Shown one piece after another: positions 1-64,000 of a stretch of 64,000 nt of DNA. The stretch's first letter is position 1, and every line of letters begins with the position of its first letter. The DNA lies in the NCBI GenBank assembly GCA_965240325.2, contig OZ251237.1, positions 1,116,001 to 1,180,000 on the forward strand, read 5' to 3'. The position numbers and the translations under genes were made by a program. The notes below the pieces were generated by a model, which was not told the origin of the DNA, ran no database searches, and saw only the letters and a list, made by a program, of their open reading frames with translations. The DNA comes from Rebecca billardiae RCC1528 (lineage: Eukaryota > Protista > Haptophyta).

Positions 1-1277
1 TCGGTGAACGAGTCTCTCTTCGACCCGGCCACGTTCGCTGCGACACGCCGCGCGCGCGACGAGGCGCGCACGCTGCCGTCAGGCTGCTACACGTCCCCTG
101 CGTGGTTCGCGAAGGAGACCGAGTCCATCTTCGCGCGCGGGTGGATGCTCATCGGCCGAGGCGACGAGATTGCCCAACCGGGTGCGTACCTCGCCCTCGA
201 CCTGCCGGGCGTTGGCCCTGTCTTCGTAACGCGCGCCAAGGACGGCAGCGTGCGCGGCTTTGCAAACGTGTGCCGGCATCGCGGCGCCAGGATGCTCGAG
301 GAAGGCCGTGGCGTGCTCAAAGCGGGAGTGGTCGTCTGCCCGGTACGCCGGTCCTTCCGCGCGAGCTTCCGCGCGAGCCATCGCCCTTCTCCTGCGCGCA
401 CCTCTGACACGGCGCCCCACCCCTCGCCGCGCAGTACCACGCATGGACGTACGACCTGACCGGCGCGCTGCGCGGGGCGCCCAAGATGGGCCGCCCAGCC
501 GCCGGCGCGGGCGGGCCGCACGCGTTCTGCAAGTCGGACTTTGGGCTGCGGCCGCTTCGGGTCGAGACGTGGGGTGGTTTCGTGTTCGTCAACGGTGCTG
601 GCGGTGAGGGGGAGGAGGTCGGCATGCGCCCGCTCGACGAGAGCGTCGGCGACGCGCACAGCTCGCTGCTCCACCGCTGGGCGCTCGACTCACTCGTGAG
701 CGTCGGTCGCGCCGAGTACGACGTGCCATGCAACTGGAAGTTCATCTTCGAGAATACCTCCGAGACGTACCACACGGCGTACGTGCACCGCTCCTCGCTC
801 GGGCCGATGGCGTCGCACCCGGTGGCGGAGGAGCTGGGCCGCCCGCCGCGCGGAGAGTGGAACGCGATCCGCGTGCCCACCGAGCGCAGCGTCGTGCCCC
901 TCCCGGGCGAGGAGGCGCCGTTCCCGGAAGTCGAGTCGGCCACGTACTTTGTCAGCCTGTACTGGTGCGCGACGCAGCTGAACGTGACGCACGACTGCGC
1001 GTGGTGGATGCGCGTGCTGCCCCGCACGGCGGAGAGCACGCGCGTCACGCTCGGCTTCCTCTTCCCGCGCGAGACCGCCGCGGCGCCCGGCTTCGCCGAG
1101 CGGCTGCAGCCGTACCTTCGCCGCTGGGACATCGCCGTGCGCGAGGACAACGACATCTCGCTCAACCAGCAGGCCGGCGTGGGCTCGGCGCTGTACGCGC
1201 CCGGCCCGTATGCGCCGGCGGAGCAGGGCGTGCACGAGCTGCACCGCTGGCTGCTCGACCGGGTGATCGTCGGCTAG
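1..1277 (+). CDS. Rieske non-heme iron oxygenase alpha subunit (choline monooxygenase/CntA-like), probably 5'-truncated by the window edge
   Basis: Exons <1-342 and 435-1277. Removing the GT-AG intron 343-434 restores the Rieske motif NVCRHRG...CP|YHAWTY. The mononuclear Fe motif ENTSETYHTAYVH and a C-terminal EDNDI motif follow. The ORF-track start is a GTG, so the true ATG is probably upstream. Confidence 0.88.
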
Positions 1278-3034
1278 GCGTCGGAATATCATATGACAGC
1301 AATAAATAAGTTCTTCTACACTACTGCTACTACTCTGCGCGCGATACATATCGTCCACTACTGTGAGCAATATCGATCGTCTATACGCAGCAGTAAAAAT
1401 GACGCGCTGCGACGTACGACGCGATGACTACAGAATAGATAGGCAATAATAGCAGATGCCGTGTGACGACGACGCCGATTCGCATATATATATATATCGT
1501 AGTAGCGCAGTAAGCTATAGTCTGCTGCTACTTCAATGGCTCGACATACTAGCTATATATATATATATATACCGATAGCAGCAGATCGAGTTATGATAAC
1601 TATCATCAGTTCAGAAGAGAAATAAGAGTACGCCTGCTGTACGTCCGCCGTATATCGAGCTACAGCCGGCGGCGGCGTATATTGATGCCAGCTGAGCAGA
1701 TGATAATTGAGATCATCAGCACTGGCATCGTCATTATCGTGCCATCAGCATAGAAACCGGGCGTACCGAAAATGATCATCGCATTCCTGCGGCCGAATGA
1801 ACGCCCGAAATGTCCCACAGGGCCCCAAGTGGGGTTGCTATGGATGGCCAATAAGTGCCTAGGGTGTGAAAATCAGTTTGTTGAGTTCAGACTCTATTTG
1901 TCATAATCGCTATTTACCCAGTCCGGTGACCTATTTCCAATAGCTGCGGTGCATCCGGATCGCTCCCGGACCATGTTCTGATCAGAGTCTGAAATGGGTA
2001 TATATATAGTAAAAATAGAGTCTGAACTATAGAGGATGTCGAATAATAATTAAGTGCTTGTTGCACCCCAATATCGCTCTTATAACTCTGAATGAAGTCA
2101 TCATCTACGACTGATCTAGGCATCCATTGAGGTCCTCCTGTGCAGTTTTCACGCGAGTGACTAGTCATGAAGGAGCTCACACTGCCCCGTCTCTGGCAGG
2201 GGTCAACCGTGATGAGCCATCTCGGCGCCGCCGTACTCCGTATTCGGATGACCCAGCAAGTAGTGAGCAAGGTACCCATGTATAGGCACTCACTTATTGA
2301 ATACATATGCTGGCAAAATTAACGGCATTTGATATATATATATATATAGTGGGTAACATGGCGCGTATATGCGGGTACGTTCCCATAATTAAATGGGTAA
2401 TGTGCTCGATCTCGGAGTAGTTTTTCATGGATCGATGTCTACGCGCACAGCATTGTGCCCGATCACTTTTTCGGTATTCTCACCATCAAATCCTTTGGAT
2501 AGAGGGCAGCGCTTGTCAATAAGTAAGTCCGACCGCGTATCGTCATATCTAGCTGCCATGACAAGTTGGTAACATTCGGCTGAATCTCTATGTGACACAG
2601 CGGGCGCCGCTGCGTGCGCGCGCGACCGCGCGACGACGCGCGGAGTCGTCGCGGTTTTTAGTGCTTCTGGCGGCTGGGCTGCTGGGCTTTTGGGACATAT
2701 TTGAGGGTGACTCCGTAAGCGTCAACGCTCATCAGCGGCTCATCTGAGACGCCTACGTACTGCTACATGGGCATGGTTGTCAAATATCACCAATCGGTGG
2801 GCTGCTGGCTTGGACCCCCTAGGCCCTACTACAACCGAAGCCAGAGCCTCGTCGTCGTCGTCGTCTACTCACTAGTCACTAGTCACTACAGTATCATAGT
2901 AGTATTTGAATCATACTGTCAGTCGTAGTGATGTAGTCACTGTCAGTTGTCACCGCCGTCGTCATCGTGATGGCGGTTCGATACCTGACTGACATATATC
3001 GTCTGCTGCGCAATATATCAGCTCATATCACGAT

Positions 3035-6000
3035 TCACGAATCGTTGCTGGCCAGCTGTCGTGCGGGCACGCGTGGTGGCTGGCTCGGCGCGGGCGCGGC
3101 GTTGCAGCCGGCCTCCTGCCGCGAGTCACGCGTGCGCAGCCGCACGGGCATCGTGCTCTGCAGCTCGTCGATGGACTCCCACCGTTGGATTGACGGCTGC
3201 CGCCTCACCTGCACCTCGGGCGGCAGCACGCAGCGCTGATGGCCCACGTACCCGGAGGTGGCGGTGCTCACGCGCGCGGCCGCTGCGGCGACCACGCCCG
3301 GCAGCGGCGGGAGGCGGAAGCCGGCGGACGGCCGCTGCGCGCGAGGGAGCTGCGAGAGCTGCGGCGCCGACGGCAGCGGCAGCTGCGGCCGCGGCGCCGT
3401 CATCTCGGGCGGCAGCGGCGCGACCGGCTCAGGCGACGTGCCCGCCGCCGAGGGCATCATGTCACAGCTGGTGTTGCCGCCCGTCATATCCAGCCAGCTC
3501 ATGCGCGGCCGGCGCACCGACGGGCCGCCGCGGTGGACCGCTCCGGCCGAGCCCGGCGGCACCGCGAGCGCAGGCGAGCCGCTGGCCTCCTCGGCCCTCG
3601 CGGCGTCCGAGCCCGGCAGCGGCAGCCTGCGCGGCGAGGCGTTCGTCGGCGTCCAGTTGGTCGAGCCGATGCACGCGCCGAACACGCCGCTGCCGAACAC
3701 GCCGCTGCCGCGCAGGCTGGCGCTCCCGCGGCTACTGCTGGGCCCGCCGCGCCCTCGCTCGTAAGCGTCGCGCTCGGCCGTCTGCCGCTCGGCGGTGGCG
3801 CGGTTGAACGTGCTGCCGCGCCGCGTGGGGAAGCGAGGGACAAAGCCGGGCGTCATGCCATCCGAGTTGCGTCGGGAGCCCAGCCGCGAGTTTGAGTTGC
3901 GGGCCTCCGAGCCCCCCGAGCGCTCGTCGTCGCTCGGCACGAGCTGGCCGCCGCTCCCCATCAGCCTGGCCAGTGTGAGCAGGCTGCCGCCCGGAGGCGT
4001 GCCGCCCTGCCCGCGGCTCCCGCCGCTCGCGCTGTTTGTGCTGCCGCGGAGCTCGCGCCTGCGCGCGCGCGCGCTCGGCGTAGGCGTGCTGCTGCCGCGC
4101 GAGCGCCGCCCCTCGCCGTCGTCAGACGAGACCGACGCCGCCGACGATCGGCCGACCACCGTGCCGCCCATGCCGGTGATGCGCGCGACGCGCGCGCCGA
4201 TCTGCTGCGGCGCGTTGGCGAGCATCGTCGAGAAGCGCGGGCGTCGGCTCGGCGTCGGCGCGGCAGACGAGCGCGCAGAGCGCCCGCCGCCCTCGTTCGC
4301 CACCGTGTGCGAGAAGGACCAGCGCTGCGCGCGCGTGATCGAGTCCGCCTTGCCCGAGAAGTCGTCCGAGGGGCGCGCGCGCAGCAGCATGAGCGTGTGC
4401 AGGGTGGCCATACCCGGCACCAGCGACAGCAGCAGCGCGGGCACTGTGACCAGCAGCACGATCGCGCCGTCGCCGAGCAGGCGATACGCCAGCAGCAGCT
4501 CGAGCAAAGCGCCGCGCACGCCGCCCGCGAGCCGCGCGCCGAGTGTGGGCACCTTCTGCTCGCGCCGCTCGCGCCGCCTGCGCTCCTTCTCCGCGAGCTC
4601 GAGGGCGACCGCGCGCGCGCTCCGCAGCAGCTGCACCGGGCGCGGCGTGAGCCCGCGCCACGAGTTGAGCACCGAAGGGGCGGTGCTGCCGCTGCGCGCG
4701 CTGCTCGCCTCCGACGGCTCAGACTGGTACGCCGGGCAGCGCGACAGCTGCAGCGTCGGGCAGCTCGGCCGCCGCGCGCCGAGGGGCGGCAGGGCGGTGG
4801 CGCACACCGCGGCCGGGGCGCTCGGGCCATCCGCCGGCGCGGCCGCGGCGGCCGGCGCGGGCGCGGCGGGCGCGGGCGCGGGCGCGGCCGGCGCGATGGG
4901 CGGGGCAACTCGCTTGCTCACGCGGGCGGGCGTGGCCCCGGGAGGCAGCGCGAGCAGCAGGCTCCCTGCGTTGGGCGGCGAGGGCGAGCGCCCGGCGGCA
5001 CCACCGGGCGGCGAGGTCGTGCGGGCAGTCGCCGCGGGGGGCGAAGCAGCGCGGCCGTTGGCGGCCGGACCGCCGGCACCGCCACCGCCGCCGTCGCCGT
5101 CGGCGCCGCCGGGCGGGACGCAGGCGCCGCCGATGGCGAGCCTGATGAAGCGCGGCGGCGTGGGCGCGCGGGACGGCGTGCGCGCGCCCGGCGGCGTGCC
5201 CAGCGCGGGCGTCGGCGGGTGCGCGACGGCCGTCGGGCCGGTGGCCGCGGCCGCGCTCGCCGCCGCGAGCAGCGACGGAGGGGGCGCGGGAGAAGCACCG
5301 AGAGGCGGCGTGCTGATTGAGGGCGGGGTGGAGGGCGCCGACGAGACGACGGACTCCGCCGCGTCCGCCGGCGCGGGCGCGCCCGCCGTCGACACCGCGC
5401 CCAGCCCGAGGGCCTCCGCGGCCCTCGCCAGCCGCGCCGTCCTCCCCGGCCTGGCCTTGACCGTGTGCGCGGCCGCGCGGCCGAGGCCGGGTAGCAGCGA
5501 GCTGAGCGCCGAGCTGCACGCGTGCACGCCCAGATACTTGGCGGTGCCGACGACGGCGAGCTGCGCGAGCGAGAGCGGCTCGGGGCGGGGCGGCGGGCAC
5601 GCGCCCGACCGCTGCCGCGCCTCGAGCGCCTGCACCACCGAGCCGTACAGCGCGTGCGCCCACAGCTCCGCCGCGTGCGCGCCGCCGATCGCGAGCGCGA
5701 CGACGACGAGCCCGAGCGCGCGCGCCGCCGGCTTGGCCGCGGCGGGCGCGCACGCGGCGGCGCCGAGCGCGAGCACGGCGACGGGCGCGCCGAGCAGCAG
5801 CTGCAGCGCGGGCGTGACGACGCCGACGAACTCGAGCGCCACCCACGCGCCGGCGCGCGGCGCGGCGGGCGGCGCGAGCAGCGAGAGGGCGAGGCCGCCG
5901 AAAGCGCACGCGCCGAGCGCGCGCCGGCAAGACGCAACGAGCCGGAGCGCCGAGCGCGCGCCGAGCGCGCTCAGCTCGGCGCGGTGCCAGTGGCGCCAGC

Positions 6001-8237
6001 CGTCGCCCCCGTCGGCGAGGAGCCAGCGCGCGGCGCCCAAGAGGTCATCGCGCACGATCGAGCGCGGCGCGAGGTGCCTCGGGTTGAACACCGACGGCGT
6101 GAGCAGGAAGCTGCCGATCGCCAGCCCGGTCGAGCCCCAGAACACCGGACCGGGTCCGGCGCTCGGCCGCATGAGCAGGCAGAGCGTGAGCATGGCGAGC
6201 ATGTCGGCGGCGGGGCGCATCGTGAGCTGCGCGAACGCGCGGTACAGCGTGGGCAGCGGCTGCCGCGCCACCGCCATCGAGCGCCCCGTCGGGATGTACG
6301 CCGCGCCGCCCGTCGAGATCTCGCCGCGGAATGACTGGCCGGTCACCTGGTTCTGGAAGCCGTAGAAGAGGAGCGAGCACGAGAGCAGCTGCCCGAGCAG
6401 CTGGCCGAGCGCGCGCACGGGGCCGTGCGCGAGCGAGAGCTGCAGCAGCAGCGGCAGCGTCTGCACCGCGAGGAACATCAGCGCGAGCGTGCCGAACTGG
6501 CTGTCGAGCACCGCCGCGACGATCGGCGCGTACTCGCCCCGCCCGGCCGCGCCGGCCGCGCCGGCCGACTCGACGGCGGGCGGCACGTCGCTCGCGCAGA
6601 AGAAGACGAAGAGGAAGATGTACGCCCACAGCATGTACTCGAGCGCGAGCGGCGTGACGTAGTGGCCGACGTGGCCGTAGAAGAAGCCGAGCAGGCGCAG
6701 GAACGGCAGCCGCGTGCCCAGCCGGTAGCTCTGCCGTGTGAGCGTCACCTGCGCCGCGCCGCGCGCGAGCTTGGCGATGAACATGAGATGCGAGACGAAC
6801 GTCATCTCGCGCCCCTTGCCCACCTGCATGTACTCGCGGTGCACGACGGCGCCGCCGCGGAGCATCAGGTCCATCCCGGCGAACACGTCCTCGCTCAGGT
6901 TGAGCCCCTTGGTCGCCTTGGAGACGCCGCCCTGCGCCATCATCGTCATCTTCTCCATGATGTCGGGGTGGCCGTAGTACTGGCGCGAGAGGAGCGGCTT
7001 GTCCATCGTGCGCTGCGTGATCGTGCCGAAGACGAGCTCGGCGGAGCCGGCGAAGTGCGCCACCGCGCCGCCCACGCTCGAGTAGATGTGCTCGCGGAAG
7101 CCGACGATCGCGACGCGCCACGGCGCCGTGCCGCCGCCGCCCGCCGCGACGCCGCCGCCCGCCGGCTGCGCGGCAGAGAACTCTGCGAGCGCGTTGCAGA
7201 TCTTGAGCGCCTCCTCGAGGTAGCCCTCCTGGTTCGAGTCGATCGTCTGGATGAACCGGCCGCGCGCGAAGATCAGCGCGTGGTTCTGGTTGTCCCCCTT
7301 CCCGTCCCCGAGGATCGGGTGGCCGGGCAGCTCGACGCGGTGCCGGGGCTCGCGCCGGCCGTCGGCGCGCAGAGGGCAAGTGCCGTCGACCACACACGAG
7401 AAGAAGCGCCTGCCGTGCGCGGCGCTCTCGTCGGCGACGGTCTCGATGTACGCGATCTTGAGCATCCGCGGGAACTCGTCGAGCAGGATCTCCGACGCCT
7501 CGCGCTCCTCCGGCGTGAAGTCGGCGTACCGCTGCATCGAGACGACGCACGAGAACTTGGCCGCGACCAGCTCCTCAATCTCGGCGGGCGCGAGATCGGG
7601 CCGCTGCACGCAGAGCAGCAGCTCGAGGGCCTTGGCGTAGGCCATCATGCCGCGCACGGTGCGGTACAGCGTCTGCGAGCGCATCGCCGCCCACTTGCGC
7701 AGCGGGATCAGCAGCGCGCTCAGCCCGCGCCCGTCGTCCTCCTCCTCGTCGTCCGAGCCTCCGAGCAGCGGCGGCTCGGGCAGCGACCAGAGATCGGAGT
7801 CGGCGGACGAGCCGGAGCGGTCCGAGTCCCACCGCGCGCGCTCGCCCTCCTCCTCCGAGGCGGAGCCGGCGGAGTCGAGGTCGGTGTCGTCCACCGCCGT
7901 CGCGCCCGGGATGCCCGAGCCCCGACGCCCCTCGCCCCCCGGCGCGCCGCTCGGCGCGCCGCTGCCGCGCCGCCGGCCGATCCGTATCGAGCCGTGTTGG
8001 CTCGCCATTGTGCGCACGGAGCGCAGGCGGCGGCGAGCGAGCTCGGCGAACGAGGCGACGCGCTTGGCGGTGGCGCGGTCGCCGCCGCGCGCGAGGCGCT
8101 CGGTCACGATCGACCACATCAGCCGCCACTGGTGCTCGCCCACGCGGCCGCGCATGTGGTTCAGCTCGAGCGGGAAGTACGACATCAGCATCGCGATCAG
8201 CGGCCCCGTGTGCTTGCCGCCGCGTCCGCCGCCCGGC

Positions 8238-8275
<38 letters not shown>

Positions 8276-11200
8276 CGGTGGCTCGAGCAGCTCTTTCTCC
8301 GAGGTGATGATGGTCTCGCCGTAGTGCGGGATGAGGACGGAGAACGAGGGGAGCGCCTCGACGGGCGCCGGCCGCGGCATGTGCATGCGCAGCGACTGGC
8401 GCAGAAACCGGATCCTCCGGCGCGCCTCCTTTGAGCGCGGCAGCACGGCCGACTCGCGCGCGGCCGCGTCTGCAAAGATGCGTGGGCGCACCAGGTTGGC
8501 CTGCGCGTGCTGCACGCCGGCGTACGAGAGCGCGCGGCGCTCGGAGACGGAGATGATGTCGTTCTCGTGCATGTCCGTGCAGATCGCGTTCCACACGAGC
8601 GCCCACTGCCGCTCCACGCCGTGCGGCAGCGGCACCGCCGGGCCCGAGCGGCCGAACGGCCACGCGCGCGGCGCCGACGCCGCGCCGCCGGTCAGCCGCT
8701 CGCTGCTGCCGCCCGCCGCCGCGGCGGGGTCGGCCCCGAAGCGCGCGTCGCGGAGCTCGGCGGAGTCGCTCGCAAAGATCTGCTCGACGAACGCGGCGGG
8801 GATGTCGCACAGCCGCTTCACCGACGGCGCGTCCTCCTGCGCCTCGTCCTCGTCCTCGCCCGCGCCCGCGCCGCCGCGGCCGCCGCCGACCGCGCCGACC
8901 GCGGCGCTCGCCGTGCGCGCCGCCGCCTTGTGCAACGGCGCGTACGCGGCGTCGTCGGCCTTCGCCTTGAGCCGCGCGAGGCCGTCGACGGTCTGGCTGT
9001 GCCCGCCCGCCTGCGTCTTCCCCGCGAGCAGCAGCAGCCCGCGCCCCGTCCCGTAGATCGCCACGCCGAGCACGTACCAGTAGTACGTGGAGGTGAAGTG
9101 CGCGCCGAGCGTGCAGCCCCAGACGAGGGCGCCGTGGCAGAGGCGCAGCGCGAGCGCTGGCGACGAGCGGAGGTGCCACGCCGTCTCGGGCGTCTCGAGG
9201 AGCGGCCAGAGCGGGTGGATCGCGTCGAGCCGCGCCGACGCCACCGCGCCCGCGTGGATGCTCACCAGCGTCTCCGCGCCCAGCTTCACGCCGAGCACGA
9301 CCGCCCAGAAGGCCAGCATCTGGCGCGCGGTGCTCCGGCCCGCGCGCCGCACGTGCGTGTCAAAATGCGGCATCTTGCGCACCAGGTGGCGCACGCCGAC
9401 GACGGCGCGCGCGCCGACGAGCGCGGAGAGCGCGAGGTACAGCCAGCGCAGGCTCGCGTCCTGCGGCCGCACCACCGCCAGCGCGAACAGCCCGAGCTGC
9501 AGCAGCAGCGGCGCCGACTTCTCCGGCTCGGCGAACGTTCCGAGAAACGTCGCGTGCGGCTTGACGCCGATCTTGGCGAGGTCGCCGCCGAGCTGGACGA
9601 GGGCGGGGAGGAGGAGCGAGGCCTGCAGCGCGAGCTCGGTGTTGGGCCCGCGCGCGCCCACCGTCGCCACGCCCCACTCGCCCGGCAGCGCGTGCAGCGC
9701 GAACAGCGCCGCCGCGAACGTCGCGGCGTGCAGCGCGGCGATGCGTGCGTATGACGTGAAGACGCCGTACCAGGCGAGCCGCTCATAGTGGCGCTTGCAC
9801 CCGGCCATCGAGGCGTGCCAGTCGACGCTGGCGAGCGCGGTCCAGCGCTCGCGCATCGGCAGGTCGAGGATGTGCACGCCGTCCTTCGTCACCACGCGCC
9901 CGATCCGGCCGGGCGTCCAGAACACCTCGTTCCAGTCGTCGTAGTTCTCGCGCGTGCCCGCCTTGCCCGCCGCCTTGGAGCCAGGCTGCTCCTCGGGCCG
10001 GCCGCGCGCGTCGAGGCCCCTGAACGAGCGCGAGAAGATGAACTCGTACAGCGGCCGGACGTAGAGGCGCAGGTACGCGCCCGGCTCGGCGAGCGGCAGC
10101 TTGCCAGGGCCGCCGCCGCTCGACCCGTCGGCGGCGGCGGCGGCTCCGCCGCCGTCGAGGCGCGCCTGCGGCGTGTTTGCGCTCCCGCCGCCGCAGCTGC
10201 CGCCCGTGTGCGAGCGCGGCCCGACGCCGCCGCTCCCGCCGCCGCAGCTGCCGCCCGTGTGCGAGCGCGGCCCGACGCCGCTGTCGTCGTCGACGCCCAC
10301 CCAGTTGAAGCGGTCGCGGTGCTCGGAGGCGGGCGCGGGCTTGTCCGCGGCGTGGTTGCGCGCGCACTCGAAGAAGAAGCACAGCGCCTCCGGGCAGAAG
10401 CGCACGTTGCCCGCCTCGCCCCACAGGCAGAGGTAGAGCGCCATCTCGTGCACGCGCTGCGCGTGCGACGGCTTGCCGTGCATCATGGTGTCCGAGCGGC
10501 CGCGCAGCCGCTCGAAGGAGAGCAGCCCGGAGGCGACCTCGAGCCAGCGCGAGAACGAGGCGAACATGATGCCGTGCAGCTCCGCCGCCGCGGTGATCTC
10601 GTCGCCGCACGCCGCCGTCTGCGCCGCCCAGAGCTGCACGAGGTGAGCGTACTGGGCCTTGACGGACGCGGCCTGGAATCCAAATACGCGCGCGTAGTGC
10701 GCGAACAGCCGCTGGAGCTGCCGCACCGACGCGTCGGAGAGGCGCGTGCGCGGACGGCAGAGGAGGCAGCCGGGGTAGTTGGCCGGCGTGCGCGGCGGCG
10801 CGCCGTCCGCGCGCTCGGTGCCGCCGCGCTGCGCGCCACCGGCCGCGGCGCCGCCGCCGCGCTCGCCGCCCGCGCCTCCGCCCTCGCCGCCCTCGCCGCC
10901 GAGGCATCTTCCGTCGTGCAGCGTGAGCGAGATCGCGGGCGCGACCATCGCGACGGACGATCGTCGGGCCGTCGGCAAGATGGAGAAGCGCCTCCGGCTG
11001 AAACTCGAGCGCCGACGCCCGACGCTCTGCCGTCGAGGCTTCGGCGGCGGCGCGGGCGCGAGCGCTCGGCGCACGGCGCTCCGCGCTCTCCTCCACAGGG
11101 CCGGCACGCAGCAGCCGAGCGCGCACACCGCCACGCCCAAGCCGAGCGCCAGCGCCGACCACGGCGGCGGGCCGATCGCGCGGCAGTGCAGCGCGCCGTC

Positions 11201-13339
11201 GAGCAGCAGGTGGCAGCACTGCTGCCCGCCGCTCACCTCCTCCGCCCACGCGCGCAGCACGTGGTTGGCCCGCTGGCGCGCGGAGCACTGGTGGAACGCT
11301 CCGCCGCTGAGCACGCTCGCGCACGCCGCCTCGGCCGCGGTGCCGTTGGCGCGCGCGCACAGCTGCTCGCGCACGCTCTCCACCTCGTCGATGGAGTGCC
11401 TCGCGAGGACGACGCACCGCCGCTCGTGCGGACTGGTCCACAGCGCCATGGCCCACGCGCCCGACGCGCCGCCCACCACGCCCCCCTCGCTAGCCTCCGC
11501 GTCGGCGGCGGCGGTGGCCTCGTCGGCCTCTGTGTCGTTGGCCGCAACAGCGTCGGCGCCGAGCCGCATCGCGCCGGCCGAGAGCGCGCGGCAGTCGCGC
11601 GCGGCGCCGACGTCGCGCGCGGCGCAGCGCGGGCCGGTCCACCCGTCGTCGCACACGCACCGCGCGCGCCGCGGCCCGTCGCCGTCCGGCCCGAGCGAGC
11701 CGCCGACGCAGCGGCCGTGCGCTCTGCAGTCGCCCGCACCGCCGCCGCACGGCGCGCCGCCCGGCCGGACGGGCCGCAGCGGCTCGCCAGTGTCGCCCGG
11801 CGGCACGTACCGCTCGCGGTGCTTGCGGATGAAGTCGGTCGTCGGCCGCTCGGGCGGGTCGCACCCGACGTTCTTCGCGCCCTCGCGCTGGTACACGCGC
11901 ACGTGCTCCACCTCGTACTTGGTGGGCAGCATCGCGCACAGGTCGGCGAGCCACTGCCGGCTGTTGACGAGCGCGCCCGTGTCCTCGTCCAGCTCCATGC
12001 ACTCGGTGCACGCCGTGCGCGTGCAGTCGCTGCAGCAGTCGCAGCGCGTCTCGTCGCACCACGGCCAGCCCCACTTGGTCGAGAGGTCCACGTTGAGGAT
12101 CAGGTACATCGGCTCGTCCGGGATCTTGCGCCCGTCCATCGTGCCCTCGCCCTCGCCGTCGCGGAAGGAGATCGGGCGCTCGCGGGTGACGACGCTCGCG
12201 GGCACGGTGTACCGCGGCTCGTCGTCGACGGAGAAGCGCACGCGGCCGTCGTCGCCGCCGGTCCACTCGCACTGGTACGTGTGCTGCCCCTCGAAGTGCG
12301 CCTCGCCGATGCTGTGCATCGCCGAGAACGCGTCCGTGTGCAGCGTCTGCCCCTGGGGTGCGTAGACGTCGCCGAAGAATTCGTAGTTGAGCGAGATGTT
12401 CTGGCCGTGCGCGTAGATGGGGCCGTACGCCTCGGCGGTGGGCCAGAGCTCGGGGTAGTACGAGTACTCGCGGCCGTACTCGTTGGGCATGCACCCGTCG
12501 ATCGGCCGCTCCACCGCGTCGAACGGCTGGCCCGGCGCCGCCTGCAGCGACGTGGCGAGCATCGGCAGCGGCACGCGCGTGCGCTCGATCCAGCTCGGGT
12601 CGACGGGCGGGCACAACCCCGACTCGACCTTGTCGCCAAAGTCGTAGACGAACGTGCCGGGCATCGCCTCGACGATGTCTAGTTCGGGCGCGCCGCGCGC
12701 CTGCTGCCCGTCGCACCCGTCGATCTCCCACGTGCCCGCCTGGTTCGCGCGCCTGTGCTCGCGCGCCGGGCAGCTGTCCGTGTTGAAGGGCCACATCCGA
12801 TCGGTGCTGCGCGGGAACGTTGCGCGGGCGAGCTCGCCGACCATCCAGAACGCGGGCCAGAGGCCGGGCTGCGTCGAGCGGCCTGGGAGCTGGGCTGACA
12901 GCTCGACGAAGCCCTCCGTGAAGCAGAACTTGGACCAGCTCTGGATCATCGCAGACTCGTACGGCCGCTCGGCGCCGTCCTGGGCCTGCGCGAGCACATC
13001 GGCCACCGTCGTCTCGATGACGAGCTTGCCGCGCTCGGTGTACACGTGGGACGCGTCGTACGTGTTCACCTGCAGGTTCGTCTTGGGCTCCGACTCGATC
13101 GCCGTCCAGATCGGGTCGTGACCGTCGTCAAACGTCCGCCCGTCCTGCTCAAACTCGTCCGAGAAGACGAGCTCGTACCGCACGCCGTCCACGAGCTTGA
13201 AGCGCGCGCGCTCCGGCGTATCGGGGTCGACCCAGTCGGCATGGTCCGTCGCAGACGGCGCCGGCTGAAGCGCGAGCAGCAGCGCCGCCAGCGCCAGCCG
13301 CTGCCATCTTTGGCGCGGTGGTCGCGACAACGTCTCCAT
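3035..13339 (-). CDS. Fusion: signal peptide + GH16 KRE6/SKN1-like domain + EGF-like domain + TM + FKS1-type 1,3-beta-glucan synthase (GT48), ~3434 aa
   Basis: One uninterrupted ORF. ATG 13339 precedes a hydrophobic signal (LALAALLLALQPAPS). GH16: LVFSDEF, YESAMIQSWSKFCFTEG, GLWPAFW, RGAPELDIVE. EGF-like: C..HGRC...CVCDDGWTGPRC. FKS1 domain 1: LYLCLWGEAGNVRFCPEALCFFF, NYDDWNEVFW. GT48: GDGKGDNQNHA, TIDSNQEGYLEEALK, GFREHI, YGHPD, GGVSKATKGLNLSEDVFAG, QVGKGRE. Confidence 0.93.
10181..10281. repeat. 51-bp exact in-frame tandem duplication inside the glucan synthase CDS
   Basis: gctcccgccgccgcagctgccgcccgtgtgcgagcgcggcccgacgccgc occurs at 10181 and 10232, encoding GVGPRSHTGGSCGGGS twice. Confidence 0.9.
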
Positions 13340-13682
13340 CGTTTGGGGATCTTGGCCCGCCGCCAACTCCACAACTCTTAACGATAGCGGCTCCAGAGCG
13401 CCGTCTCGGACTCTCGGAAATGAGTGGTGCCCTTCTGACCAGTGAGCAATCAGCAATCGCCGGGGGTACCCCCCGTGCGTATGTAGTTACGACTTGGTTA
13501 GTGTAGCAGTACTCGATGATTAACTCATGAACCGAATTGAGAACATTTGACCTGTACGACGATAGTAATGTTGGTTGTGCTGAAGCTATAGATGATAGCC
13601 GGTGCGGGTGAAAGGGCACGATGGCGATTCCCCATCCATACTCCATACACAGTGAGCAGAGCTGACCAGCGGCGCACACGGC

Positions 13683-16546
13683 TCAGATGAGTCCACTGCT
13701 CTCCCAGATCTTCCACAATCTTCTGGTGAGGGTGTCGATGTGCGAGTTGATCGTGTGGCGGGATTGGTCGAGCCCCGTCAGCAGCTCAGTGTGCGCCTGC
13801 ATCAACGAATCCACCTTGCTGCTCGCACGCGCGTGCGGACCGGGCGCCCCGTCCGACACCCGCGATGAGAACCGCGCGCGCGCGCGCGCGCCGCTGCCCA
13901 CGTGCTGCGCGGGCTGGTGCGCGCGCGCGCGCGCACCGGGAGAGGTTGGTGTAGATGCGCTTGCGCCGCTCCATCTCGTTCTCGATGCGCGTCTGCTCGT
14001 CCGTGTCCTTGAAGTCGCGCTCGAGCACGGACTTGCGCTCCTCCGCCTCCGCCTCCATGTCAGCCTGCAGCGACGTCAGCTCCTCCTTCGTCAGCCACCC
14101 CTTGGCGCCCGTGTCGTACCGCTTGAGCACGAGGTCCGCGTTCGACCAGTACCGCCACGTCGGGAAGCGGTCGGACGGCTGCGCCAGGCCGGACGCGCGG
14201 AGGATCTCGCGGAGCTCGCTCTCGGTCACGATGCCGTCGGACAGCGCCTGCGTGATCTCGCGCTGCGTCTTGCGCGTGCGCAGCGCGATGATGAGGAACT
14301 TGTACTGCTTCTGCGCGAGCTGCACGATGATGCCGACCGTGTACTTGATCGTGTTGTACAGCTTCCGGCTCTGCGGGTCCTCCTTGAGCTCCTTCTTCGC
14401 CTGCGCGGGCGCGGCGTGCAGGGGCGCGCGCGTCGGGGCGGCGGGTGCGAGCCCCACGCGGGAGCGCGTCGGCGGGCGCGGCGCGCGCATCGCGCAGCGC
14501 GACCGCGGCGCGCGCACGCACGTGTGCGTATGACGAGGTGACGATGGCGACGAACATGTTGAGCAGCACGAACATGACGAAGATGGCGTACATGACGAAG
14601 AGCACCGGGCCGAGCAGCCGGTTCGCCTCGCGCAGCTCGTCCAGGTTCACGTCGCCCGAGAGCACGGCGAAGAGCGTGTAGAACGACTCGCCGCCCGTCG
14701 CAAACTCGAGCAGGTCGGTGCCGAACGAGAGCTGGAACGCCTGCATGAAGCCGAGGAAGACGATGGTGAACATGACGAGGAAGCCGACCAGGTCGGCGAA
14801 CGCGTGCGAGACCGTGCGGTTCAGCATCGAGAGCTGCGGCACCACCGTCGCAAACTTGAACATCGAGATGAACGAGAGGAGCACGTTGATTGACAGAATG
14901 TTCTGCGTCTCGTACATCGAGTCTGCGACCTTGTGGAAGTCGACGAACTGGTTGGCGCGCGGCGCGAGCGTGAGCGAGGTCAGCGTGCGCAGCGCGCTCA
15001 TCCGGCGCACCGTCACCACGATGTGCAGCCCGAGCGACGCGTACTGGATCACCGAGAACAGGTCCATGTGCGTGATGCCGTGCTCGAGCGCCAGCCAGAG
15101 CACGTACACCTTGCCCGCCGCGGTGTCGTCCGAGTCCATCTTGCGCGCGTCGCGCAGCACGCGCCGCGCCGTGCGCCAGTGCTTGCGCGTCTCCCACGCC
15201 ACCGTGCGCACGATGAGCACGAGGAAGAGCAGCTCGGCGACCAGCTTGAGGATGTCGAGCCGGTTGGGCGGCGGGAACGCGTCGGCGCGCGCCGTCAGGA
15301 ACATCAGGTGGCGCACGGGCGAGACGGTGTAGAAGGTGGCGACGCCGTACACGCCGCCGGTGAAGGGCATGGTCATGTCGATCGTGACGGAGCAGTACAG
15401 GTTGGACGGCGCGTTGTACGTCGTGAACAGCAGCTCGAGCACGCGCGTCTGCTGGTCGACGTACAGGTGGTCCTGCAGCTCGTCGATAAAGTCCTGCCAC
15501 TGCGAGAGCACGAGATCGGACGGGATGTCCATCTTGTGCAGCTTCTCCTCGGGCGTGAAGGTCTCGCCGCCCGTGCCCTCGCTCACGTCGCGCCGCCCGC
15601 CGCCGCCGCCGCCGCCGCCCGCGCGCAGCTGCCGCCGCCAGTCCGGCGCGTCCCCCTCCTCGCCGCCGCCCACGCGGATCGCGCCCGCGTCGGTGCGCGC
15701 GTCCTCGCCAAAGAGCCGACGGCCGATCATCGCGGGCCGCCGGCGCACGCGCGACTGGTCGATGAGCGCGGGGTCGATGCGGTAGTAGTTGCGCGGCACG
15801 CCGAACGGCTCGCCGCTCCACGACTCCGGGTCCGCGCTCGGCCGCGGGTAGCACGACTTGATGGTCGGCTGCGTGCCGCGCTCTCGGTAGACCGGCAGCT
15901 CAGCGCAGTTCTCCCACGTCGAGTTGATGCGCGCGGTCACGAGGCGGATCGCGCCGATCTTGCGGTGCGCGCGGTCCATGATGAACGGGCGGTCCTCCTT
16001 CGGCGTGCCGTCCTCGGAGAAGAGCTCCTCGCTCAGGATGTCCCGCAGGTACTCCCACATCTCGTTCACGTCCGCGATGCCCTCGTTCAGGTAGAACACC
16101 TCGCTCGGCCGGTCGTGCTTGTCAAACATGTGCGGCGGGTCGGCGAGCAGCGCCTCGCGCATGCGGTCGACGAGCGGGAACGCGTCCGGCAGCCCGTTCA
16201 TGTTCGTCGCGACCACGATCAGCACGATCAGGAAGAGCAAGTACTCGAAGAACTCGGCGAGGAACGTGAGCGTCGAGCGCAGGTCCTCGCGCGACGCCTT
16301 GGCGCGCACCTCGGTGCGCAGGGCGCCTACGGTGCTCAGCACGAGGCCGATGCGGCTGATGCGCCGGGCCGGCTTCGCCTCCTCCTCCTCCTCGTCCACA
16401 TCCAGCAGCTGAGCGCTCGAGAGCGCCTCCCTCGAGAGCCCGCTCTGGAGGATCGCCCGCTGGATGCCAGACTCGGCGGCGGTCGGCTCGCGCGCCCCGG
16501 CCGACATGCCGCTCACGCTCAGCGCCTTGCCGCTCTTCGACGACAT
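13683..16546 (-). CDS. Polycystin-2 (PKD2/TRPP)-like cation channel
   Basis: Exons 16546-14522, 14400-13937, 13818-13683 (GT-AG introns). S1 is followed by a large TOP-like loop (YVDQQTRVLELLFTTYNAPSNLY) and an S5-pore-S6 region (FGTDLLEF...ANRLLGPVLFVMYAIFVMFVLLNMFVAIV). The C-terminus has an EF-hand-like loop YDTGAKGWLTKEEL and a coiled coil. Confidence 0.88.
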
Positions 16547-16895
16547 GGCTCACGACGGGCACCCGCAGCCCCGCGGGCTGGCGCGATGCAACAGGGCCCG
16601 GCCCCGCCCGCCCGCCGGTGCTGGCTGGTCCTTGTTGGCGCCGGCGCGCCGCTGCTGGTCACCTGCCTCCACCCCCAAGAAGTCATGCGGGAGTCCGGGC
16701 CACTTGCAAGCGCGGCGCCTCCGACGCGGGCGCCATCGTGATCAAAGATGACCGCGCAACTTGGACGAAAGCGTTCGTCGTGCAAGTTTCTGGGGCTTTC
16801 CACGGGCGGACAAGGAATAATTGCGCGCAGCTTGCGTGCACGTGGACGGAGCTTCGCAACCGGCCCGGGCGGACCCCCCGTCGCTTGACGACGCG

Positions 16896-17402
16896 ATGTC
16901 GAGGCTCGTCTTGGCCGCGGCGGCGGCGACGCTCGCGCTTCCCGGGGCGGAATCCTTCCACCAGCTAGGCGCACCGGCGCCGGGCGCGCGACGTGCGCGC
17001 GTCGTCATGCAGCATCATCCCTTTGTCGACCGCAACGCGCGGCTCTCCAATGCGGCGTTTGATCCGTACCCATTCTACGAGCCGGACACGGAGTTTGTGG
17101 GCACGATGAAGCCGGGAACGCGGCCTGAGAACGCGCCATATGACTCTGTCATGGGCCGCGCGCACTTGGTGGATAACACGAACGTCGTCGAGTGGTCGCT
17201 CGACGATCGTGCGCCGCTGATACGTGATCCTGACACCAAGTTCCTCGATTGGATCCGCGACAATGGCCTACTGTATGACGAGATGGGCGGCGACGATGCG
17301 TTCGTGCCCGCGGTGGAGGCCGCAGTCGTCCTCGAGGACGAGTTCGAGTTCGAGGATGGCATCGGGGGCCTTGGCTTCGAGGACGGCGAGAGTTTGCTCT
17401 AA
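16896..17402 (+). CDS. Hypothetical protein with a bipartite plastid-targeting-like presequence, 168 aa
   Basis: MSRLVLAAAAATLALPGAES|F resembles an ASAFAP-type cleavage site. An Arg-rich transit-like stretch, a globular core and an acidic tail follow. Codon usage is gene-like. Confidence 0.65.
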   Translation: MSRLVLAAAAATLALPGAESFHQLGAPAPGARRARVVMQHHPFVDRNARLSNAAFDPYPFYEPDTEFVGTMKPGTRPENAPYDSVMGRAHLVDNTNVVEWSLDDRAPLIRDPDTKFLDWIRDNGLLYDEMGGDDAFVPAVEAAVVLEDEFEFEDGIGGLGFEDGESLL

Positions 17403-18528
17403 AACGCTGGTGGCGGCCCCGGGAGCGGGCCTGGGAGCCCCGGTGGCCAGCCCGGGCCGCGCCCTGGCGCGCGCGGTCAGTGTCGGTCAGCGGACCGCGG
17501 ACACTAGCCACTGGTGGGACACTTCTGAGCGGGACAGGCTGCTGAGTCGCTCCGATCCCTGACACTGATTACTGAGTCTGCGGCATGCAGCCGCATGGGC
17601 CGGCTCCGGGCGGCGGCGTCACTGGCAATCGCGGATTACTACTTAGTACTTAACCGAGCTAAGCTATGCTGTCTACTATATCGGAACTATGATGAAGTAC
17701 TACGTAGTACTGTAGTACTGTATACGACGTTAAGCTACTGCTACTGTAAATCGCAATACGCGCCGCTTATACGGTAGTCATCGGTCCGCGCCGATAAGTG
17801 ATCGCGCGCGACCGTCACGGGTCCCGGCTTGCGCCAGTCTGAGTCTCAGTCAGTCAGTTAGGCCGGCAGGCCGCGCGACCGGTCCGGCTTGCGCCAGTCT
17901 CAGTGGCCCGCGCCGTGCCCGTGGCCGCGTGGGCGGGGCTCCGCCGCTCCGCATCGGATCAGCGGATCGGCCTCATCGACCGGCAGTCCGCCGGCTTAGA
18001 CCGGTCGTCACTACCGCCGTACCGGGCACCGGCGCGCGGTCGCACAGTAACCACTTAAACCAGTCGGCCGTGGGCCTGTGGCGCGCGGTCTAACCGCGTA
18101 CTTAGCTAGCATAATAAGCAGCACTCTCTGTGAGTGAGGCGCGGCCCGCGTCGGCTCGGCTGCACTGGCACTACTATAAACTGGCTATAGGCTGGCACCG
18201 CCGCACCGCACCCGTCGTCAGTCCGCGCGCGGACCCCGGTCGAGTGTGACCACAATCCACTATCCAGGAAAAGGCAGGATGCATCATGCTATTGAAGCCT
18301 ATTGCTAAGAGTACGAGTCGTCATCGTCATCATCATTACGTATGTCCGCCTAGCAGAACAGCGGCGCGCGCTATCCAACCGATTAAGACGATGGCGGCAG
18401 ACGGGCGATGGCTCGTGCGCAGTCGGCGCCGTATCCCACGTACACATACGTACACATACAGTATCGAGGAAGCAGCTCTGCCTGTCTGCCAGCTCATCTT
18501 GGTTGGATGCTGGCTGCAAGCAAGACGG

Positions 18529-19167
18529 TCAAATAGGCTTGACGCGAAAGTGAAGTCCGATCAGCGAGAAGACGAGGCACTTGATGTCCTGCACGAGGTA
18601 GTAGAAGATGCGCAGGCCTTCCGGGTCCTTACTTTCTTGCACATCTAGCAGCGAGCCAATCTTAGTCGTCACAAAGGAGATGTGCTCGCCATCGATCACG
18701 ACCTCGAGCTCCTGCCGTCCCATCTCGTCGGCGGTGGGCCACTGGTTGTCGTCCTCCTTGGTGATCTCGCTGTCATCGACGATTCGTTTGAGCTCACTCA
18801 CAACGCTCTGCGACACGTAGGCTGCGTGCACGAGACGCGCGGGGCCGCGACATCAGTACTTTCCCTGCCTGGGCGAACGTTGCGTGCGTGAACGTTGCGC
18901 GCACCCTCTTTCATGATCATGACATCGTTCTTGTAGTTGGAGTTGTTCGCATATCTCAGCCGCCCATCTGCTCGGAACTCAAACTCAAGGAATTCGTGGC
19001 CAAAACGACCTTTGTGGCCAACGCTGTAGACAGGCGCGCGAGTGTGCAGGGGAGGGGCCGGGCGAGCCGATGCGTGCTCAGCTGTCGAGAGCACGGACGC
19101 AAGGAGCACGCGACGCTAGCCCGGAATGCCGCACGTACTAGTAGCGGAGGTAGAATTCGTCTGCCAT
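18529..19167 (-). CDS. MAGO: Mago nashi (exon junction complex core)
   Basis: Exons 19167-19139, 19023-18905, 18821-18529 give [43 protein letters not shown]...[13 protein letters not shown]. Confidence 0.97.
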
Positions 19168-20068
19168 CGATGCCCCCTTCTGCTAAGAGCCCTCCGGATC
19201 TGCGCGCCACGCTCGTGCCGTCGCGCGGCCACCCGTGTCGTTGTCGTAGCGAGCCGCAGCGCTCTCCCTTGGCTCTCCTCTGCTCAGCTCGCCCGATCCA
19301 GCAGCAGGCTCTGCAAGCTGGGTCTGCCGGGCGGGCACGATGGCGGACGCGCGGGGTCCGAGATCTGAGGCGGTCACGGCCACTAGAGCGCAACGCAGTC
19401 CCTCGGTGCTACCTACTGCACCAATACATCAAGCTCACCCGGTCAGTGTGGGACGGCGGGACTGCGGTGTCACGCGTCGGGCCGTCGGCGGCTCGGCCGC
19501 GCCCGTGCGGGGCGCGGGTGGGCTCGGAGTGGCACGGACCAGGCCGGCGTGATGGCCCGCGGCCCCGCGGCTGAGTTGACCTGCGCCAGTGCGGCGGTCC
19601 ACTGCTCTGTCAGGTACAGTGTCAGTGTCTAGCTCTGATGACAGTCTGACTGACAGACCGAGCCCGATAATGAGGTTGACGACAACTACTGACAACGGCC
19701 CCGGACGGGCCGAATCGCCATAAGCCGCGCCCGCTGGCTCGGCGGCGGCTAATAAGAGAGTAGAGAGTACGGAGGACTTCAGATCGAGTGATTAAGAGTT
19801 AGACCGGCGGCCAGATGCTAAGGCGTACTGTAACGGACTGACACGCGGCGGCGATCTCGCGGTCACAGCGCAGCATAGTGCCATAGTGCGGAGGTCAATA
19901 TCACTTTGTGAATTGACGCCGACGGGTCACGGGACCTCATCAGGACCGGCCAGGCACGGGGCCCGGATCAGCTACGGTGGAGCCGTGGAGGCGCAACCAC
20001 TGCCAGGATGAGGATCTGCAAGGCCGCACAGCACTCAGCAGCGAAGACGCGCGCCCCCTGTGAAGGCC

Positions 20069-21456
20069 CTAAGCCACAGCCTCGTTCGAGTCGTTCGGCG
20101 CGACCTCGCCGATCCACTTCTTCAGGTCGGGCGGCTCGGCCATCGTGGCCTGGATCCATGGGTGTGCGAGCAGCGCGGACGCCCCCGGCCGCTGGCTCGG
20201 GTCGCGCGTCATGCACTCTTTCACAAAGCGCACGAGCTTCTCGTCCGCGGGCGGCGGCAGCTCGGGCGCATCGCCCTCGACGATGTTGTGCAGCAGCTCC
20301 CAGAAGATCATGCCCTGCCCCGCCTCCTCCGGCAGCAGCCCGCCGCCGGCCTCCCCGCCCTTGGACGAGGCGAACGGGTACCGCCCCGCCGCGCACTCCC
20401 ACAGCGTGACGCCGAGCGACCACACGTCCGAGTTGAACGAGTAGTCCGAGCCGTTGATGCGCTCGGGCGACATGTACGCGGCGGTGCCCACCCACGAGCG
20501 GGGGCGCGAGAAGGTGCTCGCCAGCTCGCCGCACATGCCGAGGTCGGCGAGCTTGACGTCGCCAGCGCTGCTGAGCAGCACGTTGCCCGGCTTGACGTCA
20601 CGGTGCACAATTTTGAGCGCCTGCAGCGCCTTGAGCCCGCGTAGCAGCTGCGTCGCGATCGCCGCGAGCACGCGCGCCTCGATCGGCCCCGATTTGCGCA
20701 GCACCTCGTGCAGGCTGCCGCGGTTCATGTACTCGAGCGCGATGTGGATGGCGCCGTCGGCGTAGAACGCGCCCAAGAAGCTGATGATGGCCGGCACGCG
20801 CCGCTCGCCACCCGCCGCGCCCTGCGCGCCCTCGGCGGCCGCGCCCTCGGCCTCCGTGCCCTCGAGCACGAGCGCGCGGTGCAGCACCCGCAGCTCCTGC
20901 AGAATCTGCTTGCGCTCACGCTCCGAGATGCCGAGGGAGATCATCTGCGCGCGGGGCGGCGCGGCGCGCGGGGCGGCCGGCGGTCAGGGCGCTTAGGTAG
21001 GCTCGGCACTCGCGCGTGGGCCTGCGCGCCGCCGGCTGCGCGTGCGGCGCACCTTGAGCGCCATGAGCTGCCCCGTGGGCTTGTGGCGGACGAGCTGAAC
21101 CACGCCGCTCGAGCCTTCGCCGAGAGGGCGAATGACGTCCATATGATCGCGCGTCATGCCCGAGTACTCGGTGTCAGTCTGCGCCGCACTAGCATTGGCA
21201 GCACCCTCCGCGCGGATCCGAAGCCCCTGCATGTTGAGTGACAAGTCGCCATCGCGGAGCGAGCCGGTGTCGGAGCTGCGCATGCACGCGCCAGGCGGCG
21301 CACAGGGTCAGGGCGGGCACCGCGCGAGGCACGCGCCTGACGGCGCGTGCAGGGCACGTACATCGCCACGCCATGCTCGCCCTGCTTGGCCGTGGACACG
21401 TCAAGCTTCAGGCCCGCCTTGAACTTCGCCTTGCTTTCACGCTTCGCGTCAGCCAT
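20069..21456 (-). CDS. MAP kinase kinase (STE7/MEK family)
   Basis: Exons 21456-21362, 21275-21053, 20944-20069. Motifs: N-terminal docking-like KFKAGLKLDV, LGEGSSGVV, MALK, HRDVKPGN, DLG, SWVGTAAYMSPERI, SDVWSLG. Confidence 0.93.
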
Positions 21457-21554
21457 TGCCTTGACGGGAGACGGCCACAGCTTGCGCCCACGAGATTGCG
21501 CCGCCCGGCGTTCCGGCCACAGCGGGGCATTGGGCAAGCATCGAGGACCGCACG

Positions 21555-22814
21555 ATGGCCGTCGCGCGGGCACGTAGACGCTCGCTCCTAGGGAGGCTGC
21601 AGCTGCGCACGCTCCTCCTGAAAGGCCCATCGTATCTCCGCCGCACCAGATCGCCGGCACGTCGGCGAACGAGGCCGCACCCGCCACGTACTGGGACGAG
21701 CGCGGCGGTGGCCCCGGCGCCGATTGCGGCAGCTGGCACCGCTGTACGCGAGCTGGCGCCGGAATCCGTGCGCGAGCTGCTCGAGCTGGCGCAGCGGCGG
21801 CGCATTCCCGAGCTGGACGCGCGGCTGAGCGAGGCCGGCTTCCTGTTCCGCCTGGCCACGCCCATCCTCTCGTACCCGACTGAGTACAACGGCCTGCGCG
21901 CGGCAGCTGCCGGCAACACGCGACACGCTGGCGCGGACGGGCGCGTTTGCGTGCTTGACAGCGCGCTGGACGAGCGATTCATTGCGAGTATGCGGGGCGC
22001 GCTCGGCCCCGAGGCGCCGTTCTGGACGGAGACGGGATATCTGGCCGGCGACGTGGGCTACTTTAGCTTCGTCCATCGCCTCGGCGCGGAGGCGCAGGGC
22101 CACGGGGGCGCGGGGGCGGCTGGCTTCAGCGTGATGGATCAGCTGATCAGTGCGATCCGCGCGCTCATGGCCGCCCGCTTCCCCGCGCTGGCGGAGGCGC
22201 AGTACGCGGAGTGGTGGGCGCACAACCGCGCGCACGAGCACTCGCACCAGCTGCACTTCGACTCCGCGGACGAGGGCGCGGGCGGCGTGCGCAACCCGAT
22301 CATCAGCACGGTGCTCTTCCTCGAGGCGGCGGGCGGCCCGACGCTCGTCACGGCACAGGCGCGCGACTCGACGGCGCTCGCGCAGCACGGCTGGCTCGCG
22401 TACCCGCGCGTGAACCGGCTCGTCGCGTTCGACGGCAGCCTGCTGCACTGCGTCGTGCCGGGCCGCGCCACGCAGCGCTCGGAGCGTCGGCGCGTGACCG
22501 TGATGGTCTCGTTCTGGCGGCGGCTGGACGTGCGCGACGAGCATCGCGCGGGCGACCACCTCGGCCCCGCCAAGGTGCTGCCGCCGCCGTCCGCACCGCA
22601 CGCGCCGCGCTGGTGCAAGACGTTCGCCCCCGCGCCTGGCGCAGGCGTACCGTCGTCGTGGGCCTCCGCGCAAGCCCGATCCGGGCCGGTCGTGCCGGTC
22701 GAGCCGGTGTGGGAGCCCGTCGGGCGCGCGGAGCGCGAGGCCGCGCCGACGCCAGCCACGGCGGCGACGGTGCGGCAGTTGCCACCGTACGAGGCCCTCT
22801 TCCAGGGCTGCTGA
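21555..22814 (+). CDS. Uncharacterised 2-oxoglutarate/Fe(II) dioxygenase-fold protein
   Basis: HxD...H...R pattern: HQLHFD, STVLFL...GGPT, NRLVAFDGSLLHCV, RRVTVMVSFW. Confidence 0.7.
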   Translation: MAVARARRRSLLGRLQLRTLLLKGPSYLRRTRSPARRRTRPHPPRTGTSAAVAPAPIAAAGTAVRELAPESVRELLELAQRRRIPELDARLSEAGFLFRLATPILSYPTEYNGLRAAAAGNTRHAGADGRVCVLDSALDERFIASMRGALGPEAPFWTETGYLAGDVGYFSFVHRLGAEAQGHGGAGAAGFSVMDQLISAIRALMAARFPALAEAQYAEWWAHNRAHEHSHQLHFDSADEGAGGVRNPIISTVLFLEAAGGPTLVTAQARDSTALAQHGWLAYPRVNRLVAFDGSLLHCVVPGRATQRSERRRVTVMVSFWRRLDVRDEHRAGDHLGPAKVLPPPSAPHAPRWCKTFAPAPGAGVPSSWASAQARSGPVVPVEPVWEPVGRAEREAAPTPATAATVRQLPPYEALFQGC

Positions 22815-23371
22815 CAGCGCACCACCGCCGTCTCGTCACCGCTCGATCTTCGTCCCCGCCTTCAATCTGGGCGTACGGCCTCAGAATAAGACTAGCTACC
22901 AAACTATCATGGTCGACGGGACTCGTGAGCTTGTCAAGTACGTCATTTTCTCGGCCTCGGGTGATGCCGGAGATGGCCTGATGGGTCGGTTTTTGAATTC
23001 CACGAAAAAGGCGGCGGCCGGAACCGCGCGCGGATTTGTTTCGGAGCGCCGTAAAAAAACACGACGTTGCTTGGGCACGCTGTTACATGTCGTTTCGGCG
23101 GGTACCCGTGCGGTATCATTCTAAGGTTTTCGTCAATCGTCCGGCTGCGCTGTTACAAAGCGCCATCGTGTTTGGTCGCCGCGTCATATTGCCAGCCCCG
23201 ATCACGGAGCGGCAGCGCTCCTGCACTGGTGCGAGAGCCTTTGCGCTTCATGAGACGCCCCACGTACGTGAGGCGCCTAAACTCTGGTGCGGCGGCTTAT
23301 GGGCGACTGCTAGCTCGGGAGACTGCATCACCCGCCCGAGCGCCGAGCGCCCGGAGTCCCCGCGCGCCCCG

Positions 23372-25004
23372 ATGGCCGAGCCGGCCATCGAGATCGTGCC
23401 CGATCGGTTGTACTGGCAGTCCTTCCGCGGCTACCCCGAGCCACAGCAGGGCGTGCATTTCTTCTCGACAGACGACCTGCTCGTTTACGATCCGTACTAT
23501 GGCGACTTTGGTCCGCTGAACATCTCGCAGCTCACACGCTTCATGCGCATGCTCAACGACAAGATGCGCGCAGCGGAGGCGGAGAAGAAGAAGATCGTCT
23601 ACTTCTGCCGCGCCAACGCCGACACGCGTGCCAACTCGGCCTTCCTCATCGCGGCGTACAACATGATCTACCTGAACAAGTCGCCGCCCAAGGCGTTCGA
23701 GCCGTTTGCATCCGTGCGCACGCCGTTCGTGCCGTTCCGCGACGCGTCCCTCGGGCCGCCCACCTTCAACCTCACCATCCCGCACGTCCTGGCGGGCCTG
23801 CACAAGGCCATGGAGAGCGGCTTCTACGACCCCGAGACGTTTGACTGCGAGGAGTACGAGTTTTACGAGCGCGTCGAGAACGGCGACTTCAACTGGATCA
23901 TCCGGGATAAGTTCCTCGCGTTCTCGGGGCCGACACAGACGCCGATCTCGTACGTCGACGGGGTGAAGACGAATACCCCCGAGACGTACTACGAATACTT
24001 CCGCGAGAACAACGTGACGGGCGTGATCCGCTTCAACAACAAGGTGTACGACCGCAAGAAGTTCCTCGACGCAGGTGCGCGCGCGTGCACGCGCGCACCT
24101 GCGTAGGGCCAGACGCGGGGGGAGTGGTTGGGGGTGGGAGGGGGGTGGGGGGCGCATGGTCGCGGAGGGTGCGCGGCGGCGCGTGCAGCGCATGGCCGCA
24201 CCCGCACCTCATCCCTCTGCGCGCCCCCTCGCCCGTCCCGCCCGCGCCCCCGCCCGCGCCCCGCGCCGCGTGCGCGCGCAGGCATCAACCACACCGACTT
24301 GTATTTTGCAGACGGAGGCAACCCGACCGACCAGATCATCAAGAAGTTCATGGAGGTCGCCGAGAACGTGCGTGGCGCGCGGGACGCGCCGCTCGCGAGG
24401 CTGCGCGCGCCCGCGAGCGCGCGGCTGACGCGCCGGCGCGCCGCGCGCGCCACGCTGTCCGCGCAGGAGCCGGGCGCGAGTGCGGTGCATTGCAAAGCCG
24501 GCCTCGGCCGGACAGGGACGCTGATCGGGCTGTACATCATGAAGCATTACGGCTTCACCGCGCCGGAGACGATAGGGTACCTGAGGCTTTGCCGCCCCGG
24601 CTCCGTGATCGGCCCGCAGCAGAACTTCCTGGTGGACTTGGAGAAGCGGATGTGGAAGGAGGGCGAGGCGTTCCGCAAGCGCGGGCAGGGCGGCGGGGCG
24701 AGCGGCAGCCCGAGCTTGGCACAGCAGATGCGCTCGATGGCGCTGGGCGGGGCGAGCGGCAGCTCATCGAAGATGTGCGTGCGCGCGCGCGCGCGCGTAG
24801 CGGCGCGGCCGTGGGGCGGACCGCGCGCTGCGCACACCGCGCACCCGCCGCTGACCGTGCCACGCCCGCCACTCCGCGCGCAGAGCGACGGGCGCGGAGT
24901 CGAATGCGACCGCCAAGCCGCCAGCCCGGGGGCTCGGCGGCCTCGGCTTCGGTGGGAGCTCGCCTTTGAAGCAGAAGGGCGTGTCTGCCTTCGGCCGGCG
25001 CTGA
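23372..25004 (+). CDS. CDC14: Cdc14 dual-specificity phosphatase
   Basis: Exons 23372-24074, 24282-24367, 24467-24774, 24884-25004. Motifs: [50 protein letters not shown]. The last exon is less certain. Confidence 0.95.
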
Positions 25005-25787
25005 GGCCAGCCGGCCCGGTGACGCGGCAAGTGCATCCCCGCAGACGGAAGACGCACGTGCGCGCACCGACGCAGCCGATGGCTCGGCTTCGCAGACATC
25101 ATGCTTCCCACTTGTACCATCGCACGCAGCTCTCTAAGTCGGGCCAGTGGGTCTGCGGCGGCCACGCGCCGCTGCTGCCTGTCCGTGCCTCGGCCCGCCG
25201 CACTGCTTGCAGCCACGGGACACCGCTCCGCAGCACGGGTCACCGAGACTAGGGCGCGCAGCGACCGGGCAGTCACGGCGCTCTCCCGCTGCATGATTCG
25301 GAGGCACCCATGATGGCCATGATGCTGCGCGCGCAGTGTCAGCAGGGCACAATGACTACGGTGCGGTCTGCTCGGGTCTATGCCACCCGGCGCTGCGCTG
25401 CCAGTGTCATGCTTCAGTAATTTATTAAATCGTGAAGCCTAGAATTAAAGTTCTACGGTTACTAGTGCACAATAGTCCGATTACTATACTCTATAGTGCA
25501 GCTCTGTCTCTGTAACACTCTGTAAAATATATACGTCGGCGTCTTAGAATTCAATATATTAAATTATATTATTATAATATAAATATAATTAAAATACAAT
25601 AATCATCATACGAATAGGAAGAATATTATTTTACTGATAATTCTATATGATTCAAGGACGCATGAAGAAAAATATGAAGATACATATGAAGAATAAACGA
25701 ACACGCGTTTATTGAGTTTTGACAATAACCGCGCCACAGCAGTAGTTATGAGTAGTGCTCCGCGGACTGATGTCGCCGCTGCACAGC

Positions 25788-25954
25788 GCAGGGGCGTTCC
25801 CCGCATCGGTCATACGCCAAATTGAACCACCTTCCTATTGAAACGAGCTTCCTCCATTTGAAGCGGGTACATTTGAATACGGAAAAAGGCAAAGCCCCCG
25901 CAGCGGGGGCTTTGCTTTTCACGAGCGTCTGGCAGGATCCCGGGAACGCCCTTG
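25788..25954. other. Non-coding structured element: imperfect ~30-bp terminal inverted repeats enclosing a perfect hairpin (MITE-like or ncRNA)
   Basis: gcaggggcgttcccc (25788) pairs with gggaacgcccttgc (25941-25954). The internal perfect inverted repeat gcaaagcccccgc-a-gcgggggctttgc (25889-25915) is flanked by A and T runs. Confidence 0.55.
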
Positions 25955-26297
25955 CTGCACTTGTCACTGACTGCTCTGCCGAGCGGCTGAGGTGTAATAT
26001 GTAATAACGGACTACTGAGTACTGTACGCGTCACCCGGGGCCGTACCGCATACGATCGTAACACGGTTCAGGATTCGACATAATTATCCCAGCCGATCCA
26101 CATCAGTGTCCCTTGGGACTCAATGTTACTGTTACGAAACACACATCAATTTGATATATATATATATATATATATATCAAATTGCGCTATAGCTGGTGAA
26201 TCATCGTCGTCAATAATCGTATAGCAGATGGTGATATTATGCGGATCATCGGCGACGACAGACTAATCGGCGATGCCGCCGCTGGTCAGATATTCAA

Positions 26298-26476
26298 TAT
26301 ATATTAACGACGTGGTATGCAACGGGCAGGCGTCAGAGTCAGCAAGCTGTAGCAGCAGATCGAGCAGCAGAGACAAACACCAGGATCAGCGCTCCTCGCC
26401 GTCGTCCCCCCCCTCATAGTCGCCCATCACTCCATCGCCGAGCGGAAGCTCGACGCACCGTCTGGCGTCGACGCGC
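26298..26476 (-). mobile_element. Dispersed repeat, copy 1 (3' fragment of a probable retroelement)
   Basis: Reverse complement of 51394-51575, with 2 substitutions and a different poly-G length. Ends in a TA tract. Confidence 0.7.
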
Positions 26477-26669
26477 AAATATATATGAGTGCGATATTGA
26501 CTGCTCAGACTGGCAACGCTGCTGCCGGCCATCGCCGCTGCTGATGGCACGTGGCAGGTACTGGCTAATATGATTGACGATGAAAACGCTGATCGGATCA
26601 TGCGACATGCGGCTGCCGAGCTGCTGCTGCTGCGCAGCCTTCTGCCCCGGCAGATCTGACTTCTGAGAG

Positions 26670-27812
26670 CTATGCGCGAACTTGCGCGGCCAGGTACTCG
26701 TGTGCTGATCCGAGCGCGATGTCGGTCACGATGAGCTCGCCACCTCGTGAGTCGCGCAGCAGCGCGTCCACCTGGCTCGGATTCGGTTGTATCGGGCTCT
26801 TGGCGAGCTGGATGAGTGTGCTGAGCGCCTGCGCCTTCTCCACTCGGTCTGTAGATAGCCCAGTGCGCTGCTCTTCGGTCTGACACGCGTCGAGCTCCTC
26901 GCTAGCGTACCGGCACACATCGTTGACGAAATCGACGCGCCCAATCCCGAGTACGCTTCCCGTTCTGGGCGCGGCCAGGTTGCACGTGTCGTCTTCGGCC
27001 GCGCTGGCCGGCAGAGGACGGTTGCCCTGAGCGTGCTGTGGCGCTTGATGCTGGGGCGGGCTCGCCATGTAGCGCTTGTTGTTCGCGATCGGCTTGAAGT
27101 TCGAGGTCTCCAGCTTGAGCCAGCTCATCACGTCCCGCGCGGACACAATGCACTGCGCCGCCTGTAATTGTTCGAGATCCCTCAGCACCGCATCCGCCTT
27201 GGCTGTACTTGATATGTCCACCCAGCGAGCGTTCATGATGGGTGCGCCGCATGCATGCGTCACATCGGCTGCGCTCCCAGCGCGCGCCTCGAGCGAGCGC
27301 ACCTCGCCGTCGGTGGCAATGTAGTAGAGGCTGAAATCACTGCACGTGTCGCAATGTACACCCGTGTAGCCCACGTCCTCGGTCCAGAAAGTCCTGGTCG
27401 CGAGGATCTTCTCGATGTCTTCGCGCTTCACAGCACCGCGCTGGAACGTTGCGGACGCCATGCACGCCAACGCAAGCACACCCGCAAACGGCGCACCGGC
27501 GTCGCCGCTGCTCAGAACGAGCGCGCGCGCCGTCTCGACGCGCACCACTTCGCCCGTGTGCGTGTACATGGTCCCGACCATCTTCGAACGATCTTCACAG
27601 ATGCATACCTTGAATAGGCGCGCGAGCTCGAGCTTCAGCGATGCGATGTTGACTGCGAGGGCCAAGTCCACGAGTCTCTTCTTTTGGCGCTTGCAGTCGC
27701 GTGCATCGTCGTCCTGCTCCTGCGCAACCACGTCATTGCCAGTAGCGAGCGGCGCGATGGGCAGGGTGCTCGCGACCGTCGTCGTCGTTTGGGGCATGTG
27801 GCGGATCTGCAT
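26670..27812 (-). CDS. Hypothetical protein, 380 aa, no recognisable family
   Basis: Long intronless ORF with a globular, non-shadow amino-acid composition and visibly lower GC than neighbouring genes. Confidence 0.6.
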   Translation of the reverse strand: MQIRHMPQTTTTVASTLPIAPLATGNDVVAQEQDDDARDCKRQKKRLVDLALAVNIASLKLELARLFKVCICEDRSKMVGTMYTHTGEVVRVETARALVLSSGDAGAPFAGVLALACMASATFQRGAVKREDIEKILATRTFWTEDVGYTGVHCDTCSDFSLYYIATDGEVRSLEARAGSAADVTHACGAPIMNARWVDISSTAKADAVLRDLEQLQAAQCIVSARDVMSWLKLETSNFKPIANNKRYMASPPQHQAPQHAQGNRPLPASAAEDDTCNLAAPRTGSVLGIGRVDFVNDVCRYASEELDACQTEEQRTGLSTDRVEKAQALSTLIQLAKSPIQPNPSQVDALLRDSRGGELIVTDIALGSAHEYLAAQVRA

Positions 27813-28067
27813 GCGGAGCTCGCGCGAGGCTGACGAGCCCTTCGTCGTTCAACTCGGTGGCATATTATCAGCGACAAACGGCCGTCGTCGTCGATAATGT
27901 AGTCAGCAGTGAGTGTCCGTATTATTTTACCGGTCACTGTATTTCGACATTCTCAGCAGCAAATTCGTCGGCGCGACGTAAAGTGAGCTGGCAGAAAGGG
28001 ATCCTCATTCAGCATCAGATCGAATAGCTGATCAGCGGCAGAGGCAGTGCCCAGCGGTGAGTGGTCA

Positions 28068-30969
28068 TCACTGTTTTGACCGCGAGTGCTCCCACGTCGC
28101 CGGCTGGCTGTGCTCATGCTCGTGCTCAGACTCGGTGCCGACTGCGCCGATTGAAGCGTCCGTCGCGTGCGGTTCGGGCTGCTCGTGCGCCTCATCCACC
28201 GCCACTGATGCCGAGGCCAGCACCCGGTCGGGCGTGTGGTAGCCGTCGTACGGCTTCCACGGCACCGCGTTGCTATACGCGCGCAGGTAGTCGCCCCACC
28301 ACGGCAGCCCCATGGCAAAGTGCACGCTGTACGCCGCCTTGTGCAGCGGGTGGTCCACCTGCCGCGTGGCGCTCTCCGGCAGCGCCGCCGCGTCCAGTAG
28401 CCGCTCGATCGCCGCCTGCACGCGCGGCGGCGCGAGCACGCGCGCGCGCGCGCGGCCGTGAGCGCGGCACGCACGGCGCGCGCGCGCGCGCGCGCGACAC
28501 GGCGGCAGCGCGCGCGCGCGCACCTCCCACGACAGCGTGTAGCGCTCGACCGCGCTGAGCGGCTGCGGCGTCGACTCGAGCGCGTCTCGGACCTGCTTGG
28601 CGAACTGGGCGGGGGTCCTGAAGAAGCGCGCGTTGGCGAAGGACTTGAAGAAGTTGTTCGACGGGTGCTCGGCGATCACGACCACCTTGCCCATCGCCAG
28701 CGCCTCCGCCGTCGCCGTGCACAGCACCTCGGACGTGCTCGGGTTCACGAACACGTCGTACGCGTTGATCGACTCGTCCGCGTGGTCGATCGCGCCGAGG
28801 AAGTCGGTCGGCGAGCCGCGCGCGGCGGCCTCGGCGCGGATGTCCTCGTCGTCCGGGCCGTAGCCGTAGCAGTCGACGCGCACGCCCCCGAGCTGCGCGC
28901 GCCACGCCTCCGAGTCCGTGAGCTCGAGCAGCTGCCGGTACCCCTTGGCCCACAGCGCCTTGCCCAGAAAGTAGATCCCGTCGGACGCGCGCGCGGGCGG
29001 CGGCTCGACGGCGCGGCGCGCGCCGATGGCGAGGAAGTCGGGGCGCACGCCGTGCACGTTGCGCACGATGCAGCGGCCGGGGAGCCACTGCAGCGTGTCC
29101 GACAGCTTGATCGTCACGTCGCAGTACGCGGCGACGCACAGCGTGTTGATGAACCACGAGCCGGCCATCGTGCTCGCGCCAAACTGCTCCGCATACGCGA
29201 TGTAGTTTGTGTGCGCGACGCCGACGACGTGGCGGAAGTGGCGGTTCCACCGCGTGCCGTGGTGGTTCCACGTGAGGTGCTCGGGCTCCTCGAGGATCGC
29301 CACGTCGTCGCACCCCGCGGGCAGCTGGCGCACCAGGTCGGTCGTGGGCATGATCGAGCCCGCCACCTCGTCAAAGCCGGCCGGGTACCACGCAATCTCG
29401 AAGTCGAGATTCGGCAGCGAGCCCTTCGTCTCGCCCCACCAGCGGATGTACTCCTCCTGCTCGGCGGGGCTCTGGAAGCGCAGCGAGGCGGGGAAGACGT
29501 AGTGCTGCTCGTCCGGCGCGAGCCACGGCACCACCAGCGTCACCTGCCGCCTGCCGCTGCGCTCCGCGAGGTAAGCTGCGCGCAGCAGCGGGTTGATGGA
29601 CGTTCCTGTCATCCACGGCAGCGCCGCCGTCGTCACGATCGTGATGTGCCGCCCGTCGGTGCGCAGGTTGGAGGCGTCCGAGACGCGGAACGGCCCGAGC
29701 AGCTCGACGTCCGCCGCCGCGTCCACCGGCGGCGGCGGCAGCACGTCGGGCGGCAGCGCGGGCAGCGAGACGGCCGCGCGCCAGCGCGCGCGCAGCTCGG
29801 CGAGCGTCGGCCGCGCGCGCGCGCCGCCCTTCTGTCCCGCGCGCTGGAAGACGCGCTCGATGAACTCGCGCAGCTCAGAGTAGCTCGTGGCGCCGGTCTC
29901 CGGCCCGTCCGACGTGAGCTCGCCCGTCGCCACCGACTCCTGCCACTCGCGCTTCAGCGTGAGGTACGCGCTCTCGATCTCGCGCTCGATCTCCTGCACG
30001 TCAGATTTGATCTCGGCGGTCGCGTTGGTCATGCGCTCGCGCCGCTTGTCAAGCTCCTCCTTCGCGGCGGCGATGCGCGTGCGCAGCTTGGCCTGCGCGT
30101 CCTTGGAGGCGACGACGAAGACCTTCCGGATCTCCGTCGCGTTCGGCGCCGAGCCGTCCTCGCGCGAGCGCGTGAGCACCTCCTTCACCGTCTCGTGGTA
30201 CTCAGCCGGCAGCGAGTCCGTCAGCACTTCCTCCAGCCCGCGCCAGCCCTCGCGCTGCAGCACGCGCAGCGCGGCCTGCACCTGCAGGCGCTGCCTCGCG
30301 CGCAGCTCGGCGGAGGGCGAGGCGCGGCCGGCGCGCGCCGGCTGGCCCACGCGCCGCCCGCCAAGCGCCCTGCCGCCGCCGCCGCCGCCGCCGACGCCGG
30401 CGCGGCGGCTGCGGACGATGCCGCCGCCGCCGCTCGCGGCGCGCCGGCGAGCCGTGATTGGGGGCAGGTCTTTCAGCCGGCCCTCGACGTCCAGCTCCAC
30501 CTCCTCCTGGAAGCGCTCCCAGTCGCTCTCGAGCGTGCGGATCGCCACGCTCGTGCGCTGCACGAGCTCGCGCCCCACCACGCGCTGCTCGGGGCTCTCG
30601 GGCCAATCAGCAAGCGTCTCCTCGAGCAGCGTTGCCATGCGGTCAAGCATGGAGGGCGGCGCGAGCCAGGCCGGCTGCTGGCGCGGGTCGGCCAGGCTCC
30701 GACGTCTGCGAGGGAGCGGTCGCACGCGCGGCGGGCGCCGCGACGCGAGGGCGTGTCACCGGCGTCGCGCGGCGCCGATCTGGGCGGGCAAAACGAGCGC
30801 GCGGCGCCGCGCACCTCTCGTTCCGATTTTGGGTGACCTTCATGCGCACGAGAGGGACGCGAGCCCTGTGCGCGCGACTCGGCGTCAGTGAGACGCTGCG
30901 GTGGGCATGGGTACCCACCGCGAGCAGTAGCAGCGCGAGCGCGCCGCATGCCGCGCGCTCGCCGGGCAT
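28068..30969 (-). CDS. DGD1: Digalactosyldiacylglycerol synthase (GT4)
   Basis: Exons 30969-30815 (signal peptide), 30705-28524, 28415-28068. Motifs: IVTTAALPWMTGTSINPLLRAAYL, AILEEPEHLTWNHHG, HTNY, NVHGV, YFLGKALWAKGY, FVNPSTSEVLCTATAEALAMGK. Confidence 0.93.
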
Positions 30970-31350
30970 CGCGGCGACGACGCGCCGCCCGAAATGCCCT
31001 TCCGACGCGGCGCTTGCCGTCAATAAATAGCGCGCTTCGGCGCGCGTGTCTCCACCGGAACCGCCACGGAGAGCTGGAGAGCGCGGGTGGCGAGTGACGA
31101 ATGACGCGCGCCGGGCTCGTATTTCCGACACGCATTTGCGTTATTCGTCGTATAGTCGTCATTTTATTTGCTTTTTCGTCGTCGGCGCGCAAAAATAGCC
31201 CAGCATCAAGTTGCAATGACCGAGACGAAGTTCATCCCTCGAGCTGCTCGAGAGCGGAACGAAGACAAGCTTGCTAGCTTAGTGGGCGGCTGACGCCATT
31301 AAATGACGATGCTGGGAAGTCACTCGGTCACACTGTGAATACGATCACGA

Positions 31351-32193
31351 TCAGCCGACGATGATATGCAGCCCGCGCGGGCACGAGGATGAGCCGGCCG
31401 CGGATGGTGGCTCCGGTTCGTCCGAGAGTTGAGTGACATCGCCCAGGAGCTCAAGATGAGATGGGGCTTCCGGGCGTGGACCGAAGCCCGAGTCTTTTGC
31501 CAGGTTTCCAATGGCCACTCTGTCTCTGACCACATCGACCAGTGTGAGCTCGCGCAGGTCCTGGGACTCGTCGATCTGGGCGTTCTGATGTATTTGGCAA
31601 ACACCGGACAGGGTCCATCCGAGGGATCCCACGAGCCAGAGCCAGAACACGGCTTCAAGTAGCGCTGAGCCTGCGGCCGGTGCCGCCTGCCAGACAATCC
31701 ATGAGCCGAGGAGGAAGCTCACTGCGCCAGTCATGGCAAGGGCAGTGGCGGAAACCGCAAGTGCTTGGGAGTGCTTGCCGCGGGCCATCGCCGTCAGCTC
31801 AGCTGCATATCTAACAGCTAAAAGAGCGGACCCAAAGGCGATGCATGCAACGCAGGCTGCGGGCGCGGCGGCGACAATATCCGGGAGGAAAGCGATGGAT
31901 CCAACGACATAGAACACCAGCCCTACGATAGAAACAACCAGGATGCCACGGAGGCGACGTTGGGACCGTCTTGTCTGCGAGAGGTCTCGTACGTCCAGCG
32001 CGAGGAAAGTGCAAGACCCGGCAGCAAAGACCAGAGCAGCAGCGGTCGCTGTGGCTGCACCGGCGTAGAAAGAAAGCAACGATCCCGCGACCAACATGAG
32101 CCCGCCGGCGGTGTAGGCTGCGGCAAACACTAGGCCGCTGGTGGCGGTGCTATCGCCCGCCTTCCGGGCAGGCTCCGACGGGTTGTCCGCCAT
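31351..32193 (-). CDS. Multi-pass membrane protein, YrhK-like repeats
   Basis: About 6 TM helices with repeated GS-x-x-F/W motifs (AGSLLSF, AGSCTFL, FYVVGSIAFLP, FLLGSW, WLVGSLGW). Confidence 0.6.
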   Translation of the reverse strand: MADNPSEPARKAGDSTATSGLVFAAAYTAGGLMLVAGSLLSFYAGAATATAAALVFAAGSCTFLALDVRDLSQTRRSQRRLRGILVVSIVGLVFYVVGSIAFLPDIVAAAPAACVACIAFGSALLAVRYAAELTAMARGKHSQALAVSATALAMTGAVSFLLGSWIVWQAAPAAGSALLEAVFWLWLVGSLGWTLSGVCQIHQNAQIDESQDLRELTLVDVVRDRVAIGNLAKDSGFGPRPEAPSHLELLGDVTQLSDEPEPPSAAGSSSCPRGLHIIVG

Positions 32194-32451
32194 CGCTCCA
32201 TCGATAGACGAAATACGTATTTATTGGACGAGATTCCTCGACAAAACGACCGGGCGGGCATCGTCGACAGAATTGCATGCAATATGCATCATGTGTGCTG
32301 GGCCAAGGTATCCGAGTACTGTGTGGACGACGGTGGGGCAAGGACGACGGGCGCTGGCGCGCCGCGAGGCGGCCGCAGCCCTCATCCAAGCCTCGCAGGC
32401 GGACGGCTGAACGAATTTTCCGGCGGCGCAGCCATCGGCGACGGCTCCCAA

Positions 32452-33462
32452 CTAAGCAGTAGCAGTCAGCTGTGCGGAGAGTGCGAGGCCGTCGTGAGCG
32501 AGTGCAATGTCGAGCCCCTCGCGCTTTCCAAGTGCGCGGAGCTCGCGGTTGGTGGCGTGATGCTCAAGCGAGTGGGACATGCCGACGAACCGCGCCAATC
32601 GAGGCCGCAGCTCGCGCACCAGCTGCAGGCTCTGCTTCAGGGACGCGTGCACGCGTGGCGGGTTGTCGCGATCGATCGCATCGAGCACGAGCAGCGCGAT
32701 GCGCTTCCCGTCCGTGCTCCACGCGCGGAGCCGTGCGAGCACGTCGGGCGGCACGTGCGTGTAGTCGCTCAGGTAGACGACCTTGTGCTCATCTGGGCCG
32801 AACGCGTAGCCCATGCACGTGTAGCCAGCCCCGTGCTCCACGGGCAGCGGCGTGAACTCCACGCCGCACACGTCAAACGGCGCCGCCTCGTCGATGGCGT
32901 GCCACTCGAGCTGCGCGACAAAGCGCCTGATACCGGAGGCGCGCCGCGGGTGCACGAGGTACGGGAACGCGCGCGCACAATGCCGAAGCGTGCGTCGGTC
33001 GCAAAAGACCGGCGTCGGCGTCATCTGGCGCTCCGCGTCGAGCCGCTGCACGCTGCGAATGTCGTCGAGGCCGAGCACAGCGTCCGCGTGGTCGTGCGTC
33101 AGGATGATGGCATCCACGCCGTCGACGCCGAGCTTGTGGAAGAAGCGCAGGACGGCGCTGCGGAACGTCTTGCCACAATCGATGATGATGTGTCGAGCGG
33201 GCTGGCCCGCCGAGCCGGGGATGGTGATCAGGAGGGACACGTTGCCGCGGAAGTTCTTGTTGCGCGGGCCGCGGCGAGCGCGCGTGCACGTGCGGCAGCG
33301 TCCGTGTGCGGCGCCATTCGCGACGCAGCGCAGGTCGGGCAGCGCCGTGCTAGGGCCGGAGCCGAGGAAGACGATGCGCCCCACCCCTTGCGACTGCTCT
33401 CCGCCACTGATGCAACACCACAGGGTGAGCAGCAGGGCCGCCAGCCTCGCGGCGGCCGCCAT
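32452..33462 (-). CDS. Metallo-beta-lactamase-fold hydrolase (PhnP-like) with an N-terminal signal peptide
   Basis: IVFLGSGPS, IIIDCGKTF, LTHDHADAVLGLDD, PVEHG, YLSD, VGMSH, AHDGL. Confidence 0.88.
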   Translation of the reverse strand: MAAAARLAALLLTLWCCISGGEQSQGVGRIVFLGSGPSTALPDLRCVANGAAHGRCRTCTRARRGPRNKNFRGNVSLLITIPGSAGQPARHIIIDCGKTFRSAVLRFFHKLGVDGVDAIILTHDHADAVLGLDDIRSVQRLDAERQMTPTPVFCDRRTLRHCARAFPYLVHPRRASGIRRFVAQLEWHAIDEAAPFDVCGVEFTPLPVEHGAGYTCMGYAFGPDEHKVVYLSDYTHVPPDVLARLRAWSTDGKRIALLVLDAIDRDNPPRVHASLKQSLQLVRELRPRLARFVGMSHSLEHHATNRELRALGKREGLDIALAHDGLALSAQLTATA

Positions 33463-33549
33463 GCGTCCAGTGACGGGCTTGGCCGCCTGCCCGCCTGGCG
33501 GTGGGGCCACCCGGAAGCGGTCTAACGCGCCCGCCGCGTCGCGTGCGAC

Positions 33550-34497
33550 ATGTTCAGCGTGCCGCGCGGCTTGCTCGCTCGCATCAATCGCTGGCGGCAC
33601 GGCGTATCGTTGATGGAAGAAGCGGACATCTGGCGCCTCTTCATCGTCTGCGCGCATCGACGCGAGCTGCTCAAGCACGGCGAGCCGCCGCCGCGCACGT
33701 GGATGGAGAAGCTGCGCGCAAGTCCGCCGCCGTTTGCCGAGCAGAAGTCGTTCGTGCATGCAGAGCTGCAGGTGCAAGCTCTGCAAGCGCTTCGCTCGGC
33801 ACATGACGGCGAAGCAGATTACGAGCCATCCTTCGATCTCAGACGAATCGCGGAGCGCTCACATGACGCGCCGACAACATGCAGCGGTGTGCGGCTGGAC
33901 GGCTACGCCAACGCTGGCGACCTCGTCGCCTTCTTCCCCGGCGTCGTCTACACGACGCGCGACGTCTGGCACCTTCCCGGCGGGATCGAAAGCCTCAGAG
34001 GCGCCAACCTCTTTGCACGGCACGATGGAAGCATCGTGAACGCCTCTGAGCTGGGTGCCCTCCCGGCCGCGGGCGCACGCCACCCCCTCGCGCTCGCGCA
34101 CGAAATCAGCCACCCCCCGGAAGGGCGCGAGCCCAACGTCGCTCCATTCGGGCTCGACCTCGAGCTGGCGGCCCTGCAGCCGGAGCTCAGAGCGCACGTG
34201 CCCAACCTGAGCTTTGCCGCCCTGCCCTCCGAGCGCGCGAGAGAGTCGCGCGAGAGCATGCTCGACCTGATGCGCCACTCGATCACAGAGGGCGAGTACC
34301 CGGGCGGCACACTCGACGGGCAGCCGGTGGCGATGCCCGCGCAGCCAACGCTTGTGATGGTCGCACTTCGCGAGATCGACCACGAGGAGCTCCTGCTGAA
34401 CTACCGCCTGAACCCGAAGAATGCGCGCCCGTCGTGGTACAAGCCCGTGAGCGGCATCGAGGAGGACTTCCGATGGGCGATGGCGTCCGCAGCCTGA
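33550..34497 (+). CDS. SET domain protein, SETD9-like
   Basis: GDLVAFFPGVVY, HPLALAHEISHPP...PNV, LVMVALREIDHEELLLNYRL, PSWYKPV match the SETD9-type SET pattern as recalled. Confidence 0.72.
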   Translation: MFSVPRGLLARINRWRHGVSLMEEADIWRLFIVCAHRRELLKHGEPPPRTWMEKLRASPPPFAEQKSFVHAELQVQALQALRSAHDGEADYEPSFDLRRIAERSHDAPTTCSGVRLDGYANAGDLVAFFPGVVYTTRDVWHLPGGIESLRGANLFARHDGSIVNASELGALPAAGARHPLALAHEISHPPEGREPNVAPFGLDLELAALQPELRAHVPNLSFAALPSERARESRESMLDLMRHSITEGEYPGGTLDGQPVAMPAQPTLVMVALREIDHEELLLNYRLNPKNARPSWYKPVSGIEEDFRWAMASAA

Positions 34498-34849
34498 CGC
34501 GCGAGGCTATCGGACGATGTCGATGTGGATCTGGATTCCTGAGTCTTACTGATGAGACTTAGTAGTTACACAGTATAGTCAGTTCGTCGTCGCTCAATAT
34601 ACTAGCAGCTGAGAGAATCGTCGCGGATCATGCGGAGCAGATCGATATATTTCGCCGAGGCACATCCCGTCATCAGCGTCATCATCTCGTCATAGTAATT
34701 AGTATATATCACATCCGCCCGCGCCGCCCGACCGGACAGGTACAGTAGCCATGGCCCATGTCACATCACTCACAGCGAGCCAGCAGACGCTGCTGCTTCG
34801 AGCTCGCTCCTCTCCACAGGCATCACCGGTATCGCCAGCAGGCACTTGG

Positions 34850-36301
34850 TCAGATCATGTCGACCTCGGGGATGTACGGATCGCCGCGGCATGCGGACGT
34901 GAAGAGCTCGTGCCGGATCTCGGGCGTGATCTGCTGGTGCGTGTGCTTGCGCAGGACGGGCTTGAGGTCCTCCTTCTGCTCCTGCGTGAGCTCGAGCTTG
35001 TAGTGCTGCGCGAAGACGAGCAGCGACTGGTGCCAGATGACGGGGAGCTCGTGGTCGACGTCGTGGAACCCGGCGAAGTAGTCGGCGAGCGCGTCGACCA
35101 CGCGGTACGGCAGCGCGTACTTCTTCATGAGCAGCGTGCGCATGAAGAGGATGGACGCGCCCGAGAGCGGCATCTCGGTGAGCTTGAGCAGCGTGACGGA
35201 CGAGTGCATCGCCGGCACGGAGACCTTGCCGAGCACGGAGCACACGATCATCGCGTGCAGCAGCGAGCACCGCTCCTCGCACATCGGCAGCACGATGCCC
35301 TTGAAGAAGGCGGCCGGCTTGTACACCGCCTTTTTCAGCGCCATGTAGTAGTGGTAGTTGAGCCGCTTGTTCGCGTCGATGTCGTCGAGCACCGCGGGGA
35401 GCAGCACGAGCGCGTAGAAGCGCTGGGCCATGCGCGGGTTGAGCGACGAGGCGAAGATGCGCGTCGCGGCCGCGCACGCCTGCGGCGACCAGCCTTGCGG
35501 CTGCGTGAGGAAGAGCACATCCTCCCAGTTGGTGAGGCGCGGCACAATTTTGAACGCCTTGGGCAGCTTGCCCGCGCGGTACCGCCGCAGCAGCTCGCCG
35601 ATCGAGGAGTAGACCTGCACGACCTTGTCGGGGAGCGGCTCTGCGCCGCCAGCAGCCGCAGAGCCCCCGCCACCCGCGCCGCCCGCGCCAGCCACGCCCG
35701 CGGTGCCGGCGGCCGCCTCCCCCGTGTGCTCCGCGAGCTTCTCCATGATCACGTCGGCGAGCGTGCGGCGCGCGCCGGTCTCGCTGGGCATCAGCCGCGC
35801 GAGCAGGGCCTCGTCGGCCTCGTCCACCTCGACTTCCTCCATCTCCTCCTCCTCCTCGCCGTCCTCGCCGCCGAACCCCAGCCCCTCGCCGTCGTCCATG
35901 TCGCTGTCCACGTCGTCGTCAAAGCCTTTCGCCGCGGACGCAGATCTGCGCGCAGCCAGCTGGCTGCCTTGCGCCTCCGCCTCGAACTCTTCCTGCTGCG
36001 CGCGCGCCTCGCGCATGATCTTACGGCTGAGGTCGGCTGGCACGCGGGCGTCGTCATGATCGCCCTGCTCGTCCTCGTCCTCGTCACCCTCGCCGCCGCG
36101 GCGCCCGCGGTGGGCCGACTGCGCGCGCGGCCGCTCGCCCGAGGCGCGCCGCTGCCGTTTCGTGGACGCAGCGGGGCGAGGGCCGGCGCGTTTCTCTCCA
36201 GAAGCGGCTGGGCGGCCGCGCGCGGGCGCAACGCGCCCGCGCTCAGCCTCCCGGCCGCGCGGGGCGCTGCGGGCCCGTCCAGGGCTTGGGGCGCGTGCCA
36301 T
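34850..36301 (-). CDS. BYSL: Bystin / Enp1 (40S biogenesis factor)
   Basis: RTLADVIMEKL, YRAGKLPKAFKIVP, ALKKAVYKPAAFFKGI, KKYALPYRVVDAL, LPVIWHQSLLVFAQHYK, ITPEIRHEL. Confidence 0.96.
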   Translation of the reverse strand: MARAPSPGRARSAPRGREAERGRVAPARGRPAASGEKRAGPRPAASTKRQRRASGERPRAQSAHRGRRGGEGDEDEDEQGDHDDARVPADLSRKIMREARAQQEEFEAEAQGSQLAARRSASAAKGFDDDVDSDMDDGEGLGFGGEDGEEEEEMEEVEVDEADEALLARLMPSETGARRTLADVIMEKLAEHTGEAAAGTAGVAGAGGAGGGGSAAAGGAEPLPDKVVQVYSSIGELLRRYRAGKLPKAFKIVPRLTNWEDVLFLTQPQGWSPQACAAATRIFASSLNPRMAQRFYALVLLPAVLDDIDANKRLNYHYYMALKKAVYKPAAFFKGIVLPMCEERCSLLHAMIVCSVLGKVSVPAMHSSVTLLKLTEMPLSGASILFMRTLLMKKYALPYRVVDALADYFAGFHDVDHELPVIWHQSLLVFAQHYKLELTQEQKEDLKPVLRKHTHQQITPEIRHELFTSACRGDPYIPEVDMI

Positions 36302-36459
36302 GCTGGCCCTGGAATCGCGCGTCGGACGTCCACGCGGTCCTCGCGCCCGGCGCAAAAGCAGATGAGCCGGATCCGGGCAGCCATCGTGCTTCCGCCGGCA
36401 GGGGCGGTGAAAACTCTCGAAACGGCTGCTTCAACCACCACCCGGCCTTGGCCGGGCCG

Positions 36460-37092
36460 ATGCTCCACATCCACGAGGACGTGCCGCGGCGGCGCGCGGC
36501 TGGATCAAGGCCGAAGGCCGTGCAGAAGGCAGTGTCCAGCTTCGATGCGCCCTCTGGCAAGAGCGCCGCCCCGCCCAAGCCGCGGCGTGCTCTCGGTGAT
36601 ATCACCAACAAGGGGCTCAAAGCTGGTCATGCCGGTGCCGGATCGGTGCCAAACGGCAAGCAGGCCTTGAAGGCTGACATGCCCGCCCGCGCAGCGACGC
36701 GTGCGATCGATGGGGACATCGCCACAGAAACCTGCTTCCCGGCAGAGCCATCCGTCATCAGCATCGACCCCTACCACTTTGACCTGGATGCTTGCGTCGA
36801 GACGGTTCTGGCATATCGTGCGCCGGACATCCCCGCAGCCGGAGATGGGGACCATTCGGCGCTGGACGAGCTCCTGTTCGGCATGCCGCCGCCGCCATTG
36901 CAGATGGAGAGCATTGATGGCGTCTCACGACTTGCACCTGCTCCGCCCTCGACGGCAGACCTGCTCGGCGACGAGATGGGCGCCGGCTGCGAGTTCATGC
37001 GCATTCCTGATGCGCTGCCCGAGACCGTGGGCATCGATGCCACGGGATGCGTCGCGGACACTTCCGACGACGACATGCAGCTTGACGACTGA
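36460..37092 (+). CDS. D-box-containing small disordered protein, securin/PATRONUS-like, 210 aa
   Basis: N-terminal LHIHED, D-box RRALGDITN (36583-36609), DIATETCFP (36715-36741), then an acidic, Pro-rich C-terminal half. Confidence 0.6.
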   Translation: MLHIHEDVPRRRAAGSRPKAVQKAVSSFDAPSGKSAAPPKPRRALGDITNKGLKAGHAGAGSVPNGKQALKADMPARAATRAIDGDIATETCFPAEPSVISIDPYHFDLDACVETVLAYRAPDIPAAGDGDHSALDELLFGMPPPPLQMESIDGVSRLAPAPPSTADLLGDEMGAGCEFMRIPDALPETVGIDATGCVADTSDDDMQLDD

Positions 37093-37838
37093 TGTCGCGT
37101 ACTCGTGCTGCACACCACGTTTTGATCGATGCACATGGCGGCGGCTGCACGTTCAACCTTTGTTCTCCACGACTACGCTACCCGAGTCGTTTTCTATCAC
37201 ACTCCGCCGTTCACGGTCTTCACGGACACGGCCACGGGACACGGGTTAGTCGTTGTGGATGGACAGCGTGCCTCAGGGCCAGGCCCCGCCCACCCGGTTG
37301 GTGTGCCACGACAGCCTTGATCAAATGCGATCAATGAACAATAACAATATGTTGATGCTGCTGATCGGATCGGCTGACAGTGCCAGTGTCAGTGACACGG
37401 GGTCACGGCCCGCCGCACCCGAGCACGGTCTCCAGGCTCCGACCCGGAGCGCGGGCCGGAGCCGCCGCGCCGCACAGCCGCCAGGCCCTAAGTGGGCCGC
37501 ATGGCAGGCAGCATGCGGGCCTGTCGAGTGTCGTTCGTCGTATTAAAATTTTAATACACCGCAAAAAAACCCGCCACAGTAACTAGCTAGTGGCACGCAG
37601 TCGCCCGGAGTGTCCGAGCTCATAAATTACACTGAACGGCAAATAATAATATTATAATTTCCCACCGCGAGTACTAACTAGTAACTGGCTCCGCGTCCCC
37701 GGTGCCGCCATGCCTCGTGCCGATGACGACTGGTCTGGCGGCGATTGATCACGTGACGATGCCTCAGATGATTCTGATGATACGACTGTAATGTGTGTAG
37801 ACTGTAGTTACTAATACTAGTTAGTCGAGTCCGCGACG

Positions 37839-38966
37839 TCACAATGTCTCCAGATTGTGCGGCGACACATCGTCCGCTGGCCCGGCGCGCCGCTCGAGCA
37901 GCGCGCGCGTCTCGCTCCAGAGCCACGCGCCCCAGCGCCGCGACGCGGCGGGCGAGGGCCACGCCTCGCTCATGTGGTAGTGCGTCTCCTCCGCTGGCGC
38001 CGGCAGCGCGCCGATGGGCTCGACGGCGAGCGCGACCACTGGCAGCGCGGCCTCAGCTGGTGTCGGGAAGAGGCGAGCGAGCGCGGCGGCGATGAGCCGC
38101 GCGAGCAGCGGCGGCAGGTCGCGCGCGATCTCGGACGCGACGGGGCCGGGGCAGACGTCAAACACCTCGACGCCCTCTGGCCCCCACTGCCGCGCGAGCT
38201 CGTGCGCCCAGATCGCGAGCAGCAGCTTGGAGTAGCCGTACCGCGCCATCGCGTTGGCCACGCCCATCGTGCGCCAGCCGGGTGTCGTGCCGAGCGGCTC
38301 GAGCGGCGCAGCGTGCTGCCGGTGCTCCTCGGAGCCCACAAAGACGATGCGCGCGCGCGGCGCGAGCACGCCGCGCTCGCGCAGCCGCTCGGTCCACAGC
38401 GCGTTCCCGGCAAAGTTGACGCCGAGCGCGAGCTCGAGCCCTTCCGCCGTGCGCGCGGCCGAGACCGGCACGAGGCCGGCGTTGTTGACCAGCGCGTCTG
38501 CGATCACGCCCGCCTCCGCGAGCGCGTCCACGGCGCGCTCGATAGAGTCGAAGCTGGCGAGGTCGAAGCCGGGCACGCCGAGCACGCGCACGCCGTCCGC
38601 GGTGAGCGTGCGGTTGGTCCCGCACACGCGCGAGGCCATCGTCGCCTGCTCCGCCACGTGCTGCTCCAGGTGATGGCTGGGCATTGGCCTGCGATGCGGG
38701 AGCACGAGGGACGCGCCGCCGAGCGCGAGGTGGGCGGCGATCCCGCTGCCGAGGCCGGAGGTGGCGCCCGTCACGATCACGGTGCGGTTCTTCAGTGGCG
38801 ACTCCGCATGAAGCCGCGCGGCGAGCGCTGCCATCCGGTCGCCGTTGCGTCTGCGCACTGCGTACGCGCGCATGAGCAGCTCGGGCGTGCTGCTGCCGTT
38901 GAGCATGAGCCGTGCGGCCACAGAGCACGCCGCGACGAGCACGACGAGGAGCTTCCAGGCAGCCAT
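37839..38966 (-). CDS. Short-chain dehydrogenase/reductase (retinol dehydrogenase/WWOX-like) with a signal peptide
   Basis: IVTGATSGLG, DLASFDSI, LVNNAG, VFVGSEEH, YGYSK, CPGPVAS. The N-terminus is MAAWKLLVVLVAACSVAA. Confidence 0.9.
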   Translation of the reverse strand: MAAWKLLVVLVAACSVAARLMLNGSSTPELLMRAYAVRRRNGDRMAALAARLHAESPLKNRTVIVTGATSGLGSGIAAHLALGGASLVLPHRRPMPSHHLEQHVAEQATMASRVCGTNRTLTADGVRVLGVPGFDLASFDSIERAVDALAEAGVIADALVNNAGLVPVSAARTAEGLELALGVNFAGNALWTERLRERGVLAPRARIVFVGSEEHRQHAAPLEPLGTTPGWRTMGVANAMARYGYSKLLLAIWAHELARQWGPEGVEVFDVCPGPVASEIARDLPPLLARLIAAALARLFPTPAEAALPVVALAVEPIGALPAPAEETHYHMSEAWPSPAASRRWGAWLWSETRALLERRAGPADDVSPHNLETL

Positions 38967-39150
38967 GATTTGGGGGTGGTGCAGAGCGTACGGGCGTCCG
39001 TCCATGGTGGGTGTCTTCCCAGTCCGGATCCGCAAGTTGTGTGCAGCAGCAAGCAGCAAGCAGCACCGGACCAGCAAGGAAGCGCCGCTTCGTCACCGGC
39101 CGTCACCTTGACGCGGCGGCAGATTCCGCGGCGGACGTGCGCGAAAACCC

Positions 39151-42144
39151 ATGGAGGGCGGCATGCTCGGGCCTCGCTCCGTGCACAAATTTGGCGGCAC
39201 GTCGGTGCAGTCGGCGTCGGCGATGCACCAGGTGCGGCAGATCATCGAGCACCTCGCTCGCGAGCAGGGCTCCGACTCGCCGCTCGCCGTCGTCGTCTCG
39301 GCGATGGGCGGCAAGCCGAAGACGACGGACATGCTGATTGACAGCACCAAGGCGGCGAGCCGCGGCGACCTGGCGGGCGCGCAGGAGCTGCTCGTGGCGA
39401 TCAAGAAGAAGCACGAGGAGGCGATCGAGCGGATGATCCCGGACGAAGCGCACGCGGCCGCCCGCGCCGAGCTCGTCCGTGTGCTCAACGGCGACCTGGA
39501 CGACATCCGCCACCTGCTGCGCGCCGTCTCGCTGATGAGGAGCGCCGACCAGAAGCTCGTCGGCGTGATCTCGGGGTACGGCGAGCAGTGGTCTGCGCGG
39601 ATGATGGCCGCGCTGCTGCGCGCCACCTCCACGCCGCCCGCCGCGGACAACTGGGTGTACCTCGACGCGCGCGCCGTGCTGATTGTCGACGACACGATTG
39701 CGACCGGCACGGCCATCCAGTGGGACGCGAGCGAGGCGCGCCTCAAGGCGTTCGTCGAGGCGCACCCGCGCGCGTCGTTCGTGATCACGGGGTTCATCGC
39801 GTCGACGGTCGACGGCGGGATCACCACGCTCGGCCGCGACGGCTCCGACTACTCCGCCTCCGTCTTTGCGCGGCTGCTGCAGGCGGAGGCGTGCGTAATC
39901 TGGACGGACGTCTCCGGCGTGCTCTCCGCAGACCCGCGCGTGGTCGCCGACGCGTACGTGCTGCCCGAGGTGTCGTACAACGAGGCGGCGGAGCTGGCGC
40001 ACTTTGGCGCGAAGGTGGTGCACCCCAAGACCATGCAGCCCGCGCTCGCGCGGCACGACTGGCGCGCCGGCGCCAAGTCGATCCCGATCTACATCCGGAA
40101 CACGTTTGCGCCCGCAGACGCGGGCACGCGCATCTTTGAGACGAGCGACCTCACGCGCGCGCGCGAGGTGTGCGGCGTGTCGGCGATGCGCGGGATGTGC
40201 CTGATCAACGTGATGGGACGCGGGATGGTGGGCATCCCCGGCGTCTCCTCCCGCCTCTTCTCCGCGCTCCACTCCCTCTCGATCAACGTGACCGCCATCG
40301 CGCAGGCCTCGTCCGAGCAGTCCATCTCGGTCGCGCTCGTCAAGGAGGACGGCGAGCGCGCGCGCGCGGCCGTGCTCGACGTGTTCCGCTCGGAGCTGAG
40401 CGCGGGGCACATCGAGGACGTGCAGCTGGAGGACGACGTGACGATCATCGCGGTCGTCGGCGACGGCATGTCCCACCGCCCCGGCGTCGCGGGCAAGGTG
40501 ATGGGCGCGCTCGGACACGCCGGCGTGAACATCCGCGCGATCGCGCAGGGCTGCAACGAGACAAACATCACCACCATCGTCGACGGCGCGCACTCGCTGC
40601 GCGCGCTGCGCGCGGTGCACGCGGCGTTCCTCGCGTCGCTCGCCGTCGCCGTCGGCGTGGTCACCCGCTCCTCCGCCGTCGCCGACTCGCTCCTCGCCGC
40701 CTTCGACGCGCACGCGCCCACGACCGAGCACCGATTCGGGCTGACCGCTCGAGTGCACGCGCTGTTGCAGCTGCCGGGCGCGGGCTCGGGCGCGAGCGGC
40801 GGCGCGCTCGAGGAGGCGGCGATGAAGCGCAACGCGTCGTCGAGCTCGGGGAAGATGCTCTTCGCGCGCGCGTCCTCCGCCCTCGACATCGCGCAGTGGC
40901 GCGCCGAGATGTCCTCCGAAGGCCAGCCGGTGGACCTGAGCGCGTTCACGCAGCGCATGCTGCAGTCAGACGTGCCGATGCGCGTCGTCGTCGACGCGTC
41001 CGACTCGCCCGACGCGGCGGCGTGGCACGCCAAGTGGCTCAGCGAGGGGATCCACGTGGTGACGAACAACTCGACCGCGCTCACCGGCGACGTCGCCTCG
41101 TACCGCGCCCTCTTCGACGCGCGGCGCAACTCGACCGCGCGCTACGTGTACGGCACCGCTTACGGCGACTGGCTTCCGGTCGCCTCGACCGTCACAACGC
41201 TGCTGGCGTCCGGCGACGCGGTCAAGAGTCTCGAGGGGGCCCTCTCCGCCTCGGTCTCGTACGTGCTCAACCGCGTGTCGCCCGTGGGGCAGCTCGTCGC
41301 CGCCGGCGGCGAGACGCCGCCCACCTTCTCGCAGGTGCGCGCGCGCCCTGCGCGCCGCCGCTGCCGCCGCGCCTCGCGCGCGCGCTCCGCCGCCGCGCCC
41401 GGCGCGCGCCGCCTCGCCCCTGCATGATGCCATCACCGATCTGCGCTCTGAGCTGGCGGCGCGTGCTCACGATCCCGCGCGCGTGCGCGCGCCGGCTGCG
41501 CGCACGCAGGCGGTGCGCGAGGGCTTGGAGCTCGGCCTGTTCGAGATGGACCCGCGCGATGACCTCACCGGTCTGCACAGCGCGCGCCAGCTGCTGTGCC
41601 TGGGCCGCGGTGCGTGCCGCGCGCGCGCCCGCGTCGTGGCCGCGCGCGCGCGTGGCGCGTTGTGCGCGCTCCGCGCACTCACACTCACCCGCGCCGCGCG
41701 CCACGCGCAGACCTGGGCTACGAGCTCACCCTGCAGGACATCGAGACGGAGCCGCTGGTGCCGGCCACGTCGGCGAGCATGCGCAGCACTGAGGAGATCG
41801 TCGCCGCCATGGCCGCCCACGATGAGGCGATCGCGGCGCGCGTGCGCGCCGCCGTCGCCAACGGCTGCGTGCTGCGGTATGTCGCCAGCCTCACCAACGG
41901 CGACGGCGCGCAGCCGCGCGCGGCGCTGCGGCTCGTCGAGCTGCCGGTGCTCCACCCATTTGCCGCGCTCTCGGGCTCGTCTATCGCCGTCGCCTTCTAC
42001 ACCAAGGAGCATGCCGAGCAGCCGCTCGTGATCTCGGGCCAGATCTCGCTCACGTCGTGCGTGAACGCTCTGTACTCGGACCTGATCCGGCTGGCGCGCA
42101 CGCTTGACACGCGCGCGCGCGACCGCGGCCCCAACTCCAACTGA
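39151..42144 (+). CDS. Aspartokinase-ACT-ACT-homoserine dehydrogenase-fold protein (ThrA architecture; HSDH degenerate)
   Basis: Exons 39151-41334, 41510-41609, 41711-42144. AK motifs are intact: HKFGGTSV, VVSAMGG, TTLGRDGSDYSA, WTDVSGVLSADPR, FGAKVVHP. Two ACT domains follow (QASSEQSIS, QGCNETNI). The HSDH relic keeps EMDPRDDLTG. Confidence 0.9.
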
Positions 42145-43345
42145 GCGCGGCTGCGCCGAGCGCGCGGACGCTGCCGACCGGCGCTGGCTGCGACGTGCGT
42201 GCTCCACCACGCCGCGGCTCGTCACGGCGTGTGATACCACGGTCTCGAATACTGTACATCATCATCAGCCGGCGCATCGCGCCCGCACTTCGTCCTCACG
42301 ACGACTACTGCAATCTACACTGAGACGTGACGACGGCGCAACAACTCTTCACGACGACGACACTGCTGTATATCTACTCGTTGCATCAACACGACCATCA
42401 TCATTATCGTGGCATGCGGACTGATTCTATGATTTCATGACACAGGCAGGACGGCGCAGGTCTCCTGATTCGTCAGCGGTCCCAGTGCTCGCTCGTCGAC
42501 AAGTCGGCGTTGGTGGCAGAGCTCCGCCTGCACCGCGATCGAAATAGCTTGAGCGCGTCTTGAGCCGCTGCAGCGCGATCCACCTGCGCTGCGCAGCTCG
42601 CTCGCATGGGCCTGCTGCGCCCTAGTCAGGCGGGGCGATGGTGCATCAGGACCGGATGAATAGGCCGATTCGGCGGATGATCGGCGGATGGCAGACGGCG
42701 CCGTCTCAGCCGCTGGGCCGTGGTCGTGGAGGGTGGTCCGGCGGTGATGTACGACTGTAGTCGTCCGGCCGTGTGCCCTGCGCGGCCACGTGCGCGCTTG
42801 CCGCTCTGCACAGCTGGCTTGCTGGCGGCGGCTGCGGCGCTGCTTGCTGCGGCGTGCAGGGAGTGAACGCTTCGTCATCCCGACTCGATATCTCGATCAT
42901 CAGCGCAGCACTTATTATTTTAATATATATATACGGCCCGCCTAATAGTATCGGCGCGGTTTGCGTCGTCATCTCCGATCACTCGCGCGCGGCGCGTCAT
43001 CAGCACACGGCTTCTCATCGCCCGATCGGTCTCATCCGATTTTACGCGCCATCGTCTACTGATAACTACGCGCGCGCTGCTATATCTGCGATATCGAATA
43101 ACTATAACGATCGATCAGTGCATATTCTATTTCTGCTGCGCTGCGCAGTGCGCTACGATTCATCTCAATCTGGCTGGCTAGCGCTACGATTCACATATAT
43201 ATTATATATAGTCTCTCATCGTCATCGTCACTTTAGCGGGTCACGTACTCCTCATCACTCGTCGCGATCGTCGATGTCAGTCTCGTCAGAGGAAGCAGCC
43301 TACTAAATACGCGATTCGATCGATTATTATTCACAATGTAAATGT

Positions 43346-44548
43346 TCAGTCCGTGATCGACGCGTAGCCGCCTCGCAGGTTTCGCTTGAACCAGAAGTAC
43401 TTCCCCGCGCGCTCCTGCGTGCACGGGCGAGCGGGGGGGTAGGTGAAGCCGTAGTAGACCTGGAACTCCTCCGCGCAGTGCTTGTTGTAGTAGAACATGA
43501 TCTCGTCCCCCGCGGTGTAGTTCTGCACGATATAGAACTCGAACGAGGTCGCTGCCAGCGACGCCTTCACGTCGGCCGCGCTGCGCACGAGGTATCCAGC
43601 GGGATCGCGCGCCACCACGTCGCACGTGTTGTTGTGCTCACCAAAGTTGAGCATGTCCGCGTACGGCGCGATGAACGCGCGGTCGCGCATCAGCCAGAAG
43701 CGAGACGCGGCCATCTCCCACGCGCGGCGGAACGTCTCGAGCGACGGGCTGCCGCACAACGCGAGCGCGTCAGGCGCGCGCGCGCGCAGCGCATTGTACG
43801 TGAGCTCCTGCGCCTTCATGGTCATCTGGAGGAGCTTCTGCAGCACCGGCGTCGCCTTGGCGACGCGCTCGGGCGGCCACATCGCGGGCGTCTCGAGCGA
43901 CACCTGCGCACGGGCATCCGCATTGCGCGGGTCGCACCCTGATGCGACACGCGCGCGGCGCGCGGCGCGCCGGTCGCGTGCGCGTGCTCGCACCGTCGAG
44001 AGGAAGCGCATGTACGGCGCCCAGGGTGCTGTGTACGGCGCGTCCTTCGCCTGCTTCATCTCGTACAGGATGGCGAGGACCAGGGAGACATAGATGCTGA
44101 TGCGCTCCCGCAGGATCGGCACGCGCATCGGCGTCTGCAGCAGCGACTCCCGGCTGAGCATCACGCGCTCTGGGATTTGCGCCAGAACGGCGGGTGCATG
44201 AATCGGCGCCGTGGTGACGAAGCCGCGGACCTGCACGGGGCCTTTGTCGACCAGGCCGATACGCGTGCGGTTGAAGAGGGGCAGCTTGGCGCCATTCAGA
44301 AGCAGCCACTCGATCATGTCATCGAAGATGGTCTGCTCGTTCGGACCGTGCTCGAGGGCGCGCGAGCGCGGGAGCGGGCGCACGACCATGCGGTCGCTGA
44401 AAGCGGAGTGGGCGCGCAGCGTCGCTTTTGTGCCCTCTACGCGCTGCGCGATCTCATGGCCAGAGCTGCGCAGGTGGATGAGGAGGCCGCCGATGAAAAG
44501 CCCAAGGAGCAGGTACACGAGTCCCGACGGGATTCGCCTGGGCGCCAT
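43346..44548 (-). CDS. SET-domain protein (Rubisco LSMT/SETD3-like), paralogue A, with an N-terminal TM segment
   Basis: Exons 44548-43994 and 43903-43346. Motifs: EWLLLNGA, RGFVTT, IPERVMLS, WAPYMRFL, APYADMLNF, GDEIMFYY...YYGF. Confidence 0.8.
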   Translation of the reverse strand: MAPRRIPSGLVYLLLGLFIGGLLIHLRSSGHEIAQRVEGTKATLRAHSAFSDRMVVRPLPRSRALEHGPNEQTIFDDMIEWLLLNGAKLPLFNRTRIGLVDKGPVQVRGFVTTAPIHAPAVLAQIPERVMLSRESLLQTPMRVPILRERISIYVSLVLAILYEMKQAKDAPYTAPWAPYMRFLSTVRARARDRRAARRARVASGCDPRNADARAQVSLETPAMWPPERVAKATPVLQKLLQMTMKAQELTYNALRARAPDALALCGSPSLETFRRAWEMAASRFWLMRDRAFIAPYADMLNFGEHNNTCDVVARDPAGYLVRSAADVKASLAATSFEFYIVQNYTAGDEIMFYYNKHCAEEFQVYYGFTYPPARPCTQERAGKYFWFKRNLRGGYASITD

Positions 44549-44887
44549 CGCGCGCACAATCGCGCGGTCGTGAATCTTGCGCCTAGCCCTGGCCCAGGCG
44601 CGGAGCCTGGAGCGACGTTGCGGCAGGACGACCGGACTCCGGACGAGAAATCAACGCTACTTAAAACCAGTCTTTAACCAGTCTTTCAGGCAGGCGAGAT
44701 CACAGTACCTAATCTCGCCTGCAGTCTGAGCTGTACGCCAAATCGAGCCATCACCCTGGGTATATTTTGCTCCGGCGGTGAGCTGCTGGCGGTCACGTCA
44801 ACCACGACGCAGTCGACGTCTTCCTAGCAGGCGCTCATCCCCGCAGGCCGCAGCGCCGCCGGGGCTGGATGACTTGGAGCGGTGCTA

Positions 44888-46069
44888 TCATACGCGCTCC
44901 CGCCGCTCCGATATCATACGAGCTCCGAGCTCGGCTGGCGCGACTTCCCGCGTGCCAGGCGGGTTCAGCAGGTGCATGAACCAAAAGTTCTTCGTCGCTG
45001 TATCCGCCGGGCACGGCGGCGCGCCCGGCTGCGCGAAGCCGTAGTACACCTCAAACTCCTCCGCGCAGTGCGTGCCGTACTTCCACACGATCTCCTCCCC
45101 CTTCGAGTAGTTGTGCAGCAGGTAGAGCTCGTACGCTCGCGACGCAAAGATCGCATTCGGCGCATTCGCGAAGACGACCAGCCTGCCGGCAGCATCGCGC
45201 GCCACCATCCGTCCAGTCGAATTCTTCTCGCCGTAGTTCAGCATGTCGGCGTACGGCGCGATGTACATGCGGTCGTGCGCCCCCCAGCAGCGCGATGTGG
45301 CCAAGTCCCACGCGCGTCGGAACTTCTCGAGCGACGGGCTGCCGCACAGCGCGAGCGCGTCGGGCGCACTCAGGCGCAGCGCGTTGTATGTCGACTCCTG
45401 CGCCTGGAGGCTCAGTTTGATGAGCGCCTGCAGCACTGGCGTCGACTTCTCGACGCGCTCGGGCGGCCACGACGTGGGCATCTCGAGCGACACCGTCGAG
45501 AGGAAGCGCATGTACGGCCCCCAGGGTGCTGTGTGCGGCGCGTCTGCCACCTGCTTCGTGTGGTAGAGGATGGCGAGGACGAGGCCGACGAAGGGCCCCA
45601 TGCGCGAGCGCAGGACGTCCGCGCGCAGTGGCGTCTGCAGCAGCGACTCCCGGCTGAGCAGCACGCGCTCCGGGATTCGCGCCACGAGGATGGGCGCGCG
45701 AATCGGCTCGACGGCGACAAGACCACGCACCCGAGCCGGGCCTTTTGGGATCATCGTGAAACGCGAGCGGTCGAGCAGGGGCAGCGTGGCACCATTGAGC
45801 AGCAGCCACTGCACCAAGTCCAGGAGAATCGTCTTCTGGCTCGGACCGAGCGCGAGCGCGTGAGAGTAATTGAGCGGGCGCACCACCATGTCTTCCATGA
45901 TGCTACTCCCATCATTTCGGGGGTCGATGTTGCGGACGCGATCGAGCGGGATGATGCTCTGCAGGTGGACAAACATCCCACCGATGACCAAGCCAAGCAG
46001 GTAGCATAGAGGGCCTCTGGGAGCGCGCGGATGGGGATGCGTGTCACCGTGTCGGAGGCTCGCCGCCAT
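44888..46069 (-). CDS. SET-domain protein (Rubisco LSMT/SETD3-like), paralogue B, intronless
   Basis: Shares long identical blocks with paralogue A (WLLLNGA, LSRESLLQTP, PYMRFLSTVSLE, APDALALCGSPSLE, IAPYADMLN, HCAEEF.VYYGF). The ATG at 46069 is preferred over the ORF-track start. Confidence 0.8.
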   Translation of the reverse strand: MAASLRHGDTHPHPRAPRGPLCYLLGLVIGGMFVHLQSIIPLDRVRNIDPRNDGSSIMEDMVVRPLNYSHALALGPSQKTILLDLVQWLLLNGATLPLLDRSRFTMIPKGPARVRGLVAVEPIRAPILVARIPERVLLSRESLLQTPLRADVLRSRMGPFVGLVLAILYHTKQVADAPHTAPWGPYMRFLSTVSLEMPTSWPPERVEKSTPVLQALIKLSLQAQESTYNALRLSAPDALALCGSPSLEKFRRAWDLATSRCWGAHDRMYIAPYADMLNYGEKNSTGRMVARDAAGRLVVFANAPNAIFASRAYELYLLHNYSKGEEIVWKYGTHCAEEFEVYYGFAQPGAPPCPADTATKNFWFMHLLNPPGTREVAPAELGARMISERRERV

Positions 46070-46547
46070 CGTGCCCTCCTCCCCTCGGGCCGCTCGGCTG
46101 GTGAGTGGTGCGGCAAACACGTCGCAGCCGCAAGTACCCTGTCCCTGGTGGCACAGTGGGCTGCAACCACTCGGACCTCCACTTGGAGGTATCCCAACTG
46201 TCGACGACGTCGCCGATCTGGTGACTGCGTAGCAGTGGGCATAACTGACTACATCATCGTCATATTACATTGGCATTGCTGATCATGCGGCGAACAAGGA
46301 ACAAGGACCGCTTGTGGTGAGCAGGCCCACCGGCGGGCCAGGGGCGGTCCGGACTCCCGGGTCCGTACCAGACCTGGCAGTGGCGGCAGTCGACTGTGGC
46401 GACAGCCTAGCGTTTACCTGACTACATTACGACTGTCATTGCCAAGTGTAAGAGACGCTGAGACGCTGAACGCTCTCAGACGACGTTGGAGTTGCCAGCC
46501 GACAGGACTCTGATCGATCGGCTGGAACGACGACGCTGTCGAATGAT

Positions 46548-48107
46548 TCACCACGTCCACGAGCCGGGCCCGCCCTGCGCAGGCACAAAGACAGCTGGCG
46601 TGATGTCGCTCACGCAGCGCCAGTTGTCCGGCTGCCCGGCGTGCATGTCCGTCCCTGCGGACACGGAGTGGCCCGGCTCGAGGCACGCGTATGCGCTGCC
46701 CAGCCCGCCCGAGGCCGAGGGCACGGCGATGACCGGCCGCGCGCGCACGACGCCCTGCTTGTCGTCCGCGCGGTGCCACCACGCGCACGAGCACGCGGAG
46801 TCGAGCGCAGCATCGACCGCGAGCTGCACGTCGTCGTGCACGATCGCCTCGCCGAAGCCGCGCAGCTCGACGGCGACGCCAAACACGGGCGCGCCGTACC
46901 GCCGCTGCACGGTGCGCCGGCGGTCGGGCCGCTGGTCGGCCTCGCGCGCGCTCAGCGTCACCGACTGCACGCCGCCGACGAGCACGCTGCGCTCTGGGTC
47001 GACGAGCAGCTGCGCGAGCGAGTCCCCGTGCACCGACGCGATCACGTTGACGCCGCGGCCGGTGATCGTGCGCGCGGCGGTGCACTCGTCCTTGTTCGAC
47101 AGCTCGTCCACGATGATGAAGTCCGGCGACATGTTCTCCACCGCCTCGATCATCGCGCGGTGCTGCCCGAGCTTCGGGTCGACGGAGAGCACGCGCGCGT
47201 TGCCAATCGCCTCGTGCGGGACGATCGCCGGGCCGGCGATCTCGAGGCTCTTGTCCACGACCACGACGACGCGCTCGTCGCCGAGCGAGAGCAGCCGCGC
47301 CAGCTCGCGCAGCACCGTCGTCTTGCCCACGTTCGGCGGGCCGATCAGCACGAGGCCGTGCGCGCAGAGCCGCGCTGCGGCGCGGCCAGCTTCGACCTCG
47401 CTGGCCGGCAAAGCGGGACGGGCCGAGGGCTCCTCCGCGATGCTGGCCGCATTGAGCGCTGCCGACGCGGGGCGGACGAGCAGCGGCAGCGCGTGGCCCT
47501 GCATCGTGCGGCCCACGCGCGCCGCGATCGCCACCACCTGGTCTTGAACGGCGTGCATCGAGCGCGAGATGCGGTGCAGAGTGCCGTCGATGCCCGAGCG
47601 GCGCGCGCTCGGATCGAGCGAGCGGAAGAGCGGCAGGAACGCCTCGAGCTGCTCCTGGCTCACCAGCTCGTTCGAGCGCAGGATCGTCGTCGAGCCGCCG
47701 TGCGCGTTCGCGAAGACGAGCTCGCACCGCCGGCCCGTCGCGAGGTACATCTCTTTGATCACGCGGCCCTTCTCCTCCTCGCGCTCTGCCGCGAGGCGCA
47801 GCGAGTCGCGCATCGGGCCGCTCGGGATCACCGAGTACAGGCGTTCCAGGTCGGCGGCGTTCGCCGCGCGCTGCTCATCGACTGGCCGTGCGCTCGGGTC
47901 TTGCGCGGGCCACTGAATGACCTCGCGCCACTCGATCGCCATGAAGAACGGGCCCTGGTTCGGCGTCACCTGCTGCTTGTTGCCGTTGCTCGGCGCGACG
48001 CGTTCGCCGCGCGTGCCGCCGCCACGCCCGCGCCCGCGCCCGCCCCGGATGAGCGGGATCGCAGTCCGCGAACCATTCGAGGTTGCCGGTGACGGGGGCT
48101 GTGACAT
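46548..48107 (-). CDS. Ycf45/SpoIIIAA-like AAA+ ATPase
   Basis: RSGIDGTLHRIS, ARVGR, Walker A GPPNVGKTT, MIEAVENMSPDFIIVDE (Walker B), LVGGVQSVTL. Confidence 0.85.
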   Translation of the reverse strand: MSQPPSPATSNGSRTAIPLIRGGRGRGRGGGTRGERVAPSNGNKQQVTPNQGPFFMAIEWREVIQWPAQDPSARPVDEQRAANAADLERLYSVIPSGPMRDSLRLAAEREEEKGRVIKEMYLATGRRCELVFANAHGGSTTILRSNELVSQEQLEAFLPLFRSLDPSARRSGIDGTLHRISRSMHAVQDQVVAIAARVGRTMQGHALPLLVRPASAALNAASIAEEPSARPALPASEVEAGRAAARLCAHGLVLIGPPNVGKTTVLRELARLLSLGDERVVVVVDKSLEIAGPAIVPHEAIGNARVLSVDPKLGQHRAMIEAVENMSPDFIIVDELSNKDECTAARTITGRGVNVIASVHGDSLAQLLVDPERSVLVGGVQSVTLSAREADQRPDRRRTVQRRYGAPVFGVAVELRGFGEAIVHDDVQLAVDAALDSACSCAWWHRADDKQGVVRARPVIAVPSASGGLGSAYACLEPGHSVSAGTDMHAGQPDNWRCVSDITPAVFVPAQGGPGSWTW

Positions 48108-48302
48108 GGCTGTCTTGGTACTCTCCGGCGAAACCTGCGCTCTCGGCTAGGCGGCTGAGCCGTCCTCCCTCGTGCAAGAGCGTGAGCGGCGCCGAGAGAG
48201 GGCAGACCTTCCGGTGGATTCGCGCCCCGCACACAAGTGAAGTCCGGCCGGGCTGGCCCGCTCCGCTGGACCGCTCCGAAGTGGACGTGACCAGGGGCCA
48301 CG

Positions 48303-48569
48303 ATGGCGCGTGGCGATCGACACGTCGAAAAGCGCGACGTCAAGAAGCGCGGCAGCGCGATCGCTAGCTTCTCCGACGAGAACAAGAAGTGGCTCAAGCC
48401 GGCGGCGAAGGCGCAACAGGCCCCAGCGGTGCGCGCCCTGCGGAGCCTCCCCCGCGCCCCGGCAGTTTGCTCGCACTCACACGCCGCGCTGCGCCTGCGC
48501 GCCGCGGCGCACTGCAGCCTCGCGCATCTCCAGCGAAGCGCACGCAGCAGCCGGCGCAGCTGCTCGAGA

Positions 48570-48601
<32 letters not shown>

Positions 48602-50778
48602 CTGCTGGGCGGCGATGGGAGCGACGATGACGACGACGACGATGACGACGATGACGGCGACGGCGTCGATGGGGGCGATGACGAGGACGACGACGACGAC
48701 GACGCGCTCGACGACGAGCTGGATGATGAGGACGAGGAGGAGGTGGACGGGCTCGACGACGACGACGACGACGGCTCCGGCGACGACGACGATGACGACG
48801 ACGACGAGCCCAAGCTCGAGATCGAGCGCGAGGCGGCCGCGCTCGATGCCGAGCAGCAGCGCGTCGCGCGCGACGACGAGCTCGAGCTGCAGACGAACAT
48901 CCGGCGCGTCGACCGGTTCACGCTGCCGTCGGGGCAGGAGGTGGAGCGCGAGACGCTCGTCGCGCCCGATCTGGCGATGATCTCGCAGCGCATCAAGGAC
49001 AACCTCGCCACGCTCGCCAACTTTGCCGACCTGCGCGACCCCGAGCTCTCGCGGCAGGACTACCTCGACCAGCTGGCGCGCGACCTGGCCGCGTACTACG
49101 GCTACGTGCCCGACCTCGTGTCGCTGTTCCTGCGGCTGTTCTCGCCGGCGGAGGCGTACGAGTTCCTCGAGGCGAACGAGGCGCCGCGGCCGCTCACCAT
49201 CCGCACCAACACGCTGCGCACGCGCCGGCGCGAGCTCGCACAGGCGCTGATCAGCCGCTCAGTCAACCTCGACCCCATTGACAAGTGGAGCAAGGTGGGG
49301 CTGGTGATCTACGAGTCGGCCGTGCCGATCGGCGCGACGCCCGAGTACCTGGCGGGGCACTACATGATCCAGTCCGCCTCGTCGTTCCTCCCCGTCATGG
49401 CCCTCGCGCCGCAGGAGCACGAGCGCGTGCTCGACATGTGCGCCGCGCCGGGCGGCAAGACGTCCTACGTCTCCGCGCTGATGCGCAACACCGGCACCGT
49501 CTTTGCCAACGACATGAAGAAGGAGCGGCTGAAGGGGCTGACGGCGAACCTGCACCGGCTGGGCGTGACCAACGCGGTGGTGTGCAACCTCGACGGCCGC
49601 GCGTTCCCGCGCGTGCTCGGCCGCTTCGACCGCGTCCTGCTCGACGCGCCCTGCACCGGACTCGGCGTGATTGCTAAGGACCCGTCCGTCAAGGTGCCGC
49701 GCCGCGCCGCGCGGCCGCGCCGCGCCGCGCCGCGCCGTGCGTGCGACACCTGCCCGCAGCCTGCCCGCGGCGGTGTGCACGCCCCCCAGCGCGCGTGGGC
49801 GCTGTGCACACGCCGCGCGCGCGCGCGCGCTGCGCGCGCGGCGCGCGCTGTGCCCCCTCGCGGGCCCGCGGCTGAGCCCGGCCACGCGCGCGCTTCGCGC
49901 CCGCGGCGCGCCGCGCGCGCCCGGCGTCGCGCGCGCAGCTGCAGAAAGACTTCAAGGACCTGCAGCGCTGCCAGCAGCTGCAGAAGGAGCTGCTGCTGTG
50001 CGCGATCGACGCGGTGAACGCTAACTCGAAGACGGGCGGGTACGTCGTGTACAGCACCTGCTCGATCTCGGTGGAGGAGAACGAGATGGTGGTGGACTAT
50101 GCTCTGCGCTCGCGCTCGGTGAAGGTGCGCGCGCCGCCGAGTGCGCGCGCGCCGCCGAGCGCGCGCGCGCCGCCGCTCGCTGCGCGCCTCGCAGCACGCG
50201 GGGCGCTGAGCGCGCGCTGCGCACGGCGCGCTCGGCCGTGCGCGCAGGTCGTGCCGTGCGGCCTCGACTTTGGCCGGCCGGGCCTCACGCGCTACCGCGA
50301 CAAGCGGCTGCACCCGAGCATCACGGAGGCGCGCCGCTTCTACCCGCACGTGCACAACATGGACGGCTTCTTCGTGTGCAAGCTGCGCAAGGTGAGCAAC
50401 ACGCTGCCGAGCAAGGCGGACGCGCGGCGCGCGCAGGCGGCCGAGGCGGCGGCGCACGCCGCCTCGGACAAGCCGGCCGCGCCGAAGCAGGCCAACGGCG
50501 CGAAGAAGGGCGGTGCCGGTGGCAAGCGGCGCGCGGCAGAGGCCGCGGAGGGCGCTGGCGAGGCCGAGGGCAGCAAGCCCGAAAAGCGCAAGCGCGCGGC
50601 AGACCGCGATGATGCCGCGGGCGCAGCTCCGAGGCAGGCCAGGGAAGCCAGGGGCGTCGCAGCTGCGAACGGGGATGATGCGCGTGCCGCGGCCGCCGGC
50701 GACGCCGCTGCCCGTGCCGAGAGGAAGGCGGCCAAGGCTGCAAAAGAGCACAAGAAGGCGAAGAAGAGCGCACGATGA
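48303..50778 (+). CDS. NOP2: NOP2/NSUN1 rRNA m5C methyltransferase
   Basis: Exons 48303-48428, 48548-49693, 49939-50124, 50248-50778. Motifs: [72 protein letters not shown]. Confidence 0.96.
48570..48807 (+). repeat. Coding (GAC/GAT)n low-complexity poly-Asp tract in NOP2
   Basis: Directly visible trinucleotide runs. Confidence 0.85.
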
Positions 50779-51264
50779 TCGGACGATGCTGTCGATGACG
50801 CAGATCATCGGCTCACTCATCAGGCGATCGGAGGCTTCGTCAGCAGCAGCACGCTGCCAGTGTCTTGAGCACCGGCGGAATACGCGCCAATGATATATCG
50901 TGCCGGACATGGGTCATGGGACGACGGCTGCCGGCGGCCCGCGCTCGGTCGCCAATATCGCCCGTGACGTCATCAGTCAGCATCAGCACTACAGCAGTCG
51001 TCCGACATATCCGATCCCGCCAAACCCCATCATACTAGCCGTATGAACTTACGCCGCGCGCGTATATATACTGCTATATGTCGCTGAGCGGCGCGTCCGT
51101 GGTACCGTCTGGTCCAGACTCTGGTATCAGCCCGGCCTGAGCCGGACAGAGCCGGTGGGACCGCGACTCCAGCCGAGAAGCGCAGTGAGACTCTGTCACT
51201 ACGACACTAGTCTGCTGGCGCTGACGACTGACACTACGATTGCCTATCAAGGGCGGTGTCTATA

Positions 51265-51575
51265 TGCTCATCGCCCGCGCGCGCATGGCGCACGTGCGCC
51301 CGGGGGCACGCGCCCGCGGGGGCGCTGCATACGACGACTACTTCGAGACGACGGCTGATGACGCGTGGCACCGCGACCACCGCGGTGGCGCGCGCGCGTC
51401 GACGCCAGACGGTGCGTCGAGCTACCGCTCGGCGATGGAGTGATGGGCGACTACGAGGGGGGGGGGGACGACGGCGAGGAGCGCTGATCCTGGTGTTTGT
51501 CTCTGCTGCTCGATCTGCTGCTACAGCTTGCTGACTCTGACGCCTGCCCGTTGCATACCACGTCGTTAATATATA
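51265..51575 (+). mobile_element. Dispersed repeat, copy 2 (longer 3' fragment: ORF end + UTR-like tail + TA tract)
   Basis: 51394-51575 matches 26298-26476 in inverted orientation. The GC-rich upstream part reads ...AYDDYFETTADDAWHRDHRGGARASTPDGASSYRSAME*. The 5' boundary is inferred from composition. Confidence 0.65.
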
Positions 51576-52063
51576 CATAGTGTGTCTCTTTTAAAGTCTT
51601 AGACCGCGCCGGAGAACTGTCCGATCGCGCGAGACGGCGCGTCAGCAACTGGTCCGCAGGCGACGGCCGGGGCCCTCGGCGCCGACAGTCACTCAGGCCC
51701 AGCAGTCATGACGATGACGAACGCCACTTGCTTTATTAGTCGTGACTTACGGACTACTAGCTAGACCTATATATAGGCTAGCGTATAGCTGCTATACTGC
51801 TTCATCATCATCATCAGTCATCGTCGTAACGTGCGCGCTAGCCGCCGCCGACGACGCCGAGTCCGTGACAGTCCGTCAGTCTGAGTCAGTCAGTGACGAC
51901 GAGTCAGTCCGAGTCGGACGATCGTCGACGACGCGCGACTACGATACGTATAGCCTACGCACTATATGACATCGTATTAACATACTACTGTATACAACGA
52001 TTACGACTACAACATGGACGACGCTGAATCTGATGCGCGGTTCGCCTGGTCAGTAGCTATGGC

Positions 52064-55000
52064 TTAGTGGGAGAGCGCCTGCAACGTGAGCCGCTGGATG
52101 GCGTCGCTCATGCGGTTGTCCCGCGTGCGCACCGTCACCTCGATGGCCGAGCCGTTGTTCAGCCCCACCTTGGCGTGCACGAGCACAGTCGCTCCCGAGC
52201 CAATCACAGAGCCGCACATGATGCACTCCTGCCCGATGACCTGCACCGGCGCGAGCCGGAGATGCTTCTCCATGGCCTGCGCGGCGCGTGGGCGCGCGCG
52301 CGCCCGCCGCCGCGCGCGATGAGCGCGACTCGACGCGGCACGCGAGCGACCGACTGGCGCGCGACAGCCCGGGCGCGCGCATGTCGCGGCGCGGAGCACG
52401 ACGTGTCGCGCGGCCCGCGCGCTCGCGCGCGCGCGCACATCCATGAACTGCTGCGGCAACGAGACGGTCTTGGTCGCGACCGTGAACTTACGCTGGTTGC
52501 CGTGCGAACCCCACTGCTCGCCAAACTGCTGCGTGCTCGCCGGCTTCGGCCTGAGCACGTGCTCGATCGGCAGGTTGATGTGGAAGGCCAGGTTGCGCTG
52601 CTCGTTGGCACCCATCTTGTCCTGCGCGCGCGAGCGTGCGCGGGCGCCCGGGCGCCCGGGCGCCCGGCCGGGGTGCGCGCGCGCGCGGGTGAGCGGCAGT
52701 GCTCCATGGCGCAGGCGGGACCGGGTGGCGCCGGCCTGAGCGCTTGCGCGCGGCGCTCGCGCGCGGCGCACCTCCATGTACGACACGAACCCCGCCACGC
52801 GCATCTGCGGCGTCGGGACGTCCGCGCACGTGAAGACGGCAGCATGGCTGACCGCCTGGCCGCCGTGCAGCAGCGGGATCGCCAGCCTGTGGCCGCGCAC
52901 GTCCGCGCTCGGCGGCGCGCCGGCAAACACGACGTGCAGCTGCGCGGGCGGCTCGAGGTTGAGCGTGATGTTCCGCAGGGGCGCGTGCCCGAGGTTCACG
53001 TACCCGAGCTCGAACGCGACGGCGTCCGGCCGGAGCTCCTGCCCCAGCGTGAGGCGCATGTGACCATCGCTCGCAAGCGTGCTGCGCTCGGCCGCGCCGC
53101 CGCCCGCGCCCATCGCCGCCCCGTGCATGGGCGGCGGCGCGGCCGCGCCGCCTGGCGCCATCTGTGCGCTCAGGGTGGGCGAGAGCGGCATCGGCGTGGG
53201 CAGCGTCTCGGGCGCCGAGCCGTCGAGCGCGCTGAGGCCCATCCCGCCCACGCCGGGCACGCCGGCGGCCACCGGCTGCTGAAGCATCAGCATGTCAAGC
53301 GGCGCGGCGGCCGCCGGCTGCGGCGGCGCGGGCGCGGCGGCGCCGCCCATCGCTGCCAAGCCGCCCAGGCCGGCACTCGGCGGCGCGGACGGCGCCAGTT
53401 GCGGGCCCTGGTCGACGAGCGAGAGCAAGTCCACCTCAGCCGAGTACCCCGCGGGCGGCGCCTGGTTGGTCGTCGGCGCGGGCGCCGGCACGGCCGAGGG
53501 CGCCGTCGGCTCGGGCGCAATCTCGAGATCGAGCAGATCGCCCAAGAGGTCGCCCACCGAGCTCGAGCCACCGACGGCCGCGGCGCCGGCGGCGGGCGCC
53601 TTGTCCGTGCGCTTCTTCTCCTTGGCCTTGGCCTTCTTCTCCTTCGCCGCCGCCGCCGCGGCGGCCGCGCCGGGCTTGGCCGCCGAGCCGGTCGTCGCCG
53701 CAGGCTGCCGCGCGCTCACCTCCGCGGCCGCCGCGCGCGCCGTCGGCCCCATCCCGCCAAACAGCGCTGCCGCCATCTTTTCCTTCTCCGTCATCGGCGG
53801 CGGCGGCGCGGGCGCGGGCCGTGGCGCCGCGCCCGTCGGCGCGGCGGGCGCGGTGGGCGCGGCGGCCGGCTGCGGCGCCCAGCCCGGGCTGGGCGCCGCC
53901 GTCGACGCGGGCGGCGCGGGCGGCGCGGGCGCGCTCCCGTCACCATTCTTGCCGGTGCCGTAGCCCTCCGCTCCCCAGCGCTTGGCGACGCCCGCCGTGT
54001 TCAGACCGGTCTGACCTGACGCGCGCGCCGCGCCGCCCAGGCCGAGCTCGGCGCCGCCGCCGCCCAGCTCGGACGGGCCGTTACTGCCGATCGCGCGGAC
54101 GGACTCGGCGGGGTTCGCGTACTCGTCGAACCGCAGCCCCGAGCTCGCCGCCGCGCTCGCCGCCGCCGGGTGGTGCCCCGCCGACGCACCGACCTGCAGC
54201 TCGTCCGGCCGGTCCTGCGGTCGGATGTACCGCGCTGCGCCGCGCCGCACGGCCGCCTCGACGAAGCCGTCGAGGAAGCCGAGGGCGGGGTCGACCTCGA
54301 GGTCGTCGCAGGACGAGTCGACGGGGAGCACCTCCGCCATCATCGCCGGGTCCTGCGCGAGCGCCAGGAACTCGGAGCAGTACTGCTGCAGCGAGACCGA
54401 CTGCGACGCGCAGAACTTGGTCGCCAGCTCGACGACCTGGTCTGGCACGGACGGCAGCTGCGCGACCAGCTTGGTGATGGCGGACATGACCCACGCGCGC
54501 GTGTCGGGCTCGGAGAACTGGCGCTCCATCACGTCGCACAGCGTCTCGAGCAGCTCCTCCAGCTCGAACTCGTCCGACAGGTACCCGTACTCGCCGAGCG
54601 TCCAGCAGACCACCTTCATCAGCACGTCGGGGATGTGTGACTTGCTCAGCAGCGAGCGGTACGCGCGCACGGCGTGCAGCCGAAGCTCGGCGTCGGCGTC
54701 CTCGTCCTCGCCGCCGCCCTCGGCGATGAGGCGGAGCAGGTTGTGCGCCGTCTCCGCGTGCACCACGTCGCCGCCCAGCTCGAAGATGTAGTTCATCGTC
54801 GTGATGAACCACGCGTTATCCGGCGCGTAGCGCTCGGCGAGCTGCGTGATGCGCTCGACCAGCGCGCCTCTGAAGTGCTGGTCGCTCGTCTGCCGCAGGT
54901 GGTACACGAGCTTGTCGACGACGAAGACGACGTTGGACGCGTTGGTCATCTGGAAGAGCAGGTCCAGCGTCTTCCGCTTCAGCGTCTCGTCCGGGTCCTC

Positions 55001-56436
55001 CATGCACTCCACCACCACCAGCTGGTGCTCGAGCGCGTACTTCTGGTTCACCTGCACGATCGACGCGAGCGCCTTGATGCCGAGATACTTGAGGTTGTGG
55101 TTCTCGGAGGAGACGAAGCGGGAGATGTGGTTCGCCGCGGTCTCCATCAGCTGCACGTTGGGGTAGATCGCCGTGATCGTGCGCACGCACTCGTAGATCA
55201 CCGCGTACCCGATGTTGATCCCCGTGTCCGCGCGCTTGAGCACATCATACAGAACCTCGTACATGTGCTCGGAGGAGCCCTGGTCGGCGAGCCCGAGCGA
55301 CGAGAGCACGCGCAGCAGCTTGATCTGGATCCACGGGGCGGGCATGCGGTGGTAGTCGAAGCTGGAGGGCAGGCGGTGCTCGGTGATCTGCTTCAGGATC
55401 GAGACGAACGACGGCACCAGGTCCTTGAACGCCGCCGGCTCCTCGTCGAGCAGCGCGTGCAGCGCGTGCAATGACGCGCCCATCACCGCCGGGTCTTTGT
55501 CGCACAGCACGCGCCGCAGCTTGTCGGTCATGCCGGCGAGGCAGCCGGGCTGCACGATGTGCATGCGGTGCAGCGCCATCACCGCCTTCTTGCGCACCAC
55601 CTCGTGCGTGTGCTCCAGCAGGTCGGTGATGCACTCGATCACCGCGGGCATGATCTCCGTGTTCACCAGCTTGGAGACTGCGATCAACGCGGCGCACACC
55701 TCGAGGTGGTTGGACGACTTGAGGTCGCGCCGCATCGTGTTGACGAGCAGCGTGATGAGCTCGTGCTCCGGGTGCAGGCAGAGCGAGCACGCCAGGTAGC
55801 CCACCCGCTTGCACAGCAGGTTGGTCTGCTGCGTCATGTTCACCGCGTGGATGTGCCCAAAGTCGGCCGAGTGGCCGAGCATCTCGACGTACATCACGCG
55901 CACGATCGCCTCCTTCGAGCGCTTCAGCCCGAGCGAGGCGGGCGACTCGCTCAGCCGCTGGCGGAGGGCGGTCACCTCATTGCTCACGATCTTCTCCTCC
56001 TCCTGCGCGGCGCCGCGCCGCGTCGCGCACGCGGCACGCGTCAGCTCGCCGCGCGCGCGCGCTGCGCACGCAAAGGGCCGCCCGCGCGCAGGGGTGCCGC
56101 CGCTCGTGGTGGGCGTCGAGCGGCACGGCGCGTGCCTGCTTCGACTTGCACTCGCCAATATTCTTGATCAGCTCGAAGAAGTCCTTCGGAGAGAGGGCAG
56201 CGCGAGCACCGAGCAAGCGCGGAGGGCGCGTGAGCGAGGTGCGCGCGCTGCGTGCGCGCCGCAGGCGCGCAGCCGCCGCCGTTGCGCGGCGCGCACGCAC
56301 GGAGCGCGCGGCTGTGGGGTGCCGCCGCGCTGCGCCCCTCCTCAGCGCAAATGCTGACCCCAGGGCGGCGCGCCCCCAAGCAGGCGCCCACCGCTCAGCC
56401 TCGCGCGCGCACTTTTGAGAGGTGTGCGCCCGACAT
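52064..56436 (-). CDS. AP4E1: AP-4 adaptor complex epsilon subunit
   Basis: Exons 56436-56413, 56183-56136, 56002-52772, 52621-52439, 52276-52064 give MSGAHLSK|DFFELIKNIGECKSKQ|EEEKIV, YVEMLGH, FDYHRMPAPWIQIKLL, LAERYAPDNAWFI, LRFDEY, then a hinge and an ear domain. Confidence 0.93.
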
Positions 56437-56644
56437 CGTGCGCGCCGGGCGCGCCAGCCGCCACCCTGCGAGCGTCCGATCGACACAGTCCGGACGTGCA
56501 GGATGCAAAGTCCGGCCGCGGGCGTTCGTGGCCGGCTGCCCAGCGCTCCCGAGCCGGCGCCGGCGCGTCCGAGCCGAACCACCGGCGTGACAAACAGTCG
56601 GAGCGGCGGCGCGCGTGCGCGCGCCGGGGGATCGCGTGTACTGT

Positions 56645-57721
56645 ATGGCGCCAGGGATCCAGCTGGGCTTCTGCTCCGTGGCGCCCGACGAAGCGGACGT
56701 GCATTGGGCGAGCCCGTCGTTCGCCCCCGACGAGGTCGACGACGCTCACGTGCAGGCCGCGGCGCCGGGCACGGAGGCGAGCGCTCGCGAGCCAGTCTTC
56801 GAGCTCATCTTCAATCGGACGTTGCACTGCCTCGCGCGCGTGCGCCTCCCGGACGGTGTCGACGCGGCTGTGGCGGAGCACGCGCGCCTCACCCTCGCGG
56901 AGATCGCGGCGCCGCTCCCCGGCGACGTGCACGTCCACAGGGGCGAGTTTGTCGCGCTCGGTGGCGGCGAGATCGATCCCGGGGAGGAGGTGGAGCGGAG
57001 CGAGGACGGCACGCGGCTGTGCCGCACGACGATCGAGACGGAGGCGGCGAAGGCGTTCGTGAAGCGGCTGACGATGCTCTTCATGTTCCTCATCGACGGC
57101 GCCACCATCGTCGACTTTGACGACGCGCCCGAGCGCTGGACGCTCTTCACCGCCTGGCGCGACGACGCGCTGCTCGCGGCCGCCACCACCTACACGTTCG
57201 TCTTCCCGCTTCGCCGGGTGCGCATCTGCCAGTTCGCCGTGCTGCCGCGGCACCAGCGGCGCGGGCTGGGCGCGAGGCTGCTCAACGCCATCTACGCGTT
57301 CGCCGCCGGCGCCGACGCCATCGAGGTCTCAGTGGAGGACCCGTCGGCAGGCTTCGTCGCGCTGCGCGACACGGTCGACGCGTCGCGCGCCGCCGCGCTC
57401 TGCGCCGTCGACGACGGCCCGCCGAGCGCCGACGAGATGCGCAAGCTGCAGGCGCGGCTGATGCTCACGCGCGAGCAGGCGCAGCGCGTCGTCGAGATCC
57501 TGCGCCTCCGCCGCCTCGAGTCCGCCCCCGCGGCCGAGCAGGCCGTGACCGACTTCCGGCTCGGCTGCAAGCGCCGGCTCCTCTCGGCCCACAAGGAGAC
57601 GCTCGCGCCGCTCGAGACGGAGGCGCGCAAGCGCGAGCTCGGCGAGATGTACGACGCGCTCACCGCGTCGTACCGCGTGTGCGCCAAGAAGATTGGCGCC
57701 CTGCCCGGCGCCAGCGAGTAG
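56645..57721 (+). CDS. HAT1: Histone acetyltransferase type B catalytic subunit (HAT1-like GNAT)
   Basis: FLIDGATIVD...W, RVRICQFAVLPRHQRRGLG, EVSVEDPSAGFVALRD. The start is uncertain. Confidence 0.82.
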   Translation: MAPGIQLGFCSVAPDEADVHWASPSFAPDEVDDAHVQAAAPGTEASAREPVFELIFNRTLHCLARVRLPDGVDAAVAEHARLTLAEIAAPLPGDVHVHRGEFVALGGGEIDPGEEVERSEDGTRLCRTTIETEAAKAFVKRLTMLFMFLIDGATIVDFDDAPERWTLFTAWRDDALLAAATTYTFVFPLRRVRICQFAVLPRHQRRGLGARLLNAIYAFAAGADAIEVSVEDPSAGFVALRDTVDASRAAALCAVDDGPPSADEMRKLQARLMLTREQAQRVVEILRLRRLESAPAAEQAVTDFRLGCKRRLLSAHKETLAPLETEARKRELGEMYDALTASYRVCAKKIGALPGASE

Positions 57722-58620
57722 CTCATCTTCAATCGTGTGTTCACGCCGCTGCGCCGCTCTCTCAGTCTCTGTGCTCGCGCACTACCGGGTCCGGGGCCGG
57801 CCCACGCCCGCCCACGGCCACGAACAAGTATGCGTCGAGCGGCACCGCGGTGGCCGCGCCGGACCGTGACAATAATGGTGACGACGACGGCCGCGAACAA
57901 GAACGCGACAATGTCTTAGCGGGTGACTGTCCGCCTGATGAGACCTGGTCCTGCTGAGGCTCGCGGAGGCAGCCAGCTCGGAGAGTGCGCCTTAGTAGTG
58001 AGTTAGACGTTAGTCTACTAGTGCTAAGTTAGGATCCGGAGTCAGTCGTGCGCGGGGCACGACGTCGATACCGTACGCCGCGGCCGCCGCGGTTTCAAGG
58101 CTAATAAGGCTCAATTAGTGCTCACTGCAGACTGCTCAATAATGCCTGCTACCGAGTGGCGGTACGCCGGGCGTATGCGGGCACGCGGGGAACCGTCCCG
58201 TACCGGCACCGTCGGCACGGCGGGCCGGCGGGCTGACGGCCAGCAGGCGCCAAACTGACAAATGCTCCGGGCTAGACTAACTACGACTACTACGAGTCCG
58301 GTCTCTTATTGTAACGCACGCGCGCTGATCGGTCGTCACTCGTCAATCACAGTCAGTCAGACTCATCAGTATTCATTCACTGTCACAGTTGTCGCGCGTC
58401 AGTCGACGGCTCTCTGTCGTCAGCTCTCGCCCAGCAACGGTTACGACTAAGGCTAAGCTACGAGCAGACAGCAGTCGCGCGCGCCGCTGGCGCTGGCCAG
58501 CTTGGCCTTGGGCTGACAGTTACGAGCATTGCACAGCTGCTGGCTGAGTGACTGGCCGCGACACGCCGACACTAAGCCTGTTCGCAGGGTCCGTTACCAG
58601 CGTGACACAGACGCCCCTGC

Positions 58621-61600
58621 TCACACGAGGCCGTCCAGAGCTGGCCACCAGTGCACAATCTCGGCAGCCACCAGCTCGGGCGCCTCGTCGTGGGGGCAGT
58701 GGCCCGCGTCGAGCTCGGCGACCGACACGCCCGGCCGCATGCGCTTGAGCAGCTTCGCGCGGCTCTGCGCGAGCTCGGCGCCGGTGAGCGGGTCGAGCGC
58801 GCCCTGCGGCACGAGCACCGGCCCGCTGAAGCCCGTCTCCGGCCCGAGCACCTCGTTGAGGGACCTCTGCGGCGGCAGCTTCTGGCCGGACGCGATCACG
58901 TTCGGCGCACCCGGGTCTGAGCTGTCTCGGTCGATCGACTCGACGAGCGCCGCGTCCGCCGCGGCCGGGACCGTCGGGTAGTATTTGACGAGCAGGCTGC
59001 GCAGCTGCGGGCGGAGGTAGCGGATCAGGCCCCAGCCGAAGGCGTCGAGGAGCGGCTGCCCGCCGAACGGCGGCGGCGCGTAGCTCGCGCCGAGCGCGCG
59101 CGGGTCCGAGCGCACGCGCAGCGTGAGCTCGCCCACCGTCCGCCCCTTCTGACTCTCCAGCTCAGAGGCGAAGTCGGAGGGCTCGATCAGCCTGCACGCG
59201 CGCGGGGCGGAGGGGGCGGGCCGCGCGCGCGGAAGGGCGGGGTGGGGGTGGGAACGGCGGGAAGCACGCGGGCGGATGGCGTGCCCGTCAGCCAGCGCCC
59301 CCGCGCGTGGACGTGCCGTGCACGCGCGCCGCCTTTGCGGTGCGCGCGCGGCCGGCGCCGCGCGCGCACCGCCCTGCCGTGTTGCAGAGAACAACGCCCT
59401 TGCACAGGTGCCTCAGGTTGGAAGCGACGCCGCTGGCGAGGCCGCCGCCGATCGAGTTGCCCGCGATCACGAACGGTCCTGCGCCCATCACCTCGAGCGC
59501 AAAGTCCACCACCTGCGCCTCCCAAAGGTGCTGCGTGTACGTAAGGCCTGCGGCGCGTGGCGGCGCGCGGCGCGGCGGCAGGCGCGGCGCAGCGGCGCGC
59601 GCGGCGCGGTGGCGGGCGCGCGCGGCGCGGTGGCGGCGGTGAGCGCCGGGGCGCGTGCTGGCGGGCGCGCATGCGCGCGCGCGCGCGCGCCGCCGAGCCG
59701 CGCGCGCCACTGCCCTCCCGCCCCTCCCCCCCGCGCGCACGCGCCGACGCACCTGGCTTCTCCGAGTGGCCGAAGCCAATCAGGTCGAGCGCGTACATGC
59801 GCGGCACTGGCAGCCCGGCCGCCGAAAACTGCAGCCGCAGCTGGCGCGCGAGGCGCTCCCACTGCTCGGAGGAGGCGCCGAAGCCGTGCACCATCAGGAT
59901 CTGCACCGCCTCGGGCGCGGACGCATCCGCGGGCACGGGCAGCGCGTCGAGCGTCTCCCCGCTCGCCGGCCACACCGCGTAGCGCGTCAGGTGCTGCCGC
60001 GCCCATCGCCAGTACCCGTACACTGGAATCTCGCGCTCGAGATTGGGCGCGGTTTCGTCAGCCGGAAGCGGCGGCTCCGACGGCTCGGGCGCGGGCTCGG
60101 AGCTCTGTGGCGGCGTCGCGACGGCGCCGGGGCTCGCGCCGCCGGCTATGCGCGCCGCCTGGATCTCCAGGTCCCTCCGCGCAAGCAGGCGGTGCCACCT
60201 GCAACGATCGCGCGCGCGCGCGCGCGCGCGGCCGGCGCGGCGCGCGCGGCCGGCGCGTGTTTGGTGTCTGAGCAGGAGGCAGGCCGCAGCGCTGGGGCGC
60301 GCGTGCGTGCCACGCCGGGAGGGGGCGAAGGCGCGCGCGCGCGGCGCGTGCGCGGGCAGCAGCCGCACTCGCGGACCACGGCGCGCGTGGCTCGTGCGTG
60401 TGCGCGCGTGCGTGCGGGCCGCCCAGCGCGCCCCGGCGCGGTGCGGCGCTGTGGCACGGCGCGCTCACTCTTTCCACTCGATCAGGTCGATGAGCGCGCC
60501 GAGGTCCGAGCGGCCCCACCACTGGCTCTCGAACGCGGGCCCGCGCGCCGCGCCCTCCCCGCTCTCCTCCGCCTGCTGCACGCGGCGCACCACCTCGCGC
60601 ATCGAGAGGGCCCCCAGTGAGAGCGCGGGCGAGAATGCCCGAGTGACCGCCTCACGCAGGGCCAGCCGTGCCGCCACAGCCTCGGCGGAGGGCGGTGCGC
60701 CGTCGGAGGGCGGGAGGATCCACTGGGCGGCGGCGGCGTGCAGGCTGGGCGGCGAGAGTGGCACCACGATGTCGTCGAGATCCATCTCGTCCTCGCCCTC
60801 CTCGTCGTCCATGCCACCGTCGTCGTCGTCGTCGACGTCGTCCAGATCCAAAGGATCGTCTGCGCCGTCGGCGTCGGCGTCACTCGTGATCTCCTTGCCG
60901 ACGCCGCTCTCTAGGCTGTCCTCGTCCTCGTTGGCGGGGGCGGAGGCGCTCGAGTGCGAGGATGCCTCTGCGGGCGCGCTGCCGCCGCCCAGCTCGGACG
61001 CCTCGCTGCCCGCCGCGACGCCGTCGTCAGCGCGGTCGCTGCCCTCGTCCTCCTCGTCCGGCTCGTCGTCGTCGTCGTCCGGCATGTCGCGCGGCATCGC
61101 CTCCGAGAAGTATCGGCCGCAGAAGGCGGTGCGCCCGTCGCGGATGTACTCCTCGACGGCCTGCATGGCCGACCGCTCCGTGCACCACGCGCCCAGCACC
61201 TGGTCGAACGGCTCCGTCGTGGCGAACTTGGCGCGCGCGCGCGAGATGCGCTTCGCGCGCGGCGAGTGCTGGTCTGCCACTTCGAGCAGCGCGCCCACCG
61301 TGGGCAGGGGCTGGGACTTGAGGCGGTCGAGCGTGCGCAGCGCGCGCGGGGCGGGGCGTGGAGCCGCGTACGGCACCTCGCGCGCCAGCCGCACGTACTC
61401 GTCGTACGTTGCGGGCAGGTACTTGGCCGCCGCGCCTGTGGACGCCCACGGGGCGTCGGGCCGCAGACCGGGTGTCCACACGCGCACGTCCACGTCCGCT
61501 TTGAGGAGCGCGTCGCGCACGGCGGTCTGGGCCTCGCGGAACTTGCACGTGACGTCGTTCACGATCACGTGGCACACCGACGCCTTGGTCTCCTTCGCGA

Positions 61601-61985
61601 TCTCGGCGATCGCCTTGGCGCAGTTGCCCCGGCGGAAGACGAGGCTCGAATCGTACCTCGAGCGCAGCTCTGAGTCGAGGCCGAGCAGCGCGCTGTGCAG
61701 CCGGCGCAGCGTGGGCTCCGGGCAGTCCAAGTGCAGGTCGTCGTCCAGGATGAACGTCGGCACGCACAGCGCGTCGGCGGCCGCCGCGGCGGAGAGCCCG
61801 CCGTGGTCGCTGATCCGAAGGTCGCACGCGCCGGTGAACCACACGATGTGCACCGCCTCAGTCTGCGTGCAGCGGATACGCTGGCGAGGCGGCGGCGGGG
61901 CGGCGACGACGCGGCTCACGAAGCCGCGGGGGTGCGCCAGAGCCGGCGCGTCGAGCAGCAGGAGCAGCAGCCCCAGCGGGCTCAT
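58621..61985 (-). CDS. Photolyase-like N-terminal domain fused to a pheophytinase-like alpha/beta hydrolase, with a signal peptide
   Basis: Exons 61985-60469, 60198-59753, 59547-59370, 59191-58621. IVWFTGACDLRISDHGGL...PTFILD is the photolyase N-domain. Hydrolase motifs: MVHGFGASSEQW, DLIGFGHSEKP, GNSIGG, GALDPL, AGHCPHDE. Confidence 0.85.
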
Positions 61986-62357
61986 CGTGCAGCCCCGGAA
62001 GGAAAAGACGCCGGCGTCGGCGGCGGCTCGGTGTCGGCGGCCGACCTCGTCGGTGGCTCGAGAAGACGGCCAATCACATCACACACGATCCGTCCGGCTG
62101 TCCTGACGAGCAGCCGGTTCTTGCAAAGGTGAGCCGCGCGCGCGATGACGCCATCGTGGAATTCTTGACGTAATTTCCGCCAGCTTTCGAATCCAACTGC
62201 CCCGTCACTCCCGTCGTCTGACAGCCGCCAGTCAAGCGGAGCCCGGAGGACGCGGGCGGCTCTCACCCGCGAGAACGGGCACGAGAACGGCGTGGCGCGT
62301 GCCGAGACGCTGGCGCGCGAGACCGACCACACCCAGCCGCCCGTGCGATCCAGTGTC

Positions 62358-63201
62358 ATGCCAAAGCCCAAACCACTCGCGAGGGCCGGCTCGCTCTGGA
62401 ACCACGCCCTCGCGATGTGCGAGAAGGAGTTCCCCGACGTGTACAACCTCCTCCGGCCCGTGATTAGCGCGGAGGTGCACGAGCTGCACGACTACTACAA
62501 TCTCGCCTGTCTACCAGTCATCGTGGGCTGGGCGCTCTATTTCATCCAGACGGGGAGCGGCTTCACCACATTCGCGACGCTCACGTACGCCTACTTCATC
62601 GTCGACTGTCTCTGGGTGATCCTCAAGCCGTCGTGCGTCAAGTCGCCGGGCGTGATTGTCGGTCATCACGTGCTCACGATGTTGTACATTCTGATCCCCG
62701 TCGCGTATCCCGCGCTGCGGCTTTACATGGTGCGCGCGCACAACCCACACCCTCAACACACCCAGGCTTCAGTTGACACAGTTGAAGGAATAACACACTA
62801 CACAGCCCAGGCACCCTCCAGCCCATGTGGACTGATCTGTGTGACCAACGCTGTCGCCCCGCGCGTGCCGCTGCCCTCAGGCGGAGTGCCTCCTCGTCGA
62901 GGTGAACACGTTCTTCCTCATCCTGCGGAGACTATGGCACGTGCCGCCCGTGAGCGTGTGCTTCTACGCCACGTGGATCGGCATCCGCCTCGTGCTCTAC
63001 CCGTACCTCATCTGGGAGTTCTGGCTGCTCTACTATGGGCAGATGCGACAAGGGCACTACCTGCACCCGTTCATCTTCTGCCCGGTCTTCCAGACCATCC
63101 TCACGCTCTTGAACATCAAGTGGACAATGGATCTCGTGAAGCGCAAGCTCAAGACGATGCGCGACCCGAATGGCAAGGAGGCGGTGGAGAAGGGGCTGTG
63201 A
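62358..63201 (+). CDS. TLC (TRAM/LAG1/CLN8) domain membrane protein
   Basis: Exons 62358-62729 and 62881-63201. Motifs: YFIVD, VGHH, EVNTFFLILRR, FYATWIGIRLVLYP, LNIKWT. Confidence 0.82.
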
Positions 63202-64000
63202 GTCGCGTGTCGCTGCGACTCTGCGGCGGCTCCGGCCGCGGCGCGGGCAATGGGCCGGGAGTCGCCATATTGCCCGCGGCGGGTGCCAATGGCGGCTGCC
63301 TTTCCGTGTGTGCGGCGGCCGCGGCTGGAATTTCACACTGGTACCGCACAGGTCCCAGCAGGTTGTAATATTTGTAAACACACACCGGGCCCATCAGGGG
63401 GGCCTGGCCAGGCAGCAGCAGTGAGCAGACAGCAGTCCGCAGTGCGCCTGTGGCCTGGGTTATTGTTAATATTTGTTATTCCATGAGCATGAGCATAAAT
63501 TGAATAGTGATTATTGTCGTAGTATTTTAATTAAGTAGCTTTATATAATATAATATTTATATTAAATATCGCGACGCCGCCAATCTGAATCTGAATCGGG
63601 CACTATTGATTAACTATTGAGTATTGGCGCACAGGTCGTGTCTACTGCGCATTACAGATTGCGCGCGGAATGATTAGTGACCGCGTCAGCACGGCCGGCG
63701 GCCCCACGCAGCACGCTAGTAGTAGCTATATACTATCTATATATATATAGGCTCCCCGGGCCCGCTCTCCCGGTACTCGCTCGGTAGGCGACAGGCCGCG
63801 TTATAATACATGTCAGCTCCGATGACTACTAATATATCATGACGAACTCAGTCGCATCGAATCTAAATCTTACGAGTCGGCCGTGGGCCGCGCAATCCGC
63901 GCCTGATGACTCGGATCCGCCCTGGGCACCACCGATTAGTGCCACAATGCTGTCCGAATTACAATGTTGCTCAACGAAAGACGAATAATCTGCGCGCGTC

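Follow-up and report, generated by a model that had tools for sequence, protein, structure and literature searches.

A KRE6-type GH16 domain and an FKS-type GT48 beta-glucan synthase encoded in a single reading frame of the haptophyte Rebecca billardiae

Enzymes that polymerise beta-1,3-glucan and enzymes of the SKN1/KRE6 family are separate proteins in most of the systems closest to the one described here. In Saccharomyces cerevisiae, the GT48 synthase Fks1 and the GH16 proteins Kre6 and Skn1 are encoded separately, and Kre6, with its N-terminus in the cytosol, has type II topology (PMC10543733). The stand-alone algal TGS proteins (Phaeodactylum TGS1 and TGS2, Pleurochrysis PhTGS) likewise exist beside a separate GT48 glucan synthase; they consist of a signal peptide, a SKN1/KRE6 domain, a TM helix and a cytosolic tail (PMC10543733, PMC2173943). 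Members of the SKN1/KRE6 family have been tied to the synthesis of beta-1,6 branches in diatoms and in one haptophyte (PMC10543733), and RNAi against PhTGS is reported to lower the amount of haptophyte beta-glucan. Physical coupling of the two activities is known from Schizosaccharomyces pombe, where the GH16 protein Ghs2 and the synthase Bgs3 operate as one complex (PMC13612389).

A covalent fusion of GH16 to GT48 has been recorded for oomycetes and was called restricted to them in the Discussion of a 2026 paper (PMC13612389). Glucan is mentioned neither in the main text nor in the examined supplements of Morris 2009, the source given for this fusion. The record of the oomycete fusion consists of that one Discussion paragraph (PMC13612389) and of database entries.

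The gene studied here lies on the reverse strand of a 64,000-nucleotide stretch of Rebecca billardiae DNA (hereafter the window), and all features given below are on this strand. Its CDS occupies positions 3035..13339 as a single exon coding for 3,434 amino acids plus the stop codon (3035-3037), within a stop-free ORF of 3,473 codons (3035..13456) whose first ATG is at 13339. The kind of fusion is already known from oomycetes and the window gene is a new algal example of it, so that the stated restriction to oomycetes is incorrect. An exact-product look-up for the 3,434-aa protein showed that an identical product is not on record. The architecture itself recurs: the Pfam triple SKN1_KRE6_Sbg1, FKS1_dom1 and Glucan_synthase was found in 10 protein clusters, and the design is seen in several metagenome protein clusters as well as, among the oomycetes, in Pythium and Aphanomyces. 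The suspicion in the initial annotation that such fusions might already have been noted was justified, and the search for this architecture that it had proposed yields protist transcriptome, metagenome and oomycete examples. One BLASTP alignment joins residues 14-1006 of the window protein to residues 2-982 of P0001, a complete MMETSP transcript ORF, with the junction between the two halves colinear, and another single alignment crosses the junction in P0002 (residues 35-1445 of the window protein to 24-1319), an ORF that takes up the whole of a 7,452-nt transcript-like contig. Scanning metagenome contigs with the junction gave a single hit, L003, whose FN3/EGF protein is unrelated and resembles the query in nothing but the EGF-like module.

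The protein begins with a signal peptide (aa 1-29, 13253..13339) composed of a basic n-region and a Leu/Ala core and followed by a conserved WVDPDTP sequence that opens the GH16 domain; all close relatives share a signal-peptide-like hydrophobic N-terminus and the single TM helix described below. The KRE6/SKN1-type GH16 domain (aa 30-515, 11795..13252) matches SKN1_KRE6_Sbg1 (PF03935) at 9.5e-62 with 209.5 bits against a curated cut-off of 30, and its AF2 model (pLDDT 87.4) has the beta-sandwich fold of GH16. Foldseek places GH16 laminarinases at the top (E ~1e-17, target-normalised TM 0.7-0.78), and the best match in the ESM Atlas is a diatom SKN1/KRE6 cluster (TM 0.66/0.75). The catalytic motif ELDIVE (aa 219-224, 12668..12685), with E219, D221 and E224, is intact, and its catalytic columns are invariant or nearly so in an alignment of 47 sequences. 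Behind the domain follows a Cys-rich stalk (aa 516-725, 11165..11794) in which an EGF-like module, for which the EGF_Teneurin Pfam match at aa 536-573 is weak, is accompanied by a disordered stretch and by a small helical module. The stalk is common to the window protein and its relatives, and its modules are supported by the AF2 secondary structure. The ectodomain ahead of the TM helix contains 29 Cys and three NxS/T sites.

The two halves are joined by a single TM helix (aa 726-748, 11096..11164; hydropathy 2.29). The 20 residues after it include six K/R and no D/E, in agreement with the positive-inside rule, and open a basic, Arg/Ser/Gly-rich and presumably cytosolic linker (aa 749-869, 10733..11095; GC3 0.90-0.92), which was delimited by alignment. 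Linker length varies among the relatives, some of which have only ~30-45 residues between helix and FKS domain. The predicted layout is that of a type I protein, with signal peptide, lumenal GH16, one TM helix and cytosolic continuation, as in PhTGS and the diatom TGS and in contrast to the type II yeast Kre6. The tail is the cytosolic end of the stand-alone TGS, whereas in the window protein it runs on into a full GT48 synthase.

This synthase starts with the FKS N-terminal cytosolic domain (9743..10732), which aligns to residues 178-482 of GSC2/FKS1 and includes FKS1_dom1 (PF14288; 4.4e-15, 56.4 bits against a curated cut-off of 27). A Gly-rich insert in this domain contains a 51-bp tandem duplication (10180-10281), which is perfect and keeps the frame. 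The first TM block (aa 1200-1560, 8660..9742), with ~6-7 hydrophobic segments, is colinear with P0001 and P0002. It is followed by the GT48 catalytic domain (aa 1580-2230, 6650..8602), identified by alignment to FKS1 and by Glucan_synthase (PF02364; 6.7e-163, 544.3 bits against a curated cut-off of 37.2); a sequence search of the PDB retrieves yeast FKS1 at 1.5e-134. The motifs PHYGE (8315-8329), GDGK..NQNH (7280-7309), TIDSNQ (7229-7246), LSEDVF (6881-6898) and VGKGRE (6806-6823) are all found in the domain. The active site of Fks1 has been described as E851, D1080, K1082, D1102, N1104, E1155, K1172, E1173, H1195, E1221, D1222, K1246 and R1248 (PMC10499315), and 11 of these 13 residues are identical in the window protein in a HMMER alignment. 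At the position of K1172 the window protein has Ala, and all fused proteins examined have S, A or Q. Loss of this Lys was considered as a sign of inactivation and ruled out, the residue being absent from every fused relative examined. N1220, a mutated residue outside the 13-residue list, is Ser in the window protein. The second TM block (aa 2231-2618, 5486..6649) is supported by hydropathy, by an FKS1 alignment that reaches residue 1584 of the yeast protein, and by alignment to P0001 and P0002. Hydrophobic stretches are located at aa 1200-1440, 2231-2612 and 2959-2977, so that two multi-helix blocks flank the predicted cytosolic GT domain. The last conserved TM region (aa 2946-3034, 4238..4504; hydropathy 2.34) aligns to residues 2356-2439 of P0001 and 2306-2353 of P0002 in BLASTP.

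The initial annotation had read all of these domains, in this order, from one stop-free frame, and the 3,434-codon CDS, the Pfam matches and GC3 bear this out. It had put ELDIVE at ~12668-12685, which is exact, and had called the ExDxxE motif intact, as it is; the single TM helix, expected at ~11105-11175, is present at 11096-11164, and the SED of a GT48 core between TM blocks, expected at ~6876-6896, is contained in LSEDVF at 6881-6898. Its proposal that GH16 faces the side where the chain leaves the membrane agrees with our prediction. Since simple hydropathy gives no fixed number of helices for the first TM block, the predicted topology rests on homology to FKS1; together with the signal peptide, the positive-inside charges and the FKS1/GSC2-like cytosolic domain that comes next, it supports a location of GH16 and the stalk on the non-cytosolic face (lumen or outside), where the glucan chain would emerge.

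Comparison with the fusions of Pythium oligandrum (Poli38472_000629), P. insidiosum (PINS_up000163) and Aphanomyces stellatus (As57867_009479) reveals the same succession of signal peptide, KRE6-type GH16 with ExDxxE, membrane passage, FKS1_dom1 and GT48, with conserved GT48 catalytic motifs. However, in the oomycete proteins ~5 TM helices placed directly after GH16 form the linker and a Cys-rich stalk is absent, whereas the window protein has a stalk of ~210 aa and one helix. In the GT48 tree, which is thinly sampled with few unfused sequences, the oomycete fusions fall into one group (99/97) with the callose synthases of plants and a Saprolegnia enzyme that is not fused. An AU test on GT48 rejects a joint clade of oomycete and algal fusions (p 0.0018), for a group that was named post hoc, after the tree. 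The GH16 tree also separates the two, but not significantly, and a joint clade is not rejected (AU p 0.10). Together with the difference in linker architecture, the GT48 tree suggests a separate origin of the algal and the oomycete fusion.

The continuous frame and the colinearity of the relatives support the presence of GH16 and GT48 on one polypeptide, and a way in which the two may work together can be proposed. The GT48 part would convert cytosolic UDP-glucose into beta-1,3-glucan and thread it through its own TM channel. A flexible basic linker ties this complete FKS/callose-synthase-type enzyme, at its cytosolic N-terminal domain, to the type I TM helix. On the far side, the tethered GH16 would meet the emerging chain and transglycosylate it, most likely introducing beta-1,6 links or branches, and the product would be a branched beta-1,3/1,6 glucan typical of haptophyte-like algae. 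We slightly favour such a coupled synthesise-and-branch mechanism, in which both activities are inferred from the sequence. Taken as a whole, a real fused gene with coupled GT48 synthesis and GH16 remodelling is probably the best explanation of the locus. A more specific version, in which the algal fusions are dedicated makers of a beta-1,6-rich storage glucan and the Kre6-type half converts the emerging beta-1,3 chain to beta-1,6, appears unlikely; if true, covalent coupling would have arisen at least twice, in algae and in oomycetes, in parallel to the non-covalent Ghs2-Bgs3 pair.

Also inferred are the product, the expression of the window copy and the membrane that would hold the protein, either that of the vacuole or the plasma membrane. 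A search for RNA runs with 3.4 kb of sequence and one for runs of any kind with 1.4 kb both came back empty. It is possible, though the less expected outcome, that the enzyme makes a wall, scale or cyst beta-glucan at the plasma membrane, as GT48 enzymes of oomycetes and fungi do, and not a vacuolar storage glucan. A signal peptide without a plastid-type signal permits either destination, and a Cys-rich EGF-like stalk is typical for extracellular proteins. However, a beta-glucan cell wall has not been described in haptophytes according to PMC10543733, which ties TGS to storage glucan. Rather doubtful is a GH16 half that acts, in a real fusion, as a hydrolase which trims, releases, sizes or recycles the nascent beta-1,3 chain without beta-1,6 branching. 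The nearest solved structures in both structure and sequence matches are endo-beta-1,3-glucanases, and ExDxxE is found in the hydrolases of GH16 as well as in its transglycosylases; Pfam, however, assigns the domain to SKN1/KRE6, the family with the beta-1,6 branching role in diatoms and a haptophyte (PMC10543733), and the best structural match is a cluster of diatom TGS type. It is improbable that the ORF gives two products, by an internal transcription start or by cleavage in the linker, with GH16 and GT48 acting separately. In favour of this are the disorder, basic character and poor conservation of the linker and the type I stand-alone TGS-like proteins inside the fused clade of the GH16 tree. 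However, transcript assemblies of the relatives carry full-length fused ORFs, the short helix-FKS spacing of some of them leaves just ~30-45 residues, and coding-type GC3 is continuous.

It is highly probable that the fused gene is a real, intron-free nuclear gene, with both domains in one uninterrupted CDS. In every 60-codon bin of the CDS, the junction included, GC3 is 0.85-1.00, and right outside both ends it falls to 0.42-0.57 and stops are present. The whole window has 68.4% GC, a value between those of published haptophyte genomes, and the longest ORF in 200 shuffles of the region was 816 codons. A long frame that merely merges two neighbouring genes, or read-through introns, in stop-poor GC-rich DNA is very hard to credit: the region of the CDS does have 72-80% GC and antisense frames of up to 975 codons, but non-coding DNA here is ~50% GC and rich in stops, the coding GC3 signal is unbroken over 3,434 codons, a stop-free run of the ORF's length has a chance of ~2e-21 at the region's base composition, and homology to transcript-derived fused proteins passes the junction unbroken.

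According to PMC10543733, no catalytic multi-pass membrane protein is known for beta-1,6-glucan. In the Rosetta-stone sense, a natural covalent fusion is evidence for cooperation of the two activities at one membrane site, and it offers one construct to express, mutate and assay. Like the window protein, Ghs2-Bgs3 couples a GH16 remodeller physically to a GT48 beta-1,3-glucan synthase in the making of branched glucan, but these are separate proteins held non-covalently that serve the fungal cell wall. Besides correcting the 2026 oomycete-only statement (PMC13612389), the finding points to a convergent coupling of synthase and remodeller in fungi, oomycetes and algae. In the window protein the link is covalent. 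Marine algae keep a large pool of carbon as storage beta-glucan, and an enzyme that shapes this glucan is therefore of ecological interest.

Large low-complexity regions further distinguish the window protein from the separate yeast Fks1 and Kre6/Skn1. The Ala/Pro/Gly-rich insert (aa 2619-2947, 4499..5485) is missing in the relatives but is in frame with coding-type GC3, which rules out read-through introns as the source of the inserts. The Ser/Arg/Gly/Pro-rich C-terminal tail (aa 3035-3434, 3038..4237) was delimited by composition and GC3, which is 0.90-0.95 as far as the stop and 0.47 beyond. Together, the low-complexity inserts and the tail comprise ~950 aa missing in the relatives, and they could alter folding or be removed.

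The minus strand of the window contains a frame without stop codons from 13456 to 3035 (3,473 codons). Its first ATG, at 13339, gives a protein of 3,434 amino acids, and the stop codon lies at 3035–3037 (-). At the base composition of the region, a stop-free run of this kind would arise by chance with a probability of ~2e-21, and the longest ORF among 200 shuffles of the region was 816 codons. Because the GC content of the gene region is 72–80% (68.4% in the whole window) and antisense frames of up to 975 codons occur there, the stop-free frame by itself is weak evidence. Across all 3,434 codons, however, GC at the third codon position (GC3) stays at 0.85–1.00 in each 60-codon bin; this holds for the low-complexity inserts and the tail, and the GH16/GT48 junction has 0.90–0.98. 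As a flank control, the same frame was read directly beyond both ends of the gene; on the 5' side of 13339 and the 3' side of 3035 it has a GC3 of 0.42–0.57 and 1–5 stops per 60 codons. Non-coding DNA here is ~50% GC, and an intron within the gene would show. BLASTP aligns residues 14–1006 of the window protein with residues 2–982 of P0001, an MMETSP transcript ORF marked complete, and residues 35–1445 with residues 24–1319 of P0002, whose ORF spans its entire 7,452-nt contig. Each alignment is one segment, so the junction is homologous without a break to transcript-derived fused proteins. From GC3 periodicity, the flank control and this colinearity we conclude that the fused gene is a single exon with its ATG at 13339, in line with the initial annotation, which read both enzymes in one stop-free frame. 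The ORFs at 9788–12682 (+) and 3795–6365 (+), and others that overlap the fused gene in antisense or off-frame, at most 964 aa long, mirror its extreme GC3 and are not genes themselves. Upstream, the adjacent gene of this strand at 14063–16549 (-) encodes a polycystin-type cation channel (PKD_channel, 1.3e-31; Polycystin_dom) and ends near 14063.

Pfam identifies SKN1_KRE6_Sbg1 (9.5e-62), FKS1_dom1 (4.4e-15) and Glucan_synthase (6.7e-163) in the window protein, with a weak match to EGF_Teneurin, and a sequence search of the PDB returns yeast FKS1/GSC2 (1.5e-134) and bacterial GH16 laminarinases (1e-5). A signal peptide (aa 1–29) precedes the conserved WVDPDTP that starts the GH16 domain (aa 30–515). 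The Cys-rich stalk (aa 516–725) includes an EGF-like module, a disordered segment and a small module of helices. A metagenome-contig scan with the junction sequence returned only one locus (contig OWNL01000096.1, 76–8145 (+)). Its single ORF encodes a protein of 2,689 aa in which FN3 modules occur together with teneurin-like EGF modules, and the EGF-like module of the stalk is the only part that this protein has in common with the window protein. The sole helix separating the two enzymes, placed by the initial annotation at ~11105–11175, spans aa 726–748 (nt 11096–11164 (-)). It is followed by a basic Arg/Ser/Gly-rich linker (aa 749–869, 10733–11095 (-)), the cytosolic FKS N-terminal region (aa 870–1208), which aligns with GSC2/FKS1 residues 178–482, and then the GT48 domain, with a TM block on either side. 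The linker is ~30 to ~170 residues long in relatives. It carries several RRxS-type motifs (RRQS, RRRSS, RRRFS and RRSS) without conservation in relatives, which could be sites of phosphorylation by basophilic kinases.

An AlphaFold2 model of aa 30–730, built from an alignment of 47 sequences, has a pLDDT of 87.4 and a pTM of 0.89. Foldseek matches it to GH16 laminarinases (E ~1e-17, target-normalised TM 0.7–0.78), and the best match in the ESM Atlas is a diatom SKN1/KRE6 cluster (TM 0.66/0.75 over 500 residues). The ELDIVE motif was confirmed at 12668–12685 (-), and E219, D221 and E224 of the GH16 domain are invariant or nearly invariant in the 47-sequence alignment. The SED motif, earlier put at ~6876–6896, was found inside 6881–6898 (-). 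Among the 13 active-site residues given for Fks1 (PMC10499315), 11 are identical in the window protein when aligned to FKS1. The position of Fks1 K1172 is occupied by Ala; decay of GT48 is ruled out as the reason because every fused relative examined has S, A or Q there.

The part before the junction helix starts with the signal peptide and contains 29 cysteines as well as 3 N-glycosylation sequons; the 20 residues past the helix include 6 K/R and no acidic residue, and the domain that follows is homologous to the cytosolic FKS domain. These features predict that GH16 lies on the non-cytosolic side, the topology already suggested from the sequence. Since hydropathy alone gives no helix count for the first TM block, the topology argument relies on homology to Fks1, whose solved structure has a cytosolic GT domain (PMC10499315). 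Stand-alone algal KRE6/SKN1-type enzymes (TGS) consist of a signal peptide, SKN1 domain, TM helix and cytosolic tail (PMC10543733; PMC2173943). The window protein has the same N-terminal layout and predicted topology, but the TGS-like tail in effect runs on into the N-terminal part of a GT48 synthase.

Coupled glucan synthesis and remodelling by a single chain is the reading with the best support, and for it we infer the activities, location and product. After extrusion by the GT48 part, a beta-1,3 chain would be transglycosylated on the far side of the membrane by the Kre6-type domain tethered there. The non-covalent complex of the GH16 protein Ghs2 with the GT48 synthase Bgs3 in fission yeast is a precedent for such coupling. 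Haptophyte beta-glucan, in which beta-1,3 and beta-1,6 linkages stand at ~2:3, depends on PhTGS, the TGS of Pleurochrysis (PMC10543733), and this provides a second precedent. Rival readings are that the GH16 part is a trimming hydrolase, that the fused enzyme makes a surface glucan, or that the fused protein is processed into two proteins. Among the ESM Atlas matches is a bacterial cluster, with Armatimonadota as its commonest phylum, that has a GT2 glycosyltransferase and GH16 in one protein and may be a prokaryotic analogue of synthase–GH16 coupling.

When the GH16 part served as query in a region-restricted search of proteins about as long overall as the window protein, 10 clusters had PF03935 and PF02364 in one protein. 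They derive from MMETSP (P0001), JGI (P0002 and P0004), Logan (P0006), ENA metagenomes (P0003, P0005, P0007 and P0010) and the oomycetes Pythium oligandrum and P. insidiosum; Aphanomyces stellatus is a third oomycete with the fusion. The combination of SKN1/KRE6, FKS1_dom1 and Glucan_synthase is found in protist transcript, metagenome and oomycete proteins. The P0003 gene lacks introns and lies on a 19-kb eukaryotic contig. GT48 or FKS sequence is present in 6 of the 150 best representatives from an exhaustive GH16 search, so fusions are a minority of the family, and no second GH16–GT48 copy was found elsewhere in the 64-kb window. According to the Discussion of a 2026 study (PMC13612389), a beta-1,3-glucan synthase fused to a GH16 domain occurs in certain oomycetes, and this architecture is restricted to them. 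Our data contradict this restriction. Morris 2009, cited there for the oomycete fusion, makes no mention of glucan in its text or in the supplements consulted. Papers on algal glucan synthesis treat TGS and GT48 as separate proteins only, and we found no published description of an algal GH16–GT48 fusion.

In the GH16 tree, the window protein falls in a 16-row clade (SH-aLRT 99) with 7 other fused and 8 stand-alone proteins. A protein of the dinoflagellate Polarella glacialis is among the stand-alone ones, and five of these 8 have a single TM helix and a short tail at the C-terminus. The 3 oomycete fusions form a clade of their own, and an AU test on GH16 did not reject uniting the two groups (p 0.10). 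The GT48 tree brings the algal fusions together in one clade (99/99) and places the oomycete fusions with an unfused enzyme of Saprolegnia and the callose synthases of plants (99/97). A joint algal–oomycete clade was rejected by the AU test on GT48 (p 0.0018), for a group named post hoc and with few unfused GT48 sequences sampled. The linkers also differ, with ~5 helices directly past GH16 in the oomycete fusions as opposed to a stalk and one helix in the algal ones. Because of the GT48 results and the differing linkers, an independent origin of the two kinds of fusion is likely, though not proven. P0005 (4,377 aa) and P0007 (3,784 aa) form a third fusion group with far longer spacers and a very long GT48 branch (2.53), and may represent a lineage of their own or a further fusion event.

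Compared with P0001, the window protein contains additional low-complexity segments at aa 1006–1089, 1435–1507, 1806–1876 and 2618–2948; these and the tail have coding-type GC3 throughout. The first is a Gly-rich insert in the N-terminal domain of the FKS part; a perfect in-frame 51-bp (17-codon) tandem duplication within it, at 10180–10281 (-), codes for GVGPRSHTGGSCGGGS two times and resembles an in-frame expansion of very recent date. A (GCC)20 run at 8216–8275 (-), read as GGC codons, adds poly-Gly to GT48 just past PHYGE and is absent in relatives. A 330-aa Ala/Pro-rich insert between conserved C-terminal TM helices (4499–5485 (-)) and the 400-aa Ser/Arg/Gly/Pro C-terminal tail (3038–4237 (-)) likewise have no homolog in relatives. 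Elsewhere in the window, an 895-aa ORF at 28071–30755 (-) has a GT4-type glycosyltransferase domain (Glyco_trans_1_4) and is thus a further carbohydrate enzyme near the fused gene. The ORF at 46551–48146 (-), in a eukaryotic nuclear setting, matches a bacterial ATPase family, Spore_III_AA (1.5e-13).

Follow-up and report, generated by a model that had tools for sequence, protein, structure and literature searches.

A probable haptophyte securin with a putative, metazoan-like pseudosubstrate patch

The forward strand of the 64,000-nucleotide stretch of Rebecca billardiae DNA analyzed here (the window) carries, at positions 36460-37092, a gene whose 210-residue product is probably a haptophyte securin, that is to say a separase inhibitor. 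The product is small and predicted to be disordered, it harbors a D-box in its N-terminal part and, at the sequence level, it displays a patch built around an invariant glutamate in which arginine is absent from the residue that separase would cleave after. Each of the computational tests of this reading either fits it or is neutral, and the securin assignment is supported. The gene is most likely a divergent new member of an already-known securin family.

The coding sequence (36460..37092, +) is intron-free and consists of a single exon of 210 codons and the stop codon. Its translation contains the strings MLHIHED, FDAPSGKSAAPPKPRRALGDITNK, DIATETCFPAEP, YHFD and MPPPPL, so that the motifs quoted in the initial annotation are all present, and the basic N-half and acidic C-half described there were also found: residues 1-80 have a pI of 11.4 (15 K+R versus 5 D+E) and residues 81-210 a pI of 4.05 (4 K+R versus 28 D+E). 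The GC content of the three codon positions of this frame is 0.70/0.52/0.74, a coding pattern for a GC-rich genome, and on a Logan contig a gene called independently has the identical start and stop. Overlapping ORFs in the other frames are many, as is usual for GC-rich DNA, and none of them was called as a gene. Because six full-length homologues align with the product from the first methionine to the acidic C-terminus, the frame is more than a chance ORF; it is a real gene, conserved in Pavlovales. The protein is predicted to be disordered by AF2 run with the family alignment (mean pLDDT 52.9, pTM 0.17), the model containing two short helices only, at residues 109-118 and 134-140. The ESM Atlas model of the Diacronema lutheri orthologue (P0007) has a pLDDT of 0.48.

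Upstream, the gene lies head-to-head with a bystin (ENP1) gene at 34850-36355 (-) (Pfam Bystin, E 3.7e-116), whose start was placed by the gene caller at about window position 36016, leaving an upstream region of about 440 bp common to both genes. A short-chain dehydrogenase gene (37839-39077, -) is located tail-to-tail on the other side. An AACGG core (GAAACGGC) is found at window positions 36421-36425, upstream of the ATG. Such a core stands 35 to 54 bp before the start codon in the window, in D. lutheri (L001, about 54 bp, GAAACGGC) and in the prymnesiophyte locus L004 (about 35 bp, opposite strand), for a chance expectation of 0.3-0.8 per 300 bp derived from the measured background. In plants, AACGG is central to the M-phase element MSA/Myb3R, and its presence here may be taken as a weak, post-hoc hint at G2/M regulation.

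The relatives of the 210-residue protein are all haptophytes, not green algae. A word-indexed search yielded six full-length homologues of 198-223 residues, with 36-44% identity in the aligned part and E values from 8e-16 to 1.5e-6, among them those of Pavlovales sp. CCMP2436 and of D. lutheri (KFE25_000951, P0007). The seven Pavlovales sequences form alignment A1. When the A1 profile was run exhaustively as an HMM against 1.84 billion representative proteins, 13 matches were obtained below 1e-3 and, leaving out the long multi-stretch matches P0008 and P0010, these are haptophyte-type relatives only. The new short matches (P0009 and P0011-P0014) each carry the family D-box, and P0009, P0011 and P0013 carry the ExxFP patch as well. 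When the word search was repeated with a broader alignment, more distant relatives of about 320-380 residues were obtained, which form a prymnesiophyte branch with Isochrysidales members from Isochrysis galbana, Tisochrysis lutea and Emiliania huxleyi (EMIHUDRAFT_218240). Compared by hhalign, the two branches match with a probability of 97.9% (E 3.8e-13), and the 85 matched columns extend from the D-box across the central patch and core. Further alignments were A3 (17 haptophyte sequences), A4 (a 42-column core only) and A5 (the prymnesiophyte N-half).

Conservation in A1 is arranged in islands. These are the N-terminal MLHIHED, the stretch GK..A...PRRALGDITNK, D84 and the central block E90..F93-P94..P97...S101.D103....D108-L109-D110.....V116-L117.Y119, followed in the C-terminal part by L135, L158.P160, L186-P187 (LPE or LPD)..V190..D193..G196 and M206 in the acidic tail. 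In the 17-sequence alignment a single column is invariant, E90; M1, the D-box residues R42, R43, L45, G46, D47 and N50, and P94, P97 and D103 are nearly so. No synteny was seen between the window locus and those compared with it: the window gene adjoins bystin, and the P0007 and P0005 genes adjoin an NmrA-like gene. At the loci of D. lutheri and of P0005, a Logan relative (L001, L010 and L011), the orthologue stands beside this divergently transcribed NmrA-like gene. Since the window gene has no such neighbor, it has been relocated within Pavlovales.

The canonical D-box (RxxLxxxxN) is RRALGDITN, residues 42-50 (36583..36609, +), situated in the basic N-terminal third of the protein. It is invariant in Pavlovales and approximately invariant in the 17 members, and in alignments it falls on the D-boxes of human cyclin B1 and human securin. 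Its resemblance to RTALGDIGN of cyclin B1 is close, the RxALGDIxN flavor being near-identical and lying in both cases in an N-terminus that is basic and disordered, and the highest-ranking PDB match of the family is cyclin B1. Together with the frequency of long chance ORFs in GC-rich DNA, this could suggest that the ORF is the N-terminal fragment of a cyclin B, the opening exon of a cyclin gene that extends further, or a spurious frame. Such an origin is barely credible, because the starting methionine is common to homologues from at least eight other haptophyte sources, the homologues within Pavlovales finish at the same acidic tail directly before the stop, in D. lutheri the gene stands by itself as one exon with other genes on both sides, and the codon-position GC pattern is a coding one. 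Furthermore, no Cyclin_N match was obtained in the window protein or its family, and a Pfam scan of the 210-residue protein and of its upstream-extended ORF gave no domain, hence no cyclin box, as the initial annotation had stated. Unlike cyclin B, the window protein ends about 160 residues past the D-box in an acidic tail.

A second putative degron is located at the extreme N-terminus. LHIHED, residues 2-7 (36463..36480, +), was identified in alignments A1 and A3 and by motif scan; it is approximately invariant in Pavlovales and confined to them. It fits the key positions 3, 4 and 6 of the ABBA consensus Fx[ILV][FHY]x[DE], which occurs in APC/C regulators as well as in substrates (PMC5179498). 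No KEN box ([KDSN]EN) occurs in Pavlovales, the window protein included, and HED/LHIHED is found in its place; the prymnesiophyte relatives carry DEN or SEN at about residues 9-13 (MLNIAxxNDENGP), in alignment with LHIHED. LHIHED could be a degenerate KEN-type box or an ABBA-type Cdc20-binding replacement. It is a tentative and rather doubtful proposal that the pavlovophyte securins replaced an ancestral KEN/DEN, kept in prymnesiophytes, with M-LHIHED as an N-terminal ABBA-type Cdc20-binding motif. It is a degron of the ABBA type that allows cyclin A to be degraded under an active spindle checkpoint. If the replacement were true, the class of the Pavlovales would have a different wiring of the timing of securin destruction, and hence of the link between anaphase and the checkpoint.

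Securin is defined less by its sequence than by a pattern made of KEN and D boxes and an invariant glutamate in a conserved patch (Cromer et al., PMC6690013), and this glutamate acts as a pseudosubstrate in the separase active site (PMC6690013). In human securin the patch is 113-EIEKFFP, and the change of 118-FP into RE turns the inhibitor into a separase substrate (PMC6858450), which places E115 at P4 and F118 at P1. Aligned in the human register, the putative patch of the window protein is TETCFP, residues 89-94 (36724..36741, +), with E90 at P4, F93 at P1 and P94 at P1'. The distance from D-box to glutamate is 48 residues in the window protein and 51 in Isochrysis. In the family the patch has the form [IVT]-E-x-x-[FHP]-P with the consensus PPIERMFP: most Pavlovales have IERMFP, the Isochrysidales IE[RH]FFP, and other members IESFHP, IEHSHP, VEHYPP or VERMHA. 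TETCFP of the window protein is the most divergent of all when compared with IERMFP. Conservation of DIATETCF across related algae had been put forward in the initial annotation as a check on the securin reading; the E90, F93 and P94 core of this string is conserved and its D-I-A part is not. The resemblance to the FDAP of human securin proposed at the same time is a coincidence, as this string is present in the window protein only and is not conserved in the family.

The overall organization is that of metazoan securin (human PTTG1; PF04856; 7NJ1 chain B): about 200 residues without a fixed fold, the N-part being basic and bearing the degrons and the C-part being acidic. In human securin the C-part binds separase, and in the haptophyte proteins it is the putative separase-binding part. 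As in the human protein, the D-box is followed by the patch in the same register, I-E-[KR]-[FM]-F-P, with glutamate at P4 and Phe-Pro in place of Arg-X. The prymnesiophyte relatives further resemble it by a [KD]EN near residue 10 and an [LV]PE soon after the patch. The window protein departs from it by the HED/ABBA-like LHIHED where human securin has KEN, by TETCFP in place of IEKFFP, by DLD at the LPE position and by an LPE 92 residues on.

Directly after the patch, residues 95-119 (36742..36816, +) are conserved in the alignments and by hhalign (P97, S101, D103, D108-L109-D110, V116-L117 and Y119), contain the AF2 helix 109-118 and are a candidate for the start of the separase-interacting segment. 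The DLD of the window protein sits at the aligned position of the VPE/LPD of its relatives, the prymnesiophyte VPE or LPD (SGIVPEE, SGLLPDE) being found 16-20 residues past the patch. In human securin the LPE at 130-132 blocks an exosite; the LPE role has been described for both securin and Scc1, with a reported spacing of 11-14 residues in securins and 50-100 residues in substrates (PMC6858450). The LPE position varies among securins, according to a survey preprint (bioRxiv 10.1101/2024.01.07.573240). At the canonical distance of 11-14 residues past the patch, LPE is missing from the window protein; one occurs at residues 186-188 (37015..37023, +), 92 residues past the patch, where LP[ED] is invariant in Pavlovales. 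By analogy, this LPE is possibly an exosite-docking motif at a non-canonical distance. The protein ends with an acidic C-terminal tail, residues 200-210 (37057..37089, +), with the invariant M206 and the family consensus EMELD in A1.

This late LP[ED] lies nearer to the substrate spacing than to the securin one, and could point to a protein that docks on separase by patch and LPE as a substrate or as a targeting or chaperoning cofactor and not as an inhibitor. We regard this as very improbable. The P1-equivalent residue (Glu+3) is F, H or P and is arginine in none of the 17 members, and a proline follows at P1' in 16 of the 17, and separase, with its known ExxR specificity, is therefore not expected to cut here. 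Since securins are also known to chaperone separase, this alternative overlaps with the securin reading.

If the protein is a securin, as we favor, the following mechanism can be proposed. From S phase until metaphase, the C-terminal two thirds of the protein, which are acidic, would lie extended along separase, and residues 89-94 would occupy its active site by mimicking the cleavage site of the cohesin subunit Scc1, with E90 in the P4 pocket. F93-P94 would stand in place of the arginine and the following residue required for cleavage and, as they replace the cleavable residues, the site is proposed to be blocked and the protein to stay uncut. Additional contacts with separase could be provided by SxD...DLD, by helix 109-118 and by the LPE at 186-188. 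At anaphase onset, APC/C-Cdc20 would recognize the D-box, probably aided by LHIHED; the securin would then be ubiquitinated and destroyed, separase would be freed and cohesin would be cleaved.

The relationship of the family to known securins was examined by database searches. Unlike human securin, none of the 17 members matches Pfam PF04856 (Securin), even at E values up to 10; no securin, cyclin or other Pfam domain was found in these members, except a weak UIM in the prymnesiophyte ones. A PDB search with the single window sequence gave nothing. The A1 profile gave non-significant matches to cyclin B1 D-boxes only, and no securin at E up to 10. With the 17-sequence A3 profile and all PDB chains, four sequences were obtained below E 10: two constructs of cyclin B1, matched in the D-box region only (E 0.002-0.003), then in third position human securin 7nj1_B (E 0.007), and an Hsl1 D-box peptide. 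Cyclin B1 N-termini come slightly above securin because of the D-box. In the 7nj1_B alignment, RKALGTVN and PEIEKFFPF pair with the family D-box and with ppiErmfPa, with one 9-residue insertion on the human side. The A4 core-only and A5 prymnesiophyte N-half profiles did not retrieve any securin at E up to 10. The 7nj1_B match is marginal, weak and unstable across profiles and, as the A1, A4 and A5 profiles are without securin, statistical homology to metazoan securin is not claimed.

The ESM Atlas feature searches gave leads in the same direction. For P0007, chordate securin was the only Pfam-bearing cluster among the 30 nearest listed (0.90; 175/256 features shared), and for residues 1-145 of the Isochrysis protein P0017 the Securin cluster ranked second (0.87). 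For the window protein, with named clusters only, two family-less arthropod clusters of about 180 residues came first, followed by a mollusc 'Securin' (0.89) and chordate securin (0.88). Securin is the only recognizable family in these three queries, with scores of 0.87-0.90, to be read knowing that 4-10% of shuffled proteins score 0.9 and that the recognition value of the window protein is low. Such scores are leads and not proof, and the convergence of the three queries on securin is notable. The securin assignment made in the initial annotation stands on E90 in an ExxFP register about 48 residues past a canonical D-box, on disorder, on the marginal 7nj1_B match and on these Atlas look-alikes, the homology to PF04856 not being statistically established.

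As homology to securin is not statistically solid, a haptophyte-specific APC/C substrate or regulator has to be weighed, such as an Acm1-, Mes1- or OSD1-like pseudosubstrate inhibitor, in which D-box and LHIHED would bind Cdc20/Cdh1 and ExxFP a partner other than separase. No element of the family is conserved more strongly than the D-box, the highest-ranking PDB matches are to cyclin B1 in its D-box region, LHIHED conforms to the ABBA consensus of APC/C regulators and substrates, and the window protein possesses a GxEF-like GCEF followed by MR. We nevertheless consider this explanation unlikely: the ABBA-like LHIHED is limited to Pavlovales, the one invariant residue lies outside the degrons, in the ExxFP patch and in the register of the securin pseudosubstrate, and the only named look-alike families are securins. 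GCEF-MR is found in the window protein and in none of its homologues, and the C-terminus is LDD, without an MR tail.

The plant APC/C inhibitors OSD1 and UVI4 (GIG1) have a conserved GxEF box and a C-terminal MR tail besides the D-box. GCEF, residues 176-179 (36985..36996, +), belongs to a window-only insertion. Because it falls in a gap of all six Pavlovales homologues, an OSD1/UVI4-like identity was dropped; the C-terminus of the family is acidic, ending in [EM]ELD or LDD.

The securin reading also finds a parallel in plants. Like PATRONUS1/2 and rice RSS1, the haptophyte proteins are fast-evolving and disordered and combine a D-box of the RxALxDITN type with a mid-protein glutamate patch, and relatives carry DEN/KEN. 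PATRONUS has been recognized as a securin despite the lack of BLAST similarity to animal and fungal securins (PMC6690013). The plant patches differ, ExFLH[DN]H in dicots and WA[KR]xG[VI]E in monocots and algae versus PPIE[RH][FM]FP in haptophytes, the latter being closer to the metazoan one. No PATRONUS relative was recovered in the family profile searches.

Securin evolves fast and was long held to be confined to animals and fungi. Eme et al. 2011 found it in Metazoa and Fungi only (PMC3195147), and it was recognized in plants by Cromer et al. 2019 (PMC6690013). According to the survey preprint, which combined iterative HMM searches with scans for the KEN, D-box and LPE motifs and for the separase-interacting segment, securin is far wider spread than earlier appreciated; in its table Diacronema lutheri and Gephyrocapsa oceanica each have a single securin and a single separase, and the securin count of Prymnesium parvum is 0 (bioRxiv 10.1101/2024.01.07.573240). 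In view of these counts, the claim of the initial annotation that no securin is known in this lineage is outdated, and the gain of the present analysis is incremental. P0007 and the Emiliania-type protein are natural candidates for the haptophyte securins of the survey. The survey warns that short linear motifs can be produced by convergence, and it gives no description of haptophyte-specific features such as LHIHED or the prymnesiophyte UIM (bioRxiv 10.1101/2024.01.07.573240). Four features appear to be undescribed: the single invariant glutamate, the metazoan-like PPIE[RK][FM]FP patch, the loss of KEN for LHIHED in Pavlovales and the UIM-like helix of prymnesiophytes.

The family provides a concrete candidate separase inhibitor for an ecologically major algal phylum, which comprises coccolithophores and Pavlovales. 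An invariant glutamate in a metazoan-like ExxFP patch is a phylogenetically distant data point on whether securin goes back to the last eukaryotic common ancestor or is a product of convergence, and IERMFP, IEHFFP, IESFHP, VEHYPP and TETCFP constitute a natural series of pseudosubstrate variants for the study of separase specificity.

Two further observations were made. The prymnesiophyte members contain several [ST]Px[KR] sites and, about 90 residues past the pseudosubstrate patch, a UIM-like helix (EAEQLEAALAISL[ST]DF; P0013, P0017-P0019, P0021 and P0022, e.g. L004:1811-2776), which the window protein and the other Pavlovales lack. Weak Pfam UIM_2 matches were obtained in five prymnesiophyte members (best E 0.026), and we know of no ubiquitin-interaction motif described in any securin. 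Finally, the 213-residue protein P0026 of the glaucophyte Cyanophora paradoxa (EukProt EP00741), retrieved at E 0.08 only, carries KEN at residues 8-10 and KPRRALGDITN and is without the ExxFP patch; it is possibly a securin-like protein from a different lineage.
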